Part shown: piece by piece, positions 1-64,000 of the stretch | Layout of the letters: each line of letters opens with the position of its first letter | How positions within the stretch are numbered: position 1 is the stretch's first letter | DNA from: an uncultured Porphyromonadaceae bacterium | Lineage (GTDB): Bacteria > Bacteroidota > Bacteroidia > Bacteroidales > UBA12481 | Assembly: GCA_964355105.1 (NCBI GenBank) | Contig: CAYHCO010000011.1 | Location: forward strand, 16,636 to 80,635 | Length of the DNA: 64,000 bases | Direction: 5' to 3' | Program-made: the position numbers and the translations under genes | The notes under the pieces: model-generated | Told to the model about the DNA's origin: nothing | Seen by the model: the letters and a program-made list of their open reading frames with translations, nothing else | Database searches by the model: none

Positions 1-929
1 GGTGGCTGTTGATCCCTTGCCGGGAATTTATACGTGATAATGGATGCAGTGGGGAATGTATCGTATTTAACTTCCGGAAGCAAGTTAGAAGTGCTGGCGA
101 TCACACTGTCAGGGCTTCCTAGATCCAATGCCCAAAATGCCGGGTCAAGGGTATGGCACCCAAAATCGCCCAATGCACCGCAACCGAAATCGATAAACCC
201 ACGCCATTTCATCGGAAGGTAATCAGGCTGGTAGGGCCTGTCCATCGCGGGTCCGAGCCATAGATTCCAGTCGAGGTGCCGGGGAATTCTGTAATCTCCG
301 GTTGGCCTGGCGATACCGTGGGGGAACGAAACGGAGCCGCCACCGGCTGGCCGGTCGCACCAGGCATGAACTTCGGTGACCTTGCCAATGGTTTCTGCCT
401 TGATATGCTCATAAAACTGGCGGATGCTTTCCCACGAATGACCCTGGTTCCCCATCTGGGTTTGAACACCATATTCCTTTGCCAGCCTGGTTATTTCCCG
501 GACCTCAAAAACAGAGTGTGCGAGTGGCTTTTCACAATACACATGCTTGCCCATTTTTATGGCCATCGTGGCTATCACGGCATGGTTATGGTCGGGGGTG
601 GATATAACGACCGCATCGATATCTTTCTGCTTTTCGAGCATCACCCTGAAATCCTTGTACTTTTTGGCATTGGGATGAGCATCGAAGGATTTTTGCTGCC
701 GCTCTCTCCAGTCTACATCACACAAGGCAACGACATTCTGGTCTTTTAATGCCTTCAAATTACTGCCTCCTCTCCCGGCAATCCCTACAAATGCAATATT
801 CAGTTTATCAGAAGGCCATACCACTTTTTCATTTTTCTTTTCGCCCGGCGCACAGGCAGCTGTTCCGAGCACCAGGGCTCCCATTGATCCTATGGAAATC
901 GTTTTTGTGAATTCTCTTCTGGATGTCAT
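1..929 (-). CDS. Gfo/Idh/MocA-family oxidoreductase with twin-arginine signal (partial, 3' end off window)
   Basis: Absent from the ORF track because it has no stop in the window. My manual minus-strand translation from ATG 927-929 stays open to position 1: MTSRREFTKTISIGSMGALVLGTAACAP (SRREF Tat motif), NIAFVGIAGRGGSN (Rossmann loop), VISTPDHNHA, YCEKPLAH (EKP motif). Confidence 0.8.
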   Translation of the reverse strand, partial: MTSRREFTKTISIGSMGALVLGTAACAPGEKKNEKVVWPSDKLNIAFVGIAGRGGSNLKALKDQNVVALCDVDWRERQQKSFDAHPNAKKYKDFRVMLEKQKDIDAVVISTPDHNHAVIATMAIKMGKHVYCEKPLAHSVFEVREITRLAKEYGVQTQMGNQGHSWESIRQFYEHIKAETIGKVTEVHAWCDRPAGGGSVSFPHGIARPTGDYRIPRHLDWNLWLGPAMDRPYQPDYLPMKWRGFIDFGCGALGDFGCHTLDPAFWALDLGSPDSVIASTSNLLPEVKYDTFPTASIITYKFPARDQQP

Positions 930-1186
930 GTTTTGGTTTTTAGTTTATCGGGTTCAAGATAGTACACGTATCGGATATGTGTATGTATCAGATTGGTTGG
1001 ATTGGGTACTAACTTGTTCTGGTTTGGCGGATTTTTTCATGGAGTATGTTGATATTATTGATGTTGAAAATCCGATCCCCGACAGCAGGGGGGTGCGCTC
1101 GAAGGAATGATACCAGAAGAAACAAACCTTGCCAAAGACCCAAAATATAAAGCAATCAGGGATCAAATGGCGGCGAAGTATGATTA

Positions 1187-2485
1187 CTATCTCAGCCCCA
1201 GCAGTTTCACCTCCTGCAGGCACATGGCATACTTGCTGCCTTCCGGCCGGGATTGGATGTCCACCTTACCCCAACCGGCGGCGAAGTTGGCCGAATAACA
1301 CAGCCACATCGTGCGTCCGTCCTCACTGATAAACTTGGAGGGGATGTTGACGAAATATGCCTGCTGGCCGAAGTGCTTCATATAGGTAACCAGCTTCCAT
1401 GGTCCGGTGACATGGTCAGATTCCAGGATATAGGTATTGAAATAATCCACCGTGTTGCCGCCGTCGGTCACACACATGAGGTACTTTTTCAGAGGCGCAT
1501 TGTAGGTCATGGTCACGCATCCCATGTTGTCCTTCCAGCTGACCAACGGTTTGATTTCCCTGAAGTCGCGACTCCATATTGGCTTGCCCGATGCGTCGGG
1601 GCCGGACAAGAACTCGTAACTGGAGACGTCGTTGATGGTTTCGATACCGGGTGTCACTCGCACCAGATAGATTTCATCGCCGGTCATCCAGCTGTTATAG
1701 GCGAATCGGCGGCCTTCGGGTCCGACCGATGCGCCATGACCAGTCAGATAGGCCTTGCCGTCGGGTGAATGTTCCATGTTTTTGCCGAAGTCCACAAAAT
1801 GGGGTGCACCGATTTTCACCGGTTCGCCTTTCAAGGCGGATTCGCCAAAAAGCGGCTTGGCCGGCGTGCACGGGGTCTCGTTCCAGGTCTTGCCAAAATC
1901 TGTTGACCACCGGAAGCCTGGGATCGGGCCGAGCCATGGCCAGTTATAAGGGATTCCATCCCGGATTTCCCGCCACGAAGGATGCAGGCAATAGGTGCCG
2001 TAATACCATACGCCGTTATAAACCAGGCTGCCACATGGATAGCGGCCTTCGTAAGGGCGGGGACTACTCTTGAAGACGCCCTCGTTGATCACGGATAGTT
2101 TGAGCGGATCATCGCCAATGATGGTAGCATGACCGGTTGCCGCGTTGTCACCGCCCGAGCCGGACGACAGGCCATTGACAGTGCCATCGGTCCAGGGAGA
2201 ATACAAATTGCCATCAGACGCCCACGACGGATACCAGGTGTCGGCCTCGGTGTATTCGGCATGTCGCCCGGTGAACTCAATGCCAGTAATAGACGCCGAG
2301 GGTTTAAACGGACAATCGGCCGGCGGCTCTGAACGCCACTGGCCGGCTGGGATGCTCTTTTTCGATACCTGTGTGTCGGGTCTTGCCCCCTCCCATTTCA
2401 CGGGAGGTGCCGAGGCAAGAAGAGTGACTGTCAGGGCGACCAGGCTAGCTGCCCTCAACAAGTGGATGAAATTCTTTTTTTTCAT
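1187..2485 (-). CDS. Secreted uncharacterized protein, probable glycoside-hydrolase-like; paralog of 8289..9593
   Basis: 432-aa ORF with an N-terminal signal peptide. Shares motifs with 8289..9593: ADCPFKPS, DTWYPSWASDGNLYSPWTDG, YPCGSLVYNGVWYYGTYC, HFVDFGKNMEHSPDGKAYL. Embedded in the CAZyme/sulfatase array. Confidence 0.6.
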   Translation of the reverse strand: MKKKNFIHLLRAASLVALTVTLLASAPPVKWEGARPDTQVSKKSIPAGQWRSEPPADCPFKPSASITGIEFTGRHAEYTEADTWYPSWASDGNLYSPWTDGTVNGLSSGSGGDNAATGHATIIGDDPLKLSVINEGVFKSSPRPYEGRYPCGSLVYNGVWYYGTYCLHPSWREIRDGIPYNWPWLGPIPGFRWSTDFGKTWNETPCTPAKPLFGESALKGEPVKIGAPHFVDFGKNMEHSPDGKAYLTGHGASVGPEGRRFAYNSWMTGDEIYLVRVTPGIETINDVSSYEFLSGPDASGKPIWSRDFREIKPLVSWKDNMGCVTMTYNAPLKKYLMCVTDGGNTVDYFNTYILESDHVTGPWKLVTYMKHFGQQAYFVNIPSKFISEDGRTMWLCYSANFAAGWGKVDIQSRPEGSKYAMCLQEVKLLGLR

Positions 2486-2514
2486 CGGTATAATACCTTG
2501 GTTTTGAGGTATAG

Positions 2515-2593
2515 GAACAATTTAAAATTTAACTGAATACGTTTTTCCTGCGATACCGGTGCCTGTGAAATGACCTTTCCACCGCTGCGGACG
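2515..2593. repeat. Copy A of a ~80-bp direct repeat (partner at 5107..5187)
   Basis: Hand alignment gaacaatttaaaatttaactgaatacgtttttcctgcgataccggtgcctgtgaaatgacctttccaccgctgcggacg versus copy B shows 2 substitutions and 2 single-base indels. Confidence 0.85.
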
Positions 2594-2885
2594 CACTTGT
2601 GCCGCCATCGGTGGACACCTGCACACGGGCCTCGAACTTCAGCCCGGGTTCATCCCAGCCCGAGCTCCAGTTTTCATGTCCTGCCCGGGGTGGGAGCTGG
2701 CCTGCCATCTGCAGGATGCCCTTGCCGGTCACCTGAGACTGTATGCCCGGACTCTGGTACCAAAGCAGGGTTGAAGGATCAAAGCTTCTGCTATATATAT
2801 CATTCGAAAGATCGGAAAGCTGTCCGAACAGGTGGGCAAATGAACACGTCAGGATGCCAACTGTCAGCAATAGAGCTCTGTACAT
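2529..2885 (-). CDS. Small secreted hypothetical protein; its 3' end is a frameshifted copy of the 3' end of 5115..7064 (possible pseudogene or fusion)
   Basis: 118-aa ORF with a signal peptide (MYRALLLTVGILTCSFAHLFGQ). Its last ~17 codons lie in repeat copy A but are read out of frame relative to the donor, because of a 1-nt deletion in gtgaaa-tgacc. Confidence 0.4.
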   Translation of the reverse strand: MYRALLLTVGILTCSFAHLFGQLSDLSNDIYSRSFDPSTLLWYQSPGIQSQVTGKGILQMAGQLPPRAGHENWSSGWDEPGLKFEARVQVSTDGGTSASAAVERSFHRHRYRRKNVFS

Positions 2886-2903
2886 TATATTTTAATCTCT
2901 CGG

Positions 2904-5078
2904 TTACCTGATAATTATTTTTTCAGTTTTTCTGCCAGATTCATTTGAAATAACCAGAAAGTACAATCCGGCAGGTTGTTCAAGCTTGATCTCCTCATTA
3001 TGGGTAAAACAACTGGCAATATGGTTAGTGTACACAGTTACACCCAAAGTATTGCAAATTGAAATACTGTAAGGTTGCATTTTATCAGAGCTCAGCCTCA
3101 ATGAAAATTCTCCGGTATTGGGATTCGGATATATTTTAAATGAAGCGTCCATCCGGGAGCTTTGAATACCGTTAGTTAATCCATTATTATATATATGGTT
3201 GAGATTGTTCCAGTATTTGACCTGGTATTTCCTGTTCGGGCCTCCACTAGGAAATTCTGAAGTCTCCCAATTGGCATTTATGCGGTATTTAAACTCAATG
3301 TTCCCGCCGATCTTCATATCATTGACTGTAATTGAGTAAATTCCATCGCCGTCAGCATCAGTCAGAAAATCTGATCCCGACCATCCGTTAAAGTTTCCGG
3401 CAATATCAACCTTATCAGATCCCGGTATAAACTCGCCATTCACAATATGTTTCTTCATATCAACATTAAAAGTGACCGGGGCCTTGGTCGGGCCACCAGT
3501 TTCATCCAGGTTTATTCCAATCAGCAGGAGTTTATCAGTCGAAAATTCCGACTGGGTGCTTACCACGTAGATGTATGTGTATTCTAATTTTGATTTTGTT
3601 GTCAGGTCGCGGCCGATCCATATCCCCTGCGTTCCGGCTGTAGTACCGTTATCTCCCCAAATCTTTACGCAAGCCACATATTGCCCGGGTTCAAGAAATT
3701 CTGTTTCACCATCTTTACTTATTTCCAGGGTAACCCAGGTCCGCACCTTACTGGAGTCCATAGAAACTATTTCTGTTGACAACCATTCAGTATATGCAGC
3801 ATCTTCAGGGATATATTTGAGCAGTATATACTGAAATTGAGGATTTTCTGCAGCGGTAAAGCCTGTAATAAATGCAGTCAGGGAGTTTATTTCCGTCTGC
3901 TTATAAATATCATATTTCATACCCACCATATCCCCTGCCTGATTCGATCCTCCATATCCTCCGCTATTGGCTGCATCTTCATAAGAACGATCGGAACGAA
4001 GGTACAATGTGTCGTTAACGGTAAAACCATAGCTTGCCTTGTTGTTGGCAGGAAGTAGTTCCCCGTTGGTCACAGCATCAAAATTAACCTGGTAATCGCC
4101 ATAATCAACCGGGAGAAAGAGTCCTTCCGGAGAAAGCGTATCCCGGTCAAGCGTCCAGAGACCAGTTTTTTCAGAATTCAACGTTGATACTTCTTCCCCG
4201 TTTTTTAAAATCCGGATATTCAGATAGGCTTCATCCAGATCTTGCACTCCGACATTTTGCATGGCTCCGGTAAAACGATATTCCCCTATGGTACCCGAAA
4301 CAGGTGAAGGCGATCCGATCTGGCTCATTGGCAGATAATTGATGTGCCCAACCGGCTGATTGAAACCCCCATTCATTTCCGCCCAATAGTCCTGCAGGGC
4401 CAGGTCAACATCATATGCCTGAGTGAGCACCAGGTCGTCAATCATCCAATAGTAGTTTTCGGCATTTTTTATCTGGAACTTTATGCGCACGTCATTCATT
4501 CCTGCAGCTACATCAGAAATATTGATTTTAACAGACCTGTAATTTGGTGCAGTAATACTGTTATTGGGAGCTCCGAAAGTCATATCGTAAATTGCCCAGT
4601 GACTGCCTTTATCGTTGCTAACAGCCATATCAAGTGATATTGCTCCACAACAAAATCTGAAAAAATGGCTCATGTTCACAATAACCGAGGGTGCCCCGGA
4701 GCAATCAATGGATTCGGTGATTATATAGGCATCAACATCATTACCGGTAAAAATACCGTCAGCCATGTTGTAAGCCTGGATAGGCATCAGGAGAAAACCA
4801 TCCTTTGCGGTTTTAAAATGTGAAGGAGCAGCTAAAAACGATTTATTATTGTTGAATCTTAAAGTATCCTTTTGCCAGATCCAGTTAAACCCGAAGTCTG
4901 TTACTTCGCCTATTTCCCAACCATCCGGAAGGGTCCAGCCCCTTGATGATGCCGGGTCTTCCCAATTGAATGTTGTACTCCAGATTGTATCGCCTCCGGC
5001 CTTCAATATCTGGGAGTAAGAATTGTTCACCAGAAGAAAGGCCAGGATAATGGCGATGAAGAAATGTTTTGATTTCAT
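2904..5078 (-). CDS. T9SS-secreted protein with a CBM20-like carbohydrate-binding module and a C-terminal sorting domain
   Basis: Signal peptide MKSKHFFIAIILAFLLVNNSYSQ. CBM20-like segment VTFNVDM...DIAGNFNGWS...DGDGIYS...FKYRI. C-terminus FKIYPNPNTGEFSLRL...GLYFLVISNESGRKTEKIIIR matches the Por/T9SS type A sorting domain pattern. Confidence 0.8.
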   Translation of the reverse strand: MKSKHFFIAIILAFLLVNNSYSQILKAGGDTIWSTTFNWEDPASSRGWTLPDGWEIGEVTDFGFNWIWQKDTLRFNNNKSFLAAPSHFKTAKDGFLLMPIQAYNMADGIFTGNDVDAYIITESIDCSGAPSVIVNMSHFFRFCCGAISLDMAVSNDKGSHWAIYDMTFGAPNNSITAPNYRSVKINISDVAAGMNDVRIKFQIKNAENYYWMIDDLVLTQAYDVDLALQDYWAEMNGGFNQPVGHINYLPMSQIGSPSPVSGTIGEYRFTGAMQNVGVQDLDEAYLNIRILKNGEEVSTLNSEKTGLWTLDRDTLSPEGLFLPVDYGDYQVNFDAVTNGELLPANNKASYGFTVNDTLYLRSDRSYEDAANSGGYGGSNQAGDMVGMKYDIYKQTEINSLTAFITGFTAAENPQFQYILLKYIPEDAAYTEWLSTEIVSMDSSKVRTWVTLEISKDGETEFLEPGQYVACVKIWGDNGTTAGTQGIWIGRDLTTKSKLEYTYIYVVSTQSEFSTDKLLLIGINLDETGGPTKAPVTFNVDMKKHIVNGEFIPGSDKVDIAGNFNGWSGSDFLTDADGDGIYSITVNDMKIGGNIEFKYRINANWETSEFPSGGPNRKYQVKYWNNLNHIYNNGLTNGIQSSRMDASFKIYPNPNTGEFSLRLSSDKMQPYSISICNTLGVTVYTNHIASCFTHNEEIKLEQPAGLYFLVISNESGRKTEKIIIR

Positions 5079-5106
5079 GGTGTGTTATTAAATATTTAGA
5101 GTTACA

Positions 5107-5187
5107 GAACCAATTTAAAATTTAACTGTATACGTTTTTCCTGCGATACCGGTGCCTGTGAAAATGACCTTTCCACCGCTGCTGACG
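5107..5187. repeat. Copy B of the ~80-bp direct repeat (partner at 2515..2593)
   Basis: Covers the last ~24 codons plus the stop of 5115..7064 and 8 nt downstream. Near-identical to copy A. Confidence 0.85.
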
Positions 5188-7064
5188 GTGATCTTCTGCT
5201 TATCTCCAACACGCTCCACTTCCAGATCCCAGGCCTGGCCGAAAGCGCGCAGGTCGCGCATCGCCATCCTCGGCCATTCCTTGGGTAACCAGGGAGTGCA
5301 GGTAAAGGATTTCAAACCCGTTGGAACGATCCCGAACATACCTTCGGTGAATACCCGCGGATACAGCGATCCCGGGCATAACATATCAATGGCATCTTCA
5401 TCGGGATAGGGGCCCTGAACTCCGAAAACCTGGGTTTTCACCACACGCCGGGTCAAATCGAGAGCCTCTTCCGTGCGACCGGCCTTGAACAATACCCTGA
5501 GGGCATAGTAGGTCTCGCGTGCCCATTCCGTTGGCCGGGTCGATTCGGCCAGGATATCCAGACCATCCATCCTTCGTGGCCAGAGCTTGTCGGACAGCAA
5601 GGCGGCTATCGTTCCCTCCTGTCTTTCGTTGATGCCCATCGCGATCGGTAACAGTATCCATCCCCGAAGGGTGGTGTTCTCTTTAAAATACCGATATGTT
5701 TTATAGCCTTCTATTTCTGCACCGAAGTTGACCTCAATCGCCTTCCGGAGTGCATCGGCACGCTTATCAAAATCAATTTCAACCGATTTTTTCCCCAGGT
5801 CATGCGCCAGTCGCGCTGCCTGGCGATAACCGCTGTAAGCCAGGGAAGAGGTACTTAAGTTGGCATCTCCGGTAGGATATCTCCCTTCCATCTCGTCAGT
5901 CTCGGAAGCGATTATGCCTTCCTTCGTCAGATGTCCCTGAACAGATTGTGCGCTGAATTCGATGAGCGGCCACATCTCCGCTGTTGCCTTGGGATCGCCA
6001 AGGAACAAAAGGAATTTCGACAAGCCGTATAGCACCATGGCATCATCGCCGCGTTCCTGCTGGACAAGCTTCAACGAGGCATATTCGAACGAACCCGGGA
6101 ACGGACGAATCCCTTTCTCTTTGCAATATTCCATCCATATCCTGTACATGTTCAGGGAAGCATTGTTGAGCTGATCATTGCCAAAAAACGGGAATACCGG
6201 ACTGGAATATTCCACCGGGTCGTTGGCCCAGATACCCGGTGAGTATCTCAGACTACCGTTATGGGTAATGATCCCTTTCCAGGTCTCCGCCGGGCATTCC
6301 AGAATATGAAATTTCTGAAGCGCATAGGCGAGATCAAGAGCCGGGTCGGGCGTTTCCAGACGGCCCGGTCCCTGCCATGCCCATTTTGCCAGGTCGACAC
6401 GTGCCTGGTGTTCTTTGGCAACATCCGGCGCTTTGTCGGTGGCGGTTATCCCCCTGGCCTGGATGGATACGATGAAAGAGAGCTTTTCTCCCGCTGCTAC
6501 CGAAACCGGTTCAATGCCTGTGCAGGTGCGGACAACAACTATTTCTTCATCCGTGTATTTCACCTGCCGGGTTGCCGAAACCGACATCTTTACCGCTTTG
6601 TCGGATTGGTTCCGAACCTGCCACTCCTCAATGACCAGAGCATTCGTATTTGAAGGATAGATCGTGCGGCTGACCAGGATTCCCTTGTTTTCGGGATAGG
6701 TAAAATGGAGCATTCCATCAAAGGTGGCCGATACCGGAGATCCGGTTTTCAGGATAAGGCTGTTGATACGCAGTTCAGGGTCCGGTTCTGTTCCGGTCTC
6801 GATCATGATCTTGTTAAAATTATCGGGCTTCACATTAAAAAAACGGGAAGTATAAGTGAGTCCCCTGGTGAATGAGGATTGAAACTGCATCACCACCCGG
6901 AGTCCCTGCAAATTCATGACCAGTGCCTGATCCGGATCATTGCCTGTCCAGGTATGCGTGATGGTGCCTGCCTCATTCCTGACCCAGAAATCGGGCTTAT
7001 CCTGGCCCGCTGCCGCGAGGCATTGCGGTATTAGAAACATCAGGTAGAATAAAATATTTTTCAT
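5115..7064 (-). CDS. Secreted putative glycoside hydrolase (possibly an alpha/alpha-barrel type; family not recognised)
   Basis: 649-aa ORF with a signal peptide. Helix-rich central region (DPALDLAYALQKFHILE..., DDAMVLYGLSKFLLFLGDP...) and a C-terminal beta-rich tail. Sits in the CAZyme array. Confidence 0.55.
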   Translation of the reverse strand: MKNILFYLMFLIPQCLAAAGQDKPDFWVRNEAGTITHTWTGNDPDQALVMNLQGLRVVMQFQSSFTRGLTYTSRFFNVKPDNFNKIMIETGTEPDPELRINSLILKTGSPVSATFDGMLHFTYPENKGILVSRTIYPSNTNALVIEEWQVRNQSDKAVKMSVSATRQVKYTDEEIVVVRTCTGIEPVSVAAGEKLSFIVSIQARGITATDKAPDVAKEHQARVDLAKWAWQGPGRLETPDPALDLAYALQKFHILECPAETWKGIITHNGSLRYSPGIWANDPVEYSSPVFPFFGNDQLNNASLNMYRIWMEYCKEKGIRPFPGSFEYASLKLVQQERGDDAMVLYGLSKFLLFLGDPKATAEMWPLIEFSAQSVQGHLTKEGIIASETDEMEGRYPTGDANLSTSSLAYSGYRQAARLAHDLGKKSVEIDFDKRADALRKAIEVNFGAEIEGYKTYRYFKENTTLRGWILLPIAMGINERQEGTIAALLSDKLWPRRMDGLDILAESTRPTEWARETYYALRVLFKAGRTEEALDLTRRVVKTQVFGVQGPYPDEDAIDMLCPGSLYPRVFTEGMFGIVPTGLKSFTCTPWLPKEWPRMAMRDLRAFGQAWDLEVERVGDKQKITVSSGGKVIFTGTGIAGKTYTVKF

Positions 7065-7080
7065 GCTTCAGGTTCAGTAT

Positions 7081-8274
7081 TTATTTAACAATCATTTTGG
7101 GTAATTCAGTCCGTACTTGCGGTGTTTCGTTTTTTCTGAAAACAGGGAAGGCCTTATCCTGACTGGTTTCATATTTCTGTAAAAAATATCCCGTCCGGTT
7201 ATTGAATTCTTTTTTGCCGGTTTTATCAATTGTGAGCGCCCCAACAGAATAAAAACCTTTGGCTTTGCTGGAATCCGAAATAGTGACATTCTCAAGTGGC
7301 CTGTTGTTTTTGGTTTGCCAAAGAAATCCACCGTGAGGCATCATTTCAATTTCCTTAATTTCCATTTCGATTTTTTCTTTTGTGAACTTCATAACCAGGT
7401 AATTGATCCGTGTATTGTATCCGATAAGTCCACCATGGGCGACCTGCATGATGCCATCACGTTCGGTACAGGTAACGGCATGCACTTCTCCGCAGAGGTA
7501 GGCATCTACCTCATATTTTTTCATGAGTTGCCAGAAATCGGACTCCCTGCCTTCTTTAATATTTAATCCACTGCTGCTCCATTGACGAACGGGACCAAGC
7601 ACCGGGACATGCCCTATCAGGATTCGGTGGTCAACATCGGGATTCGAATTAAAAACCGATTCGACCCATTTTAACTGATCTCCCGTGACGCCAATTTTAA
7701 TAAACCCAAGCTCACTTTGCCCATCTTCAAACACATCAACCGATACAAAAAGCACGTTATTATAACGCCACCAGAATGCGGTGCCTTTCCTGTTATCCGG
7801 ACCATTCTGAGGCATTTTCAAGTTATCGGAAAAGGCTTTTCTGTAAAGCTCTACCGATTTGAACTTTTTTGCATCTCTCCAGGCATCATCACCGATGTCA
7901 TGATCCCCGACAGAGGTGTAAAATTTAAGTTTGTGATCGTTCATACGGTTAATCCAGTTGGAATAATAGCGTTGGGAGTACTTTTTAATCGTATCCGCGT
8001 CATTCCCGGCCTTATTGTCCCAGTGGCCCATCACAAGATCCCCGGCGACAATCACAAATTCAGGATTTTCTTTTTTTACAGAATTTAAAATATACTTAAG
8101 TGCGTCTTCCCATCCCTTTTGCGGATAATCGCAGTCGACATTCAGAAAGTCGGGAATGCTGACTATAGTCCAGGGCTTTTTGGATTTATTTATTTCACCT
8201 CCATAGCATGCGGAAAAGTGTGGAGTACCGTTCAGCAGAAAGAAGAGGGCAACTATTTTAACGAGCGATTTCAT
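7081..8274 (-). CDS. Calcineurin-like metallophosphoesterase, secreted
   Basis: Motifs FVIVAGDLVMGHW, SVGDHDIGDD, LIGHVPV and CGEVHA match the metallophosphoesterase signature D-x-H/GD/GNH(D/E)/GH. Signal peptide present. Confidence 0.8.
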   Translation of the reverse strand: MKSLVKIVALFFLLNGTPHFSACYGGEINKSKKPWTIVSIPDFLNVDCDYPQKGWEDALKYILNSVKKENPEFVIVAGDLVMGHWDNKAGNDADTIKKYSQRYYSNWINRMNDHKLKFYTSVGDHDIGDDAWRDAKKFKSVELYRKAFSDNLKMPQNGPDNRKGTAFWWRYNNVLFVSVDVFEDGQSELGFIKIGVTGDQLKWVESVFNSNPDVDHRILIGHVPVLGPVRQWSSSGLNIKEGRESDFWQLMKKYEVDAYLCGEVHAVTCTERDGIMQVAHGGLIGYNTRINYLVMKFTKEKIEMEIKEIEMMPHGGFLWQTKNNRPLENVTISDSSKAKGFYSVGALTIDKTGKKEFNNRTGYFLQKYETSQDKAFPVFRKNETPQVRTELPKMIVK

Positions 8275-8288
8275 TTGTTTATCAAGGG

Positions 8289-9593
8289 TTACTTTTTATC
8301 CGGTTTTTTTAAAAATTGTATTTTCTGAAACACAATACCGTAGTGACTTCCCGGAGGGTTCACTTTATGAGGCTTATCATTTTCATCCAGGGAGAAATTT
8401 GCGGTATAGAGCAACCACACCGTTTCTCCGTCCTGACTGATAAATTTTGTGGGTATGTTGACAAAGTACGCCTGGGTACCAAAGTCTTTCATGTAGGTGA
8501 TAATTTTCCAGTCGCCATCAATCTTATCAGATTCAAGCAGATAAGTATTCATTCTGGATTTCGTTGTTCCCCCGTCGGTCACACACATGATATATTTCTT
8601 CAATCCGGGATTGTAGGTGACGGTGACACATCCCATATTGTTGTCCCACTCCAGTAAAGGCTTGATATCCTGAAAATTATTGGTCCAGATGGGTTTTCCG
8701 TTCTTGTCCTTGCCGGCATAGAACTCATATTTTGAAGCATCATTGATGTTTTCAATACTTGGAGTCACCCTTAAAAGATAAATCTGATCTCCATTGATCC
8801 AACTGTTATTCCACATCCTCCAGTTTTTTACCGTTGTGGACAGATCAGCCCCGTGCGCCACCAGATAGGCTTTGCCATCAGGGGAATGTTCCATGTTTTT
8901 GCCGAAATCGACAAACTTGGGTGCACCGACCTTGAGCGGATTACCATACATTCCATTTTCTCCGAAAAGGGGTTTTTCCGGTGTATGAGGTGGGGGAGTC
9001 CAGCTATGTCCGTAATTGGTTGAATAACGGAACCCGACGAAAGGACCCAGCCAGGGCCAGTTCAGCGAAACGCCGCCGTAGAAGGTATCGCCGTACGGAC
9101 TCAGACAATAGGTTCCGTAGTACCAAACTCCATTATAAACCAGTGAGCCGCATGGGTAGCGGCCATCATACGGCGCTGCAGGTGAGCTTTTATCCAGACC
9201 GATACTGTAAGCTTTCAGGGTCATCGGGTCATCGCCGACAATAACTCCCTGACCTGTAGTTATATGTACCTTATCAACCCAGGATTGCGACCAGTCGGTA
9301 TAGCCATCCAGCCTTTTTGTCTTGCCGTCGGTCCAGGGAGAATACAATGTATCATTGGATGCCCAGCTTGGATACCAGGTGTCACCGTAATGAAATCCGC
9401 TTTTATAACCCAGAAATTTTATTCCAGTGAATGATTCCGAGGGTTTGAACGGACAATCGGCCGGGATTTCCGATGGCCAGATAAATGGGTCAAAACGTAA
9501 AATATCGGGCCGCAGATCTGCGATTTGTGAGTTCCCCGCCACCCATGAACAGAGCGTAAAGGCGAGAAAACTGATCTTATGACGCGTATTCAT
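8289..9593 (-). CDS. Secreted uncharacterized protein, paralog of 1187..2485
   Basis: 434 aa, collinear with 1187..2485 (ADCPFKPSESFTGIKF, DTWYPSWASNDTLYSPWTDG, YPCGSLVYNGVWYYGTYC, FVDFGKNMEHSPDGKAYL). Confidence 0.6.
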   Translation of the reverse strand: MNTRHKISFLAFTLCSWVAGNSQIADLRPDILRFDPFIWPSEIPADCPFKPSESFTGIKFLGYKSGFHYGDTWYPSWASNDTLYSPWTDGKTKRLDGYTDWSQSWVDKVHITTGQGVIVGDDPMTLKAYSIGLDKSSPAAPYDGRYPCGSLVYNGVWYYGTYCLSPYGDTFYGGVSLNWPWLGPFVGFRYSTNYGHSWTPPPHTPEKPLFGENGMYGNPLKVGAPKFVDFGKNMEHSPDGKAYLVAHGADLSTTVKNWRMWNNSWINGDQIYLLRVTPSIENINDASKYEFYAGKDKNGKPIWTNNFQDIKPLLEWDNNMGCVTVTYNPGLKKYIMCVTDGGTTKSRMNTYLLESDKIDGDWKIITYMKDFGTQAYFVNIPTKFISQDGETVWLLYTANFSLDENDKPHKVNPPGSHYGIVFQKIQFLKKPDKK

Positions 9594-9598
9594 ATTTT

Positions 9599-11020
9599 CT
9601 ATTTTTTTGTTTTATCAGCTATTAATTCGGGGTACTTCCGCTTGATAATCTGTTGTTCGTCGGCACTCAATTGTTTGATATCCATTGGCTTATCCTCAAG
9701 ACGCACTCCTTTCTGATTCAGGCGGTTCATCAGGCTCCAGTTTCGGGTGTTTCCGCCCGGTTTCGGATCGGCAGGCTCCTGGGCCTTAAGGTCGTAGCGG
9801 GTGAAATCAATGAGCTTTTCGGGGGTCCCGTCCTGCCAGTTCCGCAAAAGTGCCAGTCTGAAGTTCTTGTTCATGAACCATCTGATTTCCATCTCAGGTT
9901 CCGATCCGCAAACACCTGAGCCACGCATAACAAAACGGTAGTTGATGCTGTCATTATTTTTGAAATGTTCGCGCCACAGCATGCCAAACTCCCCGTGGGT
10001 GATGCACTTTGCATCAGGCCAGCGTCGGCGCATTTCATTCAGCCAGATTTCCAGACCTTCGAGGCCGTGTTGACTGTTGTGATCTCTTTGTTCCAGATCG
10101 ACCAGTCCCAGTTCCCAGATACAGGTTACCCAGGCAAATTTGTTAAGTGCGAAACCGGTATCGAAATGTGCGGCGGTGGTTGAAAGTATCTCTTTGGTCC
10201 CCAGTTCGGTGCCCTGGCGGAGTATCGTTTCAATCGGACCGACACCCTGGCGGCTGCCGCAGCGGATTCCATTGATGAACCGGGGTACGGGGTATCTGGC
10301 GTTCAGAAAATCCACGGTCCAGCCATCGAGATTGACACAATCGATCATATCGTCCTTACCCTGAGCGGGTTTGCAGAAATGCTCGCGCGATGGGTAATAC
10401 GGATACGATAGCGATCCCTCACCGTCGCCGTTATCAACTGCATACTGACTCCAGATATTACCCTGACAGACATGGATTCCTTCCTCCTCCGCCAGGTACC
10501 GAAGGTTTTCGGCAGAAAGGAAACCGGCTATGACGCTCAGGGGCCGGTAACCTCCGCCAACCATCTCCGAAACCATCTGCAATCCTTCGTGCAGGTCGCG
10601 GTTTACCTGCTCACGGGAGTTGTACATATTGGCAAAATAGCCACCCGGGAGAAAGGTGATCTCATCGCCGTATTTCTCATGATAGGAGACAATCAGTTTC
10701 TTTAAATCCACATAGTTGGGCCTTTGATCCTTGAGGGCAAGCCAGCTGAAAGACCAGGAAATCCGGGCACCCGGCCAGCATTTCGCTATGGTTTCGCGGA
10801 ACTTGCGCGCTCCCTCCACTGAGTGAATGCCCGATTCATCCACACCCTCATTCCTGTCGCGTGAAACTTCAATCTGATTCACCCGAACCACGGTGCTGAA
10901 GGTAAAGAAGCGGTTGCCCATCAATTGGAGCCCCATGGCAGGTGATGCTTTTGCTATCATCAGACAAGCAAAGCCTGTGAGACAAATCATCAACAATACC
11001 CGGCTTTTAGCGTTTTCCAT
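9599..11020 (-). CDS. Hypothetical secreted protein in the CAZyme cluster
   Basis: The track ORF runs to 11122, but its first 34 codons overlap the upstream sulfatase gene. The internal ATG at 11018-11020 gives MENAKSRVLLMICLTGFACLMIAKA (signal/anchor). I recognise no family motif. Confidence 0.55.
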   Translation of the reverse strand: MENAKSRVLLMICLTGFACLMIAKASPAMGLQLMGNRFFTFSTVVRVNQIEVSRDRNEGVDESGIHSVEGARKFRETIAKCWPGARISWSFSWLALKDQRPNYVDLKKLIVSYHEKYGDEITFLPGGYFANMYNSREQVNRDLHEGLQMVSEMVGGGYRPLSVIAGFLSAENLRYLAEEEGIHVCQGNIWSQYAVDNGDGEGSLSYPYYPSREHFCKPAQGKDDMIDCVNLDGWTVDFLNARYPVPRFINGIRCGSRQGVGPIETILRQGTELGTKEILSTTAAHFDTGFALNKFAWVTCIWELGLVDLEQRDHNSQHGLEGLEIWLNEMRRRWPDAKCITHGEFGMLWREHFKNNDSINYRFVMRGSGVCGSEPEMEIRWFMNKNFRLALLRNWQDGTPEKLIDFTRYDLKAQEPADPKPGGNTRNWSLMNRLNQKGVRLEDKPMDIKQLSADEQQIIKRKYPELIADKTKK

Positions 11021-11045
11021 GAGATTTGAATTGATAATCAATCCA

Positions 11046-12464
11046 TTAATAATCAATATATCCGTACTTGTTGACTTTATATCCCCACTTGGTGATGTAA
11101 TAATCGCGGGGCTTGAAATCATCCCCGATCTTCTTCAATTCCCCCTGGAGCGTTGATTCCAGCTTTTTTTGCAGACCTGCATTTTCAGGTTTGTCTGCAA
11201 GATTATTCAGCTGCATCGGGTCATTGACGTTATCGTACAGCAACCACGGGCCTTTGAGCGTTTTTACATAAGTATACCGTCTGGTGTAAATACCCCGGTA
11301 CTCTTCCTTTAAAACTGCTGCCGATGGCGAAACGCTCATGATCAAAGCGGCTTTTTCCTTCATCTTCGAGGGTTTTCGGATAACTTCCGACATATCTTCT
11401 CCTTCAATAGCCGGAGGCACGGCAACATCAGACAGCGAAAGCAGGGTTGGCAGTATGTCCGGAGTATTCAGCGGAGCGGTGACCCGGATTTTTTTGTTTC
11501 CAAACCGGGCCGGATATTGCAGCAGGAAAGGTACCCTGACCGATTCCGCCCACGGAACCTGTTTTTGTGTCGGGCGGATACCCTGGGATCCCATCATTTC
11601 GCCATGGTCGGAGGTAAAAACGAAGATGGTATTGTCCGAAATGCCTGATTCAACAAGAGCACGCTGCAAATCGCCAATACATTTATCCAGTGCCGCAATA
11701 TGTGCGTAGTAGCCTGCCGATTCCTTACGTGCGGCGTCTCTCATTTTTTCAGGAACATTCGGCTCCAGCCGGATGCTGTCCGGCAGAAACAGACGCTGCG
11801 TTTCTTCAGGGGCATTATCATGCGGAAAATGGGGAGCACCCCAGGCCAGAACCAGCAGAAACGGGGTCCCTTTTGATGCATTTTCACGGACGTATTGAAT
11901 TGCATCCGCGGTCTCAGAATAGGGAGCGTACCCTTTCCAATATCTTTTTTCGTCGCTATCCCCGGCATAATAAAGCATATGTTGATAGTCGTGCGAGCAC
12001 TCCAACCCTTTCCAGTAGTCGAATCCCTGCCGCCTTTCGCGCGGAGTGAAATTTAACCTTCCCATTCCATCCAGATGCCATTTACCAATATAGGCAGTCT
12101 GATATCCCGATGCCTTATAAATCTCGGCCATTGTCAGGGCCTCATCCCGGAGGTGCAGGTCGTTCATGAAAATTCCATGGGTCGTTGGGTACAGGCCGGT
12201 TAACAGCGATGCCCGGGTCGGACTGCAAAGCGGACAAACGGATACGGTATTGATGAAATTCACTCCGGTCTCCGCAATCCTGTCGACATTCGGGGTCCGG
12301 CCCTTCAGGTTCTCATCGCCGTTGTAGCCTGTTGACTGAGCCCTCCACTGGTCGGCAAGCACGAAAACAACATTTGGCCTCTGGGCATCCTGACCTTTCA
12401 GTAAGGAGTTGAAAAAGAACAACATCAAATAAATTGACACCTGTATTTTGAAGATTATTCTCAT
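11046..12464 (-). CDS. S1-family sulfatase, Cys-type
   Basis: PNVVFVLADQWR, formylglycine motif CSPTRASLLTG, GKWHLD. Signal peptide present. 4-nt overlap with the upstream gene. Confidence 0.9.
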   Translation of the reverse strand: MRIIFKIQVSIYLMLFFFNSLLKGQDAQRPNVVFVLADQWRAQSTGYNGDENLKGRTPNVDRIAETGVNFINTVSVCPLCSPTRASLLTGLYPTTHGIFMNDLHLRDEALTMAEIYKASGYQTAYIGKWHLDGMGRLNFTPRERRQGFDYWKGLECSHDYQHMLYYAGDSDEKRYWKGYAPYSETADAIQYVRENASKGTPFLLVLAWGAPHFPHDNAPEETQRLFLPDSIRLEPNVPEKMRDAARKESAGYYAHIAALDKCIGDLQRALVESGISDNTIFVFTSDHGEMMGSQGIRPTQKQVPWAESVRVPFLLQYPARFGNKKIRVTAPLNTPDILPTLLSLSDVAVPPAIEGEDMSEVIRKPSKMKEKAALIMSVSPSAAVLKEEYRGIYTRRYTYVKTLKGPWLLYDNVNDPMQLNNLADKPENAGLQKKLESTLQGELKKIGDDFKPRDYYITKWGYKVNKYGYIDY

Positions 12465-15247
12465 TTTTTCTGCTGTTTTAATAAAGTTACCGGACCCAGC
12501 AATCCTGCCGACTGCAGCCTGAAGGGCTCATCGCCACCCGGCCACACTTCCGATTTCATGTACGACTGGTTGGTTTTACAGAACCGGTCTTTCGGATCGG
12601 CTAACATATCCCCCGTCAACCGGTTAACCCAAAGGTTCACGATTTCGATCTTCAGATCATTCTCGCCGGCTTTAGCCAGATTGCTGATATCTGCCCGGTA
12701 AGGTTTTTTCCATAATATGCCTGCAGATTTCCCATTGATGAATATTTCGGCCACGTCGCGCACCTCTCCAAGGTCGAGGAACATTCCATTTTTAACCGCT
12801 TCCGAATCCACCTTGAATGAATTCTGATAGGTGGCGGTACCGGAAAAGTATTTGATTCCCTGATCTTCGGATTCGGTCCAGGAAACCAGCCGCTCGAATA
12901 CCGCAGTAGGAGGAGCTCCCCAGTCAGGAGGAAAATTCACTTTCCAGGGTCCTGCGATCTCAGATTGAACCGGTTTGTTTTCAGTTCCACCAAGAACCGG
13001 AATGTTCTTGCGATTTTCATTTTTAAATACCACGAACACAGATCCGTGAGCCGGCAATTCTATTTCAAGGTTCGTGCCCGTTATGTCGGAAGTAAAATCA
13101 GCCACACTCATTTCAGTGCCGGTTGATGCATCCCACAGTTCAGGGAATTTTCCCGATACCCGGAAGCGGCACATTCCTTTCACAGGTTCTTCACGGTCGT
13201 TCCGTAGAAAATATATTTCACCGATATCAGCCGAACGATGGATGTAATCAATTCCCAAATCACCGGTAAAAGTGAAATCAGGTCCAATATCCTTCTTTCC
13301 CAGAACCTCATCGGCTGACAGGCCGCACATTACCCGGCCATTGCCATAGCTGTTTTCAAAGATGGTTTTTCCGTCTGCGGCTCCCCATAATTTGTCTGCC
13401 AGTTGGTTGAGGGCAATATTTTCCTGTTCCCAATCCTTCAATCCCGGCACGGTTACCGGCCTGGGACCCACCACGGTGGCACCTGCATTTACCAGTTCGC
13501 CGATTTTTCTCAAAACTTCCAGGGGCATGTGAACCTGGTCGGGCAACAGCAGGACAGCATAGCTCATACCGTCGGGTAATACCAGCCTGCCATCTTTTAC
13601 CGACATCCGGTTCAATATGATATCTGAGTTAACGACATCAAAATCATACCCGTTACCTAACCCTTTAAGCCGGGGTTTTTCGGGTACGTCATGGAAAAAC
13701 GGGAAAAAATTCGGGGTCTGGTCGCCGTAAAAATAGCAGGCATCACCCACGAACAACCCTTGCTGTAGCATATAGCTGCAGCGTGCAAGGTATTCCATGA
13801 AAGGTTTGGATTTGGACCACCAGGTAGTACCCGGGTTCATGTCGTAACCGGCATGGTAGGTCCTTCCGGGCAGGCCGTCTTCGGGATTGGTACTGGCGAA
13901 AGTGTGAAAGGTGATGTTGTTCAGCCCTTCGCAAAACGCCCGGTCTACGATTTTTTTCATATCAAAAGGAGAATCTTTCCATCTTCTCCAGGTGGTAAAT
14001 GACTCAGCATCAACGATTTTCTGACCGTATATATGCGAAGCGCTGGCCACCTCCTTGATTAAAAACATATTCCGGTGCTGAATCCAGAATTCGCCCCTGG
14101 GAACGGAAACGGTTCCGAGAGCTTTTAATGCATCAACCGGACAGGTATTCCACACGGGTGCGCCCGGACCGCCGGATTCGGAAACCAGCTTGGCGTTGTA
14201 TTTCTTAAGGAATTCAGTGCCGGTCTGATAATGACTGAAGATGAGCTGATCGCTGATGGTGCGGTTGAAATCGTACTGGAAACGCCCGGTAACATCCTTG
14301 ATGTCCCAGCCGGCCAGAACAGGCAGGTATTTTTCTATTTCATATCCCATCCTTTGTTGGAAAATCGACGGAAAGGAATCGGTCCAGGGAGTACCCTCGG
14401 CCAGTTCCATGCTGTCGAATTCAAAATAGGCCAATCCGGCTTCGGCAGAATTTTCGGGTGTTACACCCAGCCGGTCCATGAAATGCTGTAAATGCCGGAT
14501 AGTTGCCTTCGGATCAAAAAAATCGATAAAAAGTCCGTTCGAATTGGGTGACGGAACAATCAGCTGCTGGCCATTATTGGAACACACAAACCTGAGTATA
14601 ACCCATTTCCCTTCAGGTACATCCCACGATAATTTGCCGTCCCTGAATAACGGGGTCAGGCTTATCACGCTGGATAGGTTATCTATTTTCATCCCGGCAT
14701 TAAAAGGCACCGCGAGCACCGCAACATCTTTGTAAAAAACGGGTGTATTCTGGTCCTTCATCGGACAGCCTTCCGGGAATTTTGGAAACGGAAGATCCAT
14801 GGACAGCGCCTTTGGGCCATTAACCTCAACTTTAGAGAAAAACAGGTTTTTTGAGGCCCAATCGGGAGTAACCCACGATCCACCGGCATTCCATCCGCTC
14901 GAGGCGACGATGCCGATACTCATTTTCAATCTTTTCCCTTCGGATATAGCATGTTTGATCAGGCGCACCGATTCATCTCCCAGAAATGCGCCACCGGCAG
15001 GAATAAATTTTGGGTTTTTGACGGCTGCCACATCCCAGATTTCCGCCCTGTTCATCCCCTTGGATTTCATGGCTTCCAGGTCCCGTGTAATCGATGTGTT
15101 GGTCATATTTCCATTCAGCCAGCACCAGAAAGCACCTGGCCTGGTGGACGAGGGTGGATTCGCAAAATCATGTGACAAATCATCAACGCTGTCGGTGAAG
15201 CAGGCTGTCATCAGGAGGCTCAGTGCAATTAATATTTTCAGGCGCAT
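12461..15247 (-). CDS. Large secreted glycoside hydrolase-like protein (GH106-like / GH2 sugar-binding jelly-roll type)
   Basis: 928 aa. N-terminus FANPPSSTRPGAFWCWLNGNMT...DLEAMKSKGMNRAEIWD. C-terminus GPWKVNF...YFSGTATYQNSFKV...LDLGEVRDVAEIFINGKSAG resembles proteins annotated as GH2 sugar-binding or GH106. Family assignment is from memory only. Confidence 0.55.
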   Translation of the reverse strand: MRLKILIALSLLMTACFTDSVDDLSHDFANPPSSTRPGAFWCWLNGNMTNTSITRDLEAMKSKGMNRAEIWDVAAVKNPKFIPAGGAFLGDESVRLIKHAISEGKRLKMSIGIVASSGWNAGGSWVTPDWASKNLFFSKVEVNGPKALSMDLPFPKFPEGCPMKDQNTPVFYKDVAVLAVPFNAGMKIDNLSSVISLTPLFRDGKLSWDVPEGKWVILRFVCSNNGQQLIVPSPNSNGLFIDFFDPKATIRHLQHFMDRLGVTPENSAEAGLAYFEFDSMELAEGTPWTDSFPSIFQQRMGYEIEKYLPVLAGWDIKDVTGRFQYDFNRTISDQLIFSHYQTGTEFLKKYNAKLVSESGGPGAPVWNTCPVDALKALGTVSVPRGEFWIQHRNMFLIKEVASASHIYGQKIVDAESFTTWRRWKDSPFDMKKIVDRAFCEGLNNITFHTFASTNPEDGLPGRTYHAGYDMNPGTTWWSKSKPFMEYLARCSYMLQQGLFVGDACYFYGDQTPNFFPFFHDVPEKPRLKGLGNGYDFDVVNSDIILNRMSVKDGRLVLPDGMSYAVLLLPDQVHMPLEVLRKIGELVNAGATVVGPRPVTVPGLKDWEQENIALNQLADKLWGAADGKTIFENSYGNGRVMCGLSADEVLGKKDIGPDFTFTGDLGIDYIHRSADIGEIYFLRNDREEPVKGMCRFRVSGKFPELWDASTGTEMSVADFTSDITGTNLEIELPAHGSVFVVFKNENRKNIPVLGGTENKPVQSEIAGPWKVNFPPDWGAPPTAVFERLVSWTESEDQGIKYFSGTATYQNSFKVDSEAVKNGMFLDLGEVRDVAEIFINGKSAGILWKKPYRADISNLAKAGENDLKIEIVNLWVNRLTGDMLADPKDRFCKTNQSYMKSEVWPGGDEPFRLQSAGLLGPVTLLKQQKK

Positions 15248-15284
15248 TTTGTTTTCTTTTTAGTTGTTGGATTTATGATTGGAG

Positions 15285-18200
15285 TCAGCGGTTAATCTGA
15301 TAGGACTTTCCGGGTTCGGTTATAAATGAGACGATATCTTTTCCTTCTTTTTTTATTTTGACAGGCTTCCCGTCGCAGGTCACCGTGATAGCGGCAGATT
15401 CCCTGATTTTACAGGGATTTCCTTTTTTCGACAGGAGGTTTATGGAGGTCCACCTGCCGTTTTTCCATTCCATGCCGATCTCAAAAGCACCCCGGGCAAC
15501 GAGTCCGTTCACTTCGCCAGCCGGCCAGGCATCGGGAAGAGCAGGAAGGAAGGCCAGATAGCCATTGTGCGATTGCAAAAGCATTTCAGCTATCCCTGCC
15601 GTTCCCCCGAAATTGCCGTCGACCTGGAAAGGTGGATGGGCATCCATCATATTGATGTAAGTACCACCGGGACCAGCCCCGTAAGTGGGAGAATCAACCA
15701 GTTTCAGCTGCCTTTTCAGGAGTTTGTAAGCCCGGTTGCCGTCGAGCAGCCTGGCCCAGAGATTCACCCTCCAGCCCATGGCCCAGCCGGTGGATTCATC
15801 GCCTTTGTGCTCCAGCACCACTTTGGCGGCATCGGCAAGCTTGGGTGTGCGGAGGGGATCGATGGAGATTCCGGGGTACAGGCCCCATAACTGCGAAGTA
15901 TGACGGTGGTGATCATCAGGATTATCCAGATCTTCCAGCCATTCCTGTAATTGTCCGTATTTTCCGATCTGATACGGTGGCAGCTGCTGTCTTTTTGCTG
16001 CAACCGATTCCCTCAGGACCTTGTCGGTTCCCAGCAGTTTCGACGCCTCGATGAAATGTTCAAACAACTCCCCAACGAGGGCATTGTCCATGGTTGATCC
16101 GGCACAGATACCGATCGGCCGGTTTCTGGAGCCGTCGGGATTGCGTGTCCAGGCTGCGTCGCCACCCGGACCGTTCTCGGGCGAACCCGAGGGATTGGTT
16201 ACCAGCCATCCGTATTTCGGGTGTTTGACCAGCGTCTTGTCGAAAAACAGGGCCGCATCGCGGATCAGGTAATAATGTTTTTTCAGATATTCCGTATCCT
16301 GCGTGTACAGAAAATGATCCCACACATCATCGCAGAACCAGGCAGCCGCTGTATGCCAGCTCCCCCAGTAAGCCCCGTAAATGGGTGCGCTGTTCAGCCA
16401 GATATCGGCATTGCAATTGAACAGCCAGCCCTCGGCCCCGAAATTCAGTTTTGCTGTTTCCGTTCCGGTTTCATGCATATCACGGATCGTGGACAGCTGG
16501 GGCTCGCGGCATTCCGACAGGTTGGTGAGGTCGGAAGGCCAATAATTCATTTCAAAATTGATATTGGTGGTATAGCCCCCGTTCCAGGCCGGATTCATAT
16601 TGGCATTCCATATTCCCTGAAGGTTTGCGGGCTGTCCGCCTACCCTTGAACAGCTGATCATCAGGTAACGGCCGTACTGAAAGAACAGCGCGGCAAAATT
16701 CGGATCTTTCCCCTCGGCAAAGGCTGCAAATCTTTTCTCCGCCGGCAGGTTGGAATTGTCCGTATCCGAAAGGCTCAGGCTGACCCGGCTGAACAGATTG
16801 TTAAAATCCTTCACATGATCTTTCAGGATCCTGTCGTAGGGGCGGGATTTCACCTTCAGCATTACGTCAGCATTACGTTTTACCGGATCGGCTGAAATGT
16901 CGTTATATCTCTTAAAACCGGTTGCAGCTGTGAAGATCAGAGTCACGGAGTTGGCATTTGCAACTTTTATCTGGGGCTGATTATCGGTAAAAACGGTTGA
17001 AACGGTTCCGCCGTCCGGAATTACCTGCATTCTTCCCTGATAGCTCAGTCGCTGATCGGAGCATACATATGGGGGGACTAATCCATCGAGGACCAGACTG
17101 TTGTCGCCGGGTCCCTTAGCGCTCCATTTGTCATCACCGGTTCCGGCAGGATTGCTACGGCCTTCCAGTTCAAAATAGCTGCTTATCTGGCCGGCACGTG
17201 AGGCTTCGAGGCGGACAACCATGACCTGGTCGACCGCTGAACAGAAAGCTGTGCGGGTAAACCTGACATCACCAACCGTGTAGCTGACTTTCACCACGGC
17301 CGAGTCCATCGACAGCACACGCTCATAACCGGTGGCAAAGGCATGTCCGGGTGTTAAAATCCGGATGTTGCCCAATGGAAGGTAACGTGCCGATTCCCCA
17401 CTCCTGCCCATCCAGGTTTTTTCGAACAGTTCCTCCGCCTGCTTGCCCTCACCGGCAAACACCAGTTTACGAATCGAATCGAGATAGGGCAGACCGCCCG
17501 GCCCGTTGGAGTTGTAGGGCCCGCCTGCCCAGAGGCTGCTCTCGTTAAGCTGGATCAGCTCCTCGTGGGTGCGGCCATATACCATGGCACCCAGCCGGCC
17601 GTTGCCAATCGGCAGGGCGTCGGTCCAGAGGCTTGCCGGGTGGTTATACAGCAGGCGGGCGGTGGATGGATTCAGTTTATTTACGTATACATAATAGGCT
17701 CCCAATGACACATCTGTACCATTGGTAAACCGGGTGTTCAGCTGAGTTTTTCCTTTGGGGAGTTTCATCCGGAACAGGATGGATTTATCGCCCGGACCAA
17801 CTTCCCGTGATGCTTCCTGATTGGCTATTTTAATGGATGCCTCGGTTATTTTCAGTGCTTTGCCGGTGCCAAACGGTTTTCCGCCGGGAATGGGTATTGT
17901 TGAGGCTGGCAAGCCTTTACAAATCTCCTGGTCGGCCTCCCGTGGCCACCTGCGCAGCTCGATGCTGTATTCCCCGGGGCTGGAGACATTGATATCCCAG
18001 CTCCCGTTGAGCATAGCACCTCCCCGCACCTGCGAATGAGCAAAAACGGGGGTTTCTTCCTTATCCTCGTTGATCGCGGGCGAACCGTCGGCCCGCACCG
18101 CCCCCATCCAGTCGTGTGAGGTCAGGATTGTTTCTCCCGAGAGTTCACTGCCAATATCCGAATAGGAGCGGGCTTCCCAATGGCTGAACACATCAGCAAA

Positions 18201-19511
18201 CCAGCTCTCGTAGGAATTGCGCATTTTAACGACTGTTTCGGGATGCTCTGAAGCAATATCAGTCTTCTGTCCGGGATCCGTTTCGAGGTTGTACAGTTCC
18301 TTTCCGTTCACCAATCTCCAGTTTCCCGACATCACCGAGCTGAGCCGCCATTTTTCGGGAACCTCCTTCCGCTGGGAATCCACCGTGAGCGTACGGCCAT
18401 CCAGGTATCCCTGATTGCCGTGAAAGGCCCTGACCAGACTAACGCCATCTGAATGATAACCGGACGGGGTTTTCAGTTTGCACAACTCAGTCAGAGTGGG
18501 GAGTATATCGATATGAGCGGTAAGTTTCTTTAGATCAGTTCCTTTAGTAAAGTTCCCATTTGACCAGTGAATAAAGCAGGGTACCCGGTGTCCGCCTTCG
18601 TATGGGCTTCCCTTGGTTCCGCGCATGCCGGCATTGAATCCGATATCCGTCGGGTAGCTGTCCCTCCAGTGCCCGTCGAGCTTCACGCCGGCAGCGGTGC
18701 CGTTGTCGGTCATGAAGATCAGGATGGTATTATCGGCTATTCCCATCTCCTCTAACTGCTTCCTCAGTTTGCCCAGGTTCTCGTCGAAATTGGAAATCAT
18801 CCCGTAGAAATTGGCATTGGGGATCTTGGGGTTGTTCTTATAGGGATCGGAATATTTATCATCCACATAATAAGGACCGTGCGGGGCATTGGTCGCGAGG
18901 TAACAAAAGAAGGGCTTATCCTTGCTGGCGCTGATAAATTTCGATGCTTCCGAGAACCATACATCCGTACAATAACCGGTGAAGGGTTGTTCATCGCCAT
19001 TCACGAAATAGTGATCATCGAAATAATCATTATTCCAATAATCCGGGGTATTCCCGACTCCGCCTCCGCCATGGTAAACGGCCGTTTTAAACCCTTTATC
19101 CATCGGCCTTGCCGGATAAGAAAATCCGAGGTGCCATTTGCCAAACATGCCGGTTTCATAGCCATTATCGGAAAAGATCCGGGCCATGGTGGTTTCATCT
19201 TCACGGATGCGGCTCCTGCCGGTGACCGTGTGCCATACCCCCGTGCGGTCGTTGTACCTGCCGGTGAGCAGGGCTGCCCGGGTGGGTGAACAGGTCGGAG
19301 ACACATGGTAATTGGTCAGCCTCATGCTTTCCCCGTACAGCCGGTCGAGATTCGGGGTGGAAATGTACCGATTTCCGTGTGCGGCTATATCGCCATAGCC
19401 CTGATCGTCGGTCATAATCAGGATAACATTGGGTTGCCTGGGTGCCTGTGCGGCAGCGCCGGTCGACAGGAGTGGCGACAATAACGGACAAAGCATCCAA
19501 AGTTTATTCAT
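15285..19511 (-). CDS. Fusion protein: N-terminal S1 sulfatase (Cys-type) + beta-sandwich linker + C-terminal GH95 alpha-L-fucosidase
   Basis: The likely start [23 protein letters not shown] sits at ATG 19509-19511, an 8-nt ATGAATAA overlap with the upstream stop. Sulfatase motifs: [35 protein letters not shown]95 motifs: [19 protein letters not shown]...[11 protein letters not shown] and [29 protein letters not shown]. It is one uninterrupted frame of 1408 aa. Confidence 0.85.
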
Positions 19512-21045
19512 TGATTCGGGAATTTTGGATTTTACTGGTTGCTGGCGATGATTTACAGGTTTCCAAAAGGGCTGCCAGCTCCTCAACGATCTCCGGATGC
19601 TTGTCCCACAGGTCCACAGTCTCTGATGGATCCGCGGCAACATTGTACAGCTGGCCGGTCCGCACTGCGGGTTCTCTGGTTGATGACTGTGGCCCCGAGC
19701 CGGATCCTTTGGTGCCGTCGATAAGCTTCCAGGGGCCTTTCTGAACGGCAAAGATCCCGCTGCCGGAATGGAAAATCCTGACCCGTGAATCTGAATTTTC
19801 CTGCGGCTGGCCAAAAAATGCCGGAAGTACGTCATAACTGTCTTCGCCGCTGCCCTCGGGCACTTTTGCGGAAACGAGGCCGGAAATTGTGGTGAACATA
19901 TCGGAAAGGCTGATCACTTCACTGCTCTGGCTGCCCGACTTAATCTTACCCAGCCAGCGTGCGATGAAGGGTATCCTGTGACCGCCGTCCCAGATATTGG
20001 CTTTATATCCGCGAAAATCGCCGTTTGATTTGTGACCGTTGGCCCCTTTCATCGCTCCGTTGTCGCTGGTTACAATGACCAGGGTATTCTGTGCCAGTCC
20101 GGATTGCTCCAGCATCTCCATGATTTTTCCAACGCTCCAGTCGACCACCGTGACGAGGTCACCCCGGGGCCCTTCGGTGCTTTTCCCCTTTGCAAAATCC
20201 GGGGGAAGGAAAGGGTTATGGGGCGAGGAGAGCGACAGGTAAAGGAAGAAAGGCTTAGCGGATGATTGGGCTTTAAGAAAACCGATGGCTTTATCCGTGA
20301 AAACGGGATCAACTCCTTCCAGAGAAAAGCCAGGAACCATCAGACCGGGGGCGAAACCCGGAAGTTTACTGAAGGAATCGGGGCTCATGACCGAGGGGAT
20401 GCCCACGGTCCGGTTTTGCTCGATAAAACAGTATGGCGGATCGCTGGTTGAGCATCCGAGGGTGCCGTAGAAATAATCGAATCCAAGTTCAGTAGGCCCA
20501 CCCGTAACGGGTTTTCTAAAATCGATATGCCTCTCATTCTCCTGATAAACAGCCGCACCGTTTTTCCATTCATTGCGGTCATCCTGAATAACATAACCGT
20601 CTTTGGTCTGCCAGTTCATCCCCAGGTGCCATTTGCCGATATAACCGGTACGGTAACCCTTGCTTTTCAGAACCGATGCCAGGGTTGGCCGGCCGGGTTC
20701 AATCAGCGGGGCCTCATCGTATCCCAGGATCACGCCCTCCTTGAGTCTCGTTCTCCAGCAATACCTGCCGGTTAAAATGCCGTAACGGGTTGGGGTGCTC
20801 AGGGCAGCCGGACTGTGTGCGTTAACAAACCGGATTCCCTGTGAGGCCAGTTTATCCATGTTTGGCGTGGGGATCTTGGATACCGGATTGTAGCATCCCA
20901 CATCGCCGTAACCCATGTCATCCGCCAGAATAAAGATAATATTCGGCGGGGTGGGACCCTTTTTTGCAAGCTCCCCCGACGAAGGAAGCAAGGCGCAGGA
21001 TGCCAGGGTTAAAACAGCCGGATTGAGCAGTAATCGGGTATTCAT
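19504..21045 (-). CDS. S1-family sulfatase, Ser-type active-site motif
   Basis: [20 protein letters not shown]. The FGly motif reads [13 protein letters not shown], with Ser where the two neighbouring sulfatases have Cys. GKWHLG present. Signal peptide present. Confidence 0.9.
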
Positions 21046-23747
21046 TTTTCAGTTAATATAAAACTCATGGGAGCAAAAGCGCCCAGATAAAAGGTAACCT
21101 GTCTGTTCCTTATGCGCAAGGCTTTGCCCTCTTTTTCTCCCCGGAAATTCACCGGAAGGGCCCTCACGGCTTTGCACCCCTCGGGCAACGATACTGTCAC
21201 TTCCCCAGCTGTACCGCCCTGTTCCCAAACCCTAAGCAATGTTCCTCCTGAGCCGTCGAAATCCTTGCCAAAAGCGGTTACCGAAATACCGGACCTTGAC
21301 AACCGCAGACCCTCCCGCTCCTTCGGCAGACCGCCGCCCTGACCATCAGCCAGGTATGCTTGCAAAGGCATACGAGCCTCCATCGACGGAGAAACCAGGG
21401 CACTGTTCGCATCGTCCTCCCGGTTAAAGGTCCGGATACGCACGCGGGAACTCCAGCTGCCCGGGTACCAATAACGGAAGTTAGTGTTCCACTGGTTGTT
21501 ATAGAGGTTAACATACACAATTGGTTTCTTTGGAACGTAATCCATGGAGAATTTCCAGCAGCCGGGCACACCAAGACTTACCAGCGGATGATCCAGCGGA
21601 CAAACAGCAATCCCTGAACCATCGGGCCCTGTTATTGTTACTCCCGTTCCGGTGGTATACAGATGGCGGTTGGCCCCGGCCAGGATCTCCTCCGGATTCA
21701 TGAATCCGAGGTTTCTACCGACCCTGAAAGAGGGATCCCTCACTTTAAAAGGCAGGCAAAGCCAATCAGCTTCTGGCCAGTTGTCCTTTGCTTTAACCTT
21801 AATGAAGATTTCCATATCCACATAAGCCTGATCATTGTCCAGTCTGATACGCAACTCTGTGGCAGGCAGATGATTTGCAGTATCGCCCGGCATGTTAAGG
21901 ATGGCGGTTTCTCCGGCGGCATCCCTCGTAATTTTCAGATTACCTCCGGTTGGCGAAGCTGCGCGATACGGAACCACCTTTTCGGAGATCATCCCCGGTT
22001 TAAACATTCCCGGATGGGGCCAATCCTTGTCGGCTGGATTACCGAACGATCCCATTGCACGACCCTGCTGGTACTTGTACGTGTAGGCAAGGGTCTGCTC
22101 CAGGGTAAAACGCTCGTTCATATACTGACCCAATCCCTGTTCGGCTTCGGCATCCACCCATTCCCTGCCGGTAAGCTTGTCGATAAAGGAAGAAACAATT
22201 CCGCGTGCAGGGTCGAAGGCAACCTTGAAATATTTGTTTTCAATGCTGTTGCCTGAAATATCTGAAGGATCCGATGAAGTAACCTGATCCATGGGAAAGG
22301 TTTTGTACCCTCCGGCGGGGACCTCATTTGCCAGCATGAAATGATCCGGCTGTCCGGGAATTTCAATTCGTCCGGATCGTGACCAGGGAAGGGGATTGTA
22401 AACGACCACGCGCGGCCCATTCTGGTTTACGCCCCTGGCCAGGGCACTCATATCTGTTTGAAGAATATCATTAGTGATACTGCTGGCAGTAATAATGTAA
22501 TTGGTTTTATCCTCCCATGAAGCTTCCAGGTCGCTATACTTGCCGGCCGGAACTTTTGTAAAGGCCTCTCCGAATTCCTCCACACTGGTGTATCCTCCCC
22601 AGGTATGTTCGTCGTAAAGCATGCACTGTTCAAAAGCTTTATTAATTCCGGCCGATGGGTCCGATACCGGAAGGCCCCAGTATCGTAATTGCGTGCTGAG
22701 TGCTTCGGTGGCCGGGATGAGAGGCTGAAGGGCGCGGGCGAGCTTTTGTCCCCCCGGGTCGCACATCACGCCGTGTATCCAGGTATCTGGAGCCTCTGCA
22801 CGAACGATCGGCAAATCTGCTTTTGAATCAATAATTGCCTGCGCAAAGTCTTCCATCCGTCCCATGCGGATTTTTATGTTGGGATATTTTTGACGGACTT
22901 CCTCAAACATAGGCTTAAGGTCCTTGGCAAGAGGAGGTCCGGTATTATCACCGGTAACAATGATTGCCAGCCACACCTTGTGGGGCCAGCCTGGAGGAGG
23001 CAACAAATTAATGCCTATGCTTCCGGGTTGTTCCCGGCCCTCGCCTTTGCCGAAAGCCTTGGGCCAAAATGCAGTACAGGTACCATAAATCGAGGAATAC
23101 AAAGCAAGTACTCGCGATCCATCGGGTCCTTCCCACCAGAAAAGATCAGGGTATTGAACCGAGCCGGATGGCCAGTTGCATCCCATATGAATGAATTTTA
23201 CTCCTCCGTGCGACAAGGCCGCGGCCAATAACCTGGAATGTGAGGGAACATCCGTCATTTTAGCATCCCTCGACAAAGGCAGACCGTATTTCCTGCTTAC
23301 AGTCGAGGAAGACTGATAAGAGCGTGCAAGCAACTCAGGCGATACTACATCTGTTTCATAGGTAAACGGCATGGCATGCGTAACAAACCGGCCTGATCGG
23401 AAAGCCTGATCAATCCTCAGCCTCCGTTCAGGAGTTTGTCCGTTCCAGTCTTCCGTTACTTTGTCCATAACCCAGCCCGGACCGGTCCAGGTGAATTGTT
23501 GCTCCGATGGCATGTCTTTGGATTGGTCGAGGTTATCAAGGGCCTTGTCGATCATCTCCGTACGGTAATAATCCACAATCTCGTTGACCCGGTGGGTATA
23601 CCCGATATCGAAATGGGTTTTGCACACCACGATGATCTCCTCCACCTTTGATCCTGATGCATCCTTTGAATGACTGCCGGTGCATTGCTGGAAAAAAGGC
23701 AAAATGATCAGGCAGAGAAGAGGGATGAATTTGCGGTTTACTCTCAT
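21042..23747 (-). CDS. GH38-like glycoside hydrolase (alpha-mannosidase superfamily)
   Basis: 901 aa with a signal/lipoprotein N-terminus (FFQQCTG). VVCKTHFDIGYTH and KMTDVPSHSRLL resemble the GH38 N-domain H-x-D and DPFGHS motifs. 4-nt overlap with the downstream sulfatase. Confidence 0.55.
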   Translation of the reverse strand: MRVNRKFIPLLCLIILPFFQQCTGSHSKDASGSKVEEIIVVCKTHFDIGYTHRVNEIVDYYRTEMIDKALDNLDQSKDMPSEQQFTWTGPGWVMDKVTEDWNGQTPERRLRIDQAFRSGRFVTHAMPFTYETDVVSPELLARSYQSSSTVSRKYGLPLSRDAKMTDVPSHSRLLAAALSHGGVKFIHMGCNWPSGSVQYPDLFWWEGPDGSRVLALYSSIYGTCTAFWPKAFGKGEGREQPGSIGINLLPPPGWPHKVWLAIIVTGDNTGPPLAKDLKPMFEEVRQKYPNIKIRMGRMEDFAQAIIDSKADLPIVRAEAPDTWIHGVMCDPGGQKLARALQPLIPATEALSTQLRYWGLPVSDPSAGINKAFEQCMLYDEHTWGGYTSVEEFGEAFTKVPAGKYSDLEASWEDKTNYIITASSITNDILQTDMSALARGVNQNGPRVVVYNPLPWSRSGRIEIPGQPDHFMLANEVPAGGYKTFPMDQVTSSDPSDISGNSIENKYFKVAFDPARGIVSSFIDKLTGREWVDAEAEQGLGQYMNERFTLEQTLAYTYKYQQGRAMGSFGNPADKDWPHPGMFKPGMISEKVVPYRAASPTGGNLKITRDAAGETAILNMPGDTANHLPATELRIRLDNDQAYVDMEIFIKVKAKDNWPEADWLCLPFKVRDPSFRVGRNLGFMNPEEILAGANRHLYTTGTGVTITGPDGSGIAVCPLDHPLVSLGVPGCWKFSMDYVPKKPIVYVNLYNNQWNTNFRYWYPGSWSSRVRIRTFNREDDANSALVSPSMEARMPLQAYLADGQGGGLPKEREGLRLSRSGISVTAFGKDFDGSGGTLLRVWEQGGTAGEVTVSLPEGCKAVRALPVNFRGEKEGKALRIRNRQVTFYLGAFAPMSFILTEK

Positions 23748-23792
23748 CGGGTATGGATTTTATTCATAAGTCGGTTAGTCTGGAAAATCTTA

Positions 23793-25583
23793 TCAGTTTA
23801 TCTGAACCAATTGCAAAGATCTGAAATACATCAGGTAATGATCGAGCTGATAATCAGGATATAGACGGAACAGGATCTCTCCTTTTCCGGATAGCTTCAT
23901 CTGTCCGATCTTCTCCGTTTTATATTCATACCAGCCCGGACTGGATTTTACCGTACCCGTGACCTCTTCCTTACCAGCACTAACCTTGTATCTGCAATTT
24001 TCCCATCCGGGAATCGCGGCATAGGTTATGGAAACTTCAAACATTCCCGCGTCTGCCATGTTAACGTGCCATTCGATCACATCATCGGGTCCTTCCATTT
24101 TTGAAATGTGGAACTGGCCCTCTTCTCCTTTACGGTTGAATCTCTTTACTGCTTTGCCACGCGTGGAGGCGCTAAGGTAGTCCAGCACAATAGGTTCGCC
24201 GCCCTTCTGCCTGACCACAAGGGGTTTAATATCAGGCTGTCCGTCGATTTTCAATACGACGACAGAATTGATCGTATCGGGCCGGGATTCAGGTAAAGTG
24301 ATCAGCGACTGCCCACTTTCCTCCCGATCAACTTTTAAGCTCACTTCCTTGTCAGTCAACATATAAGCCTTTTGGATCCGGTTATTCATTCCCTCCAGTT
24401 TAAGCACACCATCAACCGGCCAGTCAAATACATGAAGATAAAGCAGATCACCCTTTCGTGTACAGAAACCCCACGGGAATTCAACCGGGAAAGGGGAGGG
24501 AGAGGTTCCGTAAATGCTTTCATTGTTCTTATTCATCCAATCGCCAACACTTTTAAGAATCGCAACTGAAGGCGCAGGAATGACGCCTTCACCTGTGGGC
24601 CCGACATTGAGCAGGTAATTTCCTCCCTTGCTTACAATGGCCACCATTCTTTTGATAATATCACGGGCCGGCTTCCAGTTCTGGTCGAACTTGCTGTATC
24701 CCCAGGTATCATTAAGAGTCTGCGGAGTTTCCCAGGCTTCCTCGATTCCTCCAACCGGCATTCCGTTATCTGTCAGACTCTGATAATCACCAAGCAGCTC
24801 CTGATCGTAATGCCCCACCCGGCCATTAACCAGGCAATTTGGCTGTAACGTATGAACCAGGTCGGCAAATTCCTTTCCCTGCTCCTGGGTGTACATTCCC
24901 CGGTCGAACCACACGATCCCGAGCGGGCCATAATTGGTGAGCAGTTCTTTCAATTGGGGAATGGCCTTGGTATCCAGGTATTTTCTGAACAGTTCCGGAT
25001 GATCCATCCTGTCGAGGTTGGTCTGTGAGGAATCGAAATCCCAGGTATTTCCGTACGCATATGGATTTTCCCAGTCCTCACGGTGGGAATAGTATACGCA
25101 GAATTTTATTCCGGCTTCCGCACAAGCCTCAGACAGCTCTTTGAGCGGATCTCTGCCGAATTTGGCATAATCAACTATATTGTAATCACTTACTTTAGAA
25201 TCGAACATCGCAAATCCATCATGGTGCTTGGATGTGATGATGATGTATTTCATGCCGGCATTCTTGGCCATGTCAACCCATTCGTGCGCATTGAACTTAA
25301 CCGGATTGAAAGAGGCGGACACCTTGCGGTATTCTTTAACCGGAATCTTAAACCGCTCCATGATCCATTCGGCTATATCTCCCTGCTCAATCCGCTTTCC
25401 GTTCCATTCACCGCCCAAAACCGAATAGGGGCCCCAGTGGATGAACATTCCGAACTTCCCGCTGCTGAACCATTCCGGAAGAGTCGACATCTTCGCGGCT
25501 TGAACATCAGAACTGTCGCCGGATTTCTGATGGGAACATGAAAGACTGAATAACGATATAGCAATCAGGATCTTTAACTTCAT
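23793..25583 (-). CDS. GH29 alpha-L-fucosidase with a C-terminal beta-sandwich domain
   Basis: FGMFIHWGPYSVLGGEW, KYIIITSKHHDGFAMFDS, GPLGIVWFD. Signal/lipoprotein N-terminus. Confidence 0.9.
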   Translation of the reverse strand: MKLKILIAISLFSLSCSHQKSGDSSDVQAAKMSTLPEWFSSGKFGMFIHWGPYSVLGGEWNGKRIEQGDIAEWIMERFKIPVKEYRKVSASFNPVKFNAHEWVDMAKNAGMKYIIITSKHHDGFAMFDSKVSDYNIVDYAKFGRDPLKELSEACAEAGIKFCVYYSHREDWENPYAYGNTWDFDSSQTNLDRMDHPELFRKYLDTKAIPQLKELLTNYGPLGIVWFDRGMYTQEQGKEFADLVHTLQPNCLVNGRVGHYDQELLGDYQSLTDNGMPVGGIEEAWETPQTLNDTWGYSKFDQNWKPARDIIKRMVAIVSKGGNYLLNVGPTGEGVIPAPSVAILKSVGDWMNKNNESIYGTSPSPFPVEFPWGFCTRKGDLLYLHVFDWPVDGVLKLEGMNNRIQKAYMLTDKEVSLKVDREESGQSLITLPESRPDTINSVVVLKIDGQPDIKPLVVRQKGGEPIVLDYLSASTRGKAVKRFNRKGEEGQFHISKMEGPDDVIEWHVNMADAGMFEVSITYAAIPGWENCRYKVSAGKEEVTGTVKSSPGWYEYKTEKIGQMKLSGKGEILFRLYPDYQLDHYLMYFRSLQLVQIN

Positions 25584-25639
25584 AAAACTTTTGATTTGAT
25601 CATTTTCAATACATTTTGTGAGGTTGACTCATGCAGGGT

Positions 25640-27340
25640 TCATTTAAGTTTAAGTTCTGCTTCCCTGATAATCCTTAGCCGAGCCATCTCCTCGGCCTGT
25701 TTTCGCAAAGTTTTCATGCTGGCCCGGTGCGCGGCGTATTCGTCAGGCAGATAAGGCCCTTCCGGATAATCCCAATTGTCCGATCGGAACAGGGGAACGG
25801 GAATGATGGAGTTTTCAGTATTTACCAGATTAGCCAGCGGATTGCGGGCCCAGGCATAACGAACCTCTATGGGGTCAGCCGTAAGCGGGTTACTGACCTC
25901 GATCCTCTTTTTATCATCAACCAGCTTGCCTTTATCGTCAGGTGTTTTCACATAAACCGCTTTAGCGGGAAAGAAATGGCGGTCATTTCCGGCAATGCAG
26001 AAACCTTCAATCGGACGGTCGTCCGAAGTTTTCACCTCCTTGTTGAATGTAACGACTATTTTGTCGCCGAGCCGCTCGATATTCGTACACCTGGCCGGTT
26101 CCCATCCCAGCTCAAATCCGTACAGCGTGGACAAAGCCCATCGGGCCATTCTTTCGCCGGCCTCCACCTTTTTTTGAGGGTGGTACCAGTTCACCTGCTG
26201 GTCGTAGGAGCAAACGTACCCCGTATTGGGAATATCGAGGAAGGCATTATACTGACCTTCACGGATATAGGGTGCGGGATCGAGCATCCTGAGTTCATAA
26301 TTCTCGCGTGTCTGAGGTTCACCCCCGGCACTGAATTCAATGATTCCGAAAGGCAAATCTTTATCGTTGAATGTTGATCTCCAGTCATTTATAAGTGTCT
26401 TGAAATTTAAAGCGTACTGTTTGGGGCGCGAATCTTCCAATGCGTTGTTGTAACCCTGATGAAATACGATCCCCTTAACAGTCAGACCGGCAAATACAGA
26501 AACCATTCCGGTATACGAGGATCCCGGGAAATTCCGGTCGTATGCGGGACTGGTCGACTTCTCGGTCGGTTTATAAGCTGCCACCTTATCATTCCATTGC
26601 TTAAGTAAAGCACTGTTTTCGGGCATGGCGGCCAGAGTCTCCGGCTTGAGCCAGGCTTCAACGGTGGTGCCGCCCACTGAGACATCAATCATCCCGATGG
26701 GTACCTGGCTGGCCATAAACAGGCGTCTGCCGAAAATATAGCCTAACCCTGAAAATGTGGGCACAGTTTCCGGGGTGCAGATAAACCAGAAACCCTTTTT
26801 ATCGTAGCGCTCATACCAGCCGTCATATTCGTTGATCCGTTCGAAATCTTTCTGCGGCTCAAGATTTGCCGAGCTCGGAATGGTCATCAGACGGATGTTC
26901 GGGAAATGGGCAGAGAGGATTTCAACATCCCCGTGAAAGATCCGGGCCAGGTCGAATTCCATATTGCTTTGCCCTCCGAGAACCCATACATCGCCAACCA
27001 GCACATTGGTGAACAGCACCGAGCTGGCTTTCCCCGACACTTTCATTTCCGCGCCCTGCGAATTGGCCGCCATCGGATCGAGGTGCAGCACCCATTGGCC
27101 CTGCTTATCGGCAACCACCGACTTGACCTGTCCCCCGAATTCAATTTTTACTTTTTCCTGCGGAGATGCGGATCCCCAGATCCTGACCGGTTTATCGCGC
27201 TGCAGCACCATATTGTTGTCGAAAATGTGTGCGGGACGAACCTGTGCCTGCAGTGCCAGGCTGATCAGGGAAATCGACACTAGCAGAACAGTTTTTATTA
27301 TTGCTAATCTTTTCATGGTTTTTCGCTTCAGGTAATTCAT
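25640..27340 (-). CDS. Sialate O-acetylesterase-like carbohydrate esterase (SGNH/DUF303 type)
   Basis: VGDVWVLGGQSNMEF is the characteristic GQSNM esterase motif. Signal peptide present. An alternative start is MKRLAII, 8 codons downstream. Confidence 0.8.
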   Translation of the reverse strand: MNYLKRKTMKRLAIIKTVLLVSISLISLALQAQVRPAHIFDNNMVLQRDKPVRIWGSASPQEKVKIEFGGQVKSVVADKQGQWVLHLDPMAANSQGAEMKVSGKASSVLFTNVLVGDVWVLGGQSNMEFDLARIFHGDVEILSAHFPNIRLMTIPSSANLEPQKDFERINEYDGWYERYDKKGFWFICTPETVPTFSGLGYIFGRRLFMASQVPIGMIDVSVGGTTVEAWLKPETLAAMPENSALLKQWNDKVAAYKPTEKSTSPAYDRNFPGSSYTGMVSVFAGLTVKGIVFHQGYNNALEDSRPKQYALNFKTLINDWRSTFNDKDLPFGIIEFSAGGEPQTRENYELRMLDPAPYIREGQYNAFLDIPNTGYVCSYDQQVNWYHPQKKVEAGERMARWALSTLYGFELGWEPARCTNIERLGDKIVVTFNKEVKTSDDRPIEGFCIAGNDRHFFPAKAVYVKTPDDKGKLVDDKKRIEVSNPLTADPIEVRYAWARNPLANLVNTENSIIPVPLFRSDNWDYPEGPYLPDEYAAHRASMKTLRKQAEEMARLRIIREAELKLK

Positions 27341-27349
27341 TGAAATTAG

Positions 27350-27377
27350 AAAAAAAATCAGGTCAATACGACCTGAT
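27350..27377 (-). terminator. Rho-independent terminator ending the cobalamin operon
   Basis: The minus strand reads ATCAGGTC-gtatt-GACCTGAT followed by T8. It lies 85 nt downstream of the cobQ stop and just upstream of the next gene's start. Confidence 0.75.
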
Positions 27378-27462
27378 GTTAAGATATTAGCCTAATGGGA
27401 TAAAGGCGTGTATCTATTTAGCTTCCGATGCCGGAATTTGTCATTTCCGTGTCCGCGCAACC

Positions 27463-28932
27463 TTAATCAGAAAGTACTTGATAAATTCTGTTAATATCCG
27501 AATTGCGCCTCACCAGATCTGCAAGTTTATTATACTGTTCATTTTTAAACCCGGCAATATCAAAAATCTTGTCCCTTTGGTTCAGTTCAGCTCCGGCAAT
27601 CCGATGAATAACGGCCTGGTTGTCGAAGATTCCATGAATATAGGTACCCCATGTTTTAGAATCCAAAAAGTAGCCGTCTGTTGTAGTTTGGGAAATATAG
27701 CAGAGAGGACTTTTCTGGCCGCAGGGCTCGGTAATTCCCATATGGATTTCGTATCCGGTGCATAAATCTTCAGAATCAAGAAACCTGAAGGTCGTCTGCA
27801 GAGTGGTTTTGACCTGGCTGAGGATAGTCCTGACCGGTAGAATTCCCAATCCGGGTATTCTTTCTATTTTTCCTTCAACATGATCCGGATCGGTGATTTC
27901 CGATCCCATCATCTGGTAACCTCCACAAATTCCATATAAGGCTATACCGTTGGCATGAGCCTTGATTATCGCAGATGCCATCCCTTTTTTTCTTAGCTCA
28001 TTCAGATCGGAAATCGTGTTTTTCGAGCCCGGGAGAATCATGATATCAGCTTCATTCAGGTCTTCGGGAGTTGCTGCGTAATACAAATTTATGTCGTCAA
28101 TTCGCTCAAGAAGATCGAAATCGGTGAAGTTCGACAGGTGATCCAACAATATCACCGCTATGTTGATCTTATCTTTTTTCGCCTGTCCGGATTTGGTTTT
28201 AAGAACCACGGAATCTTCGGCATCAATATAAATATCATCAAACCAGGGGATTATTCCGCTTACGGGTATACCAGTAAGTTCTTCCAGCATTTTCTTGCCG
28301 TTTTCAAAGAGCGACAGATCACCCCGAAACTTGTTGATGATAATTCCCTTGATAAGCTGTCTTTCCTCTGGCGGCAACAGCTCAATGGTACCGTATACAC
28401 TGCCGAAAAGTCCTCCCCGGTCAATATCGGCTACCAGGAACACAGCAGCCTGCTTTTCCAGGGCAACCCTCATATTTGTTATGTCGCGGTCTTTCAGGTT
28501 AATCTCAGATATGCTGCCCGCACCCTCAATCACTATAGGATTATATTTCCGGCTGAGGGTTGTGTAGGCTTTCATAACCTCTGCAAATAAGTGATTCCGA
28601 TCTGTTTCATTAAAGTATTCCCTTGCAGAAAAATTCCCGGCGGGCTTGCCGTGCAAAACAATTTGTGCATCCGTATTGCCTGTTGGTTTCAGTAATACCG
28701 GGTTCATTTCCACTTCACAATCAATCCCGCAGGCTTCGGCCTGAACTGCCTGGGCCCTTCCGATCTCCAAACCTTCGGGTGTTACAAAACTATTCAGCGA
28801 CATGTTTTGCGCCTTGAAAGGAGCTGGATGATAACCATCCTGCCAGAATATTCTGCAAAAAGCAGTATTGATGATGCTTTTCCCGACATCAGAACCAGTG
28901 CCGACAAACATGATTGGTTTTAGAGAATTCAT
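27463..28932 (-). CDS. cobQ: Cobyric acid synthase
   Basis: 489 aa. MFVGTGSDVGKS P-loop-like N-terminus, FKAQNMSLNS, and a C-terminal glutamine amidotransferase part (GICGGYQMMG). Confidence 0.9.
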   Translation of the reverse strand: MNSLKPIMFVGTGSDVGKSIINTAFCRIFWQDGYHPAPFKAQNMSLNSFVTPEGLEIGRAQAVQAEACGIDCEVEMNPVLLKPTGNTDAQIVLHGKPAGNFSAREYFNETDRNHLFAEVMKAYTTLSRKYNPIVIEGAGSISEINLKDRDITNMRVALEKQAAVFLVADIDRGGLFGSVYGTIELLPPEERQLIKGIIINKFRGDLSLFENGKKMLEELTGIPVSGIIPWFDDIYIDAEDSVVLKTKSGQAKKDKINIAVILLDHLSNFTDFDLLERIDDINLYYAATPEDLNEADIMILPGSKNTISDLNELRKKGMASAIIKAHANGIALYGICGGYQMMGSEITDPDHVEGKIERIPGLGILPVRTILSQVKTTLQTTFRFLDSEDLCTGYEIHMGITEPCGQKSPLCYISQTTTDGYFLDSKTWGTYIHGIFDNQAVIHRIAGAELNQRDKIFDIAGFKNEQYNKLADLVRRNSDINRIYQVLSD

Positions 28933-29483
28933 ATCATCTGTTTTTCCCGGGTAGTTACCTCAAAAATATTTCCGGGTTCTATTTTCCACTTGAAAGCATC
29001 TTTTAATGGTAAATTGTCGAGAAGATAGGCAAATGCACGGATCGGACCCCCATGAGTTACGATTGCTACCTGCTTGAAATCAGTATTCTCAAGATTATCA
29101 GAGATGAACGACCGGATCCTTTGAATCATCTCCATTCCTGATTCTCCGCCCGGACAAGCCTCAGTCCAGAAGTCGTTAAACCATTTCTCGGAACCGGGTA
29201 AAGCGCTTATTTCGTTCCAGTATTTTCCTTCCCAATGTCCGAAGTTCAATTCCATCAATCTGGGATCGGTCCGGTACCCACAATCCCTTGCTATTCTGGC
29301 AGCTAGCCTGGTGCATCTTTTTAAAGGACTGGAAAAAACAGCATCCAAACGGATATCATCAATACTCGATTGAACCATTTCAGCTTCAACAGGAAAAGTG
29401 GAGCTGAGTCCCACATCGGTTTGTCCGTAGCACAAACCTTTTGGGCTATCAACAGAAGTATGTCTGATCAAAAACAATTTCAT
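28929..29483 (-). CDS. cobC: Alpha-ribazole phosphatase (histidine phosphatase family)
   Basis: LIRHTS (RHG-type motif), VTHGGPIR. Located between cobS and cobQ, with 4-nt overlaps on both sides. Confidence 0.8.
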   Translation of the reverse strand: MKLFLIRHTSVDSPKGLCYGQTDVGLSSTFPVEAEMVQSSIDDIRLDAVFSSPLKRCTRLAARIARDCGYRTDPRLMELNFGHWEGKYWNEISALPGSEKWFNDFWTEACPGGESGMEMIQRIRSFISDNLENTDFKQVAIVTHGGPIRAFAYLLDNLPLKDAFKWKIEPGNIFEVTTREKQMI

Positions 29484-30247
29484 ATCAGCAATTTTTGGGC
29501 TAGGATTACGGCGCAGTAAAAAACCAATTCAGATAATTGTTGCAGTGCGCCGAGCACATCTCCAGTATAGCCTCCGATTTTCCGGTTTACATACCATCGA
29601 AATCCAAGAAAAAAAAGAAAATTACCGGGTATGATAATCAGGAGGTAACTCGGTGGCAGTAAAGGTATCAATCCAATTCCGGAGATTATTGCAAACACCA
29701 AACCAGACAGGCTTTGCCGGGTTGCCACCGGTTTAAACTTACCGGATGAGTCTGTCCTGACATAAGTTGCGGTCTGGATCATCAGAACAGGAAAAATGCG
29801 ACTAAACATTTGAGCTGTAATGATTAACAAAGGCAGGGTTTCGATCCGGACTTCCATCAGGAAAGCAAACTTCAAAGCCAGGGCAGCTAACAGGGCTATA
29901 GCTCCAAAAGTTCCGATCCGGCTGTCTTTCATGATCTCCAGGATTTTCTCCGGGGTTTGCCCACCTCCGAATCCGTCGAAAGTATCGGCTAGTCCATCTT
30001 CATGAAAAGCCCCGGTAATCAAAATAGAAACCGTAATTGCTAACAACAGGGAAATGGCAGTTGAAAATATTGTATGCGTACCGAGAAAGACACCCGCGGA
30101 GATTCCCCCGGTAATCAGCCCGATTAGAGGAAAATACCGGGTGCTCCTGTTCAGGTTTTCATCGGAATACTTAAGAAACCGTGATACCGGTATCCGGGTG
30201 TACAGCTGGATGGCCGTTAAGAAAACCTGAATCTCCCTTCTGATCAT
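29480..30247 (-). CDS. cobS: Adenosylcobinamide-GDP ribazoletransferase (cobalamin synthase)
   Basis: Polytopic membrane protein with QLYTRIPV, FHEDGLADTFDG and GGYTGDVLGA. The track ORF extends to 30295, overlapping cobT. The internal MIRREIQ start lies 1 nt after the cobT stop. Confidence 0.85.
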   Translation of the reverse strand: MIRREIQVFLTAIQLYTRIPVSRFLKYSDENLNRSTRYFPLIGLITGGISAGVFLGTHTIFSTAISLLLAITVSILITGAFHEDGLADTFDGFGGGQTPEKILEIMKDSRIGTFGAIALLAALALKFAFLMEVRIETLPLLIITAQMFSRIFPVLMIQTATYVRTDSSGKFKPVATRQSLSGLVFAIISGIGLIPLLPPSYLLIIIPGNFLFFLGFRWYVNRKIGGYTGDVLGALQQLSELVFYCAVILAQKLLI

Positions 30248-30248
30248 G

Positions 30249-31247
30249 TTATTCCTTGTTTGATACACCAGCGTCCTGAAAGCTGGCCATTTCATTCAGA
30301 AAATTTACTGCCGACAGGATCAGGGGATAACATATTGCCGCACCGGTTCCTTCTCCTAGCCTCATTCCAAGATTCAGCAATGGTTCTACACCGAGGTATC
30401 GCAACATGGAACGATGTCCCTGCTCATCGGAAACATGGCAAAAGATGCAGTTATCGAGTATGGCCGGATTGATTTCCGAGGTTACCAACAATGCAGAGGT
30501 GGCGATGAATCCATCAATCAGAAGGATCATTCCCCTTTCGCCTGCTTCCAGCATTGCACCACACATCATGGCAATCTCAAATCCCCCGAAAGTCCGAAGG
30601 ATTTCCATGGCATCGGTCGTTTGATACTTTTCGGAAGCTTGTTCCAGAATTTCCTTCTTTTTCTGAAGACCCTCATCATCATGTCCGGTGCCTCTTCCAA
30701 CACAATCCCGGATAGGAATACCTGTAATTTTATTCATGATCAGGGAAGCTGAGGAAGTATTTCCTATACCCATTTCACCAAAGCCGATAATATTACATCC
30801 ATTGGATTGCTCCTGCACCACAAGCGCGCGTCCGGCATGAATTGCCCGATCGCACTCTACGGATGACATGGCCGGCTGTTTCATGAAGTTTTTTGTTCCG
30901 CGTGCGATTTTAGCATGAATAAGACCGTGAATGCCTGTAAAATCATGATCCACTCCGGCATCGATAACTTTCAGTGAAATGTCATGCTGGCGGCAAAAAA
31001 CATTTATTGCTGCACCTCCCGAGAGAAAGTTCATGACCATTTGGTAAGTTACCTCTTTTGGATAAAGGCTCACTCCCTCATCTGTCGATCCGTGATCTCC
31101 TGCAAAAACCAGAATTGCCGGATTTGCCAGTTGTGGCGAAAGGGTGTTCTGGAGGGTGCCAATCTTTAAAGCAATATCTTCAAGTCGACCCAAAGCCCCA
31201 AGCGGCTTGGTCTTAAAATCGATTTTCTTCTTAAGTTCTTCAATCAT
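30249..31247 (-). CDS. cobT: Nicotinate-nucleotide--dimethylbenzimidazole phosphoribosyltransferase
   Basis: LGRLEDIA, VFAGDHG, GEMGIGNTSSAS, GEGTGA. Confidence 0.9.
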   Translation of the reverse strand: MIEELKKKIDFKTKPLGALGRLEDIALKIGTLQNTLSPQLANPAILVFAGDHGSTDEGVSLYPKEVTYQMVMNFLSGGAAINVFCRQHDISLKVIDAGVDHDFTGIHGLIHAKIARGTKNFMKQPAMSSVECDRAIHAGRALVVQEQSNGCNIIGFGEMGIGNTSSASLIMNKITGIPIRDCVGRGTGHDDEGLQKKKEILEQASEKYQTTDAMEILRTFGGFEIAMMCGAMLEAGERGMILLIDGFIATSALLVTSEINPAILDNCIFCHVSDEQGHRSMLRYLGVEPLLNLGMRLGEGTGAAICYPLILSAVNFLNEMASFQDAGVSNKE

Positions 31248-31260
31248 TGGTTGGGTATAA

Positions 31261-31770
31261 TTATTTGATTTTTATTGGAATTCCTGAAACCATGAGAAAT
31301 ACTTCGGTGGCTGAAATGGCGACATGCTGGTTGATCCAGCCATTGAGGTCAGCAAACTTTCTGGCATGTTCATTTTCCGGATGTACTGCCATGCCCAATT
31401 CATTACCAACGACAATGAGAGTTGCATCTTTGCTGATGAACAGATCCCATTCAGCGATGGCTTGCCCTTTAGCTTTTTCCATATCAAATCCGGCATCATA
31501 AAATAGATTTGTCAGCCAGAGGGTAATGCAGTCCAGCACCACGGTCTTATCCGTCAGGTCAAGCCGGCTCAATTGCTTATCTTCTTCCAGAGTGGTCCAA
31601 CGCTCGTCTCGGTCGGCTTGGTGATGCCGGATCCGCTCCTTGAAATCATCATCCCAAACCCTGGCAGTGGCAAGGTAAACTGGTGTCGATGATTTCTCAA
31701 GGGCCAGCGTCTGCGCAAACCGGCTCTTTCCTGAGCGCTGGCCGCCTGTGATGTAGATGATCTCCTTCAT
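31261..31770 (-). CDS. cobU: Adenosylcobinamide kinase / adenosylcobinamide-phosphate guanylyltransferase
   Basis: 169 aa. ITGGQRSGKSRFAQ P-loop, YLATA, IRHHQADR. Confidence 0.9.
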   Translation of the reverse strand: MKEIIYITGGQRSGKSRFAQTLALEKSSTPVYLATARVWDDDFKERIRHHQADRDERWTTLEEDKQLSRLDLTDKTVVLDCITLWLTNLFYDAGFDMEKAKGQAIAEWDLFISKDATLIVVGNELGMAVHPENEHARKFADLNGWINQHVAISATEVFLMVSGIPIKIK

Positions 31771-31771
31771 A

Positions 31772-33904
31772 TCAGAACTGATAAGTCAGATTGCCAAATA
31801 TCATTCGCCCGGGCATATAAAAGCTGTCCTTTTCGGTATAATTCTCATCGGTCAGGTTCTGGATTTCCACCCCTATTTTCCACCTTCTCATGAACATGTA
31901 ACTGCAGGAGAAATCAATAACAAGGAAATCGGGGTGTTCGAGAACAAAGGTATTTATCAGGCCTTGACGAATCGGGAATCCTTCCTGAGTGGTAAAAGGA
32001 ACATTCAGGTTGGTACTGTAGTCGAACATATATAACCAGTTGTCCTCCAAACGGTGACCGATATATCTCGCATTCAACCCTGTCGTGAATCCTTTGAAAT
32101 TTTCGAATTGGATACCAAAGGAAGCATTGTTCTTTCGCACATATTTCATGTCTGAAATTTGCCCGCCTGTTTGAAACTCAGCCCTAAACAGGTGGGTAAA
32201 ATTGGTATAAAGTTTCAGGGAAAAACGATAATCAGCGAACACTCCACAATCAAAAGCCAGGTTTCCTTCCAGTCCGCTCATTTTTCCATTGTCAGAGTTA
32301 ATAAAGGTAGTGGTGTCATGATTGGAGTAATCATACACAATCATCCCACGATGATTGCTCGCAAACAGGGTAATGTCTGCCGACAATCCAAGCTTCCTTT
32401 TTGAAAATGACAAACCGAAATCTACCGACTGGGAGGATTCGGGTTTTAATTCAGGATTGCCCCGATATACCTTGGCTCCGTAAGTCGATGTAAATGAATA
32501 GGTTCCTGTCTTCTTGAATGCATCGGGTGCCAGAAAAGCGGTGCCGGCACTGGTGTGAAGTTTCAATCCAGGAATAATGGAATACTGAATTCCGAAGTTT
32601 GGATTTACCGTGTTGTAAATCTCTGTTGCCTTCGAAATGTCCATATATTCAGTATCATGAATTTTAAATGAAATGAGATCATACCTGGCTCCGGTGGAAA
32701 GATTCAATTTGTTGTTCAGCAAACTGATCCGGTACTGAAAAAATGCACCTGTCGCCATGTTTGTATTATCAGGCTGATAGGGAGCCCCGGGATTTGAACG
32801 ACCCAGCCACTGTTTAGAGGTGTACCGGTCAGATTTATTATCGATCCCAAACACCAGGGTATGATTATCCAAAACCACCTCATCTTGGATAATAAATCCG
32901 TAGGTGTTAGCATTATTTACATTTGTAATGTAATGATCTTCAGATAAATCATTGAAATAGGTTTCTTTATCATTAATGAAATAGGGACTGAACCTCATTG
33001 AATGACGGCCTTCTTTTCCAGTGATAATCATACTTTGACTTAGCCTTTGAAGATCTTTCTGCTGTTGTCCGTAGATTCCCCAGAATGTACCGTTCATCAG
33101 GACGTCATTTGCCAGGAATAGATCTTCGAACAAGCTTACCTGCCAATTCTTACTGATATCCCAACCCAATCGGAACCCCGCATTATATTTGTTATAACTG
33201 GAATTTAAAAATGGTTTGTTATAAGAGAGAGAATCCATTATTTCTTTTTCCAGATCCGTCATCTTCAAGATATTACGGCTGCCTGTTTTAAAATCTTTTT
33301 GCTGGGTGAATCCTTTTGCATATAAATCAAAATTCAACTTTTTCCCTAAGCTGCCTCCCATATTTACAGTTGCCTGTCCGGTACCGTAGGTGCCACCGAC
33401 AATCCCAACATTTCCGGTTAGTTTACCCCGGGTCACAGGGGTAACAATATTTACAATGCCTGCCATTGCCCCTGATCCAAAAAAGGCGGAAAAAGGTCCT
33501 TTTAAGATTTCAATCTGCTGAGCCATCTGTAAATCGATGGTGGAAATATTCTGGGTTCCAACGGGCATACCGTTAAGCAGTACCATGGTATAGGTACTTC
33601 CATGGGCATCCGGAGCGAATCCTCTCATTCCGATATTGGACTTCAGCCCGGGGTACTCGACAATGTCCATACCAGCTGTCTTTTTCAGAATATCCCCCAA
33701 ATCCTTTGAGGGGATGCATTCAATATCCTTCTTTTTCAAAACCTGGATACTATGCGGGAGATTTCCCAGGTTAGATTTGGTACGAAAAGCTGTAACAACA
33801 ACCTCTTTAAGATCATATTTCTTGATGGTATCCTGGCCCATGCATGAACCTGCAAGAAAAACTGAATACAAAACAGTTGAAGCGAGTAAGTGTCTGATAG
33901 TCAT
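31772..33904 (-). CDS. btuB: TonB-dependent outer-membrane receptor (BtuB-like by context)
   Basis: Signal peptide. Plug region (LKEVVVTAFR..., IEILKGPFSAFFGSGAMAGIVNI). Beta-barrel with terminal ...GNLTYQF. Sits inside the riboswitch-controlled cob operon. Confidence 0.8.
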   Translation of the reverse strand: MTIRHLLASTVLYSVFLAGSCMGQDTIKKYDLKEVVVTAFRTKSNLGNLPHSIQVLKKKDIECIPSKDLGDILKKTAGMDIVEYPGLKSNIGMRGFAPDAHGSTYTMVLLNGMPVGTQNISTIDLQMAQQIEILKGPFSAFFGSGAMAGIVNIVTPVTRGKLTGNVGIVGGTYGTGQATVNMGGSLGKKLNFDLYAKGFTQQKDFKTGSRNILKMTDLEKEIMDSLSYNKPFLNSSYNKYNAGFRLGWDISKNWQVSLFEDLFLANDVLMNGTFWGIYGQQQKDLQRLSQSMIITGKEGRHSMRFSPYFINDKETYFNDLSEDHYITNVNNANTYGFIIQDEVVLDNHTLVFGIDNKSDRYTSKQWLGRSNPGAPYQPDNTNMATGAFFQYRISLLNNKLNLSTGARYDLISFKIHDTEYMDISKATEIYNTVNPNFGIQYSIIPGLKLHTSAGTAFLAPDAFKKTGTYSFTSTYGAKVYRGNPELKPESSQSVDFGLSFSKRKLGLSADITLFASNHRGMIVYDYSNHDTTTFINSDNGKMSGLEGNLAFDCGVFADYRFSLKLYTNFTHLFRAEFQTGGQISDMKYVRKNNASFGIQFENFKGFTTGLNARYIGHRLEDNWLYMFDYSTNLNVPFTTQEGFPIRQGLINTFVLEHPDFLVIDFSCSYMFMRRWKIGVEIQNLTDENYTEKDSFYMPGRMIFGNLTYQF

Positions 33905-33919
33905 AGATTAAAGTATAAA

Positions 33920-34747
33920 TTATTGATTTCTAAGTGTTTTTCCACCGTTAGTTTGCTGGGTTTGTCCGGTAACCAGAAATACGGCAGGCTTTCCTGAGAT
34001 AGGATGTGGTTTGGTAACTACCAGGGTCTGATAAACATCTTCAATATTCTGATAGGTGAGCACCTGTTCCGGAGTTCCCTGGGTGTGGATGGCACCTTGC
34101 GAGATCAGCACCAAATAATCGCAGTACTCACTGGCCAGGTTCAGGTCATGGATAACAAGCAGTACGGTAAGGCCCATCTCCTCCTTTAACTCCTGCAACA
34201 GGTTGAGAATCTGAACCTGATGTGAAATATCAAGTGAAGCGGTTGGCTCGTCCAGCAATAGCAGGATGGGTTCCTGTGTTAGCGCACGCGCAATCGCAGC
34301 GAGTTGCTTTTCTCCGCCGCTCAGATGATCCATCTTTTCATCGCGTTTATTTACTACCCCGGTCAATTCCATGTAGTGCCTCGCAATTTGCAGATCTGCA
34401 ACGGAATCAAAGAATTGCCAGGGCTTTTGATGCGGTATTCTCCCAAGCAGGACATAATCCTCCACGGAGATTCCCAGACTTTCTGATTCCTGAGTTACAA
34501 TAGCCATTAAACGGGCTTTTTCTTTACGAGGAGCTTCAAGTAAATCCTGATTATCAAAACTTATTTTGCCGCCGGAGTTCTTAATATCACCTGAGATTCC
34601 TCTGAACAAGGTTGTTTTACCGCAACCGTTGGGTCCTATGATACCGGTTATCGATCCCCGGTTGATGGAAAAGCTGACAGGTTTCAGGTGAAATCCACCT
34701 GGGTAACCACAAGTGAAATCAGCTATATTTATGAAGGGATTTTTCAT
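33920..34747 (-). CDS. btuD: ABC transporter ATP-binding protein (FecE/BtuD type)
   Basis: Walker A GPNGCGKTT, signature LSGGEKQ, Walker B LLLLDEP. Confidence 0.85.
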   Translation of the reverse strand: MKNPFINIADFTCGYPGGFHLKPVSFSINRGSITGIIGPNGCGKTTLFRGISGDIKNSGGKISFDNQDLLEAPRKEKARLMAIVTQESESLGISVEDYVLLGRIPHQKPWQFFDSVADLQIARHYMELTGVVNKRDEKMDHLSGGEKQLAAIARALTQEPILLLLDEPTASLDISHQVQILNLLQELKEEMGLTVLLVIHDLNLASEYCDYLVLISQGAIHTQGTPEQVLTYQNIEDVYQTLVVTKPHPISGKPAVFLVTGQTQQTNGGKTLRNQ

Positions 34748-35760
34748 GAACCTGAATTTTTCAAACCAGAGGATCTCGAAAGAACCACCAGAAAAACTAT
34801 TCCACCCAGTAAACCTGTGATCACCCCAATCGGCAGTTCATTGGGCAGAATTATTGTACGGGCAATAGTATCACATGCCATCACAAAGATTCCGCCCCCC
34901 AAAAACGATCCAGCCAGCAGAATCCTATAATCGTTTCCGATGATCATTTTAATGAAATGGGGTACCACCAACCCAACAAACCCGATCAGTCCGGCAACCG
35001 AAACACAAACCCCGGTTAACAGGGAGGCTAAAAGGAAAAGGACCCTCACTGACTGGGTGGTGTTTATACCCAGGTGCCTAGCCCTGGTTTCGCCTAATCG
35101 TAATGCATTTAGTTGTTGCACAAGCAGATAAGATAATACTAGCCCTACGATGGAGATCCAGAAGGTAAACCGGATCAGTCCTTTTTCCGGTTCATCCAGC
35201 GAACCCATAATCCAGAAAATAATATTATGCAAACTCTCAGCGGATGTTGTAGCCATGATCAACATCATGGCTGAGGAGGCGACAAAGCTTATCATAACGC
35301 CAATTAAAAGCATACTGCGGGTTTGGAATAACCTCTTTTTGATACTGAAAGAAAAAACCAGGAATATGGTGATGGCTCCTCCAAGAAAACCAGCTGCAGG
35401 AAGCGCCAGGGTTCCGACAACAAGTTGAAAGCCTGTGGCAATAACGATGGCAACCCCCAAAGCAGCTCCCCCCGAAATTCCGAGTGTGTAGGGTTCAACC
35501 AACGGATTACGAAATACTCCCTGCAGGATTACGCCTGAAAGACTTAGTGCTCCGCCAACCGCGAACCCAAGAATGATTCTGGGCAAGCGTATTTCCGTGA
35601 GAATAGTGTATTCCATCCCATGGCCGTTCATCAGTGTGGAAATCACTTCTAACGGCGAAAACCGGATTTCCCCTGCCGATAATGAAAAAAGTGCCGTCAG
35701 GATTACCAGTGGAAATATGACAATCATAAACAGGAGCCAGCCTTTGTACTTGGTTTTCAT
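34744..35760 (-). CDS. btuC: FecCD/BtuC-family ABC permease
   Basis: 338 aa with ~9-10 hydrophobic spans. LGISGGAALG and RILLAGSFLGGG are typical of FecCD permeases. 4-nt overlap with the ATPase gene. Confidence 0.85.
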   Translation of the reverse strand: MKTKYKGWLLFMIVIFPLVILTALFSLSAGEIRFSPLEVISTLMNGHGMEYTILTEIRLPRIILGFAVGGALSLSGVILQGVFRNPLVEPYTLGISGGAALGVAIVIATGFQLVVGTLALPAAGFLGGAITIFLVFSFSIKKRLFQTRSMLLIGVMISFVASSAMMLIMATTSAESLHNIIFWIMGSLDEPEKGLIRFTFWISIVGLVLSYLLVQQLNALRLGETRARHLGINTTQSVRVLFLLASLLTGVCVSVAGLIGFVGLVVPHFIKMIIGNDYRILLAGSFLGGGIFVMACDTIARTIILPNELPIGVITGLLGGIVFLVVLSRSSGLKNSGS

Positions 35761-35763
35761 GAG

Positions 35764-36294
35764 CTAGTATTCGATACCTTCCCGGCTGGTGATTTTATAA
35801 TCGTATGGATGGCGGATTTTTGTCATATTGGTTACATAATCAGCCAACTCAATCATTCGTTCGGTTGCTCCCCGCCCGGTGAGTACCAGCTCAAGATGTT
35901 TCGGTTTTCCTGAGATGAACTTCAAAAGCTCATCTTCCTCCAGGTAGCCATCCCTCACAGAAATGATAATTTCATCGAGTATCATAAGATCAAAACTATC
36001 CTGTTCCAACAGCTCTTTAAGCTCAAATAATCCCTGCGGTGATTCGGTTTTCAGATTATTCGGGCTGATGGATGTATCGCAATGGGGATGGCCCTTTGCA
36101 AATCCCAGAATCCTGGCACCCAGTTTCTCGAGATTCTGTATTTCGTTATATCCGTATTTTTCAGGCTGTTTATGAAAATATACATAGCATACCCGCAGAT
36201 CATGGCCCAATGCCCGCACAGCAAGGCCAACGGCGGAAGTTGTTTTTCCTTTCCCGTCGCCGGTATAAATGTGAACTTTCCCTAATGGATTCAT
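35764..36294 (-). CDS. cobO: Cob(I)yrinic acid a,c-diamide adenosyltransferase
   Basis: YTGDGKGKTTSAVG, LDEII, TGRGA. Confidence 0.9.
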   Translation of the reverse strand: MNPLGKVHIYTGDGKGKTTSAVGLAVRALGHDLRVCYVYFHKQPEKYGYNEIQNLEKLGARILGFAKGHPHCDTSISPNNLKTESPQGLFELKELLEQDSFDLMILDEIIISVRDGYLEEDELLKFISGKPKHLELVLTGRGATERMIELADYVTNMTKIRHPYDYKITSREGIEY

Positions 36295-36300
36295 AATGTT

Positions 36301-37176
36301 TTAGTATATAAAATCAATGATTTCCTTAAGAATTTCCCTGAAATGATCTGGAGAAGGACTGCAGGCTTTGTCGGCATCGACAACCAGAATTTTATGATTC
36401 CGTGCTGCATTCAGTTCCGGATACTTTCCCCATTCTTTTCGCTCCTGTTCACCAAAAATGCCCATCGTGGTAACAATGATTATATCGGGATTCCGAATAA
36501 GGATGCTTTCGCGGCTTGCTGTTCCATGCTTAAAATCGGAGGCTATATTTTTTCCGCCTGCCATTGTAATAAAGTCATCCATGAATGTTCCCGACAGGAC
36601 CGAAAATATTGGATTTGCACCGATTTGAAAAAAAATGGTTGGCTTGCTGTTGCCTTTCGGAACCCTCTCCAGTATACTGCTGACCTTTTGCTTTTCCAGA
36701 TCAATAATGCTACGTGCCTCCTTCTCTTTCCCGGTTACTCTTCCAACCTCAATAAACTGTTCGCAGATCTCTTCGTACGATTTCGGTGTGTTAAATACTT
36801 CCACATGCAAGCCAAGCTGGCGGAGCTTCTGAATGGTTTCAGGCATTGTGAGCGAAGTCGCCAGCACCAGGTCGGGCTGAAGCGAAAACACTTTTTCTAT
36901 GTTAACCGTAATTGCTGTTGCCACTGTTGGAATTTTGCAAGTATCAGGCAGGATGCAATAAGTGGTACAACCAATAAGCCTGTTCGATATGCCCAGTGAA
37001 AGGAGGGATTTAGTCAGTGACGGTGACAGGGTAATAATTTTTGGATAACCCTGGCTATACAGGGGAAAGGCTGCCAACCAAAGCAAGGCGGCAAGGCAGT
37101 ATGCCATCTTTCTGATGTGTCGCATCCCAAACTTTTTTACGCTCCTGGAAGTTGCCTGAAAACCACCTGTTTTCAT
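36301..37176 (-). CDS. btuF: Periplasmic cobalamin/siderophore-type substrate-binding protein (BtuF-like)
   Basis: Class III PBP pattern (KIITLSPSLTKSLLSLG, PDLVLAT, NPDIIIV). Starts at MRHIRK (37125) or MAYCLAALLWLAAF (37107) would give a better signal peptide than the longest ORF. Confidence 0.8.
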   Translation of the reverse strand: MKTGGFQATSRSVKKFGMRHIRKMAYCLAALLWLAAFPLYSQGYPKIITLSPSLTKSLLSLGISNRLIGCTTYCILPDTCKIPTVATAITVNIEKVFSLQPDLVLATSLTMPETIQKLRQLGLHVEVFNTPKSYEEICEQFIEVGRVTGKEKEARSIIDLEKQKVSSILERVPKGNSKPTIFFQIGANPIFSVLSGTFMDDFITMAGGKNIASDFKHGTASRESILIRNPDIIIVTTMGIFGEQERKEWGKYPELNAARNHKILVVDADKACSPSPDHFREILKEIIDFIY

Positions 37177-37212
37177 ACTTTTTTCCCGAAGTTTGTATTC
37201 AACATAAATACA

Positions 37213-37400
37213 ATCAGGCAGGTCTTCTGGCTCATCCTGACCTTCGGGACCTTCCCAACTGCCGGGTGGCAGTCAGTGGTATTTTCCCAAAAACTCCCGG
37301 CAAAAATGCCGGGACAGGATTTACAGCTGCGGGTACAGCTCCGGAATTAAACCGGATTCCCATATTAAGGTTCGTCACAAACAGGACGAATCCACCTTGA
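37213..37400 (-). promoter_or_regulatory. Cobalamin (B12) riboswitch leader of the btuF-cobQ operon
   Basis: The minus strand reads ...GGTGGATTCGTCCTG...TTAATATGGGAATCCGGTTTAATTCCGGAGCTGTACCCGCAGCTGTAA...GCCGGGAG...CCACTGACTGCCACCCGGCAGTTGGGAAGGTC...GAGCCAGAAGACCTGCC. This matches the conserved cobalamin riboswitch core, including the B12-box-like GCCACTG and AGCCAGAAGACCTGCC segments. Confidence 0.85.
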
Positions 37401-37405
37401 CGAAG

Positions 37406-37413
37406 CAAATATA
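37406..37413 (-). promoter_or_regulatory. Candidate Bacteroidota -7 promoter box (TAnnTTTG)
   Basis: The minus strand reads TATATTTG just upstream of the riboswitch 5' end. Confidence 0.5.
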
Positions 37414-37464
37414 TAGATTTTAAAAAGAAAGGCAAATCATATTGGACCTATCTCACTCGCGATA

Positions 37465-37884
37465 CTAATCCACGTGTTTTATTTCCCCGACTCCATGTTG
37501 CAGGACATCCTTCAAATTGGCTTTGCCCGAATAGTGAATGTATCCCACACCCGAATGCCTGATGGTGATTTCCTTTTCGGCATGAAGAAGGACATTCCCC
37601 ACTGCACTGTTCTGTAAGGATACCCGGTCGGCAACCAGGTCTCCTGCAGAGAAATCCCCGACTGCCTGATTCTTTATCGTCAGGCTCTCACATTTGCCTT
37701 TGAGCACCACATCGCCCACGGATTGGGATAGGATTTTAATGGCCGGTGCATTCATATCCAATTCGACCTGTCCTTTTCCCGCAATGTGCAGGCGAATAAA
37801 CGAACTCACGCTGATTTCCCTGGATATAATGTTGCCATTCCCCTTGACTTCAATCATTTGCCGAAGTGGTTTAAAATTGACCAT
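37465..37884 (-). CDS. DUF2807 / head-GIN-like beta-helical repeat protein, apparently N-terminally truncated
   Basis: Repeated (V/I)GD(V/F)...G...(L/I) units: SQSVGDVVLKG, NQAVGDFSAG, NSAVGNVLLH, HSGVGYIHYSG, QHGVGEIKHV. No signal peptide at MVNFKPL. The longer track ORF start has no support. Confidence 0.55.
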   Translation of the reverse strand: MVNFKPLRQMIEVKGNGNIISREISVSSFIRLHIAGKGQVELDMNAPAIKILSQSVGDVVLKGKCESLTIKNQAVGDFSAGDLVADRVSLQNSAVGNVLLHAEKEITIRHSGVGYIHYSGKANLKDVLQHGVGEIKHVD

Positions 37885-37931
37885 TTTAGTATGTGTTAAT
37901 TTTGTTTGTCTTTGCCTGGCTGGCTGATGTC

Positions 37932-38108
37932 CGCCTGGAAAAAGCACGTGCTGAGTTGATGAATAAGAACAAATCCATGTCTGAAATAGCCTTTGACCTG
38001 GGGTTCTCCTCGCCCCAGCATTTCAGCTTCGCCTTTAAAAAGAAGTATGGAGTGCCGCCAGGTAGGATTACCGGTGAAGATTCGTATTTTGATTTACCAA
38101 TAGAATAA
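37932..38108 (+). pseudogene. C-terminal remnant of an AraC-family HTH regulator
   Basis: RLEKARAELMNKNKSMSEIAFDLGFSSPQHFSFAFKKKYGVPPGR is only the second HTH of an AraC domain. Upstream frame sequence is unrelated, and the track start is a GTG. Confidence 0.6.
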
Positions 38109-38117
38109 ATCCAGATT

Positions 38118-38693
38118 ATGTACTCTAATCTAATTAATCATATCAACAAGCACATCGACCTTGATGATGATTCCATTGAGGTAATGAATAGGTTTATCAA
38201 ACCTGAAATTCATGGTAAGAAAAAATACTTGTTGAAAGAGGGCCAGATTTGCCGTTCAATTTTTTTTGTCGAGAAAGGTTGCTTGCGTATGTATTTTGTA
38301 AACGATAAAAGGAGCGAGCAGATAACTCAGTTTGCGCTTGAGCATTGGTGGATTTCCGACTTTGCAAGTTTTATGGGGAACAAGCCTTCGGAGTACTTTA
38401 TTCAAACTGTGGAGGAATCAGTGATCTTAACAATCGATCTGAATTCATTTGAAGAAATGCTGCGGGAGCTTCCTCAGATGGAGCGCTATTTTAGAATGAT
38501 AATGGAACGGGAGTGGGCCTCTTCGCAACAACGGATAAAATATATGTACTCACTTTCAAAGGAGGAATTCTATAATCATTTCTGCAGGTCATTCCCCGAA
38601 TTTGTACAGCGTGTTCCTCAATACATGATTGCTTCTTATCTTGGACTTACCCCTGAATATGTTAGTGAACTGCGCAAAAAGAAATTGCCATAA
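38118..38693 (+). CDS. Crp/Fnr-family transcriptional regulator
   Basis: cNMP-binding fold (YLLKEGQICRSIFFVEKGCLRMYF) and a C-terminal HTH (IASYLGLTPEYVSELRKK). Confidence 0.85.
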   Translation: MYSNLINHINKHIDLDDDSIEVMNRFIKPEIHGKKKYLLKEGQICRSIFFVEKGCLRMYFVNDKRSEQITQFALEHWWISDFASFMGNKPSEYFIQTVEESVILTIDLNSFEEMLRELPQMERYFRMIMEREWASSQQRIKYMYSLSKEEFYNHFCRSFPEFVQRVPQYMIASYLGLTPEYVSELRKKKLP

Positions 38694-38789
38694 TGCCATT
38701 TCTTAAGCCAGTTTAATTTTTTGGTAGGGAAGGTCAGGTAATTTTGCCCCGTAAAAGAGGCAAAACTTAGAACCACTAAATGAATCGAA

Positions 38790-39176
38790 ATGAGTGAGAA
38801 TAGAAGATTGTCAGAAAAATTCTTAGAAGTACTTCAACACGAAGGGGTTGTATCCATCGTATCATGGGGTGTTGAACCGCATGTTGTGAATACCTGGAAT
38901 TCATATCTAGTAGTTACAGAAGATGAGCGTATCCTGATTCCTGCATACGGATTCAGGAAAACGGAGAAGAACATCGATGTAAACAATGAGGTTAAATTAA
39001 CCCTGGGCAGTAAAGATGTACTGGGCTACAAGGATTATCCAGGCACTGGTTTTCTGATCAAGGGCACAGCAAAATACATCGGTTCGGGTGAAGAATACGA
39101 TTTTATGAAAAGCAAGTTTTCATTTCTTACCAGAGTGTTTGAAGTTACAGTTGAATCTGCAAAGCAGATGTTATAG
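38790..39176 (+). CDS. Pyridoxamine 5'-phosphate oxidase-like FMN-binding split-barrel protein
   Basis: 128 aa. LEVLQHEGVVSIVSWG...PHVVNTWNSYLVV...ILIP...GTGFLIKGTAKY fits the PNPOx-like small flavoprotein pattern. Confidence 0.65.
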   Translation: MSENRRLSEKFLEVLQHEGVVSIVSWGVEPHVVNTWNSYLVVTEDERILIPAYGFRKTEKNIDVNNEVKLTLGSKDVLGYKDYPGTGFLIKGTAKYIGSGEEYDFMKSKFSFLTRVFEVTVESAKQML

Positions 39177-39252
39177 CCTGGTGGCTGATAACCCCACCAC
39201 AGGGAGTATTCACTTTTCCCTCCTGAATCAGATCCTTCCCCGATCCGGCATC

Positions 39253-39339
39253 CTCTTCATTGGTAAAGGGACCATACACTTCAGCCGCATCAAAAAAGGT
39301 GATTCCGATTTCGTACGCTTTTCGGATCAGTTTATTGGC
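39253..39339 (-). pseudogene. N-terminal remnant of an aldo/keto reductase
   Basis: Minus-strand translation gives ANKLIRKAYEIGITFFDAAEVYGPFTNEE (AKR motif G-I-x-x-F-D-T-A-x-x-Y). It then diverges, with no start codon and no remainder of the barrel. Confidence 0.6.
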
Positions 39340-40683
39340 TTATGTCAGGATGATTTTGTCCAATTCACGTTCAATGCGGTGAACCAGATAAAAGGGTAGA
39401 TTGAGGAGCGTAAAATCTTTACCTGAAACGGTTTTGGCTTTTTGTACTGAATATTCTCCCTGGTAGACCCTGATAGCAATTGAGTGGGGTGCACTTTCCA
39501 TGAACAGGTGGAGCGAACGTAACTTGCCAATACTGCCCGACTTAACCTCAATCGGGATGAGTTTGCCTTTATAAGGGAAAAGGTAGTCAACCTCAGCTGT
39601 GGCATCTACTTTCTCGCGTGTCCAGAAATAGAGATCATTACCTATAGAACAACCGGATGCCAGCAATTCTTGTCCAACAATATGTTCTGCAATTATTCCT
39701 CGGTGCGTTTCGCTGATATCATCGTTAAATACAAGATTGCCCATGATTTTAAGGGAGTGGTTTATCAATCCTGTATCGACCACGTGTAATCTCGGTTTTC
39801 TCGTCAGACTTTGCTTTACGGGTATTTGCGTTGATATGCATGGATATACCAGCTTTATCAACATGGTTTTTTCAACCATCCGAAAAGCTTCTTTCATTTC
39901 ACGTGAACGATAACCTGAATTGCCAAATTTTTCGAAAGTTACCTTTGTGCCGCCTTCCCTGAAAATATTTGCTATAACATGCTGAATATATTGAACCTGT
40001 GCAGCAGAAACAGCATATTTCTCAATATCATCAATATAGGATTGAATCAGATTGCCATACACCTCATCGAGCGAGGTAATATCAGCATTCTGCGCATAAA
40101 GGTTTAACACTTCGGGCATTCCGCCTATTGTGGCATACTTTTTAAATAATGACAGAAATTGCGAATGTAGAAATCCGGGAACTTCCGGTTGTTCGAGCAT
40201 TTCAACCAACTGATTGTTGTCGGTGGCAAACAGAAATTCCCTGAACGAGGAAGGTCGCATGGCCATATATTCCACGCGGCCGACAGGGAACGAAATCTTT
40301 CTGTCCATTATGCTTTCGAGCAACGACCCAGCGGTGATTACATACAAGTCGTTGGCCTCTTCGTAAAAATACCGCAGCAACGCCACAGCCTTTGCGGAGT
40401 TCTGAATTTCATCGATAAAAACAAGTGTTCTTCCGGCATAGCGCTTTTTCCCTGCAAAGAGGAACAGGGTGGTAAGCAAATCAGGGAACGGGTACTCTGT
40501 TTCAAATATCTCCCTTTCATGCGCTTTCTCTAAATTTAGACTGATATACTGGTCGAAATCTTTGGAAAACATTTCAATGGCCGTAGTTTTCCCCACCTGT
40601 CTGGCGCCTCTCATTACCAGCGGCTTACGATTTGTTTTTGTCGCCCACTTTTTTAATTCACCTAAAATATCCCTTTTGAACAT
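39340..40683 (-). CDS. AAA-family ATPase with a DUF4143-type C-terminal domain
   Basis: Walker A GARQVGKTT, Walker B LVFIDEIQ. The C-terminal region (AEVDYLFPYKGKLIPIEVKSG) is typical of the ATPase+DUF4143 family. The likely start MFKRDILGELKKW is 16 codons inside the track ORF. Confidence 0.8.
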   Translation of the reverse strand: MFKRDILGELKKWATKTNRKPLVMRGARQVGKTTAIEMFSKDFDQYISLNLEKAHEREIFETEYPFPDLLTTLFLFAGKKRYAGRTLVFIDEIQNSAKAVALLRYFYEEANDLYVITAGSLLESIMDRKISFPVGRVEYMAMRPSSFREFLFATDNNQLVEMLEQPEVPGFLHSQFLSLFKKYATIGGMPEVLNLYAQNADITSLDEVYGNLIQSYIDDIEKYAVSAAQVQYIQHVIANIFREGGTKVTFEKFGNSGYRSREMKEAFRMVEKTMLIKLVYPCISTQIPVKQSLTRKPRLHVVDTGLINHSLKIMGNLVFNDDISETHRGIIAEHIVGQELLASGCSIGNDLYFWTREKVDATAEVDYLFPYKGKLIPIEVKSGSIGKLRSLHLFMESAPHSIAIRVYQGEYSVQKAKTVSGKDFTLLNLPFYLVHRIERELDKIILT

Positions 40684-40791
40684 GTAATTAATCTTACTGC
40701 TAAATAGGCAAAGATAAACGAAATGGCACAAATTGTGGGCAATATTTCAATAATATTGTCACAGATTGAGGGCAATTTCAGGTTAGCACGG

Positions 40792-43230
40792 TTATTTCAG
40801 CGCCTCAAGCTCCCATTTGTTGTTGTAAAAACCGCAGTACTTAATGGCTTTTACGCCATCACGGGCCATATCGGAAGTGAAAATCATATAATCGGGAAAT
40901 CCGCTGCCACCCGAGAAATACTGGTTGGCATCGGCTGCATGCATACCGGTTAAACCGGTGCCGGTAACCGCCCCAACTGAGGCAGTTTTACTGTCGGGGC
41001 GCGGAAACATGACGTAAGCACCGTAATTGTCGCCATCGATCTGCTCGCTCCCATAGGCGATGCTGCCCCGTTTTACCTGGATCGGACATCCGGATAACAG
41101 AAGCGGCCAGGCAGTGTTGGTGGTGGCATTTCCGTAAATGATCACTCCCCGGTCCGGAAAACCTGAAGGAACAAAATTCTTGTCGGCAACCAGGTCAACG
41201 GCTCCGTTGCCCCGGTAATACCAGGCTTCGGCATCGAATTTTGCCTTGGCGAGCGACCAGTCATTCTCAGCTTTGGTACCGGCGGTACCGTAAACAAAGA
41301 CCATCCTGTGGTTAAAGGGTTCCTTAAATGTTCCGTTGCGCACCGATCCTTTATCGGTTGTTCCGGGGGCTTCACCCAGGATCCACCGGTCTTTCAGCGA
41401 CAGATAAACCAGGGCGCCGGGGGCCGGCTTCTGGACCTTGATTTCCCCGCCATTTAACTGAATGGTAACCTGATCGCTTTTCATATCGGAGAGGTTCAGC
41501 GCCAGAACGGAAATATTTTCGGTCATCCCTGTCAGGATACCTTTCTCCTTGTTACGGTTAATTTTCATCGTGCTGTATTTCAGCGGTTCCTGTTGCTGAA
41601 TGACTGAAGCCCAGTAGCTTGTTGAGGAAATGGCCGGGTTTGCGGTTGTGAATTCTATTTTATTGACCGAGCTGTCGGGCTTGTTTTTATGCCACTTGAA
41701 ATAATCGAACAGCGGAGCCCAGTCAACACTTTCGTTACTCCACCAATGACTGCCTCCCGGATATTCGTAATAGCTGAAATCGGGATGGAATTTTCCCAGT
41801 ATCTCCCTCATCTGACGGGCATAATTCACCGAGACGGTCTCGTCTTTATCTCCGTGAAAGACGTACACTCCGGCAGCTCCGTAATTGTTGGCCAGTTCCG
41901 GGATATTGCTGCCATTGCTGGCGCGCCACAGGTTTTTCTCGTTCACACTTTCGCCCGGCTGGGGTATCTTCCCGTCGGCCGAGCCATAACCTATCAGGGT
42001 GGGATAGCCGGCGCAGGGGGCTATGGCTGCCCATTTGCCTGCATAGGTGGCTCCCAGGTACCACGTTCCGTGGCCACCCATCGAATGGCCGGTCAAGTAT
42101 ATTCTGGCAGGATCGGGATTGAATTGCTTTACCGCAATATCGAGTACCTCCAGGGCATCTATCCTTCCCCAGTCTTCCCAGTTGAAACCGCGTCCGCGGC
42201 GGTTGGTTGGCGCAACCAGCACCCCCCAGTCCTTAGGCGTGTAAGCCCTGGCCTGACCGATGGCCTCCACTCCGGCACCGTGTACCGACAAAAACAGCGC
42301 CGGTGGCGTATTGCTGTTGCCGCTCCTTGGGTTCACCGCGTAATATTGTACGCTGCCGTCGATGTCGCTCACGAACGTGCAGCTGTAGGGTTCGCCTGCC
42401 GCCACCGATTCAACTTTGAGGGTGGATTTTGCCAGGGTCTTGCCCTTAGATTCGAGAGTTAGCATGGCATTCGCCTGGCCTTTCACCGTAACTCCGGATC
42501 CGTTAAAACGGAATGCCACTTTCCTGCTGCTGAAAGGCGGGATGGAGGGCACATCAGTAGTTATTTCCTTACCCGTCACCTCAGATTTGAGCTTTAATCC
42601 GCTCAACAGCTGTGGTGTGGTGTTCAGTATGACGACCCCGCCCAGCAGGGATTCATTGTTGCGGCCGGGAACGATATGTGGCAGGGTGGGATCATCGGTA
42701 CTGATCGATACGGGAGTGGCCGGGAATATGATTCTGGCCTTCACGCCCTGTCGGCCCAGAAATGCCGTGCGGATATAGAATTCGTTCAATCCTTTTTTGA
42801 GCTTTACGGGAACATGCATCCAGCCCAGCTCGTAAGGATCACCTGCATGAGGTTCGCCGTTCAGATAAAACATGGAGTTTGCGGTCACATTGATGATGGC
42901 ACCTTGCTCCTTTGCTGAAAGGTAGGTCAGGTACAGATAGCCGTTTGAGCCATCGCGACCAGTGAACCGGCCTGAGGAATCGGCTTTTATTTCTTTCCAT
43001 TTCACCTCCTGGCCCCGGCTGTCGGTAAACAGGGCGGCTCCGGCCTTTGGAGTCTGATAGCCGGGCGCGAAGAACCGGCAGGCAAACTGGTCGGTAAACG
43101 TGGCCTGACGGCCGTACTGGTGAACATTGCCTATTGCCAGGCCTTGGTTAAGAACAATCTCGGTTTGCGCCCCTGCAGGAAATGCTGACAGCAGCAGGGA
43201 TATCAGAATTAATAGTATTCTAGGTACCAT
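40792..43230 (-). CDS. Secreted multidomain alpha/beta-hydrolase (S9 prolyl-oligopeptidase-like / esterase)
   Basis: 812 aa with a signal peptide. Nucleophile elbow GHSMGGHG, and FHGDKDETV near the acid/His region. Confidence 0.7.
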   Translation of the reverse strand: MVPRILLILISLLLSAFPAGAQTEIVLNQGLAIGNVHQYGRQATFTDQFACRFFAPGYQTPKAGAALFTDSRGQEVKWKEIKADSSGRFTGRDGSNGYLYLTYLSAKEQGAIINVTANSMFYLNGEPHAGDPYELGWMHVPVKLKKGLNEFYIRTAFLGRQGVKARIIFPATPVSISTDDPTLPHIVPGRNNESLLGGVVILNTTPQLLSGLKLKSEVTGKEITTDVPSIPPFSSRKVAFRFNGSGVTVKGQANAMLTLESKGKTLAKSTLKVESVAAGEPYSCTFVSDIDGSVQYYAVNPRSGNSNTPPALFLSVHGAGVEAIGQARAYTPKDWGVLVAPTNRRGRGFNWEDWGRIDALEVLDIAVKQFNPDPARIYLTGHSMGGHGTWYLGATYAGKWAAIAPCAGYPTLIGYGSADGKIPQPGESVNEKNLWRASNGSNIPELANNYGAAGVYVFHGDKDETVSVNYARQMREILGKFHPDFSYYEYPGGSHWWSNESVDWAPLFDYFKWHKNKPDSSVNKIEFTTANPAISSTSYWASVIQQQEPLKYSTMKINRNKEKGILTGMTENISVLALNLSDMKSDQVTIQLNGGEIKVQKPAPGALVYLSLKDRWILGEAPGTTDKGSVRNGTFKEPFNHRMVFVYGTAGTKAENDWSLAKAKFDAEAWYYRGNGAVDLVADKNFVPSGFPDRGVIIYGNATTNTAWPLLLSGCPIQVKRGSIAYGSEQIDGDNYGAYVMFPRPDSKTASVGAVTGTGLTGMHAADANQYFSGGSGFPDYMIFTSDMARDGVKAIKYCGFYNNKWELEALK

Positions 43231-43266
43231 ACTTTAGTGAAATTTGTTTGGAGCACTAAAGTTAGG

Positions 43267-43737
43267 TCAATTCTGCGGTTTACTGTAGGTTTTATCTCCC
43301 AGGAAAAGGGTTTTCCCGTCGTCCGAAAAATGATATTCCTTTTGCTCATAAATTTCACCATCCATAGCCAAAAATCCCTTTTCGGCAGGGCGGTATGTGA
43401 AAATTTTACCCAGATCCGTATAATAGTAATAATCAAAATGCCAATCATTAAAGGCTTTTCCATCACGATACATTCTGTCTCTTTTAATTCCCTGCGCATC
43501 AAAATAAATGTTGACCTTATTAATCGTTCCCTTATACTCCCAAGTTGAATTATCGATCCATTCCCCGATAATGGCCGGATCATGGTCTTTCGCCTCGGTG
43601 TAGTTTTTAACGATTTGCGCCTCTTTAGTGGTCAATTTATTCCCCGAACAAGAAAGCAGCTGATTCAGGGAGAATACTACCAATCCCACAAAAAAAAGCA
43701 TTCTGATACAACTTTTATTCTTTGCTTTCATCTCCAT
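43267..43737 (-). CDS. Hypothetical lipoprotein
   Basis: The MEMKAKNK... start avoids overlap with the upstream gene. Lipobox-like LLSCSGN. No recognised domain. Confidence 0.5.
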   Translation of the reverse strand: MEMKAKNKSCIRMLFFVGLVVFSLNQLLSCSGNKLTTKEAQIVKNYTEAKDHDPAIIGEWIDNSTWEYKGTINKVNIYFDAQGIKRDRMYRDGKAFNDWHFDYYYYTDLGKIFTYRPAEKGFLAMDGEIYEQKEYHFSDDGKTLFLGDKTYSKPQN

Positions 43738-43744
43738 GTTTGAT

Positions 43745-44989
43745 TTAACGGAATCCAAAGACCACCGGAACAATAAATATCGCAATTAGGGTCCAGGCGG
43801 CATAAACAGTCAGGTAATTTGCCACCGATTTCTCAATGATTTCCGGGGAGGCGCCTTTAAACCGGGCCCGGTAAAGTTTTACGGCTATCAGGATCAGATT
43901 GATGAACACCAGGATATTGGTGATTAATACGACAGTCCGGTTGGGGGTTAATCCGTCGAGGACTCTCGAAACAATGGCAGCCAGGGCAATGGCATTGATA
44001 ATGATGGCTATGGCCGAGAGCATCAACAGGATCATCAGGCTGCTCTTTCCCGATGTTTCCCGGTTGATTTCGGATATCGAAAACAGGATCAGGGTCAGTA
44101 CACCCAGGAGCATCACGTTAAAAACAATCAGCATTTCACGGTTTTCCAGGTTGTTGTTTTTTGAAAAGAGCACTGAAAAGAGGTAAACAGTGAGGGTGAC
44201 CAGAACCACCGGGGTGAACACCCGTGCGATGACCGGGGCAATTTTACTGGTGATGCCGGGATAATTCCGGATCAGGTACCAGGCAATGACCGGAGCTGCA
44301 ACGCCACCGGGAACGGCTATGAAATCGGCATAGGTCTGGGAAATATCCATTCCGATCACACTGAACAGGCCCATCGTCACAACCGTCAGAACGCCGCCTG
44401 CGAGGAGGATCAACCCGGTCATGATAATCAGTTCACCGCTGAAGCGGATAAAATCCATCCTGCCGGTCAGCGTGCGGTGGTCGAATTTCACGTAGGTTAA
44501 ACCGAGGAAGCACCACAGCATCAGCGGAACATGCAGGGCGGCCAGAATTACGGAATCGCCGGTGCCTGTCGGCAAAAGGTTAATATATAGTCCGGTAGCA
44601 ACGATAATGACACCGTAAAGTGCCCATTTTTTAATCTCCGTTACCCTGTTGATACGTAAAGAATAAACAATGAGGCCGGTAAAAGCGATCAATGCAATTT
44701 CACGCAGATAAAAGAATTCCCGGTTAATGCCCGAAAACAGGGCGGGGAGTAATACCGGAATTGCAGTCAGGAAGGCTATGGCCAGGACCTCGATTAGGTT
44801 GCCGAGCACGAATGCGTTTTTGCTCGCTGCTTTTTCACGGGTCAGCCGGATGTTCCAAAATCTGACGAGGGGAGAATCGTGCGTACCTGAAATTTCTGAA
44901 AAATGCTTTTCGAAATTCACCGGATCCTGACGGTAGAGTGCCTCCATTTGTTCGGGATCATTTATGCTGTCGATAATTCGCTGGTTCAT
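43745..44989 (-). CDS. Polytopic membrane protein (DUF4153-like), last large gene of the wHTH operon
   Basis: 414 aa with ~10 hydrophobic spans after a soluble N-terminus (MNQRIIDSINDPEQMEALYRQDPVNFEKHF). Confidence 0.6.
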   Translation of the reverse strand: MNQRIIDSINDPEQMEALYRQDPVNFEKHFSEISGTHDSPLVRFWNIRLTREKAASKNAFVLGNLIEVLAIAFLTAIPVLLPALFSGINREFFYLREIALIAFTGLIVYSLRINRVTEIKKWALYGVIIVATGLYINLLPTGTGDSVILAALHVPLMLWCFLGLTYVKFDHRTLTGRMDFIRFSGELIIMTGLILLAGGVLTVVTMGLFSVIGMDISQTYADFIAVPGGVAAPVIAWYLIRNYPGITSKIAPVIARVFTPVVLVTLTVYLFSVLFSKNNNLENREMLIVFNVMLLGVLTLILFSISEINRETSGKSSLMILLMLSAIAIIINAIALAAIVSRVLDGLTPNRTVVLITNILVFINLILIAVKLYRARFKGASPEIIEKSVANYLTVYAAWTLIAIFIVPVVFGFR

Positions 44990-45002
44990 AAAGAGGGTAT
45001 TG

Positions 45003-45049
45003 GGTTTGAGGTTTGGGGTATGAGGTACGGGGTATGGGTATGGGTATTA
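45003..45049. repeat. Tandem heptad repeat GGTWTGR, ~6.5 copies, in an intra-operon spacer
   Basis: ggtttga ggtttgg ggtatga ggtacgg ggtatgg gtatgg gtatta. The last unit contains the stop of 45047..45346. Confidence 0.7.
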
Positions 45050-45346
45050 TTTCTGCGTTTCGATCAACTTTTCGAGTGCCTTAAGATGATCGGCAAAAGC
45101 TTTTTTGCCCTCTGGGGTTAATGAATATTTTGTGTTGGGTTTTTTCCCGATAAATGATTTTTCCACGGAAACGAATTCCTCTTTTTCCAAGGCTTTCAGG
45201 TGGCTTGCCAGGTTGCCGTCCGTAACATCGAGATATTCCTTGAGTGAATTAAAGTCGATCCGGTCGTTCACCGCAAGGATTGAAACCAGGACCAGCCGTA
45301 TGCGACTGTCGAATGCCTTATGGAAACCGCTGACTGATATTTTCAC
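45047..45346 (-). CDS. Small winged-helix transcriptional regulator (MarR/PadR-like)
   Basis: 99 aa. RIRLVLVSILAVNDRIDFNSLKEYLDVTDGNLASHLKALEKEEFVSVEK...TKYSLTPEGKKAF is a wHTH with a C-terminal helix. Confidence 0.75.
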   Translation of the reverse strand: MKISVSGFHKAFDSRIRLVLVSILAVNDRIDFNSLKEYLDVTDGNLASHLKALEKEEFVSVEKSFIGKKPNTKYSLTPEGKKAFADHLKALEKLIETQK

Positions 45347-45348
45347 GG

Positions 45349-45960
45349 CTAGTGCTTATAATACATGTAGATACCGTAAACGATGTGAGCCAATCCAAAG
45401 CCGATAGCCCAGATCAGCAGGCCGTATTCAAGCATGTGTATGCCGATAATCCCAAGTATCATCTGGACAATTCCCAGAATTCTCACTTCATTGAAGGTAA
45501 AATTGCCGGCCGTGTAAAGTGCCAGTCCATAAAAAATCAGTGTTAAGGGAGCTACGAGTCCCACCAGGCCGTAAGCGATTAATACCAGAATCACGATTCC
45601 GCCGGTTAACAGGGGTGCTGCCATATTCGCCAGAATCCGCCTCGACAGGGCATTCCACGCTGTTTCTTTCCGTTTCCGTGCTTTCAGGAAGGAATCGAGC
45701 ATTGCGGTCCCGATGGCCAGGATCAATACCAGTCCCGACAGCAGCAGAACGTTCCGGAAGCCTTCCGAAGGATCGGGGCTCTGGTAGAACAGTTTATCCG
45801 GGTTGAACCCGAATACTTTCCAGGCAACCAGCGCACCTCCCAGCGCATAAATGCCGGCGAGGATTCCTGCCCAGCCGGAGAGCGACATAAATTTGGATGA
45901 CCGTTCCATCATGGAGCGGATCTCAGCCAGGTCCCGGGTATAGTCTTTCTCATCTTTCAT
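45349..45960 (-). CDS. Hypothetical membrane protein (first gene of the wHTH operon)
   Basis: 203 aa with 5-6 hydrophobic spans. Its stop lies 2 nt before the wHTH gene start. Confidence 0.55.
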   Translation of the reverse strand: MKDEKDYTRDLAEIRSMMERSSKFMSLSGWAGILAGIYALGGALVAWKVFGFNPDKLFYQSPDPSEGFRNVLLLSGLVLILAIGTAMLDSFLKARKRKETAWNALSRRILANMAAPLLTGGIVILVLIAYGLVGLVAPLTLIFYGLALYTAGNFTFNEVRILGIVQMILGIIGIHMLEYGLLIWAIGFGLAHIVYGIYMYYKH

Positions 45961-45968
45961 ATTAAAAG

Positions 45969-45987
45969 TACTTTGAAATGCAAAGTA
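45969..45987. promoter_or_regulatory. Perfect palindrome TACTTTG-N5-CAAAGTA, candidate operator of the wHTH operon
   Basis: Located 9 nt upstream of the start codon at 45960. A further CAAAGTA half-site lies at 46033-46039. Confidence 0.45.
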
Positions 45988-46141
45988 AATAAGTCTTCAA
46001 ATCAAATGCAAGAGATTTCAGGATTTTATTTTCAAAGTAAGGGAATGGAATTCATGGCAATGCCCCTGATGATGCTGTACAGCCATTTTCAGGGGCCTAA
46101 AAAATTACCTTCACGTGGATAATTATTTAAACTAAGCCGAT

Positions 46142-46715
46142 ATGAAAGCTGTCACTCGTTTCCTGGGATTTTTCGGTGTGTTGTTTCTGGTGGCAACCAG
46201 TTTGCCCGCCCAGGTACCTTACGCACCGAAAGTATTGACCGATAAAGAGTACCGGAATGCCGAAAAGTATATGGACCGCAAATGGAGCTCTATGGTATAT
46301 ACGAATATCTGGTAGATACCTATTCAACTCCGGTAACCCCTCCGGCAACCGTGCTCCGGGATATGAAAGGGAAGAAGATCCTGGATCTCGAAAAAGCGGA
46401 TATTTCTGCCCTGGTAGCTGCCGGATGGAAGGCTCCGATACCGGTTAAAATGAAGGCACGCGACGGGGTAACCGATATCTACGGAATCATGTATACCCCT
46501 TCCAATCTGGATCCGAATAAATAATATCCGATCATCAATTCCATCTATCCCGGTCCGCAATCCGGCAGTGTAGGTTCACGACGTTTCTCCGCCATTCACG
46601 GCGATATGCAGGCTACGGCTCGGCATCTTCCTACATGCAGCGCACGCGTTGGGATTATTTCGTGAAAAACCTGCTGGGGGCCGATACTCCTAAGGAGTTT
46701 GAGTTCGGGAAGTAG
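46142..46715 (+). pseudogene. Decayed S9B dipeptidyl-peptidase IV-family gene (nonsense mutation plus large internal deletions)
   Basis: Signal peptide MKAVTRFLGFFGVLFLVATSLPAQ, then a stop after ~57 codons. A mid-gene piece ...GWKAPIPVKMKARDGVTDIYGIMYTPSNLDPNK-TAA-YPIINSIYPGPQSG carries an in-frame stop. A C-terminal piece YMQRTRWDYFVKNLLGADTPKEFEFGK follows in another frame. Total is ~0.57 kb, where I would expect roughly 2 kb or more for an intact gene of this family. Confidence 0.65.
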
Positions 46716-46719
46716 ATTT

Positions 46720-47814
46720 TCACAATAACATCATCAGGACCATGGCGATCACGAAGCCGGACACCTGAAGCTTGACGCTTATGGTGTCGATGGTTCCCAT
46801 GCGTGCGACACTTTCGGGTGAATCCATGTTAATCTTCAGGTTAACCCACATAACGTGAATCAGCGTGAGCACTATAAATACGTAGGAAAGAACATAAATT
46901 TTGTCCAGCAGGAGCAGCGTGGAGTTTTCGGGGAGGGCCATCATAGCTCCGTCGCGTAGGAAAATCATTGATAAAAGGGCAGCCGACGGGAGGGCGGTTC
47001 TGGCTTCAATGCGGGTAGGACTCAGCAACAAAGCAATCCAGCTGGTCATCATAACGATGATCAATGGAAACAGTATTTTCCACAGGAAGAAACTAAAAGG
47101 CCTGTTGAGATCAAAAGAGAATTTCACCGTGGAATAATCGGAAGCTAATTTGTTTCCCAGTTCTCCAAAATCGGAACCGTAGTGATGAACATAGGCTTCT
47201 GCCTGCAATCCATTGACCTTCCATCCCGGAAGGTTTACCTCCTGACCGAAACCGGAAGCGACAGTATCCGGAATATAAACTATACCTGCTGATTCATCCG
47301 TATTTTCGGCTATGATTGTTAAAGCTTGTCTGTCGATAGGATACCTTGAGAGGTCGAAATTCTGATAAAAGCGGCTATTGATCCGGAGCGACTGGCAAAG
47401 GCTCCCGTCGGCCAGGGTATCTGGTTTTTCGGTTAGCAATTGTGTGGTAAGCCCCCAATTCTCCACTGAGTTGGTAAACTCAAGAGTTGATACCGGATCA
47501 CAGTCGCCTTTCCACCTAAGCCAGGCATAAAAGCTGATAAAGTAAGTATTGGCCTTGAGATCCAGATCATAAATATTAATGGCATAGATACCCAGTGTTA
47601 CGGGTACAACCCCAGCTGGAATTGAAATCAGGGGGGTCAGCTCGCCGGAACTGGATTTGGCAATGTAATGTTTATTACGATGAAGATCCGGGTCAATTTT
47701 ATTTATACCAAAAACGCTGACGGTTGCCGCAATCAGGAGTGTGATTAAAGCGGATTTTAGAGTGGAGGATTTCATTGCTTTATGCGAATTACTGTTTAAC
47801 AAAGAAGTGGCCAC
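46720..47814 (-). CDS. Prokaryotic pentameric ligand-gated ion channel (pLGIC, GLIC/ELIC-type) homolog
   Basis: Signal peptide. Beta-rich ectodomain with FYAWLRWKGD and RYPIDRQALTIIAEN (equivalent of the YPFD-x-Q motif). Then 4 TM helices: FFLWKILFPLIIVMMTSWIALLL, RTALPSAALLSMIFL, LLLLDKIYVLSYVFIVLTLI, VSGFVIAMVLMMLL, with a short M3-M4 loop. Confidence 0.7.
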   Translation of the reverse strand: MATSLLNSNSHKAMKSSTLKSALITLLIAATVSVFGINKIDPDLHRNKHYIAKSSSGELTPLISIPAGVVPVTLGIYAINIYDLDLKANTYFISFYAWLRWKGDCDPVSTLEFTNSVENWGLTTQLLTEKPDTLADGSLCQSLRINSRFYQNFDLSRYPIDRQALTIIAENTDESAGIVYIPDTVASGFGQEVNLPGWKVNGLQAEAYVHHYGSDFGELGNKLASDYSTVKFSFDLNRPFSFFLWKILFPLIIVMMTSWIALLLSPTRIEARTALPSAALLSMIFLRDGAMMALPENSTLLLLDKIYVLSYVFIVLTLIHVMWVNLKINMDSPESVARMGTIDTISVKLQVSGFVIAMVLMMLL

Positions 47815-47868
47815 CAGCGCAATCCTGATATGCCTTCCGGGCTTGAGTGAAGGATCGATTCATATGAA

Positions 47869-48099
47869 TCAATGCTTTAACGGTCGTTTTTTGATCATGC
47901 CACCTTTCAGGTCTTTAACCGGGCTCATAACAACGAATGCAGAAGGTTCGATCTTTTCAATTTCGATATTGAGTTTATTCACTTCAAGCCGTGTAATTAC
48001 CGTATAAATAATATCAACATCACTGGCTTCGCCGCGCTTGCCATATCCGCGTTTACCGCTGTACACAGTGACACCCCTGCCCATGACCGTGATAATCAT
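47869..48099 (-). CDS. DUF2179 domain ORF, probably the stranded C-terminus of a YitT-family membrane protein
   Basis: RGVTVYSGKRGYGKRGEASDVDIIYTVITRLEVNKLNIEIEKIEPSAFVVMSPVKDLKGG matches the DUF2179 domain. No membrane domain lies upstream, and the adjacent frame (48053..48235) looks frameshifted. Confidence 0.5.
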   Translation of the reverse strand: MIITVMGRGVTVYSGKRGYGKRGEASDVDIIYTVITRLEVNKLNIEIEKIEPSAFVVMSPVKDLKGGMIKKRPLKH

Positions 48100-48278
48100 C
48101 TGCCTTTAAATATCCCTTAACATCTGTCACATATCTTAGGTGTGCTTTTGCCTTTTGGTATCTGGAAAGGATCGGGGGATAACCCGATTTTTTTTTCGGC
48201 ATTTCATTACCGTCTGAATCTTTGATGGCATCCACAAAGTGTTCATTTATTGGGTTTAATTTACCATAATTTTCTCTT

Positions 48279-50420
48279 CTATTGCCGGCCTATGATGGAA
48301 AGCATGGTACTTTTTTCGCTTTCAAGCCGGAGCCAGATGATCAGGTCATCGGAATCGGGATTGGAAACAATTCCCTGCCTGAAGTTTTTTCCCTCAGATA
48401 TTTTTTGTCCGTTTACCCTGATCTCAGCCTGCTTTTTTCCCCAGTTTCTGACAATAATTGCCGGATTCAACAGAGGCGATTCCTTACGGGCCTGAATGGT
48501 AAAATCGAGCGAAGATTTTCCGGTGGCAGTCTTCTTCTCGATAAGATAAGCCCTTTCCGATTGATCGTAATCACCACCCTGATAGGCATTTGAATTAATT
48601 GTCAGCTTTGGAGCCTGCAGCCAGGATTTTGCCATGGGCACTAAATCCCTGGCCCCTTTGTCGGTCATCCCCTGCAGCATGATCCGGGTGCGGGTGGTTT
48701 TTGTGTGGATATAATCGTTCCATTGGACAAAGGTGGTCAGGTTAAAATGACTCGGATGATCGGGTTTAACCACCCAGCGCCCGTCGCCGGGGATCTGAAC
48801 CACCGGCCAGTGATTCCACCAGCCATAGGCTGATGGAGCAGGATCTTCGCGGTAACCCTGCGCCATATTGGCTCCATAAGTCCGGAAATAGGGTGATGGC
48901 CATTTTCCCTCCACCGTTTCAACAGGATCCGGAGAAATAATGAAGAACGGTTTGTAAGCCGATTTTAGATTCACCAACGACATATTGGCTCCTGCGGGAT
49001 CAGGCATCTCCACCTTCAGATTTTCATCCCAGGTGTAATCCGCTGTCTCGCCCTTCATATTTACGAGGGTGACACTCTTTTTGTTGATCACATCCTCCGG
49101 ATATTTCCCAGGGGGCAGAAGGACAATCTGTTCCTCCCAATCGTGCTTTCGTTCAGGCATCGTGTAATGGAGCACCATTTTACGCACCCCAACCTGATCA
49201 GGATAAATAATAAAAAACTCGTCGCACCATTCGCCCCTCGGATTCTCCTTGTGTCCGGCGATTACATCAAAGGCATCACTGAGTGCGTATCGCCAGTGAA
49301 CCACCACCCGGGCTTCGGTATTTTCAATAATCCTGACATGCGAAAACTTGCACATCCGGTCCATGAGCGGTTCCGCACAACTCGAAACATCACTTCCCCA
49401 GGTTTCCAGCCATTCGTTTGTATACCAGGTTCTGTTTTCACTCACCCAGCAGGGAACGAAGCTGGTTCCCCTCCAGAACACCAGCTGCACGGGCGATTCG
49501 TCAAATCGCACAAAAACATCGGGGACCTCACTGACCCTCCAGAGATCATCCCACTCCTTATAGTAATCGAGCTTTGCATAATAGGCGCCAAAGCTGCCCG
49601 AACCTGCTTTCCCGATTGGAAAATCCTTCCGGTCGCTGAGGGCCGGGTCCGGGAGATTTGCCGCGGATAAAAATTCTTTTTTGAATTCCACAGCACTTTT
49701 GGCTCTCTCGAAAACCTTCACCTCATCTAAAATTCCATCCAGAAAGAAATAACTGTTTTCGGTGGTCAGCTGTCTCTCAACCCAGGTCCTGGATTGGGCA
49801 TTCCGTCCGATGGTCAGCGATCCGTATAAAGTGGGGATGAAATTTCCCTTTACTTTCCCGGATACAGCCACTTCCCCGTTTATATAAATGGTGATTTTAT
49901 CCCCGGGAACAAATACGGCAGCAACATGAGCCCATTTCCCGAGCGGGAGGGATGTTTCCGTTTCGATTTCCTGCCATGAATTACCTGCGGCGATTTTCAT
50001 GCCGAGATGACCTTCATTGTTAATGCCAAAAAAGAAACCGGTCAGTTCATCCTGCGAACAGTCAACTATGGGCGACCACGCCCACGGATAGGCAGCCAGT
50101 GCGATCCAGGCCTCAACTGTCATAGCTCCGGTGGCTTTTTTAGCATTGTTAAGTTTACGTTCGATATAAGTGGTAAAACCATCAAACTTGAGAGCCTTGT
50201 CGTGCACTCCGGCAACCGTTTCAAAATTGCCGGAATAGGAATCCGGTCCCTTTTCCACAGGCTTGTCGAACGACCATTCATAAATCAGATCCGGATCTGA
50301 TTTTTGAGCCGTTTGCGGCGATACCGATTGGAAAGGAAAAAGAAAAAGGTAAAGGGAGCTGAGTGCCACCGGCCAAATCGAAATATTTTTCATAATAGGT
50401 CGGCAGTCTGAACCTGCCAT
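48279..50420 (-). CDS. Secreted LamG/concanavalin-A-like lectin domain protein with a large uncharacterized C-terminal domain
   Basis: LamG-like block MTVEAWIALAAYPWAWSPIVD...FFGINNEGHLGMKIA...GKWAHVAAVF...ITIYINGE. The probable start is MKNISIWPVALSS (9 codons in). Confidence 0.6.
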   Translation of the reverse strand: MAGSDCRPIMKNISIWPVALSSLYLFLFPFQSVSPQTAQKSDPDLIYEWSFDKPVEKGPDSYSGNFETVAGVHDKALKFDGFTTYIERKLNNAKKATGAMTVEAWIALAAYPWAWSPIVDCSQDELTGFFFGINNEGHLGMKIAAGNSWQEIETETSLPLGKWAHVAAVFVPGDKITIYINGEVAVSGKVKGNFIPTLYGSLTIGRNAQSRTWVERQLTTENSYFFLDGILDEVKVFERAKSAVEFKKEFLSAANLPDPALSDRKDFPIGKAGSGSFGAYYAKLDYYKEWDDLWRVSEVPDVFVRFDESPVQLVFWRGTSFVPCWVSENRTWYTNEWLETWGSDVSSCAEPLMDRMCKFSHVRIIENTEARVVVHWRYALSDAFDVIAGHKENPRGEWCDEFFIIYPDQVGVRKMVLHYTMPERKHDWEEQIVLLPPGKYPEDVINKKSVTLVNMKGETADYTWDENLKVEMPDPAGANMSLVNLKSAYKPFFIISPDPVETVEGKWPSPYFRTYGANMAQGYREDPAPSAYGWWNHWPVVQIPGDGRWVVKPDHPSHFNLTTFVQWNDYIHTKTTRTRIMLQGMTDKGARDLVPMAKSWLQAPKLTINSNAYQGGDYDQSERAYLIEKKTATGKSSLDFTIQARKESPLLNPAIIVRNWGKKQAEIRVNGQKISEGKNFRQGIVSNPDSDDLIIWLRLESEKSTMLSIIGRQ

Positions 50421-50428
50421 GTATTTTA

Positions 50429-51466
50429 TTAAAAATAGGTTTTTACTGCAAATTCAAACTGATTGATGAAGATTTCCTTGATGGCTGACACATTGTTTTG
50501 CTCATAAAATATTAGCATAGCTTTCTTATAATCAATGGAATCGACAGTTCTAAATGAAATGGGGCAGATTTTTGCCTGCATCAATACCGCATTGCTTACA
50601 ATTCTGGCAGTTCTTTTATTTCCGTCCAAAAATGGCTGGATATAGGAGATAAGGACTAGTGCGAGAAATGCTTTTTCGAAAGCGGTCTTTTTACTATTTA
50701 TAATTAAACAGGCATCTTGCAATGCCTCGGTCAACTGGAATTTATTATCCAGTGGACGGTAATTGGTTCCGGAGATGCCAATCCTTCTGTTTCTTACATT
50801 CCGCTCAATATCAAGATCTTTAATCAGGATGCTGTGAATATCCTCAATTTTCGATAAAGCCAATGGATTCAAATAATCTGGATTTTGGAGGATAAAATCC
50901 AGTGCATCCTTGTGGTTTAACAGCATGATGGCCTCTTCTTTAGTCTTTCCCGAAGCTGTTTCCTTTTCCTTGAGAAGCCTTTCGGTTTCTAATAATGAAT
51001 AGGTGTTCCCTTCAATCTGGGATGATTTCCAACTTAAATCTATGGCCAATCTCTCGAATTCTTTATTATATTCACTAGCTGATAGTTGCGAAACATTTCG
51101 CACAAAAATCTCCTGAAGTTCATGTAGCTTTAATAATTCGCTTTCAGTAAAAACAGTATGTTTTGCCAGCACATCGGTGATTATAGAAAGATTAAACCCT
51201 TGCTTGATTTCCCTTTCATCAATTTCCTTTTGATAATATTGCTCAATATCAATCGGCTGAATCACTTCGTAAATTGGAGAAAGGGAATATTTAGTCCCTT
51301 TTCCCAGACCTTTTGAAGACAGGTATTTCTCTGTAATCAATTTTGCCAGTACTCTTTTTAGGGTGGCATAACTCAGCGGAATATTTACTTTATCAAATAT
51401 CTCCTTTGAAGAGCATTCTCCTGTTTTCCTTACGAATTCTATTATTTGCTGTTCCCGGATATTCAT
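50429..51466 (-). CDS. Fic/Doc-family protein with an N-terminal wHTH and a degenerate active-site motif
   Basis: The Fido core is present, but the motif reads QPFLDGNKRTAR instead of HxFx(D/E)GNGRxxR (His to Gln, Doc-like Lys). N-terminus IIEFVRKTGECSSKEIFDKVNIPLSYATLKRVLAKL. Confidence 0.8.
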   Translation of the reverse strand: MNIREQQIIEFVRKTGECSSKEIFDKVNIPLSYATLKRVLAKLITEKYLSSKGLGKGTKYSLSPIYEVIQPIDIEQYYQKEIDEREIKQGFNLSIITDVLAKHTVFTESELLKLHELQEIFVRNVSQLSASEYNKEFERLAIDLSWKSSQIEGNTYSLLETERLLKEKETASGKTKEEAIMLLNHKDALDFILQNPDYLNPLALSKIEDIHSILIKDLDIERNVRNRRIGISGTNYRPLDNKFQLTEALQDACLIINSKKTAFEKAFLALVLISYIQPFLDGNKRTARIVSNAVLMQAKICPISFRTVDSIDYKKAMLIFYEQNNVSAIKEIFINQFEFAVKTYF

Positions 51467-51600
51467 CGGTTATTAAAATTTGGCTCATAAAAATAGCGAT
51501 TGTAGCTCAAATTATCAATTTTTTGAGCTCAATCTGTTGTTTAGATGAGCCACAATGAATGATGTCATTAAAATTACTTATTTTCGAAAAGCACCCTTCC

Positions 51601-51675
51601 GGGACATTAGCTCAGTCGGTTCAGAGCGCTTGCTTCACACGCAAGAGGTCGGCAGTTCGAACCTGCCATGTCCCA
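51601..51675 (+). tRNA. tRNA-Val (anticodon CAC)
   Basis: Hand-folded cloverleaf. Acceptor GGGACAT/ATGTCCC, D arm GCTC...GAGC, anticodon stem CTTGC/GCAAG with loop TTCACAC, T arm GGCAG-TTCGAAC-CTGCC, discriminator A. No encoded CCA. Confidence 0.9.
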
Positions 51676-51771
51676 CACAGAAAAAAAAGTCGGTCTTTCC
51701 CAACTGGGGCCATCAGTTTAAGGTCAGAAATCTAGCAGACATTAAAATCCATAAAATTTAATGTCTGTCCT

Positions 51772-51933
51772 CATCCGGTTCTTCCCATCGATCGGGAACT
51801 TTACTATTCAGTCGAAATTCTGGAACAGCTGGTAGAGGCGGAAACCTCATTGACCCGGCTTCAGGGTAGGAGCGCAGCCATTACCAATCAAGGGGTATTG
51901 AATTTGGAATTGTACAGGATCCTTTCTGAATAG
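51772..51933 (+). pseudogene. Remnant of a Fic_N-type N-terminal domain
   Basis: The frame reads ...LPIDRELYYSVEILEQLVEAETSLTRLQGRSAAITNQGVLNLELYRILSE-stop. This resembles the Fic N-terminal domain (LP...IL..L..A...L..L.G) without the catalytic domain. Confidence 0.45.
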
Positions 51934-52000
51934 GAACAATTGAATCCTTCCGCAGTATTTCATATTATGCTATTTTTAGTTTTTAAAAGAACCAACTGGG

Positions 52001-55000
52001 ATGTTCAATTGGAGTCAATTAAAAAGGTTTTTACAGTTTTTTTGGGCAATCGCTGCCATGGTAATACCTGTGCATAAGGCCCCGCTTTGTGCGCAGGAGG
52101 TTTATTCAGAAAGGAAGTATACCATTGACAACGGCCTGTCCCATAACCAGGTTGTCTATGTAAATCAGGATACAACCGGTTTTCTCTGGATCGCGACTTG
52201 GGATGGCTTAAATCGATATGATGGCTATCAGATACAAACCTATTATCACCGCACTGAAGATTCCACCTCTTTCCCTGGCTTTTCGATCGAAAAAGTTTTA
52301 GTTGACAAAGCTAATCATGTGATTGTTGATTGCGGCTTTTTTATGCCGGCTGTTTATGATCCCGAAAAAAATTGCTTCAGTATATTGAAAATCAATGGCA
52401 TGACGTGTGATAACTTCGATATAAATGTAGGAATCGACCGAACTGTTTGGGCCATAAACGATGCCAGCCTGTTTGAATTCGACGATTCACTCAAAATTAA
52501 GCGCACATTTGAAATGACAGATCAGGCCGGGCAGAAGTTTTCCATATCCCGACGGCCTCAACTGGTGATCGATAATACCGATCGCCCCTGGGTTTTCCTG
52601 CCAATGGGCGACTGGTACATGGTTTACAAGGGAACCATTGTAAATGATACGCTGGTCAGGTGGAGTTCAGTTAGAAATCTGGAAACTAAGACATTCACGA
52701 CTTTTAACATCATAAACGATACAGAAAACCTCGAAATTCAGGAAACGGCCAATGGCGAAACCTACCTGTTCTCCAAATTCGGGTTGTATTTATTTGATCC
52801 CGGTTCCGAATCATTTTCAAAGGTTTCGGGAAATCCGGATCCCCGCCTGTTTTCAGGAAAGGCTGCCTTTTTCTGGGGCGATGGAGAAAATGGGCTGAAC
52901 TATATCGATACGGAGACTGATCAGGTGCATCAAATCAAATTGAAGACCAATAGCTTTTTTGAGACGGCCTTAAAAGACCGGTCCGGAAATATATGGGCTG
53001 GTATTGTAACGGAAAAACGAGAAGATCTTGGCCTGTTTCGTTATAACCTGGCCAATCCATTTTTTAAGCATTACCTCACAGGGCCTGACGAACACGGGGA
53101 TATCCGGATGATATTTTCAGTTTTCAAGGACAAACAGGGAAACGTTTGGGCCGGCATGAGAAAGGATAACTTTTTATACCGGGTTAAGCCCGATGGCAGG
53201 ATCAGTAAAATGGATTACTCTTACGCATTAAATCCGGAAACAAGGGTGAAGCCAAGAATTCTGGCGGGAGATACGAATGGTTTCTGGATTGCAGGAACGA
53301 ATGATGTCCTTCTTCTTTATGATTATCAGTCCCAAAAATTCAGCACCCGGTTTAATCAGTCTATTCGGGATCAGAATGGGGGTAAGGAAATAGGGTTTCA
53401 TAATACTATTGTTGATCGGGAAAGAATTCTGTTCAATGGTTTTGACGGGATTTTTTCCTATGCCAAAGGATCAGGGATTCTTTCGCAGGTATTTAAAGTT
53501 GACCCGTACGGAGTTCAGCACAGTTTTATGAGGGCCAATGATGGTGGTTACTGGATTGGAATATGGAACAATTCTGTAATAAAACTGGATAAGAATTTCA
53601 AGCTGGAAAATACCTACAAGCTCGGAAGAGAAAATACCCTGGTTGAGCATGTTTGCCCGGGTGACAATGATGATCTGTGGCTGGCATTAATGGGAGGCGG
53701 ATTGGGGCATCTTTATCCTGCTACGGGTAAATATGAATTTTTTACTACAGCTGACGGATTAAGTAATAATGTTTTATACAGTCTCTTAAAAGACCGTCAT
53801 GGTAATTTGTGGATGTCGACTAACCAGGGTATATCCATGTTTAATCCCAGATCGAAATACTTCAGGAGATTTGGCCGGGAAGAGGGACTCATGATTGATG
53901 AGTTCAATTCTGATGCCTGGTTCCAGTCGGAGGATGGAGAAATGTTTTTTGGTGGAGTTGGAGGGGTGGTAAGCTTCTATCCTGATAGCCTTTTATTTAA
54001 AAATGATTACACAAAAAAATCGACTCTTCTCATTACTGAATTTCTTGCATCAGGGCGCCCGGTATTTTTGGGTAATCTTCAGCAGGGTGAAGTAACTCTT
54101 CAAAAAGGTGACAATAACTTTCAGGTCACCTTTGCTCTTCTCGATTTTCAGCATTCCAACCGGATTAAATACCGTTACCGGTTGCTGGGTGCGAATTCAG
54201 ACTGGTTATTGTGCGGATTCCAGAATCGAAGAGTGATGTTTGATAATCTGACGCACCGCGACTACACACTTCAAGTTGAAGCAACTGATCAACAGGGTGA
54301 ATGGGCTTATTCGAGAACTCTCATTATCCATATTCCGCATAGGATCATTGAAGCTACCTGGTTCTGGATGTTAAGTATCCTCGTGATTGGAGGGATCATT
54401 TTCATGGTGGTTTTGTTATTAATCAGGAACCGCAGAGCAGCAACCCGGCAGTTAGAGAATAACCTGCGGATGGAGAGCCTTAGAGGACAGATGAATCCCC
54501 ATTTTATTTTCAATTCTTTGAACTCAATAAATTATTTCATTTCAAATAACGATAAAATCTCTGCCAACAGTTTTATCGCTGATTTCTCCAGGCTGATCCG
54601 ACAAACGCTGGAGAATTTATCATCGAGCCATGTTCCTCTGGACACTGAACTCTCCTCAATTTCTGATTACCTGAAACTTGAACATCTGCGGTTTGGCGAC
54701 CGGTTTAGCTACTCCATCCAAACCGGGGCGATAGATGTGCTGGAAAAAATTGAGGTAGTGCCCGGGTTGGCACAACCCTTTATTGAAAATGCGATTTGGC
54801 ATGGAATACGGGGCTTGCAGGGCAGAACCGGTACTGTTACAATTTCGTTTTTTCCATTACGGCCGGATGCCCTGGAATGTATCATTGAAGATGACGGAAT
54901 TGGATGCCGATTATCGAAGAAAACCCGTATTGACCTGCCAGGTAAACAATCTCAGGGCATACGGATTGTAAGGGACCGCCTCCACCTTCTTAGTAAAACG

Positions 55001-55105
55001 AACGGAGCTTCTTATGATGTTGAAATTGTTGACCTGCATCAAGGCCGGGAAGAGCCGGGTACAAGAGTGCGCCTGCTGATACCCATAAAAATTGATAAGA
55101 AATAA
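52001..55105 (+). CDS. Sensor histidine kinase: periplasmic beta-propeller repeats + Y_Y_Y domain + TM + LytS-type kinase
   Basis: Repeated WIAT/WAGI/WMST propeller motifs. A TM helix (WFWMLSILVIGGIIFMVVLLLI). LytS-type H-box RGQMNPHFIFNSLNSINYFI. An HATPase block (ENAIWHGI...DDGIG). Confidence 0.85.
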   Translation: MFNWSQLKRFLQFFWAIAAMVIPVHKAPLCAQEVYSERKYTIDNGLSHNQVVYVNQDTTGFLWIATWDGLNRYDGYQIQTYYHRTEDSTSFPGFSIEKVLVDKANHVIVDCGFFMPAVYDPEKNCFSILKINGMTCDNFDINVGIDRTVWAINDASLFEFDDSLKIKRTFEMTDQAGQKFSISRRPQLVIDNTDRPWVFLPMGDWYMVYKGTIVNDTLVRWSSVRNLETKTFTTFNIINDTENLEIQETANGETYLFSKFGLYLFDPGSESFSKVSGNPDPRLFSGKAAFFWGDGENGLNYIDTETDQVHQIKLKTNSFFETALKDRSGNIWAGIVTEKREDLGLFRYNLANPFFKHYLTGPDEHGDIRMIFSVFKDKQGNVWAGMRKDNFLYRVKPDGRISKMDYSYALNPETRVKPRILAGDTNGFWIAGTNDVLLLYDYQSQKFSTRFNQSIRDQNGGKEIGFHNTIVDRERILFNGFDGIFSYAKGSGILSQVFKVDPYGVQHSFMRANDGGYWIGIWNNSVIKLDKNFKLENTYKLGRENTLVEHVCPGDNDDLWLALMGGGLGHLYPATGKYEFFTTADGLSNNVLYSLLKDRHGNLWMSTNQGISMFNPRSKYFRRFGREEGLMIDEFNSDAWFQSEDGEMFFGGVGGVVSFYPDSLLFKNDYTKKSTLLITEFLASGRPVFLGNLQQGEVTLQKGDNNFQVTFALLDFQHSNRIKYRYRLLGANSDWLLCGFQNRRVMFDNLTHRDYTLQVEATDQQGEWAYSRTLIIHIPHRIIEATWFWMLSILVIGGIIFMVVLLLIRNRRAATRQLENNLRMESLRGQMNPHFIFNSLNSINYFISNNDKISANSFIADFSRLIRQTLENLSSSHVPLDTELSSISDYLKLEHLRFGDRFSYSIQTGAIDVLEKIEVVPGLAQPFIENAIWHGIRGLQGRTGTVTISFFPLRPDALECIIEDDGIGCRLSKKTRIDLPGKQSQGIRIVRDRLHLLSKTNGASYDVEIVDLHQGREEPGTRVRLLIPIKIDKK

Positions 55106-55108
55106 ACC

Positions 55109-55867
55109 ATGATACCTGACGAAATCACAGCTCTTATCGTTGATGATGAGCAACCTTCCCGAACTGTTTTAGCAAATTTTCTAAAGGAATATTGTCCGAT
55201 GGTTCGCATTCTCGCCGAATGCAATTCATCTGAAACCGCCTTCGAGAAGATAACTGAGCTTAGGCCGAAGTTAGTGTTCCTTGACATTGAAATGCCGGCT
55301 GGTAATGCGTTTGACTTGCTCAGGAGGTTCGAAACCATTGAGTTTAAGATCATCTTTGTTACGGCATTTTCTGAGTATGCAATCCAGGCTTTCCGACATT
55401 CAGCCACGGATTATCTTCTCAAACCGTTAAAAGTGAGTGAGCTGATCGAGGCGGTTCATAAGGTGGCAAAGGAACTCACGGCGAAGTACGGAAACCTTAA
55501 TGTCCAGACCTTAATGGAGAACCTGCAATTAAAAGAAGAAGATGAGAAAAAGTTGGTTATCGCGGATTCGAATGGATTTCAGGTGATCAACTCACGCGAT
55601 ATTATCTTTTGTGAGGCCAATGGGTATTGTACACTGTTTTACCTGTCGAACCATATGGTGACTGCCAGTTCGCGAAATCTCAAGTATTATGAGAATATGC
55701 TCTCTGCCAGTACTTTTATGCGTGTGCACAACTCCTTTCTTGTCAACCTGAATCACGTCAAGGGATACCTGAACACCGAGGAAATTAAGCTAACGGAGGG
55801 ACATAAGGTTCCGCTGAGTGGATCGGCAAAGAAGGAGTTTGTGACGTATTTTAAGAAGTTCAAGTAA
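55109..55867 (+). CDS. LytTR-family response regulator
   Basis: Receiver domain (ALIVDDE...LVFLDIEMP...IIFVTAF...YLLKP). C-terminal LytTR DNA-binding domain (IIFCEANGYCTLFYL...FMRVHNSFLVNLNHV). Starts 3 nt after the kinase stop. Confidence 0.9.
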   Translation: MIPDEITALIVDDEQPSRTVLANFLKEYCPMVRILAECNSSETAFEKITELRPKLVFLDIEMPAGNAFDLLRRFETIEFKIIFVTAFSEYAIQAFRHSATDYLLKPLKVSELIEAVHKVAKELTAKYGNLNVQTLMENLQLKEEDEKKLVIADSNGFQVINSRDIIFCEANGYCTLFYLSNHMVTASSRNLKYYENMLSASTFMRVHNSFLVNLNHVKGYLNTEEIKLTEGHKVPLSGSAKKEFVTYFKKFK

Positions 55868-55880
55868 AGGGTAATCTGGG

Positions 55881-56189
55881 TTATAATACGTTAGTCAATC
55901 CTTTGTTATTGTATTTGTCTATGGTTGCTTTCGTGGAGAACCCCGTATGCGCACCATCGGCCAGGGCCTTCATGAAATTCATTTGATAAGCGCTAAGCCC
56001 ATCCGTTTCTTTCTGATATAATAAAATACTCTGATCCAGAAGATCTTTCAGACCATTCGACAACTCATCTTCTCCTACTTCACGCTCAGTTCTCAGCCAC
56101 ACAAGCCAGGATAGTTGCTGTACGTAAAAGGATTGATTCTCCAACAAGTCGCATATTTGTCCCGGATAGCGTTTTAAACAAAAGTCCAT
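55881..56189 (-). CDS. Hypothetical 102-aa ORF, likely the stranded C-terminal part of a COG1672-type ATPase
   Basis: FYVQQLSWLVW...LSAYQMNFMKALADGAHTGFSTKATIDKYNNKGLTNV resembles the C-terminal wHTH region of those ATPases. No P-loop domain lies upstream. Confidence 0.35.
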   Translation of the reverse strand: MDFCLKRYPGQICDLLENQSFYVQQLSWLVWLRTEREVGEDELSNGLKDLLDQSILLYQKETDGLSAYQMNFMKALADGAHTGFSTKATIDKYNNKGLTNVL

Positions 56190-56412
56190 TTCGAAAAGTG
56201 TCCAACTATGTGATCTTAAATCGAATCGTCCTTCGCTAATCCTGATTCATTCAAATAATAGAAAAAAGAATATCTATCGACCGCAAATCAGGGTTGATTT
56301 GGAAACGATTGGTTTTTGTGACATTGTAATTGGATTCTGGAATTGCTATAATTGTAGTGCCATGCTTGCAGGAACTTGAACATGAGATGTATCATTGATT
56401 TCAATTACCAAC

Positions 56413-56460
56413 AAAGGTTTTATATTGATGACAAAATAGTCTTTTGGAGTAAAGGTTTTA
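56413..56460 (+). repeat. Perfect 10-bp direct repeat AAAGGTTTTA (56413-56422 and 56451-56460) upstream of the WD40 operon
   Basis: Two identical 10-mers with starts 38 bp apart. The second ends 21 nt before the ATG at 56482. Confidence 0.6.
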
Positions 56461-56481
56461 CCATTTAGTTTTAATTGTGCC

Positions 56482-57924
56482 ATGGCAAGAAAGAAAAAGA
56501 ATAATTTGGAGGAACCGAAAATTTTTGCCGTTAAGAGGAGTGATGAGGGACTGGCATTCTCCCGTAAGGAGTTCCTGGGTGCTTTTGGCGCGATCGGCGC
56601 CGGATTGACGGTCGTTCCATCTGTTTTTTCCTCAGATGGAAAGGTTACCGGTCCAAATATGACAAGCGTTCTGACAGCACATGCCGAAGAGGTGAACGTT
56701 GTGGCATTCAGCCCTGATTCAAAGTTACTGGCGTCGGGAAGCAAGGATAAAACGGTAAAATTATGGTCGGTGCCCAACGGTAAAGTGATGTCACGTTTGA
56801 CCGGTCATAGTTCTTCTGTTCTCTCCCTATGTTTCCATCCGGATGGAAAAAGGCTGGCGTCAGCGGGCTTGGATAACACGATCCTGATCTGGTCGGTTTC
56901 AAAAACAAAAATATTATCCACGATTACAGGACATTTAGGATCGGTGAACGCGATTGCTTTCAGTCCTGATGGGAAGTTCCTGGCGTCCGGCAGTGCCGAC
57001 CATACTGTAAGGATCTGGTCCTTTCCGGAATTGATAGCGTTGGGTACATGGAAAGGCCACACGGATTCGATTAATGCTGTTGCTTTCAGTCCGGATGGAA
57101 AAGTTTTGGCTTCGGCTGGTGTTGATCGGACCATAAGCCTTTGGTCGGTTCCGGGGGGGGAGCTCCTGAAAACTTTACCCGGGCATGACCTTCCGATCAA
57201 TTCTGTTTGCTTCAGCCCTGACGGAAAAATGCTGGCCGCAGGAAGTTACCAGGATGTCATCAGCTTCTGGTCGCCATCGACTGGGAGCATGATTCAAACT
57301 TTTGATGGCGATACTTATGCCGGGTTAACCATTAGTTTCAGCCCTGATGGGAAAATGCTTGCCGCCGGTGGTGATATTGACAACATAAGGCTTTGGCCCA
57401 TGCAATATTGGGAAAAGAGTCTGGTGTTGCTTGGCCATTCCGGCTCTGTCAGCTCGGTATGTTATAGTCCTGACGGAAGTTTTTTGGCTTCTGGAAGTAT
57501 AGATAAGACCATCCGGCTATGGAATATGCCAGGTGGTGAAAAATTTGTGACCTTTTTCGACCCTTTAATTAATGAGGAAACAAATGCCAGGGAAGTAAAA
57601 GTGATGGGGAACTCAATAATTACAGTTCCCTGTGGTACACCACTTCCTTCAGGGGCAATTTGCATTTGCGACTGTGTTGCTGCTTCACAATCTTACCCTG
57701 GACCGACGATGGTTTGCACCTGCAATACTATCCTGGTGCCCTCAGGGACATATTTATCCGGTTCAATGACTTGCATCTGCGACACCGTTGCAGTGGGTAT
57801 TCCTAAGAAGGTGTGTTCTTGTAATTCGGTGGAAACATGCAGTTGCAACCAGGTGTGCACCTGTGATAAAGTGTGCAGCTGCAATAATAATGTAACCTAC
57901 CTTACCTACTGGTATCCAAATTAA
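56482..57924 (+). CDS. Tat-like-signal seven-bladed WD40 beta-propeller protein with a C-terminal Cys-rich C-x-C-(D/N) repeat tail
   Basis: 480 aa. N-terminus MARKKKNN...SRKEFLGAFGAIGAGLTVVPSVFSS. Seven WD40 units of the form GH..V.A(V/I)AFSPDGK.LAS(G/A)..D.T(I/V).(L/I)WS. Residues 384-480 contain 16 Cys in CICDCV, CTCNTI, CICDTV, CSCNSV, CSCNQV, CTCDKV, CSCNNNV, and end in YLTYWYPN. Confidence 0.85.
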   Translation: MARKKKNNLEEPKIFAVKRSDEGLAFSRKEFLGAFGAIGAGLTVVPSVFSSDGKVTGPNMTSVLTAHAEEVNVVAFSPDSKLLASGSKDKTVKLWSVPNGKVMSRLTGHSSSVLSLCFHPDGKRLASAGLDNTILIWSVSKTKILSTITGHLGSVNAIAFSPDGKFLASGSADHTVRIWSFPELIALGTWKGHTDSINAVAFSPDGKVLASAGVDRTISLWSVPGGELLKTLPGHDLPINSVCFSPDGKMLAAGSYQDVISFWSPSTGSMIQTFDGDTYAGLTISFSPDGKMLAAGGDIDNIRLWPMQYWEKSLVLLGHSGSVSSVCYSPDGSFLASGSIDKTIRLWNMPGGEKFVTFFDPLINEETNAREVKVMGNSIITVPCGTPLPSGAICICDCVAASQSYPGPTMVCTCNTILVPSGTYLSGSMTCICDTVAVGIPKKVCSCNSVETCSCNQVCTCDKVCSCNNNVTYLTYWYPN

Positions 57925-57927
57925 GGG

Positions 57928-58206
57928 ATGATGGCACTCAAAAACTCCATGCGCAAGTTCCTGATCAACCCGGAAATCCTTATCGCAACTGAAATGCGCG
58001 GCTTTAACATCGTAAACCCAATCGATGGAACAAGCATTTTTATGCATTATCCGGAAGCTGCAGTGTGGTCGATTCTGAGCAGGAACCTTGATAATGAAAA
58101 ATCATACCTGATGTTAATGGCGATAATGGATAAGTCAAAGGAAATGACTTTGGAATTCATTAGCACCTGTCTCAGGGAATGGGCTGTGCTTAAGCTTATT
58201 CGGTGA
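57928..58206 (+). CDS. PqqD-like peptide chaperone (RiPP recognition element protein)
   Basis: 92 aa. ...GFNIVNPIDGTSIFMHYPEAAVWSILSRNLDNEKSYLMLMAIMDKSKEMTLEFISTCLREWAVLKLI follows the PqqD pattern: beta strands, then LN-x-x-A-x-x-W-type helix, then a helical bundle ending in G/L-I. Starts 3 nt after the WD40 stop. Confidence 0.65.
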   Translation: MMALKNSMRKFLINPEILIATEMRGFNIVNPIDGTSIFMHYPEAAVWSILSRNLDNEKSYLMLMAIMDKSKEMTLEFISTCLREWAVLKLIR

Positions 58207-58207
58207 A

Positions 58208-59161
58208 ATGGCAAATCTTTCGATAACCAATGTTTGTAACAAAAGTTGCGCCTATTGTTTTGCGAATGATACGCGTAACGAATCCGGGCGTTCATTTATG
58301 AGCATCGAGTTGTATGAAAAGGCACTTGATTACCTGGTCAGATCGGGAATTCCCCAGGCAAGGCTGCTCGGAGGGGAACCAACCCTTCACCCGGATTTCA
58401 AACGTTTCGTATCGATGGCTTTGGATCAAGGATTAAATATCATGCTTTTTACCAATGGTCTGATGTCCCTTGAAAAGCTGAAATTCTTATCCACTCTCCC
58501 TGAAAGCAGGCTTGCCATTCTACTGAACACAATCCATCCTGCCGAATTGAATCCAAAAGGCTGTGCACAGCAAAAGGAAATGATGATCAAGCTCGGTAGC
58601 GTTACAATCCCGGGGGTTAATATTTACCATTCCGGACTGGGATTGGATTATCTGCTTGATTATATTGAAATTTACGGGTTGAGAAAGGAAGTCAGGCTCG
58701 GGATATCGCATGCCATGTTAAGTTCCAAAAATCAGTTCCTGCATCCCAAGGATTATCAGAAAGTTGGGCATAATATCGCCTTGTTTAAAATGAAGGCAAA
58801 AGAGAGGGGAATTTCTCTCCGTCTCGACTGTGGTTTTGTGCCCTGCATGTTTCCAGAGGAGTACCGGGATCAGCTATCGGAGGAGTTAAAAGTGGCAGGC
58901 ACCTGCTGCCACCCGATCATCGATTTGCTCACAAACGGCACCTTTATAGCCTGCTATCCATTGAATGATTTTCTTAAAATTGAGATCCACGAAGATTCAG
59001 TTGCGAGTGATGTGGTAAAGTCCTTTGATCAGGCCCTGTCTCCTTATGGCAACTTAGGCATTTTTTCGTATTGTACTGCTTGCTCTCTTTTTAAGGACAA
59101 ATGCAATGGTGGCTGCATCTCTTTCCGGATCCAACGCCTGCGCAGTGGTTGCAACAACTAA
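58208..59161 (+). CDS. Radical SAM enzyme with a SPASM/twitch-like C-terminal Cys cluster (rSAM-1)
   Basis: CNKSCAYC (CX3CX2C) at residues 10-17. GGEPTL. C-terminal CGFVPC, CCHP, and YCTACSLFKDKCNGGC (CX2CX6CX3C). Starts 1 nt after the PqqD-like stop. Confidence 0.85.
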   Translation: MANLSITNVCNKSCAYCFANDTRNESGRSFMSIELYEKALDYLVRSGIPQARLLGGEPTLHPDFKRFVSMALDQGLNIMLFTNGLMSLEKLKFLSTLPESRLAILLNTIHPAELNPKGCAQQKEMMIKLGSVTIPGVNIYHSGLGLDYLLDYIEIYGLRKEVRLGISHAMLSSKNQFLHPKDYQKVGHNIALFKMKAKERGISLRLDCGFVPCMFPEEYRDQLSEELKVAGTCCHPIIDLLTNGTFIACYPLNDFLKIEIHEDSVASDVVKSFDQALSPYGNLGIFSYCTACSLFKDKCNGGCISFRIQRLRSGCNN

Positions 59162-59172
59162 GGCGAAACACT

Positions 59173-60120
59173 TTGGAAATCAAGAAAAATAAAAAGATTG
59201 TAATTCCCTACATCGACCAGGAAATGAATTTCTGGAGAGGGATTTTTGATGAATATGGCTGCCATATCTCGGAAGTCTATTTCCCCATAACCGGTAACCT
59301 GGTCGGTACCGGAAGACCAACGCAGCCTCAAATCCATTTGAAGGAATTTCTGGAATCAAAAATTCTCCCGGTTTCAGTTCTTGTCAATCCGGTAATTTTG
59401 CCCCGACCGGTCGAGGAAATGGCAGACAGCATTTGTGAAATGATAAGTCTCTATATTGATCAGTACAACCTGGCTGGAGTAACACTTTCCAATCTGAGTC
59501 TGGCACAAGTTGTGAAATGCCGTTTTCCCACCCTGAAACTCACTGCATCGGTACTTATGGATATAAGCTCAGATCAGCAACTGATTATGTTGGGAGATGT
59601 TTTCGATACCCTTGTACCATCAAATCGTATTATCCGGGACATTACTGCCCTAAAAAAAATAAGAAACTCCTTCCGGGGACGTATTCGTTTGATTGTCAAT
59701 GAATCCTGTTTGTCTTCCTGCATATTCAGGACACAGCATTTCTTCGAAATGTCAAATCCCGAAATCGGGTACCCGCACTCCCTATGCAACACTTTACTCT
59801 TGGAAAAGCCATGGCTCAGACTTACCGGTGGTTGGATCCTGCCTCAGCACCTTGACATTTTTGATGGTCTTTACGATGAGATCAAGCTTGCGGGAAGAGT
59901 AACATTGCAAAATCGGTCGAAATATATGCATGTCCTTGACAGTTATTTCTACAGTAAGCAATTGAACAGTAATGAAATAGGCGGAGGACCCGCATCGGTT
60001 AATTGTCCTATGATTATTTCGGACGATTTTTACCGGCACACGCTTTCGTGTAGCAAGAATTGTCAGAGTTGCACCTATTGCAAGGATTATTGGGTAGAAA
60101 ACCAACCACAAAATGGATGA
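59173..60120 (+). CDS. Peptidase U32-family-like protein with C-terminal Cys cluster
   Basis: SEVYFP...GTGR, VSVLVNPVIL, GVTLSNLSLAQVV, LKLTASVLMDISS, IRLIVNESCLSSCIFRTQHF resemble the U32 TIM-barrel core. C-terminus CSKNCQSCTYC. The start is uncertain: the track ORF begins at ATG 59101 inside rSAM-1, and plausible starts are TTG 59173 or ATG 59224. Family call is from memory. Confidence 0.55.
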   Translation: MEIKKNKKIVIPYIDQEMNFWRGIFDEYGCHISEVYFPITGNLVGTGRPTQPQIHLKEFLESKILPVSVLVNPVILPRPVEEMADSICEMISLYIDQYNLAGVTLSNLSLAQVVKCRFPTLKLTASVLMDISSDQQLIMLGDVFDTLVPSNRIIRDITALKKIRNSFRGRIRLIVNESCLSSCIFRTQHFFEMSNPEIGYPHSLCNTLLLEKPWLRLTGGWILPQHLDIFDGLYDEIKLAGRVTLQNRSKYMHVLDSYFYSKQLNSNEIGGGPASVNCPMIISDDFYRHTLSCSKNCQSCTYCKDYWVENQPQNG

Positions 60121-61456
60121 CTTGTTTTTAAAGGTTCACGACCAACTCCCTGTTTTTAGTATCAATGCCGGCGGTTCTGCACTCATTTACGCACCTGGAT
60201 ACCTCTTTGTCGCCGGACAGATCACGGAAAGTGAAATCCGTAATTATTTGGCTAACCCGTCGGAAATTGCAAACAGACCGCTCCAGCATTGCTTTTCGGG
60301 AATACTCGAATATGCCCGGGCAGCTGTCAGCAGATGGGAGATGCAGGCCCGGCAGCCGTTCTTACCGGAGTGCCTGACGATCCATGCCGGGAGCGATTGC
60401 AATATGCACTGCACTTATTGTTACTCTAAGGTCGATTTAGCAGGCTATGCCAATCTCAGGGGGTTTCCTGATGCGGGTTCAATACGCCTTTTATTCGATC
60501 AGATCGTCCGGCAGGAAGGACGGAACCAGGTCCCGGTTACAATCGTTTATCATGGTTCTGGGGAACCGACTTACCACTGGAAGGATCTGGCCGAATCAGT
60601 TCGTGACATCAAAAGAGCAGCCGAACGGCTCAATCTGGATACTTTCTTTTATGTCGCAACTAACGGCGTTCTATCAGATTCCCGCATCGATTGGCTGGTT
60701 GCCAACTTTGATTTGATTGGGATCTCCTGCGATGGGCCTCCGGGCATTCAGGAGAAACAACGTATTCGCAAAAACCGGGTCCCCAATTCAATTGAAAGGG
60801 TTTGCCGGCGGATCGCCAGGCAGGGCGGTAGATTCGATGTTCGGGTAACAGTCACCCGGGAAACGTTATTGGTACTTCCGGAAATAGTGCATTATCTGGT
60901 CCATGATTGCTCCGCCTCAACCATTAGGCTGGAACCTGTCTATTTAAATGTTGATCATGGATTTGTTGAGTATGATGCAGACGATTTCTTTCTCCGTTAC
61001 TCACGGGTCCGTGATGCGGCCTCTGCTTTCGGTGCAAAGATTTTATATTCAGGGGTCCGGCTGAAAGAACTACACGGGCCCTTTTGTGATATTCTTCGAA
61101 ACAATTTACGACTGACTGCCGACAAAGTAACCCGCAACTGCTTTTGCTTTATGAATGGTAAACCCGGCTTTATCACTGGCCGGATCGAAGGGGAGCCATC
61201 GGCATTCCGATTTAATCCGGACCTGCCAGAACTTAAATATTTCGCCTCCGGGATACCAGCCTTCTGTTCAAGTTGCATTAACCAATATCATTGCTCGCGT
61301 GGTTGCCCCGATTTTTGTATTATGGGAGAGTCTTTTCCTGAATACTTACCACAGAGCCTTTTTCGGTGCCGGCTGCATCAACTTCTTTCAGTTGACCAGA
61401 TCCGACGGAGTGCACATGGCATTTCGAATTATAAATTAACGGAAATCAGGATTTGA
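60113..61456 (+). CDS. Radical SAM/SPASM enzyme with a ~95-aa N-terminal extension (rSAM-2)
   Basis: CNMHCTYC, HGSGEPT, ATNG...ISCDG, and the canonical SPASM motif CSSCINQYHCSRGC (CX2CX5CX3C). 8-nt ATGGATGA overlap with the U32-like gene. Confidence 0.85.
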   Translation: MDDLFLKVHDQLPVFSINAGGSALIYAPGYLFVAGQITESEIRNYLANPSEIANRPLQHCFSGILEYARAAVSRWEMQARQPFLPECLTIHAGSDCNMHCTYCYSKVDLAGYANLRGFPDAGSIRLLFDQIVRQEGRNQVPVTIVYHGSGEPTYHWKDLAESVRDIKRAAERLNLDTFFYVATNGVLSDSRIDWLVANFDLIGISCDGPPGIQEKQRIRKNRVPNSIERVCRRIARQGGRFDVRVTVTRETLLVLPEIVHYLVHDCSASTIRLEPVYLNVDHGFVEYDADDFFLRYSRVRDAASAFGAKILYSGVRLKELHGPFCDILRNNLRLTADKVTRNCFCFMNGKPGFITGRIEGEPSAFRFNPDLPELKYFASGIPAFCSSCINQYHCSRGCPDFCIMGESFPEYLPQSLFRCRLHQLLSVDQIRRSAHGISNYKLTEIRI

Positions 61457-62842
61457 ATGAGGTTGGGAGTATAGTATGTTATCCGAAGTTTGATCGGCCA
61501 GAAATTTCATTTGTTCGAGATCTCCAGTCAGTTCCGAAATTTTTTCAGGCAAGCCTAAATCCGCCAATAAGGTGAATGCAGATATGAGCCGTGTTTGCAC
61601 GCAAAAGTTGTTATATTCAGGATTGGCGCCGGGATAACTGATTCCAACATGGCAACTGCCAGCGCAAGACCAGCGGCAAAAGCATTTTTCGCATCGAGGT
61701 TTGTCCTCCACCATATTTCTGATGGCATTCACTTTATGAGTGTCGATCCGGATTTCGCAATGCTCGGATAGGCTGCCAAAGTCTAGTTCCAATCCTTTTT
61801 CCTTCCACCGCTCTGGCATCAAATAGCAATTGCTGATGCGACCATCTGGTGAAAAGATAGCGGTATCCTTTCCAACGGGGCAGGAACTAACGGTGGGATG
61901 GGGTGAAATGTCCGATGCATATATTACCTCGACCCCACAAGATCTGGCGATATTTCTTGAATTCTCGAAATTAATAGCAAATTCGAAGGGATCCGGAGGA
62001 TACAATCCAGCCTGGCATGTATATTCGGTGGTGGTTAGGATCTCAAAGTTTATGGCAGAAAGTCGAAATTCAGAACATGCCCACACAGTAAATTCTTCCA
62101 TACGGGAGAGGTTTGCCTTGCTAATGCAGCAGCGAATACAGAGCTCCGCACTTGAGTTGCTGATTATTTTTGCAGTCTGAACAGCATTTTCGAAACTGCT
62201 TCTCCCATCCTTCAATGGTCGGTGCTTGTACTGGATATCCCTCAACCCGTCAAGCGACAATACGACCTTATTAAAATAGTTGCCCAAATAGCGTGCGTGC
62301 TCAGAGCTGAACTGCCCGTTGGTGGAGATTTCAAAACAGGTGATCAGGTCGTTCTCAGCAGCGACCAGGCGTGCACGCTCTACAGCAACCTCAATGATGT
62401 CGGGCGCAACCATGGGTTCGCCTCCAAAAAAGTGAATTTCCATTACCCTCCTGTTCTGCGATTTCAGCAGAGCGGTATACCAGTCAATAGCCTTGGTGAC
62501 CATCGCATAGGGCATCCTCTGCAGAGTAGATTCTCCTGCACCGAAATCACAATAATTGCATGCTCCGTTACAGGACCGGGTGGGAATAATACCCAGAAAA
62601 TCCGGGTTTATCTCGCCTGATTTCCGATATACCTGGTGTGAGGCACCGAGGGAAATCGCCATGGCAAGATCATTAAGCTTCGATCCAGGATCGGCAGACC
62701 CCGAGTGCGCCAGCCTCAGCTGTTCCCGGAGTTCGATGACTCCCTGCCGGTTCATAAGGGCGGATATGCTGGTAAACGGTGCGTACACCAGGAAATCTTT
62801 CCCAACCGGAATGCTATAGATATTTTCAGGATGAAAATTCAA
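61436..62842 (-). CDS. Radical SAM/SPASM enzyme, paralog of rSAM-2 (rSAM-3)
   Basis: CNGACNYC, FFGGEPM, STNG...LSLDG. SPASM elements SCPVGKDTAIFSPDGRISNC (CX13GX4C) and CEKCFCRWSCAGSC (CX2CX5CX3C). Its N-terminal extension IYSIPVGKDFLVYAP parallels VFSINAGGSALIYAP of rSAM-2. Confidence 0.85.
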   Translation of the reverse strand: MNFHPENIYSIPVGKDFLVYAPFTSISALMNRQGVIELREQLRLAHSGSADPGSKLNDLAMAISLGASHQVYRKSGEINPDFLGIIPTRSCNGACNYCDFGAGESTLQRMPYAMVTKAIDWYTALLKSQNRRVMEIHFFGGEPMVAPDIIEVAVERARLVAAENDLITCFEISTNGQFSSEHARYLGNYFNKVVLSLDGLRDIQYKHRPLKDGRSSFENAVQTAKIISNSSAELCIRCCISKANLSRMEEFTVWACSEFRLSAINFEILTTTEYTCQAGLYPPDPFEFAINFENSRNIARSCGVEVIYASDISPHPTVSSCPVGKDTAIFSPDGRISNCYLMPERWKEKGLELDFGSLSEHCEIRIDTHKVNAIRNMVEDKPRCEKCFCRWSCAGSCHVGISYPGANPEYNNFCVQTRLISAFTLLADLGLPEKISELTGDLEQMKFLADQTSDNILYSQPHSNPDFR

Positions 62843-64000
62843 TTTTGTTTTTCGGTTTTTGTTTCCCGGATTCCATGGATTAATGCTTTTGGGAAAATGA
62901 TGTTTATGGTCTTAAGAAATAAATAAACGCACATCAGAATGAATATTCCATCCATAGTTTTAACGTACCTGCTTGGATAAGTTTCGTCATTGCTATAAAA
63001 AACCAGGGTAAATAATAAAAAATTCAGGAAACACAGGACAAAAGGAACCGGAATCGAAAATGAAAAAAGCTTTGGTATTTGCTCTGAGGAACTTTTTTGC
63101 GTTATTTTTTTGATTATGTGCAATGTAATTAGAATACCACAAACAAAAATTAATGCCAGAAAGGAATAAACAGGTAAAAACCCTGCCTTTATTTTTGCCG
63201 GAAAATTCCCGAGATTCACCGGATTCTTAATGTAAAAATTGACAACCCTTATGATTTCGGGTTGGTCGCCCTTCTGATCAATATTATAAAAAGATCCGGG
63301 CTTATTTCTCCACTCCGGATGCCAGAGTCCGTCTGAGCAAAATTCGTTGTTGCCATCAAGTAAAACATCTGCCGGCTGAGCCGATACAAAGGTGAACCGA
63401 TGCCTTTCAAGAGATAGCCAAAGTGACCAGACACCCGTGACTAAAATAAAGGAACAAGCGAAAATTATCAGGTTAACCATATATTTCCCGTTCCTCAACC
63501 TACCGAAGAACAGGTCGAAAACAATTATGATAGGGAAAAAAAAGAATGTTGTTCCTTTGTTTAGGACAGATATCCCCAGGATAATTCCCAATAATATTGA
63601 GTGCGTTTTTGACCCGTCGTGATGGTAAAAAAGACAAATTATCGTGAGGGCGAGAAACAGAAATTGCCAATTTTCAGGCATCAAATGCTCGGAAAATTTG
63701 TAATTAAGCAATACAAAAGCTATAAAGCTGATCAATCCAACTTTAAAGCTTTTTTCTCCAAAGGCAAGCCGGGCAATTGGGATCAGTAGTAGACCTGAAA
63801 TAATGATCAGTAATAGTTGAATATATTTTATGATCAGCGGACTGATTCCGACCAATTTATATAACAGGCTCAGGAACACCGGGTAGAAGGGGGCCCTGTG
63901 GTAAGCTTTATTCCCTGAGAATTTCTCCCAGAAATTGATTTTTCCTGAATCCAAACTATCCATAAGGTAAACATCCTTGTTTTCGACCGGACCAGTAATC
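62839..64000 (-). CDS. Polytopic GT-C-type glycosyltransferase-like membrane protein (ArnT/PMT family-like), 5' end off window
   Basis: ~11 hydrophobic spans. HRAPFYPVFLSLLYK resembles the ArnT/PMT_2 first-loop region. The frame stays open upstream of the track Met to position 64000 (ITGPVENKDVYLMDS...). 4-nt overlap with the rSAM-3 start. Confidence 0.55.
   Translation of the reverse strand, partial: ITGPVENKDVYLMDSLDSGKINFWEKFSGNKAYHRAPFYPVFLSLLYKLVGISPLIIKYIQLLLIIISGLLLIPIARLAFGEKSFKVGLISFIAFVLLNYKFSEHLMPENWQFLFLALTIICLFYHHDGSKTHSILLGIILGISVLNKGTTFFFFPIIIVFDLFFGRLRNGKYMVNLIIFACSFILVTGVWSLWLSLERHRFTFVSAQPADVLLDGNNEFCSDGLWHPEWRNKPGSFYNIDQKGDQPEIIRVVNFYIKNPVNLGNFPAKIKAGFLPVYSFLALIFVCGILITLHIIKKITQKSSSEQIPKLFSFSIPVPFVLCFLNFLLFTLVFYSNDETYPSRYVKTMDGIFILMCVYLFLKTINIIFPKALIHGIRETKTEKQN

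Follow-up and report, generated by a model that had tools for sequence, protein, structure and literature searches.

U32 proteins and comparable maturation systems

U32 proteins with an established role are Fe-S proteins on which O2-independent hydroxylations depend (PMC6747719, PMC10990095, PMC11574389). UbiU and UbiV (YhbU and YhbV of E. coli) take part in O2-independent ubiquinone biosynthesis. TrhP (YegQ) and RlhA (YdcP), presumed Fe-S proteins that act without O2, are needed for the prephenate-dependent formation of ho5U34 in tRNA and ho5C2501 in 23S rRNA, respectively (PMC10990095, PMC11574389). Direct hydroxylase activity of UbiU/V, RlhA and TrhP has not been demonstrated in vitro (PMC10990095). 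The canonical Fe-S oxidases of the superfamily carry four conserved Cys in a CX6CX15CX3/4C arrangement, and a double mutant, C193A/C232A, led to C193 of UbiU being named an Fe-S ligand (PMC6747719). U32 proteins draw attention as oxygen-independent hydroxylases apparently using prephenate as oxygen donor, with only three known roles, in ubiquinone synthesis and on one base each of rRNA and tRNA. An earlier reading of the DNA described here, made from the sequence only, knew of no U32 protein in a characterised RiPP pathway; consistently, our literature search found nothing connecting U32 with RiPP, SPASM or peptide modification.

A comparable pathway logic is found in the maturation of quinohemoprotein amine dehydrogenase (Qhp), where a radical SAM/SPASM enzyme cross-links the Cys of a small Cys-rich polypeptide and, ahead of export, other enzymes remove the leader or hydroxylate a Trp. 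The enzymes QhpG and QhpE are an O2-dependent flavoprotein and a subtilisin-like protease, respectively. The likeness stops at pathway logic: the U32-like protein of the present locus has no sequence or fold relationship to either enzyme and its gene is optional.

The locus and its gene organisation

The window analysed is a stretch of 64,000 nucleotides from an uncultured Porphyromonadaceae bacterium. The U32-like gene and its neighbours are organised as follows, with the support for each assignment in brackets:

56482..57924, + strand: WD40 protein, presumed substrate (translation, Pfam WD40)
57928..58206, + strand: conserved 92-aa protein upstream of rSAM-1 (similar ORFs in many loci)
58208..59161, + strand: rSAM-1, 317 aa, short radical SAM enzyme, Cys-rich (SPASM/twitch-like) at the C-terminus (Pfam Radical_SAM, 7e-17)
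59101..59172, + strand: in-frame extension upstream of the U32-like gene, from ATG 59101, overlapping the end of rSAM-1 (24 residues unmatched in homologues)
59173..60120, + strand: U32-like gene, 315 aa, likeliest start TTG 59173 (homologue lengths, N-termini, AF2 model, fold match)
60113..60120, + strand: 8-nt overlap, ATGGATGA, of the U32-like stop codon (60118-60120) with the rSAM-2 ATG (60113) (sequence, ORF list)
60113..61456, + strand: rSAM-2, 447 aa, radical SAM peptide-maturase-like (family searches)
61436..62842, - strand: rSAM-3, 468 aa, radical SAM/SPASM maturase-like (family searches)

The N-terminus of the WD40 protein is Tat-like (SRKEFL), and its C-terminal tail consists of C-x-C-(D/N) repeats and ends in YWYPN; equivalent tails were found in most related loci. 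The radical SAM enzymes most likely modify the Cys-rich tails of exported proteins. The 92-aa protein matched no family, Pfam included; homologous ORFs of 85-130 aa precede rSAM-1 across many loci, and its sequence suggests a PqqD-type recognition element. Among the enzymes, rSAM-3 is the most conserved and is present in 67 of the 80 U32-bearing loci.

The open reading frame 59101..60120 of the + strand was confirmed in the ORF list of the window, and the 8-nt overlap with rSAM-2, which the sequence-only reading had also reported, is present in the sequence. With 465 relatives at E<=1e-3 in a 90%-identity collection (best 1e-136), the U32-like ORF is not a chance one; 466 relatives were recovered among 50%-identity representatives. 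Three candidate starts had been left open (59101, 59173 and 59224). The N-termini of the homologues settle the matter in favour of TTG 59173, located 12 nt past the rSAM-1 stop. The homologues are about 315 aa long and their N-termini lie 6-10 residues ahead of a conserved I-P-Y-x-D-Q motif; because TTG 59173 fits both features, it is most likely the real start, giving a protein of 315 aa. The start at ATG 59224 was rejected since it would delete the invariant P12, Y13, D15 and Q16. The start at ATG 59101 was likewise rejected, its 24 added residues being unmatched in the homologues, and the extension 59101..59172 is probably not translated as part of the U32-like protein.

Remote homology to the U32 superfamily

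Single-protein searches of Pfam and NCBIfam gave nothing significant for the U32-like protein. Its match to PF01136 had an E-value of 0.23 and 11.1 bits, below the cut-off of 22.4, and the clade is reached by neither the Pfam cut-off nor any NCBIfam model. PF01136 was matched weakly by 39 of 44 family members (best E 7e-6), and the distant relatives P0181, P0189 and P0193 exceed its cut-off with 48, 30 and 42 bits, respectively. The NCBIfam TrhP model gave weak partial matches to a few intermediate relatives.

In profile-profile comparison with hhalign against an alignment of UbiU/UbiV and 25 canonical U32 proteins, the family alone was matched with a probability of 94% (E 1.5e-7); after addition of the intermediate relatives, the probability was 98.5% (E 2e-15) over residues 18-262, facing residues 7-299 of UbiU. 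Detection of this signal required a proper U32 alignment as target, and there was no signal when the family was compared with individual sequences, namely UbiU, UbiV or the U32 protein of the genome itself. The latter is a canonical TrhP/RlhA-type protein encoded elsewhere in the genome (G000:C3, 219 bits). Searching PDB sequences with the family-profile HMM returned chance-level matches only.

The AF2 model of the U32-like protein (pLDDT 90.4, pTM 0.90) is a TIM barrel (residues ~8-260) followed by a small Cys-rich C-terminal module. Its top match was 5D88 (Mk0906 of Methanopyrus kandleri), both with Foldseek (E 3.6e-9, the next match at 6e-5) and with VIA-align (Z 17.5, the next TIM barrel at 11.5). 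The two structures superpose with an rmsd of 3.2 A over 220 residues at 12% identity, and the modelled fold is a TIM barrel like that of the solved U32 domain; Mk0906 is without the C-terminal four-Cys module. The 5D88 entry was the sole solved U32 structure found in our searches. In the hhalign alignments, the canonical N, S and R are matched by the barrel residues N72, S126 and R155, and KIEGR by K238-x-x-G241-R242, which reads KLAGR in the U32-like protein.

Sequence profiles and the predicted fold thus make a solid case that the protein is a very divergent member of the U32 superfamily, to which UbiU/UbiV, TrhP and RlhA also belong. The label U32-like, given from the sequence only, stands as remote homology: the profile relationship is significant (hhalign 94-98.5%), and a U32 structure was the best match with Foldseek, one of the checks that had been proposed along with the label. 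The label does not extend to the Pfam gathering score, which the protein fails to reach.

Invariant cysteines and other residues

The cysteine-bearing features of the gene, numbered from TTG 59173, are:

59683..59742, + strand: most conserved block, residues 171-190, IRLIVNESCLSSCIFRTQHF (156-159 of 159 relatives)
59785..59787, + strand: C205 codon, third internal invariant Cys (Cys in 157 of 159 relatives)
60049..60081, + strand: C-terminal CX3CX2CX2C, formed by C293, C297, C300 and C303 (Cys in 156-157 of 157 relatives)

The first block and the C-terminal CSKNCQSCTYC (residues 293-303) are the two motifs quoted in the sequence-only reading, and both are present. The overall pattern is CX3CX21C plus CX3CX2CX2C, and all seven Cys are kept in at least 156 of ~159 relatives. 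Residues 171-190, including N176, E177, C179, C183, R186, Q188 and H189, align with the loop that binds Fe-S in canonical U32 proteins. In the family-only hhalign alignment, C179 falls on the UbiU ligand C193, and C179-x3-C183-x2-R186 on the canonical CX3C-R. In the second alignment, which included the intermediate relatives, the register moved inside the same loop, so that the two alignments agree on the loop and disagree on the register of the internal Cys. The C-terminal four-Cys motif was also found in the majority of distant relatives and lies outside the U32-aligned region, the hhalign alignment stopping at about residue 262.

The C-terminal cluster, first noticed in the single sequence, is thus conserved across the family. 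The set of cysteines as a whole is invariant, but its arrangement is not the canonical one: the CX6CX15CX3/4C motif is not kept, and at most its CX3C half aligns, in an ambiguous register. The corresponding patterns are CX6CX16CX38C in UbiU and CXnCX12CX3C in UbiV. Invariant polar residues lining the barrel are Y13, D15, Q16, N72, S126, Q136, R155, N176, E177, R186, Q188, H189, E192, K238 and R242.

Fusions and synteny with radical SAM enzymes

The synteny analysis covered 80 species-level loci, all of them MAGs, spread over many phyla. An rSAM-1::U32 fusion was found in 33 of them and a separate rSAM-1 in the same locus in 36 more; rSAM-1 is thus the usual partner of the U32-like domain and frequently its N-terminal fusion partner. 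In some lineages, an enzyme of the rSAM-2 type is fused C-terminally to the domain. Larger fusions were also observed, namely U32::rSAM (792 aa), rSAM-1::U32::rSAM (~1120 aa) and proteins of 1563-1582 aa containing three radical-SAM domains and the U32-like domain. More distant U32-like relatives are likewise located in radical-SAM clusters. The position of the gene between two SPASM enzymes, as originally described, applies to this window only; in other loci it is rSAM-1 that constantly accompanies the gene, often as a fusion. The clade carries a larger Cys set, different from the canonical one, and is repeatedly fused to radical SAM maturases.

In the AF2 model of a natural rSAM-1::U32 fusion, both domains fold (mean pLDDT 82), with a pTM of 0.50 and a disordered linker of 40 residues, so that the model does not inform on domain docking.

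The hosts of the clade are widespread, uncultured bacteria, mostly from anoxic habitats.

Optional distribution and tail residues

We located 38 operons with enough flanking sequence via rSAM-3. The U32-like gene was missing from 21 of these otherwise complete operons, including the close relatives L096 and L099, and on the tree of rSAM-3 its presence switches no fewer than 10 times. Absence from otherwise conserved copies of the operon, which the sequence-only reading had said would speak against its account of the gene, is thus common. Being so often absent, the gene is an optional module and not a core step such as leader removal. In the operons without it, the substrates bear the same kind of tail, so that its role is either dispensable or supplied in trans. 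There, secreted proteins of ~600-790 aa, repeat- or propeller-type as judged by eye, occupy the space after rSAM-1, and no obvious replacement enzyme was seen at that position.

The extreme C-terminal tail motif, (H/T)-Y-W-(Y/H/R)-P-(N/T/C), is the same in operons with and without the gene. Of 87 tails belonging to operons that carry the gene, 84 have Trp at position -4, and Tyr at -4 was found only in operons without it. Allowing for relatedness, only 4 independent pairs were left (sign-test p ~0.5, direction consistent); the association is then not significant, and we consider it as a lead only.

Possible function of the U32-like protein

We tentatively favour the view that the U32-like protein is a tailoring oxidase or hydroxylase of the Fe-S-containing U32 type which needs no O2 and cooperates with rSAM-1. 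The protein would bind Fe-S clusters via its seven invariant Cys, three of which lie in the loop where UbiU-type U32 enzymes carry their [4Fe-4S] ligands, the other four in the added C-terminal module. Acting physically beside rSAM-1, it would perform an optional tailoring step while several radical SAM enzymes mature the Cys-rich C-terminal tails of Tat-exported proteins. If UbiU/UbiV, RlhA and TrhP are taken as a guide, a tail residue would most likely be oxidised or hydroxylated without O2. The homology and fold, the conservation of the Cys, the fusion and synteny with rSAM-1 and the optional distribution were observed here; the Fe-S binding (from the seven invariant Cys), the protein substrate and the type of chemistry we infer. 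The comparison with UbiU/UbiV has two sides. The barrel and the Cys-bearing loop are shared, and both would operate within a protein pair or complex, but UbiU/UbiV serve quinone synthesis whereas the present system, without an SCP2 partner (UbiT), appears devoted to radical SAM protein or peptide maturation. In contrast to TrhP and RlhA, the protein shows neither the canonical motif nor the C-terminal extension of U32, and its association is with protein-tail maturases.

The frequent fusion is open to another interpretation, in which the protein assists rSAM-1 without catalysis of its own: as an Fe-S domain, it would relay electrons in either direction between itself and the radical SAM and auxiliary clusters, or it would scaffold the tail. 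The commonest architecture, a direct rSAM-1 fusion through a flexible linker of ~40 residues, suits such a helper. Seven Cys would suit two clusters, as in an electron relay, and about half of the operons work without the gene, as expected of a helper replaceable by general ferredoxins or flavodoxins. However, the many invariant polar residues lining the barrel go beyond the needs of a simple cluster carrier, several of them matching residues conserved in canonical U32 enzymes, and we consider this role possible but on the whole not likely. Should the protein be an electron-relay domain only, it would still be a new type of accessory for radical SAM maturases. The C-terminal CX3CX2CX2C motif raises a further question, since it is invariant and contains CX3CX2C, the spacing usual in radical SAM enzymes. 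The protein, always found among such enzymes and sharing with them a TIM-barrel-type fold common to U32 and radical SAM enzymes (PMC11574389), could then be a non-canonical SAM-radical or other Fe-S enzyme catalysing the cross-link or radical step itself. This seems improbable: the fourth Cys could fully ligate the cluster and leave no open iron for SAM, the motif is placed after the barrel and not after strand 1, and no radical SAM model of Pfam or NCBIfam matches the protein.

The historical "collagenase" label of U32, together with the JGI annotation "collagenase-like PrtC family protease" on a few relatives, would instead point to a peptidase trimming the modified tail, for instance by removing a recognition sequence, and dedicated peptidases are frequent in RiPP-type pathways. 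A leader or follower peptidase should be obligatory and have a cleavable recognition sequence, and neither feature was found. The presumed substrates are whole exported proteins modified C-terminally, whose N-terminal Tat-like signal would be removed by signal peptidase, so that there is no leader to cut. The extreme C-terminal motif is retained whether or not the gene is present, and the frequent absence of the gene (21 of 38 operons) argues against obligatory processing. A peptidase would also be unusual inside multi-radical-SAM polypeptides with seven invariant Cys, and the U32 members of known role act in hydroxylations. We therefore regard a peptidase role as unlikely.

In a more specific version of the favoured oxidase or hydroxylase role, hinted at by the Trp at -4 in operons with the gene, the substrate of a U32-type O2-independent hydroxylase or oxidase would for the first time be a protein, and not a quinone precursor or RNA. 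Tethered to a radical SAM enzyme, the U32-like protein would oxidise an aromatic residue of the C-terminal tail motif, possibly toward a protein-derived, quinone-like cofactor made without oxygen in anaerobes. We hold this version to be doubtful. If the tail is indeed modified by the U32-like protein, U32 chemistry would be extended to proteins, and a compact, genetically defined substrate-enzyme pair would be available for the mechanism of the family. The small substrates of ~150 aa and the natural operons with and without the gene provide material for such work.

No RNA runs were listed for the DNA of the window, which was found in freshwater and lake metagenome runs from two studies.

Gene order, open frame and start codon

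The U32-like gene lies within the following gene order:

56482..57924 (+), presumed WD40 substrate with a Tat-like N-terminus and a Cys-repeat tail
57928..58206 (+), 92-aa protein
58208..59161 (+), rSAM-1, 317 aa
59173..60120 (+), U32-like gene, 315 aa
60113..61456 (+), rSAM-2, 447 aa
61436..62842 (-), rSAM-3, 468 aa; this gene and that of a PMT_2 membrane protein follow on the opposite strand, in convergent orientation

The ORF list and the sequence bore out the open frame 59101..60120 (+) and the 8-nt overlap of its 3' end with rSAM-2 (ATG 60113; ATGGATGA) described in the sequence-only reading, and both motifs quoted there were found in the translation. The frame is a real gene, since 465 relatives were recovered at E<=1e-3 in a 90%-identity collection (best 1e-136, 62-65% identity) and 466 among 50%-identity representatives. 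Three starts had been considered (ATG 59101, TTG 59173 and ATG 59224). Stand-alone relatives have ~315 aa and begin 6-10 residues ahead of a conserved I-P-Y-x-D-Q, so TTG 59173, located 12 nt past the rSAM-1 stop, appears to be the best start; residues are numbered from it. Starting at ATG 59224 would remove invariant residues, and nothing in the homologues corresponds to the 24 residues that ATG 59101 would add.

Assignment to the U32 family

The assignment to U32 made from sequence alone held in remote-homology tests but not in the curated Pfam test, and we consider the placement firm but remote. PF01136 scored 11 bits against a curated cut-off of 22.4, and no NCBIfam model covers the protein. 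Weak PF01136 matches were obtained for 39 of 44 family members (best E 7e-6), and relatives further removed (E 1e-22 to 1e-16 against the query) exceed the Pfam cut-off. In hhalign comparisons with aligned E. coli UbiU and UbiV plus 25 canonical U32 proteins, the family alone matched at 94% (E 1.5e-7), and at 98.5% (E 2e-15, residues 18-262) with intermediate relatives added. The canonical N, S, R and KIEGR were aligned with N72, S126, R155 and K238-x-x-G241-R242 of the barrel. For the AF2 model (pLDDT 90.4, pTM 0.90), the top Foldseek match was the U32 structure Mk0906 (5D88; E 3.6e-9, runner-up 6e-5), with a VIA-align Z of 17.5 versus 11.5 for the second match.

The same genome carries a canonical U32 gene (G000:C3:104658-105344; L006:1189-2478, minus strand; 429 aa) scoring 219 bits to PF01136 and having the standard Cys motif. 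It presumably performs housekeeping RNA hydroxylation, so the U32-like gene is presumably an extra, specialised paralogue.

Cysteine signature

Canonical U32 proteins carry the motif CX6CX15CX3/4C, and one [4Fe-4S] cluster is bound by C169, C176, C193 and C232 in UbiU and by C39, C180, C193 and C197 in UbiV (PMC6747719). The U32-like family has instead CX3CX21C (C179-x3-C183-x21-C205) and a C-terminal CX3CX2CX2C (C293-x3-C297-x2-C300-x2-C303). Each of these seven cysteines, including the C-terminal cluster already noted from sequence, is kept in 156-159 of ~159 relatives, fused forms included, and most of the more distant relatives retain the pattern. In the family-only hhalign, N176/E177-x-C179-x3-C183-x2-R186 fell on the canonical N-x-G-x-C-x3-C-R, with C179 on UbiU C193; with intermediate relatives added the register shifted within the same loop. 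We read this as a probably kept cluster loop plus an extra cysteine module, and the protein may well bind Fe-S.

Association with radical SAM enzymes

Most top matches among the 50%-identity representatives have 630-710 aa with the U32-like domain C-terminal; the sole such form scanned (P0126) has an N-terminal radical SAM domain (Pfam). Other forms are a U32::rSAM fusion (792 aa), an rSAM-1::U32::rSAM fusion (~1090-1120 aa) and single chains of 1563-1582 aa that combine the U32-like domain with three radical SAM ones, rSAM-1 and two further (L064:5934-10682; P0143, P0147). We surveyed 80 loci from species-representative genomes, all MAGs (Bacteroidales, Acidobacteriota, Chloroflexota, Planctomycetota, Verrucomicrobiota, Desulfobacterota, Coriobacteriia, KSB1, Calditrichota and others). 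In 33 of them the domain and rSAM-1 form one polypeptide, and in a further 36 the locus encodes a separate rSAM-1; of the other 11, five are very short contigs. Enzymes of the rSAM-3 type occur in 67/80. AF2 modelling of an rSAM-1::U32 fused protein gave a disordered linker (pTM 0.50).

More distant clade relatives, which share the Cys pattern, also lie in radical SAM clusters (L195:6001-10198 and L194:1487-3953). One of these clusters encodes a pair of U32 paralogues together with B12-binding radical SAM enzymes and also gives PLP-dependent (PALP) matches and weak ones to the PEMT family; in the other the clade member adjoins a ScmC (SynChlorMet cassette) protein. Many rSAM-2 type genes encode ~900 aa; the single one scanned (L029, 923 aa) contains two radical SAM stretches.

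Optional distribution

Metagenome contigs were searched with an rSAM-3 profile, independently of the U32-like gene, and the count was restricted to the 38 loci having 3.6 kb or more of downstream sequence. The gene was present in 17 and absent from 21, absence from otherwise conserved operons being what the sequence-only reading had regarded as telling against its proposal. In these 21 loci the small protein is retained along with rSAM-1, enzymes of the rSAM-2 type and substrates that carry tails. Two of them, L096 and L099, are close kin of the window's operon (rSAM-1 384-407 bits), and in L096 rSAM-3 and rSAM-2 abut, leaving no space for an extra gene. In operons lacking the gene, secreted proteins of ~600-790 aa, propeller-type as judged by eye, follow rSAM-1, and no evident substitute was found in the space after rSAM-1. 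Presence switches at least 10 times on the rSAM-3 tree. The gene is thus not a core component but an optional module that has been gained or lost repeatedly. The whole island is accessory, since only 2/401 sampled genomes of the order, and none of 4 of the genus, had any match.

Substrate tails end in (H/T/Y)-Y-(W/Y)-(Y/H/R)-P-(N/T/C) with and without the U32-like gene (loci L010-L169). Trp occupies position -4 in 84/87 tails of operons with the gene; Tyr takes that position in 10 tails, from about five loci, all in operons that lack the gene. Among the operons lacking it, several have Trp tails. With relatedness allowed for, four independent pairs gave no significance, and the association is a lead, not evidence.

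Proposed function

Wherever their role is known, U32 proteins carry Fe-S clusters and are needed in O2-independent hydroxylations; prephenate has been shown to donate the O in ubiquinone synthesis, and the RNA modifications require it genetically (PMC6747719, PMC10990095, PMC11574389). Given the conservation of barrel residues, the cysteine loop, the repeated covalent tethering to rSAM-1 and the optional distribution, the best-supported reading is a tailoring oxidase or hydroxylase of Fe-S type that is optional to the system, and we favour it tentatively: the protein would act on the substrate tail jointly with rSAM-1, by Fe-S dependent oxidation or hydroxylation. That it serves instead as an electron-relay or scaffold domain seems unlikely, and a non-canonical radical enzyme working through the C-terminal CX3CX2C is improbable. 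A peptidase is equally hard to credit, because there is no leader in need of removal, the C-terminal tail motif does not differ between operons having and lacking the gene, and operons can dispense with it.

The literature searched contained no paper linking U32 with RiPP, SPASM or peptide maturation, in agreement with the earlier remark that no characterised RiPP pathway was known to contain one. What this analysis adds is a U32 placement that is firm but remote, a signature of seven cysteines, the choice of start codon, the rule of fusion to rSAM-1 and the optional nature of the module.

Genomic neighbours and environmental occurrence

In one metagenomic operon TatC and TatA directly adjoin the U32-like gene (L004:9005-10035), consistent with the Tat-like signal that the substrates carry and with Tat export of modified proteins. 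A Bacteroidales version of the operon encodes a 560-aa YcaO-domain protein between rSAM-1 and the WD40 substrate (L003:2033-3715, contig shared with L014); the window has no such gene. The cluster continues past the window's right end on the minus strand (L196:2788-8300 = G000:C11:80787-86299). This extension encodes a fourth radical SAM protein of 444 aa, a protein of 683 aa that gives a YfiO/TPR-like match, and another WD40 substrate (463 aa), in which the tail of Cys repeats likewise closes with TYWYPN. In full, the PMT_2 gene truncated by the right edge of the window encodes 438 aa. Among the sequencing runs searched, no RNA run contained the stretch 58208-61456. Near-identical DNA was found in freshwater and lake-water metagenome runs of two studies, so the source organism is a freshwater MAG lineage.
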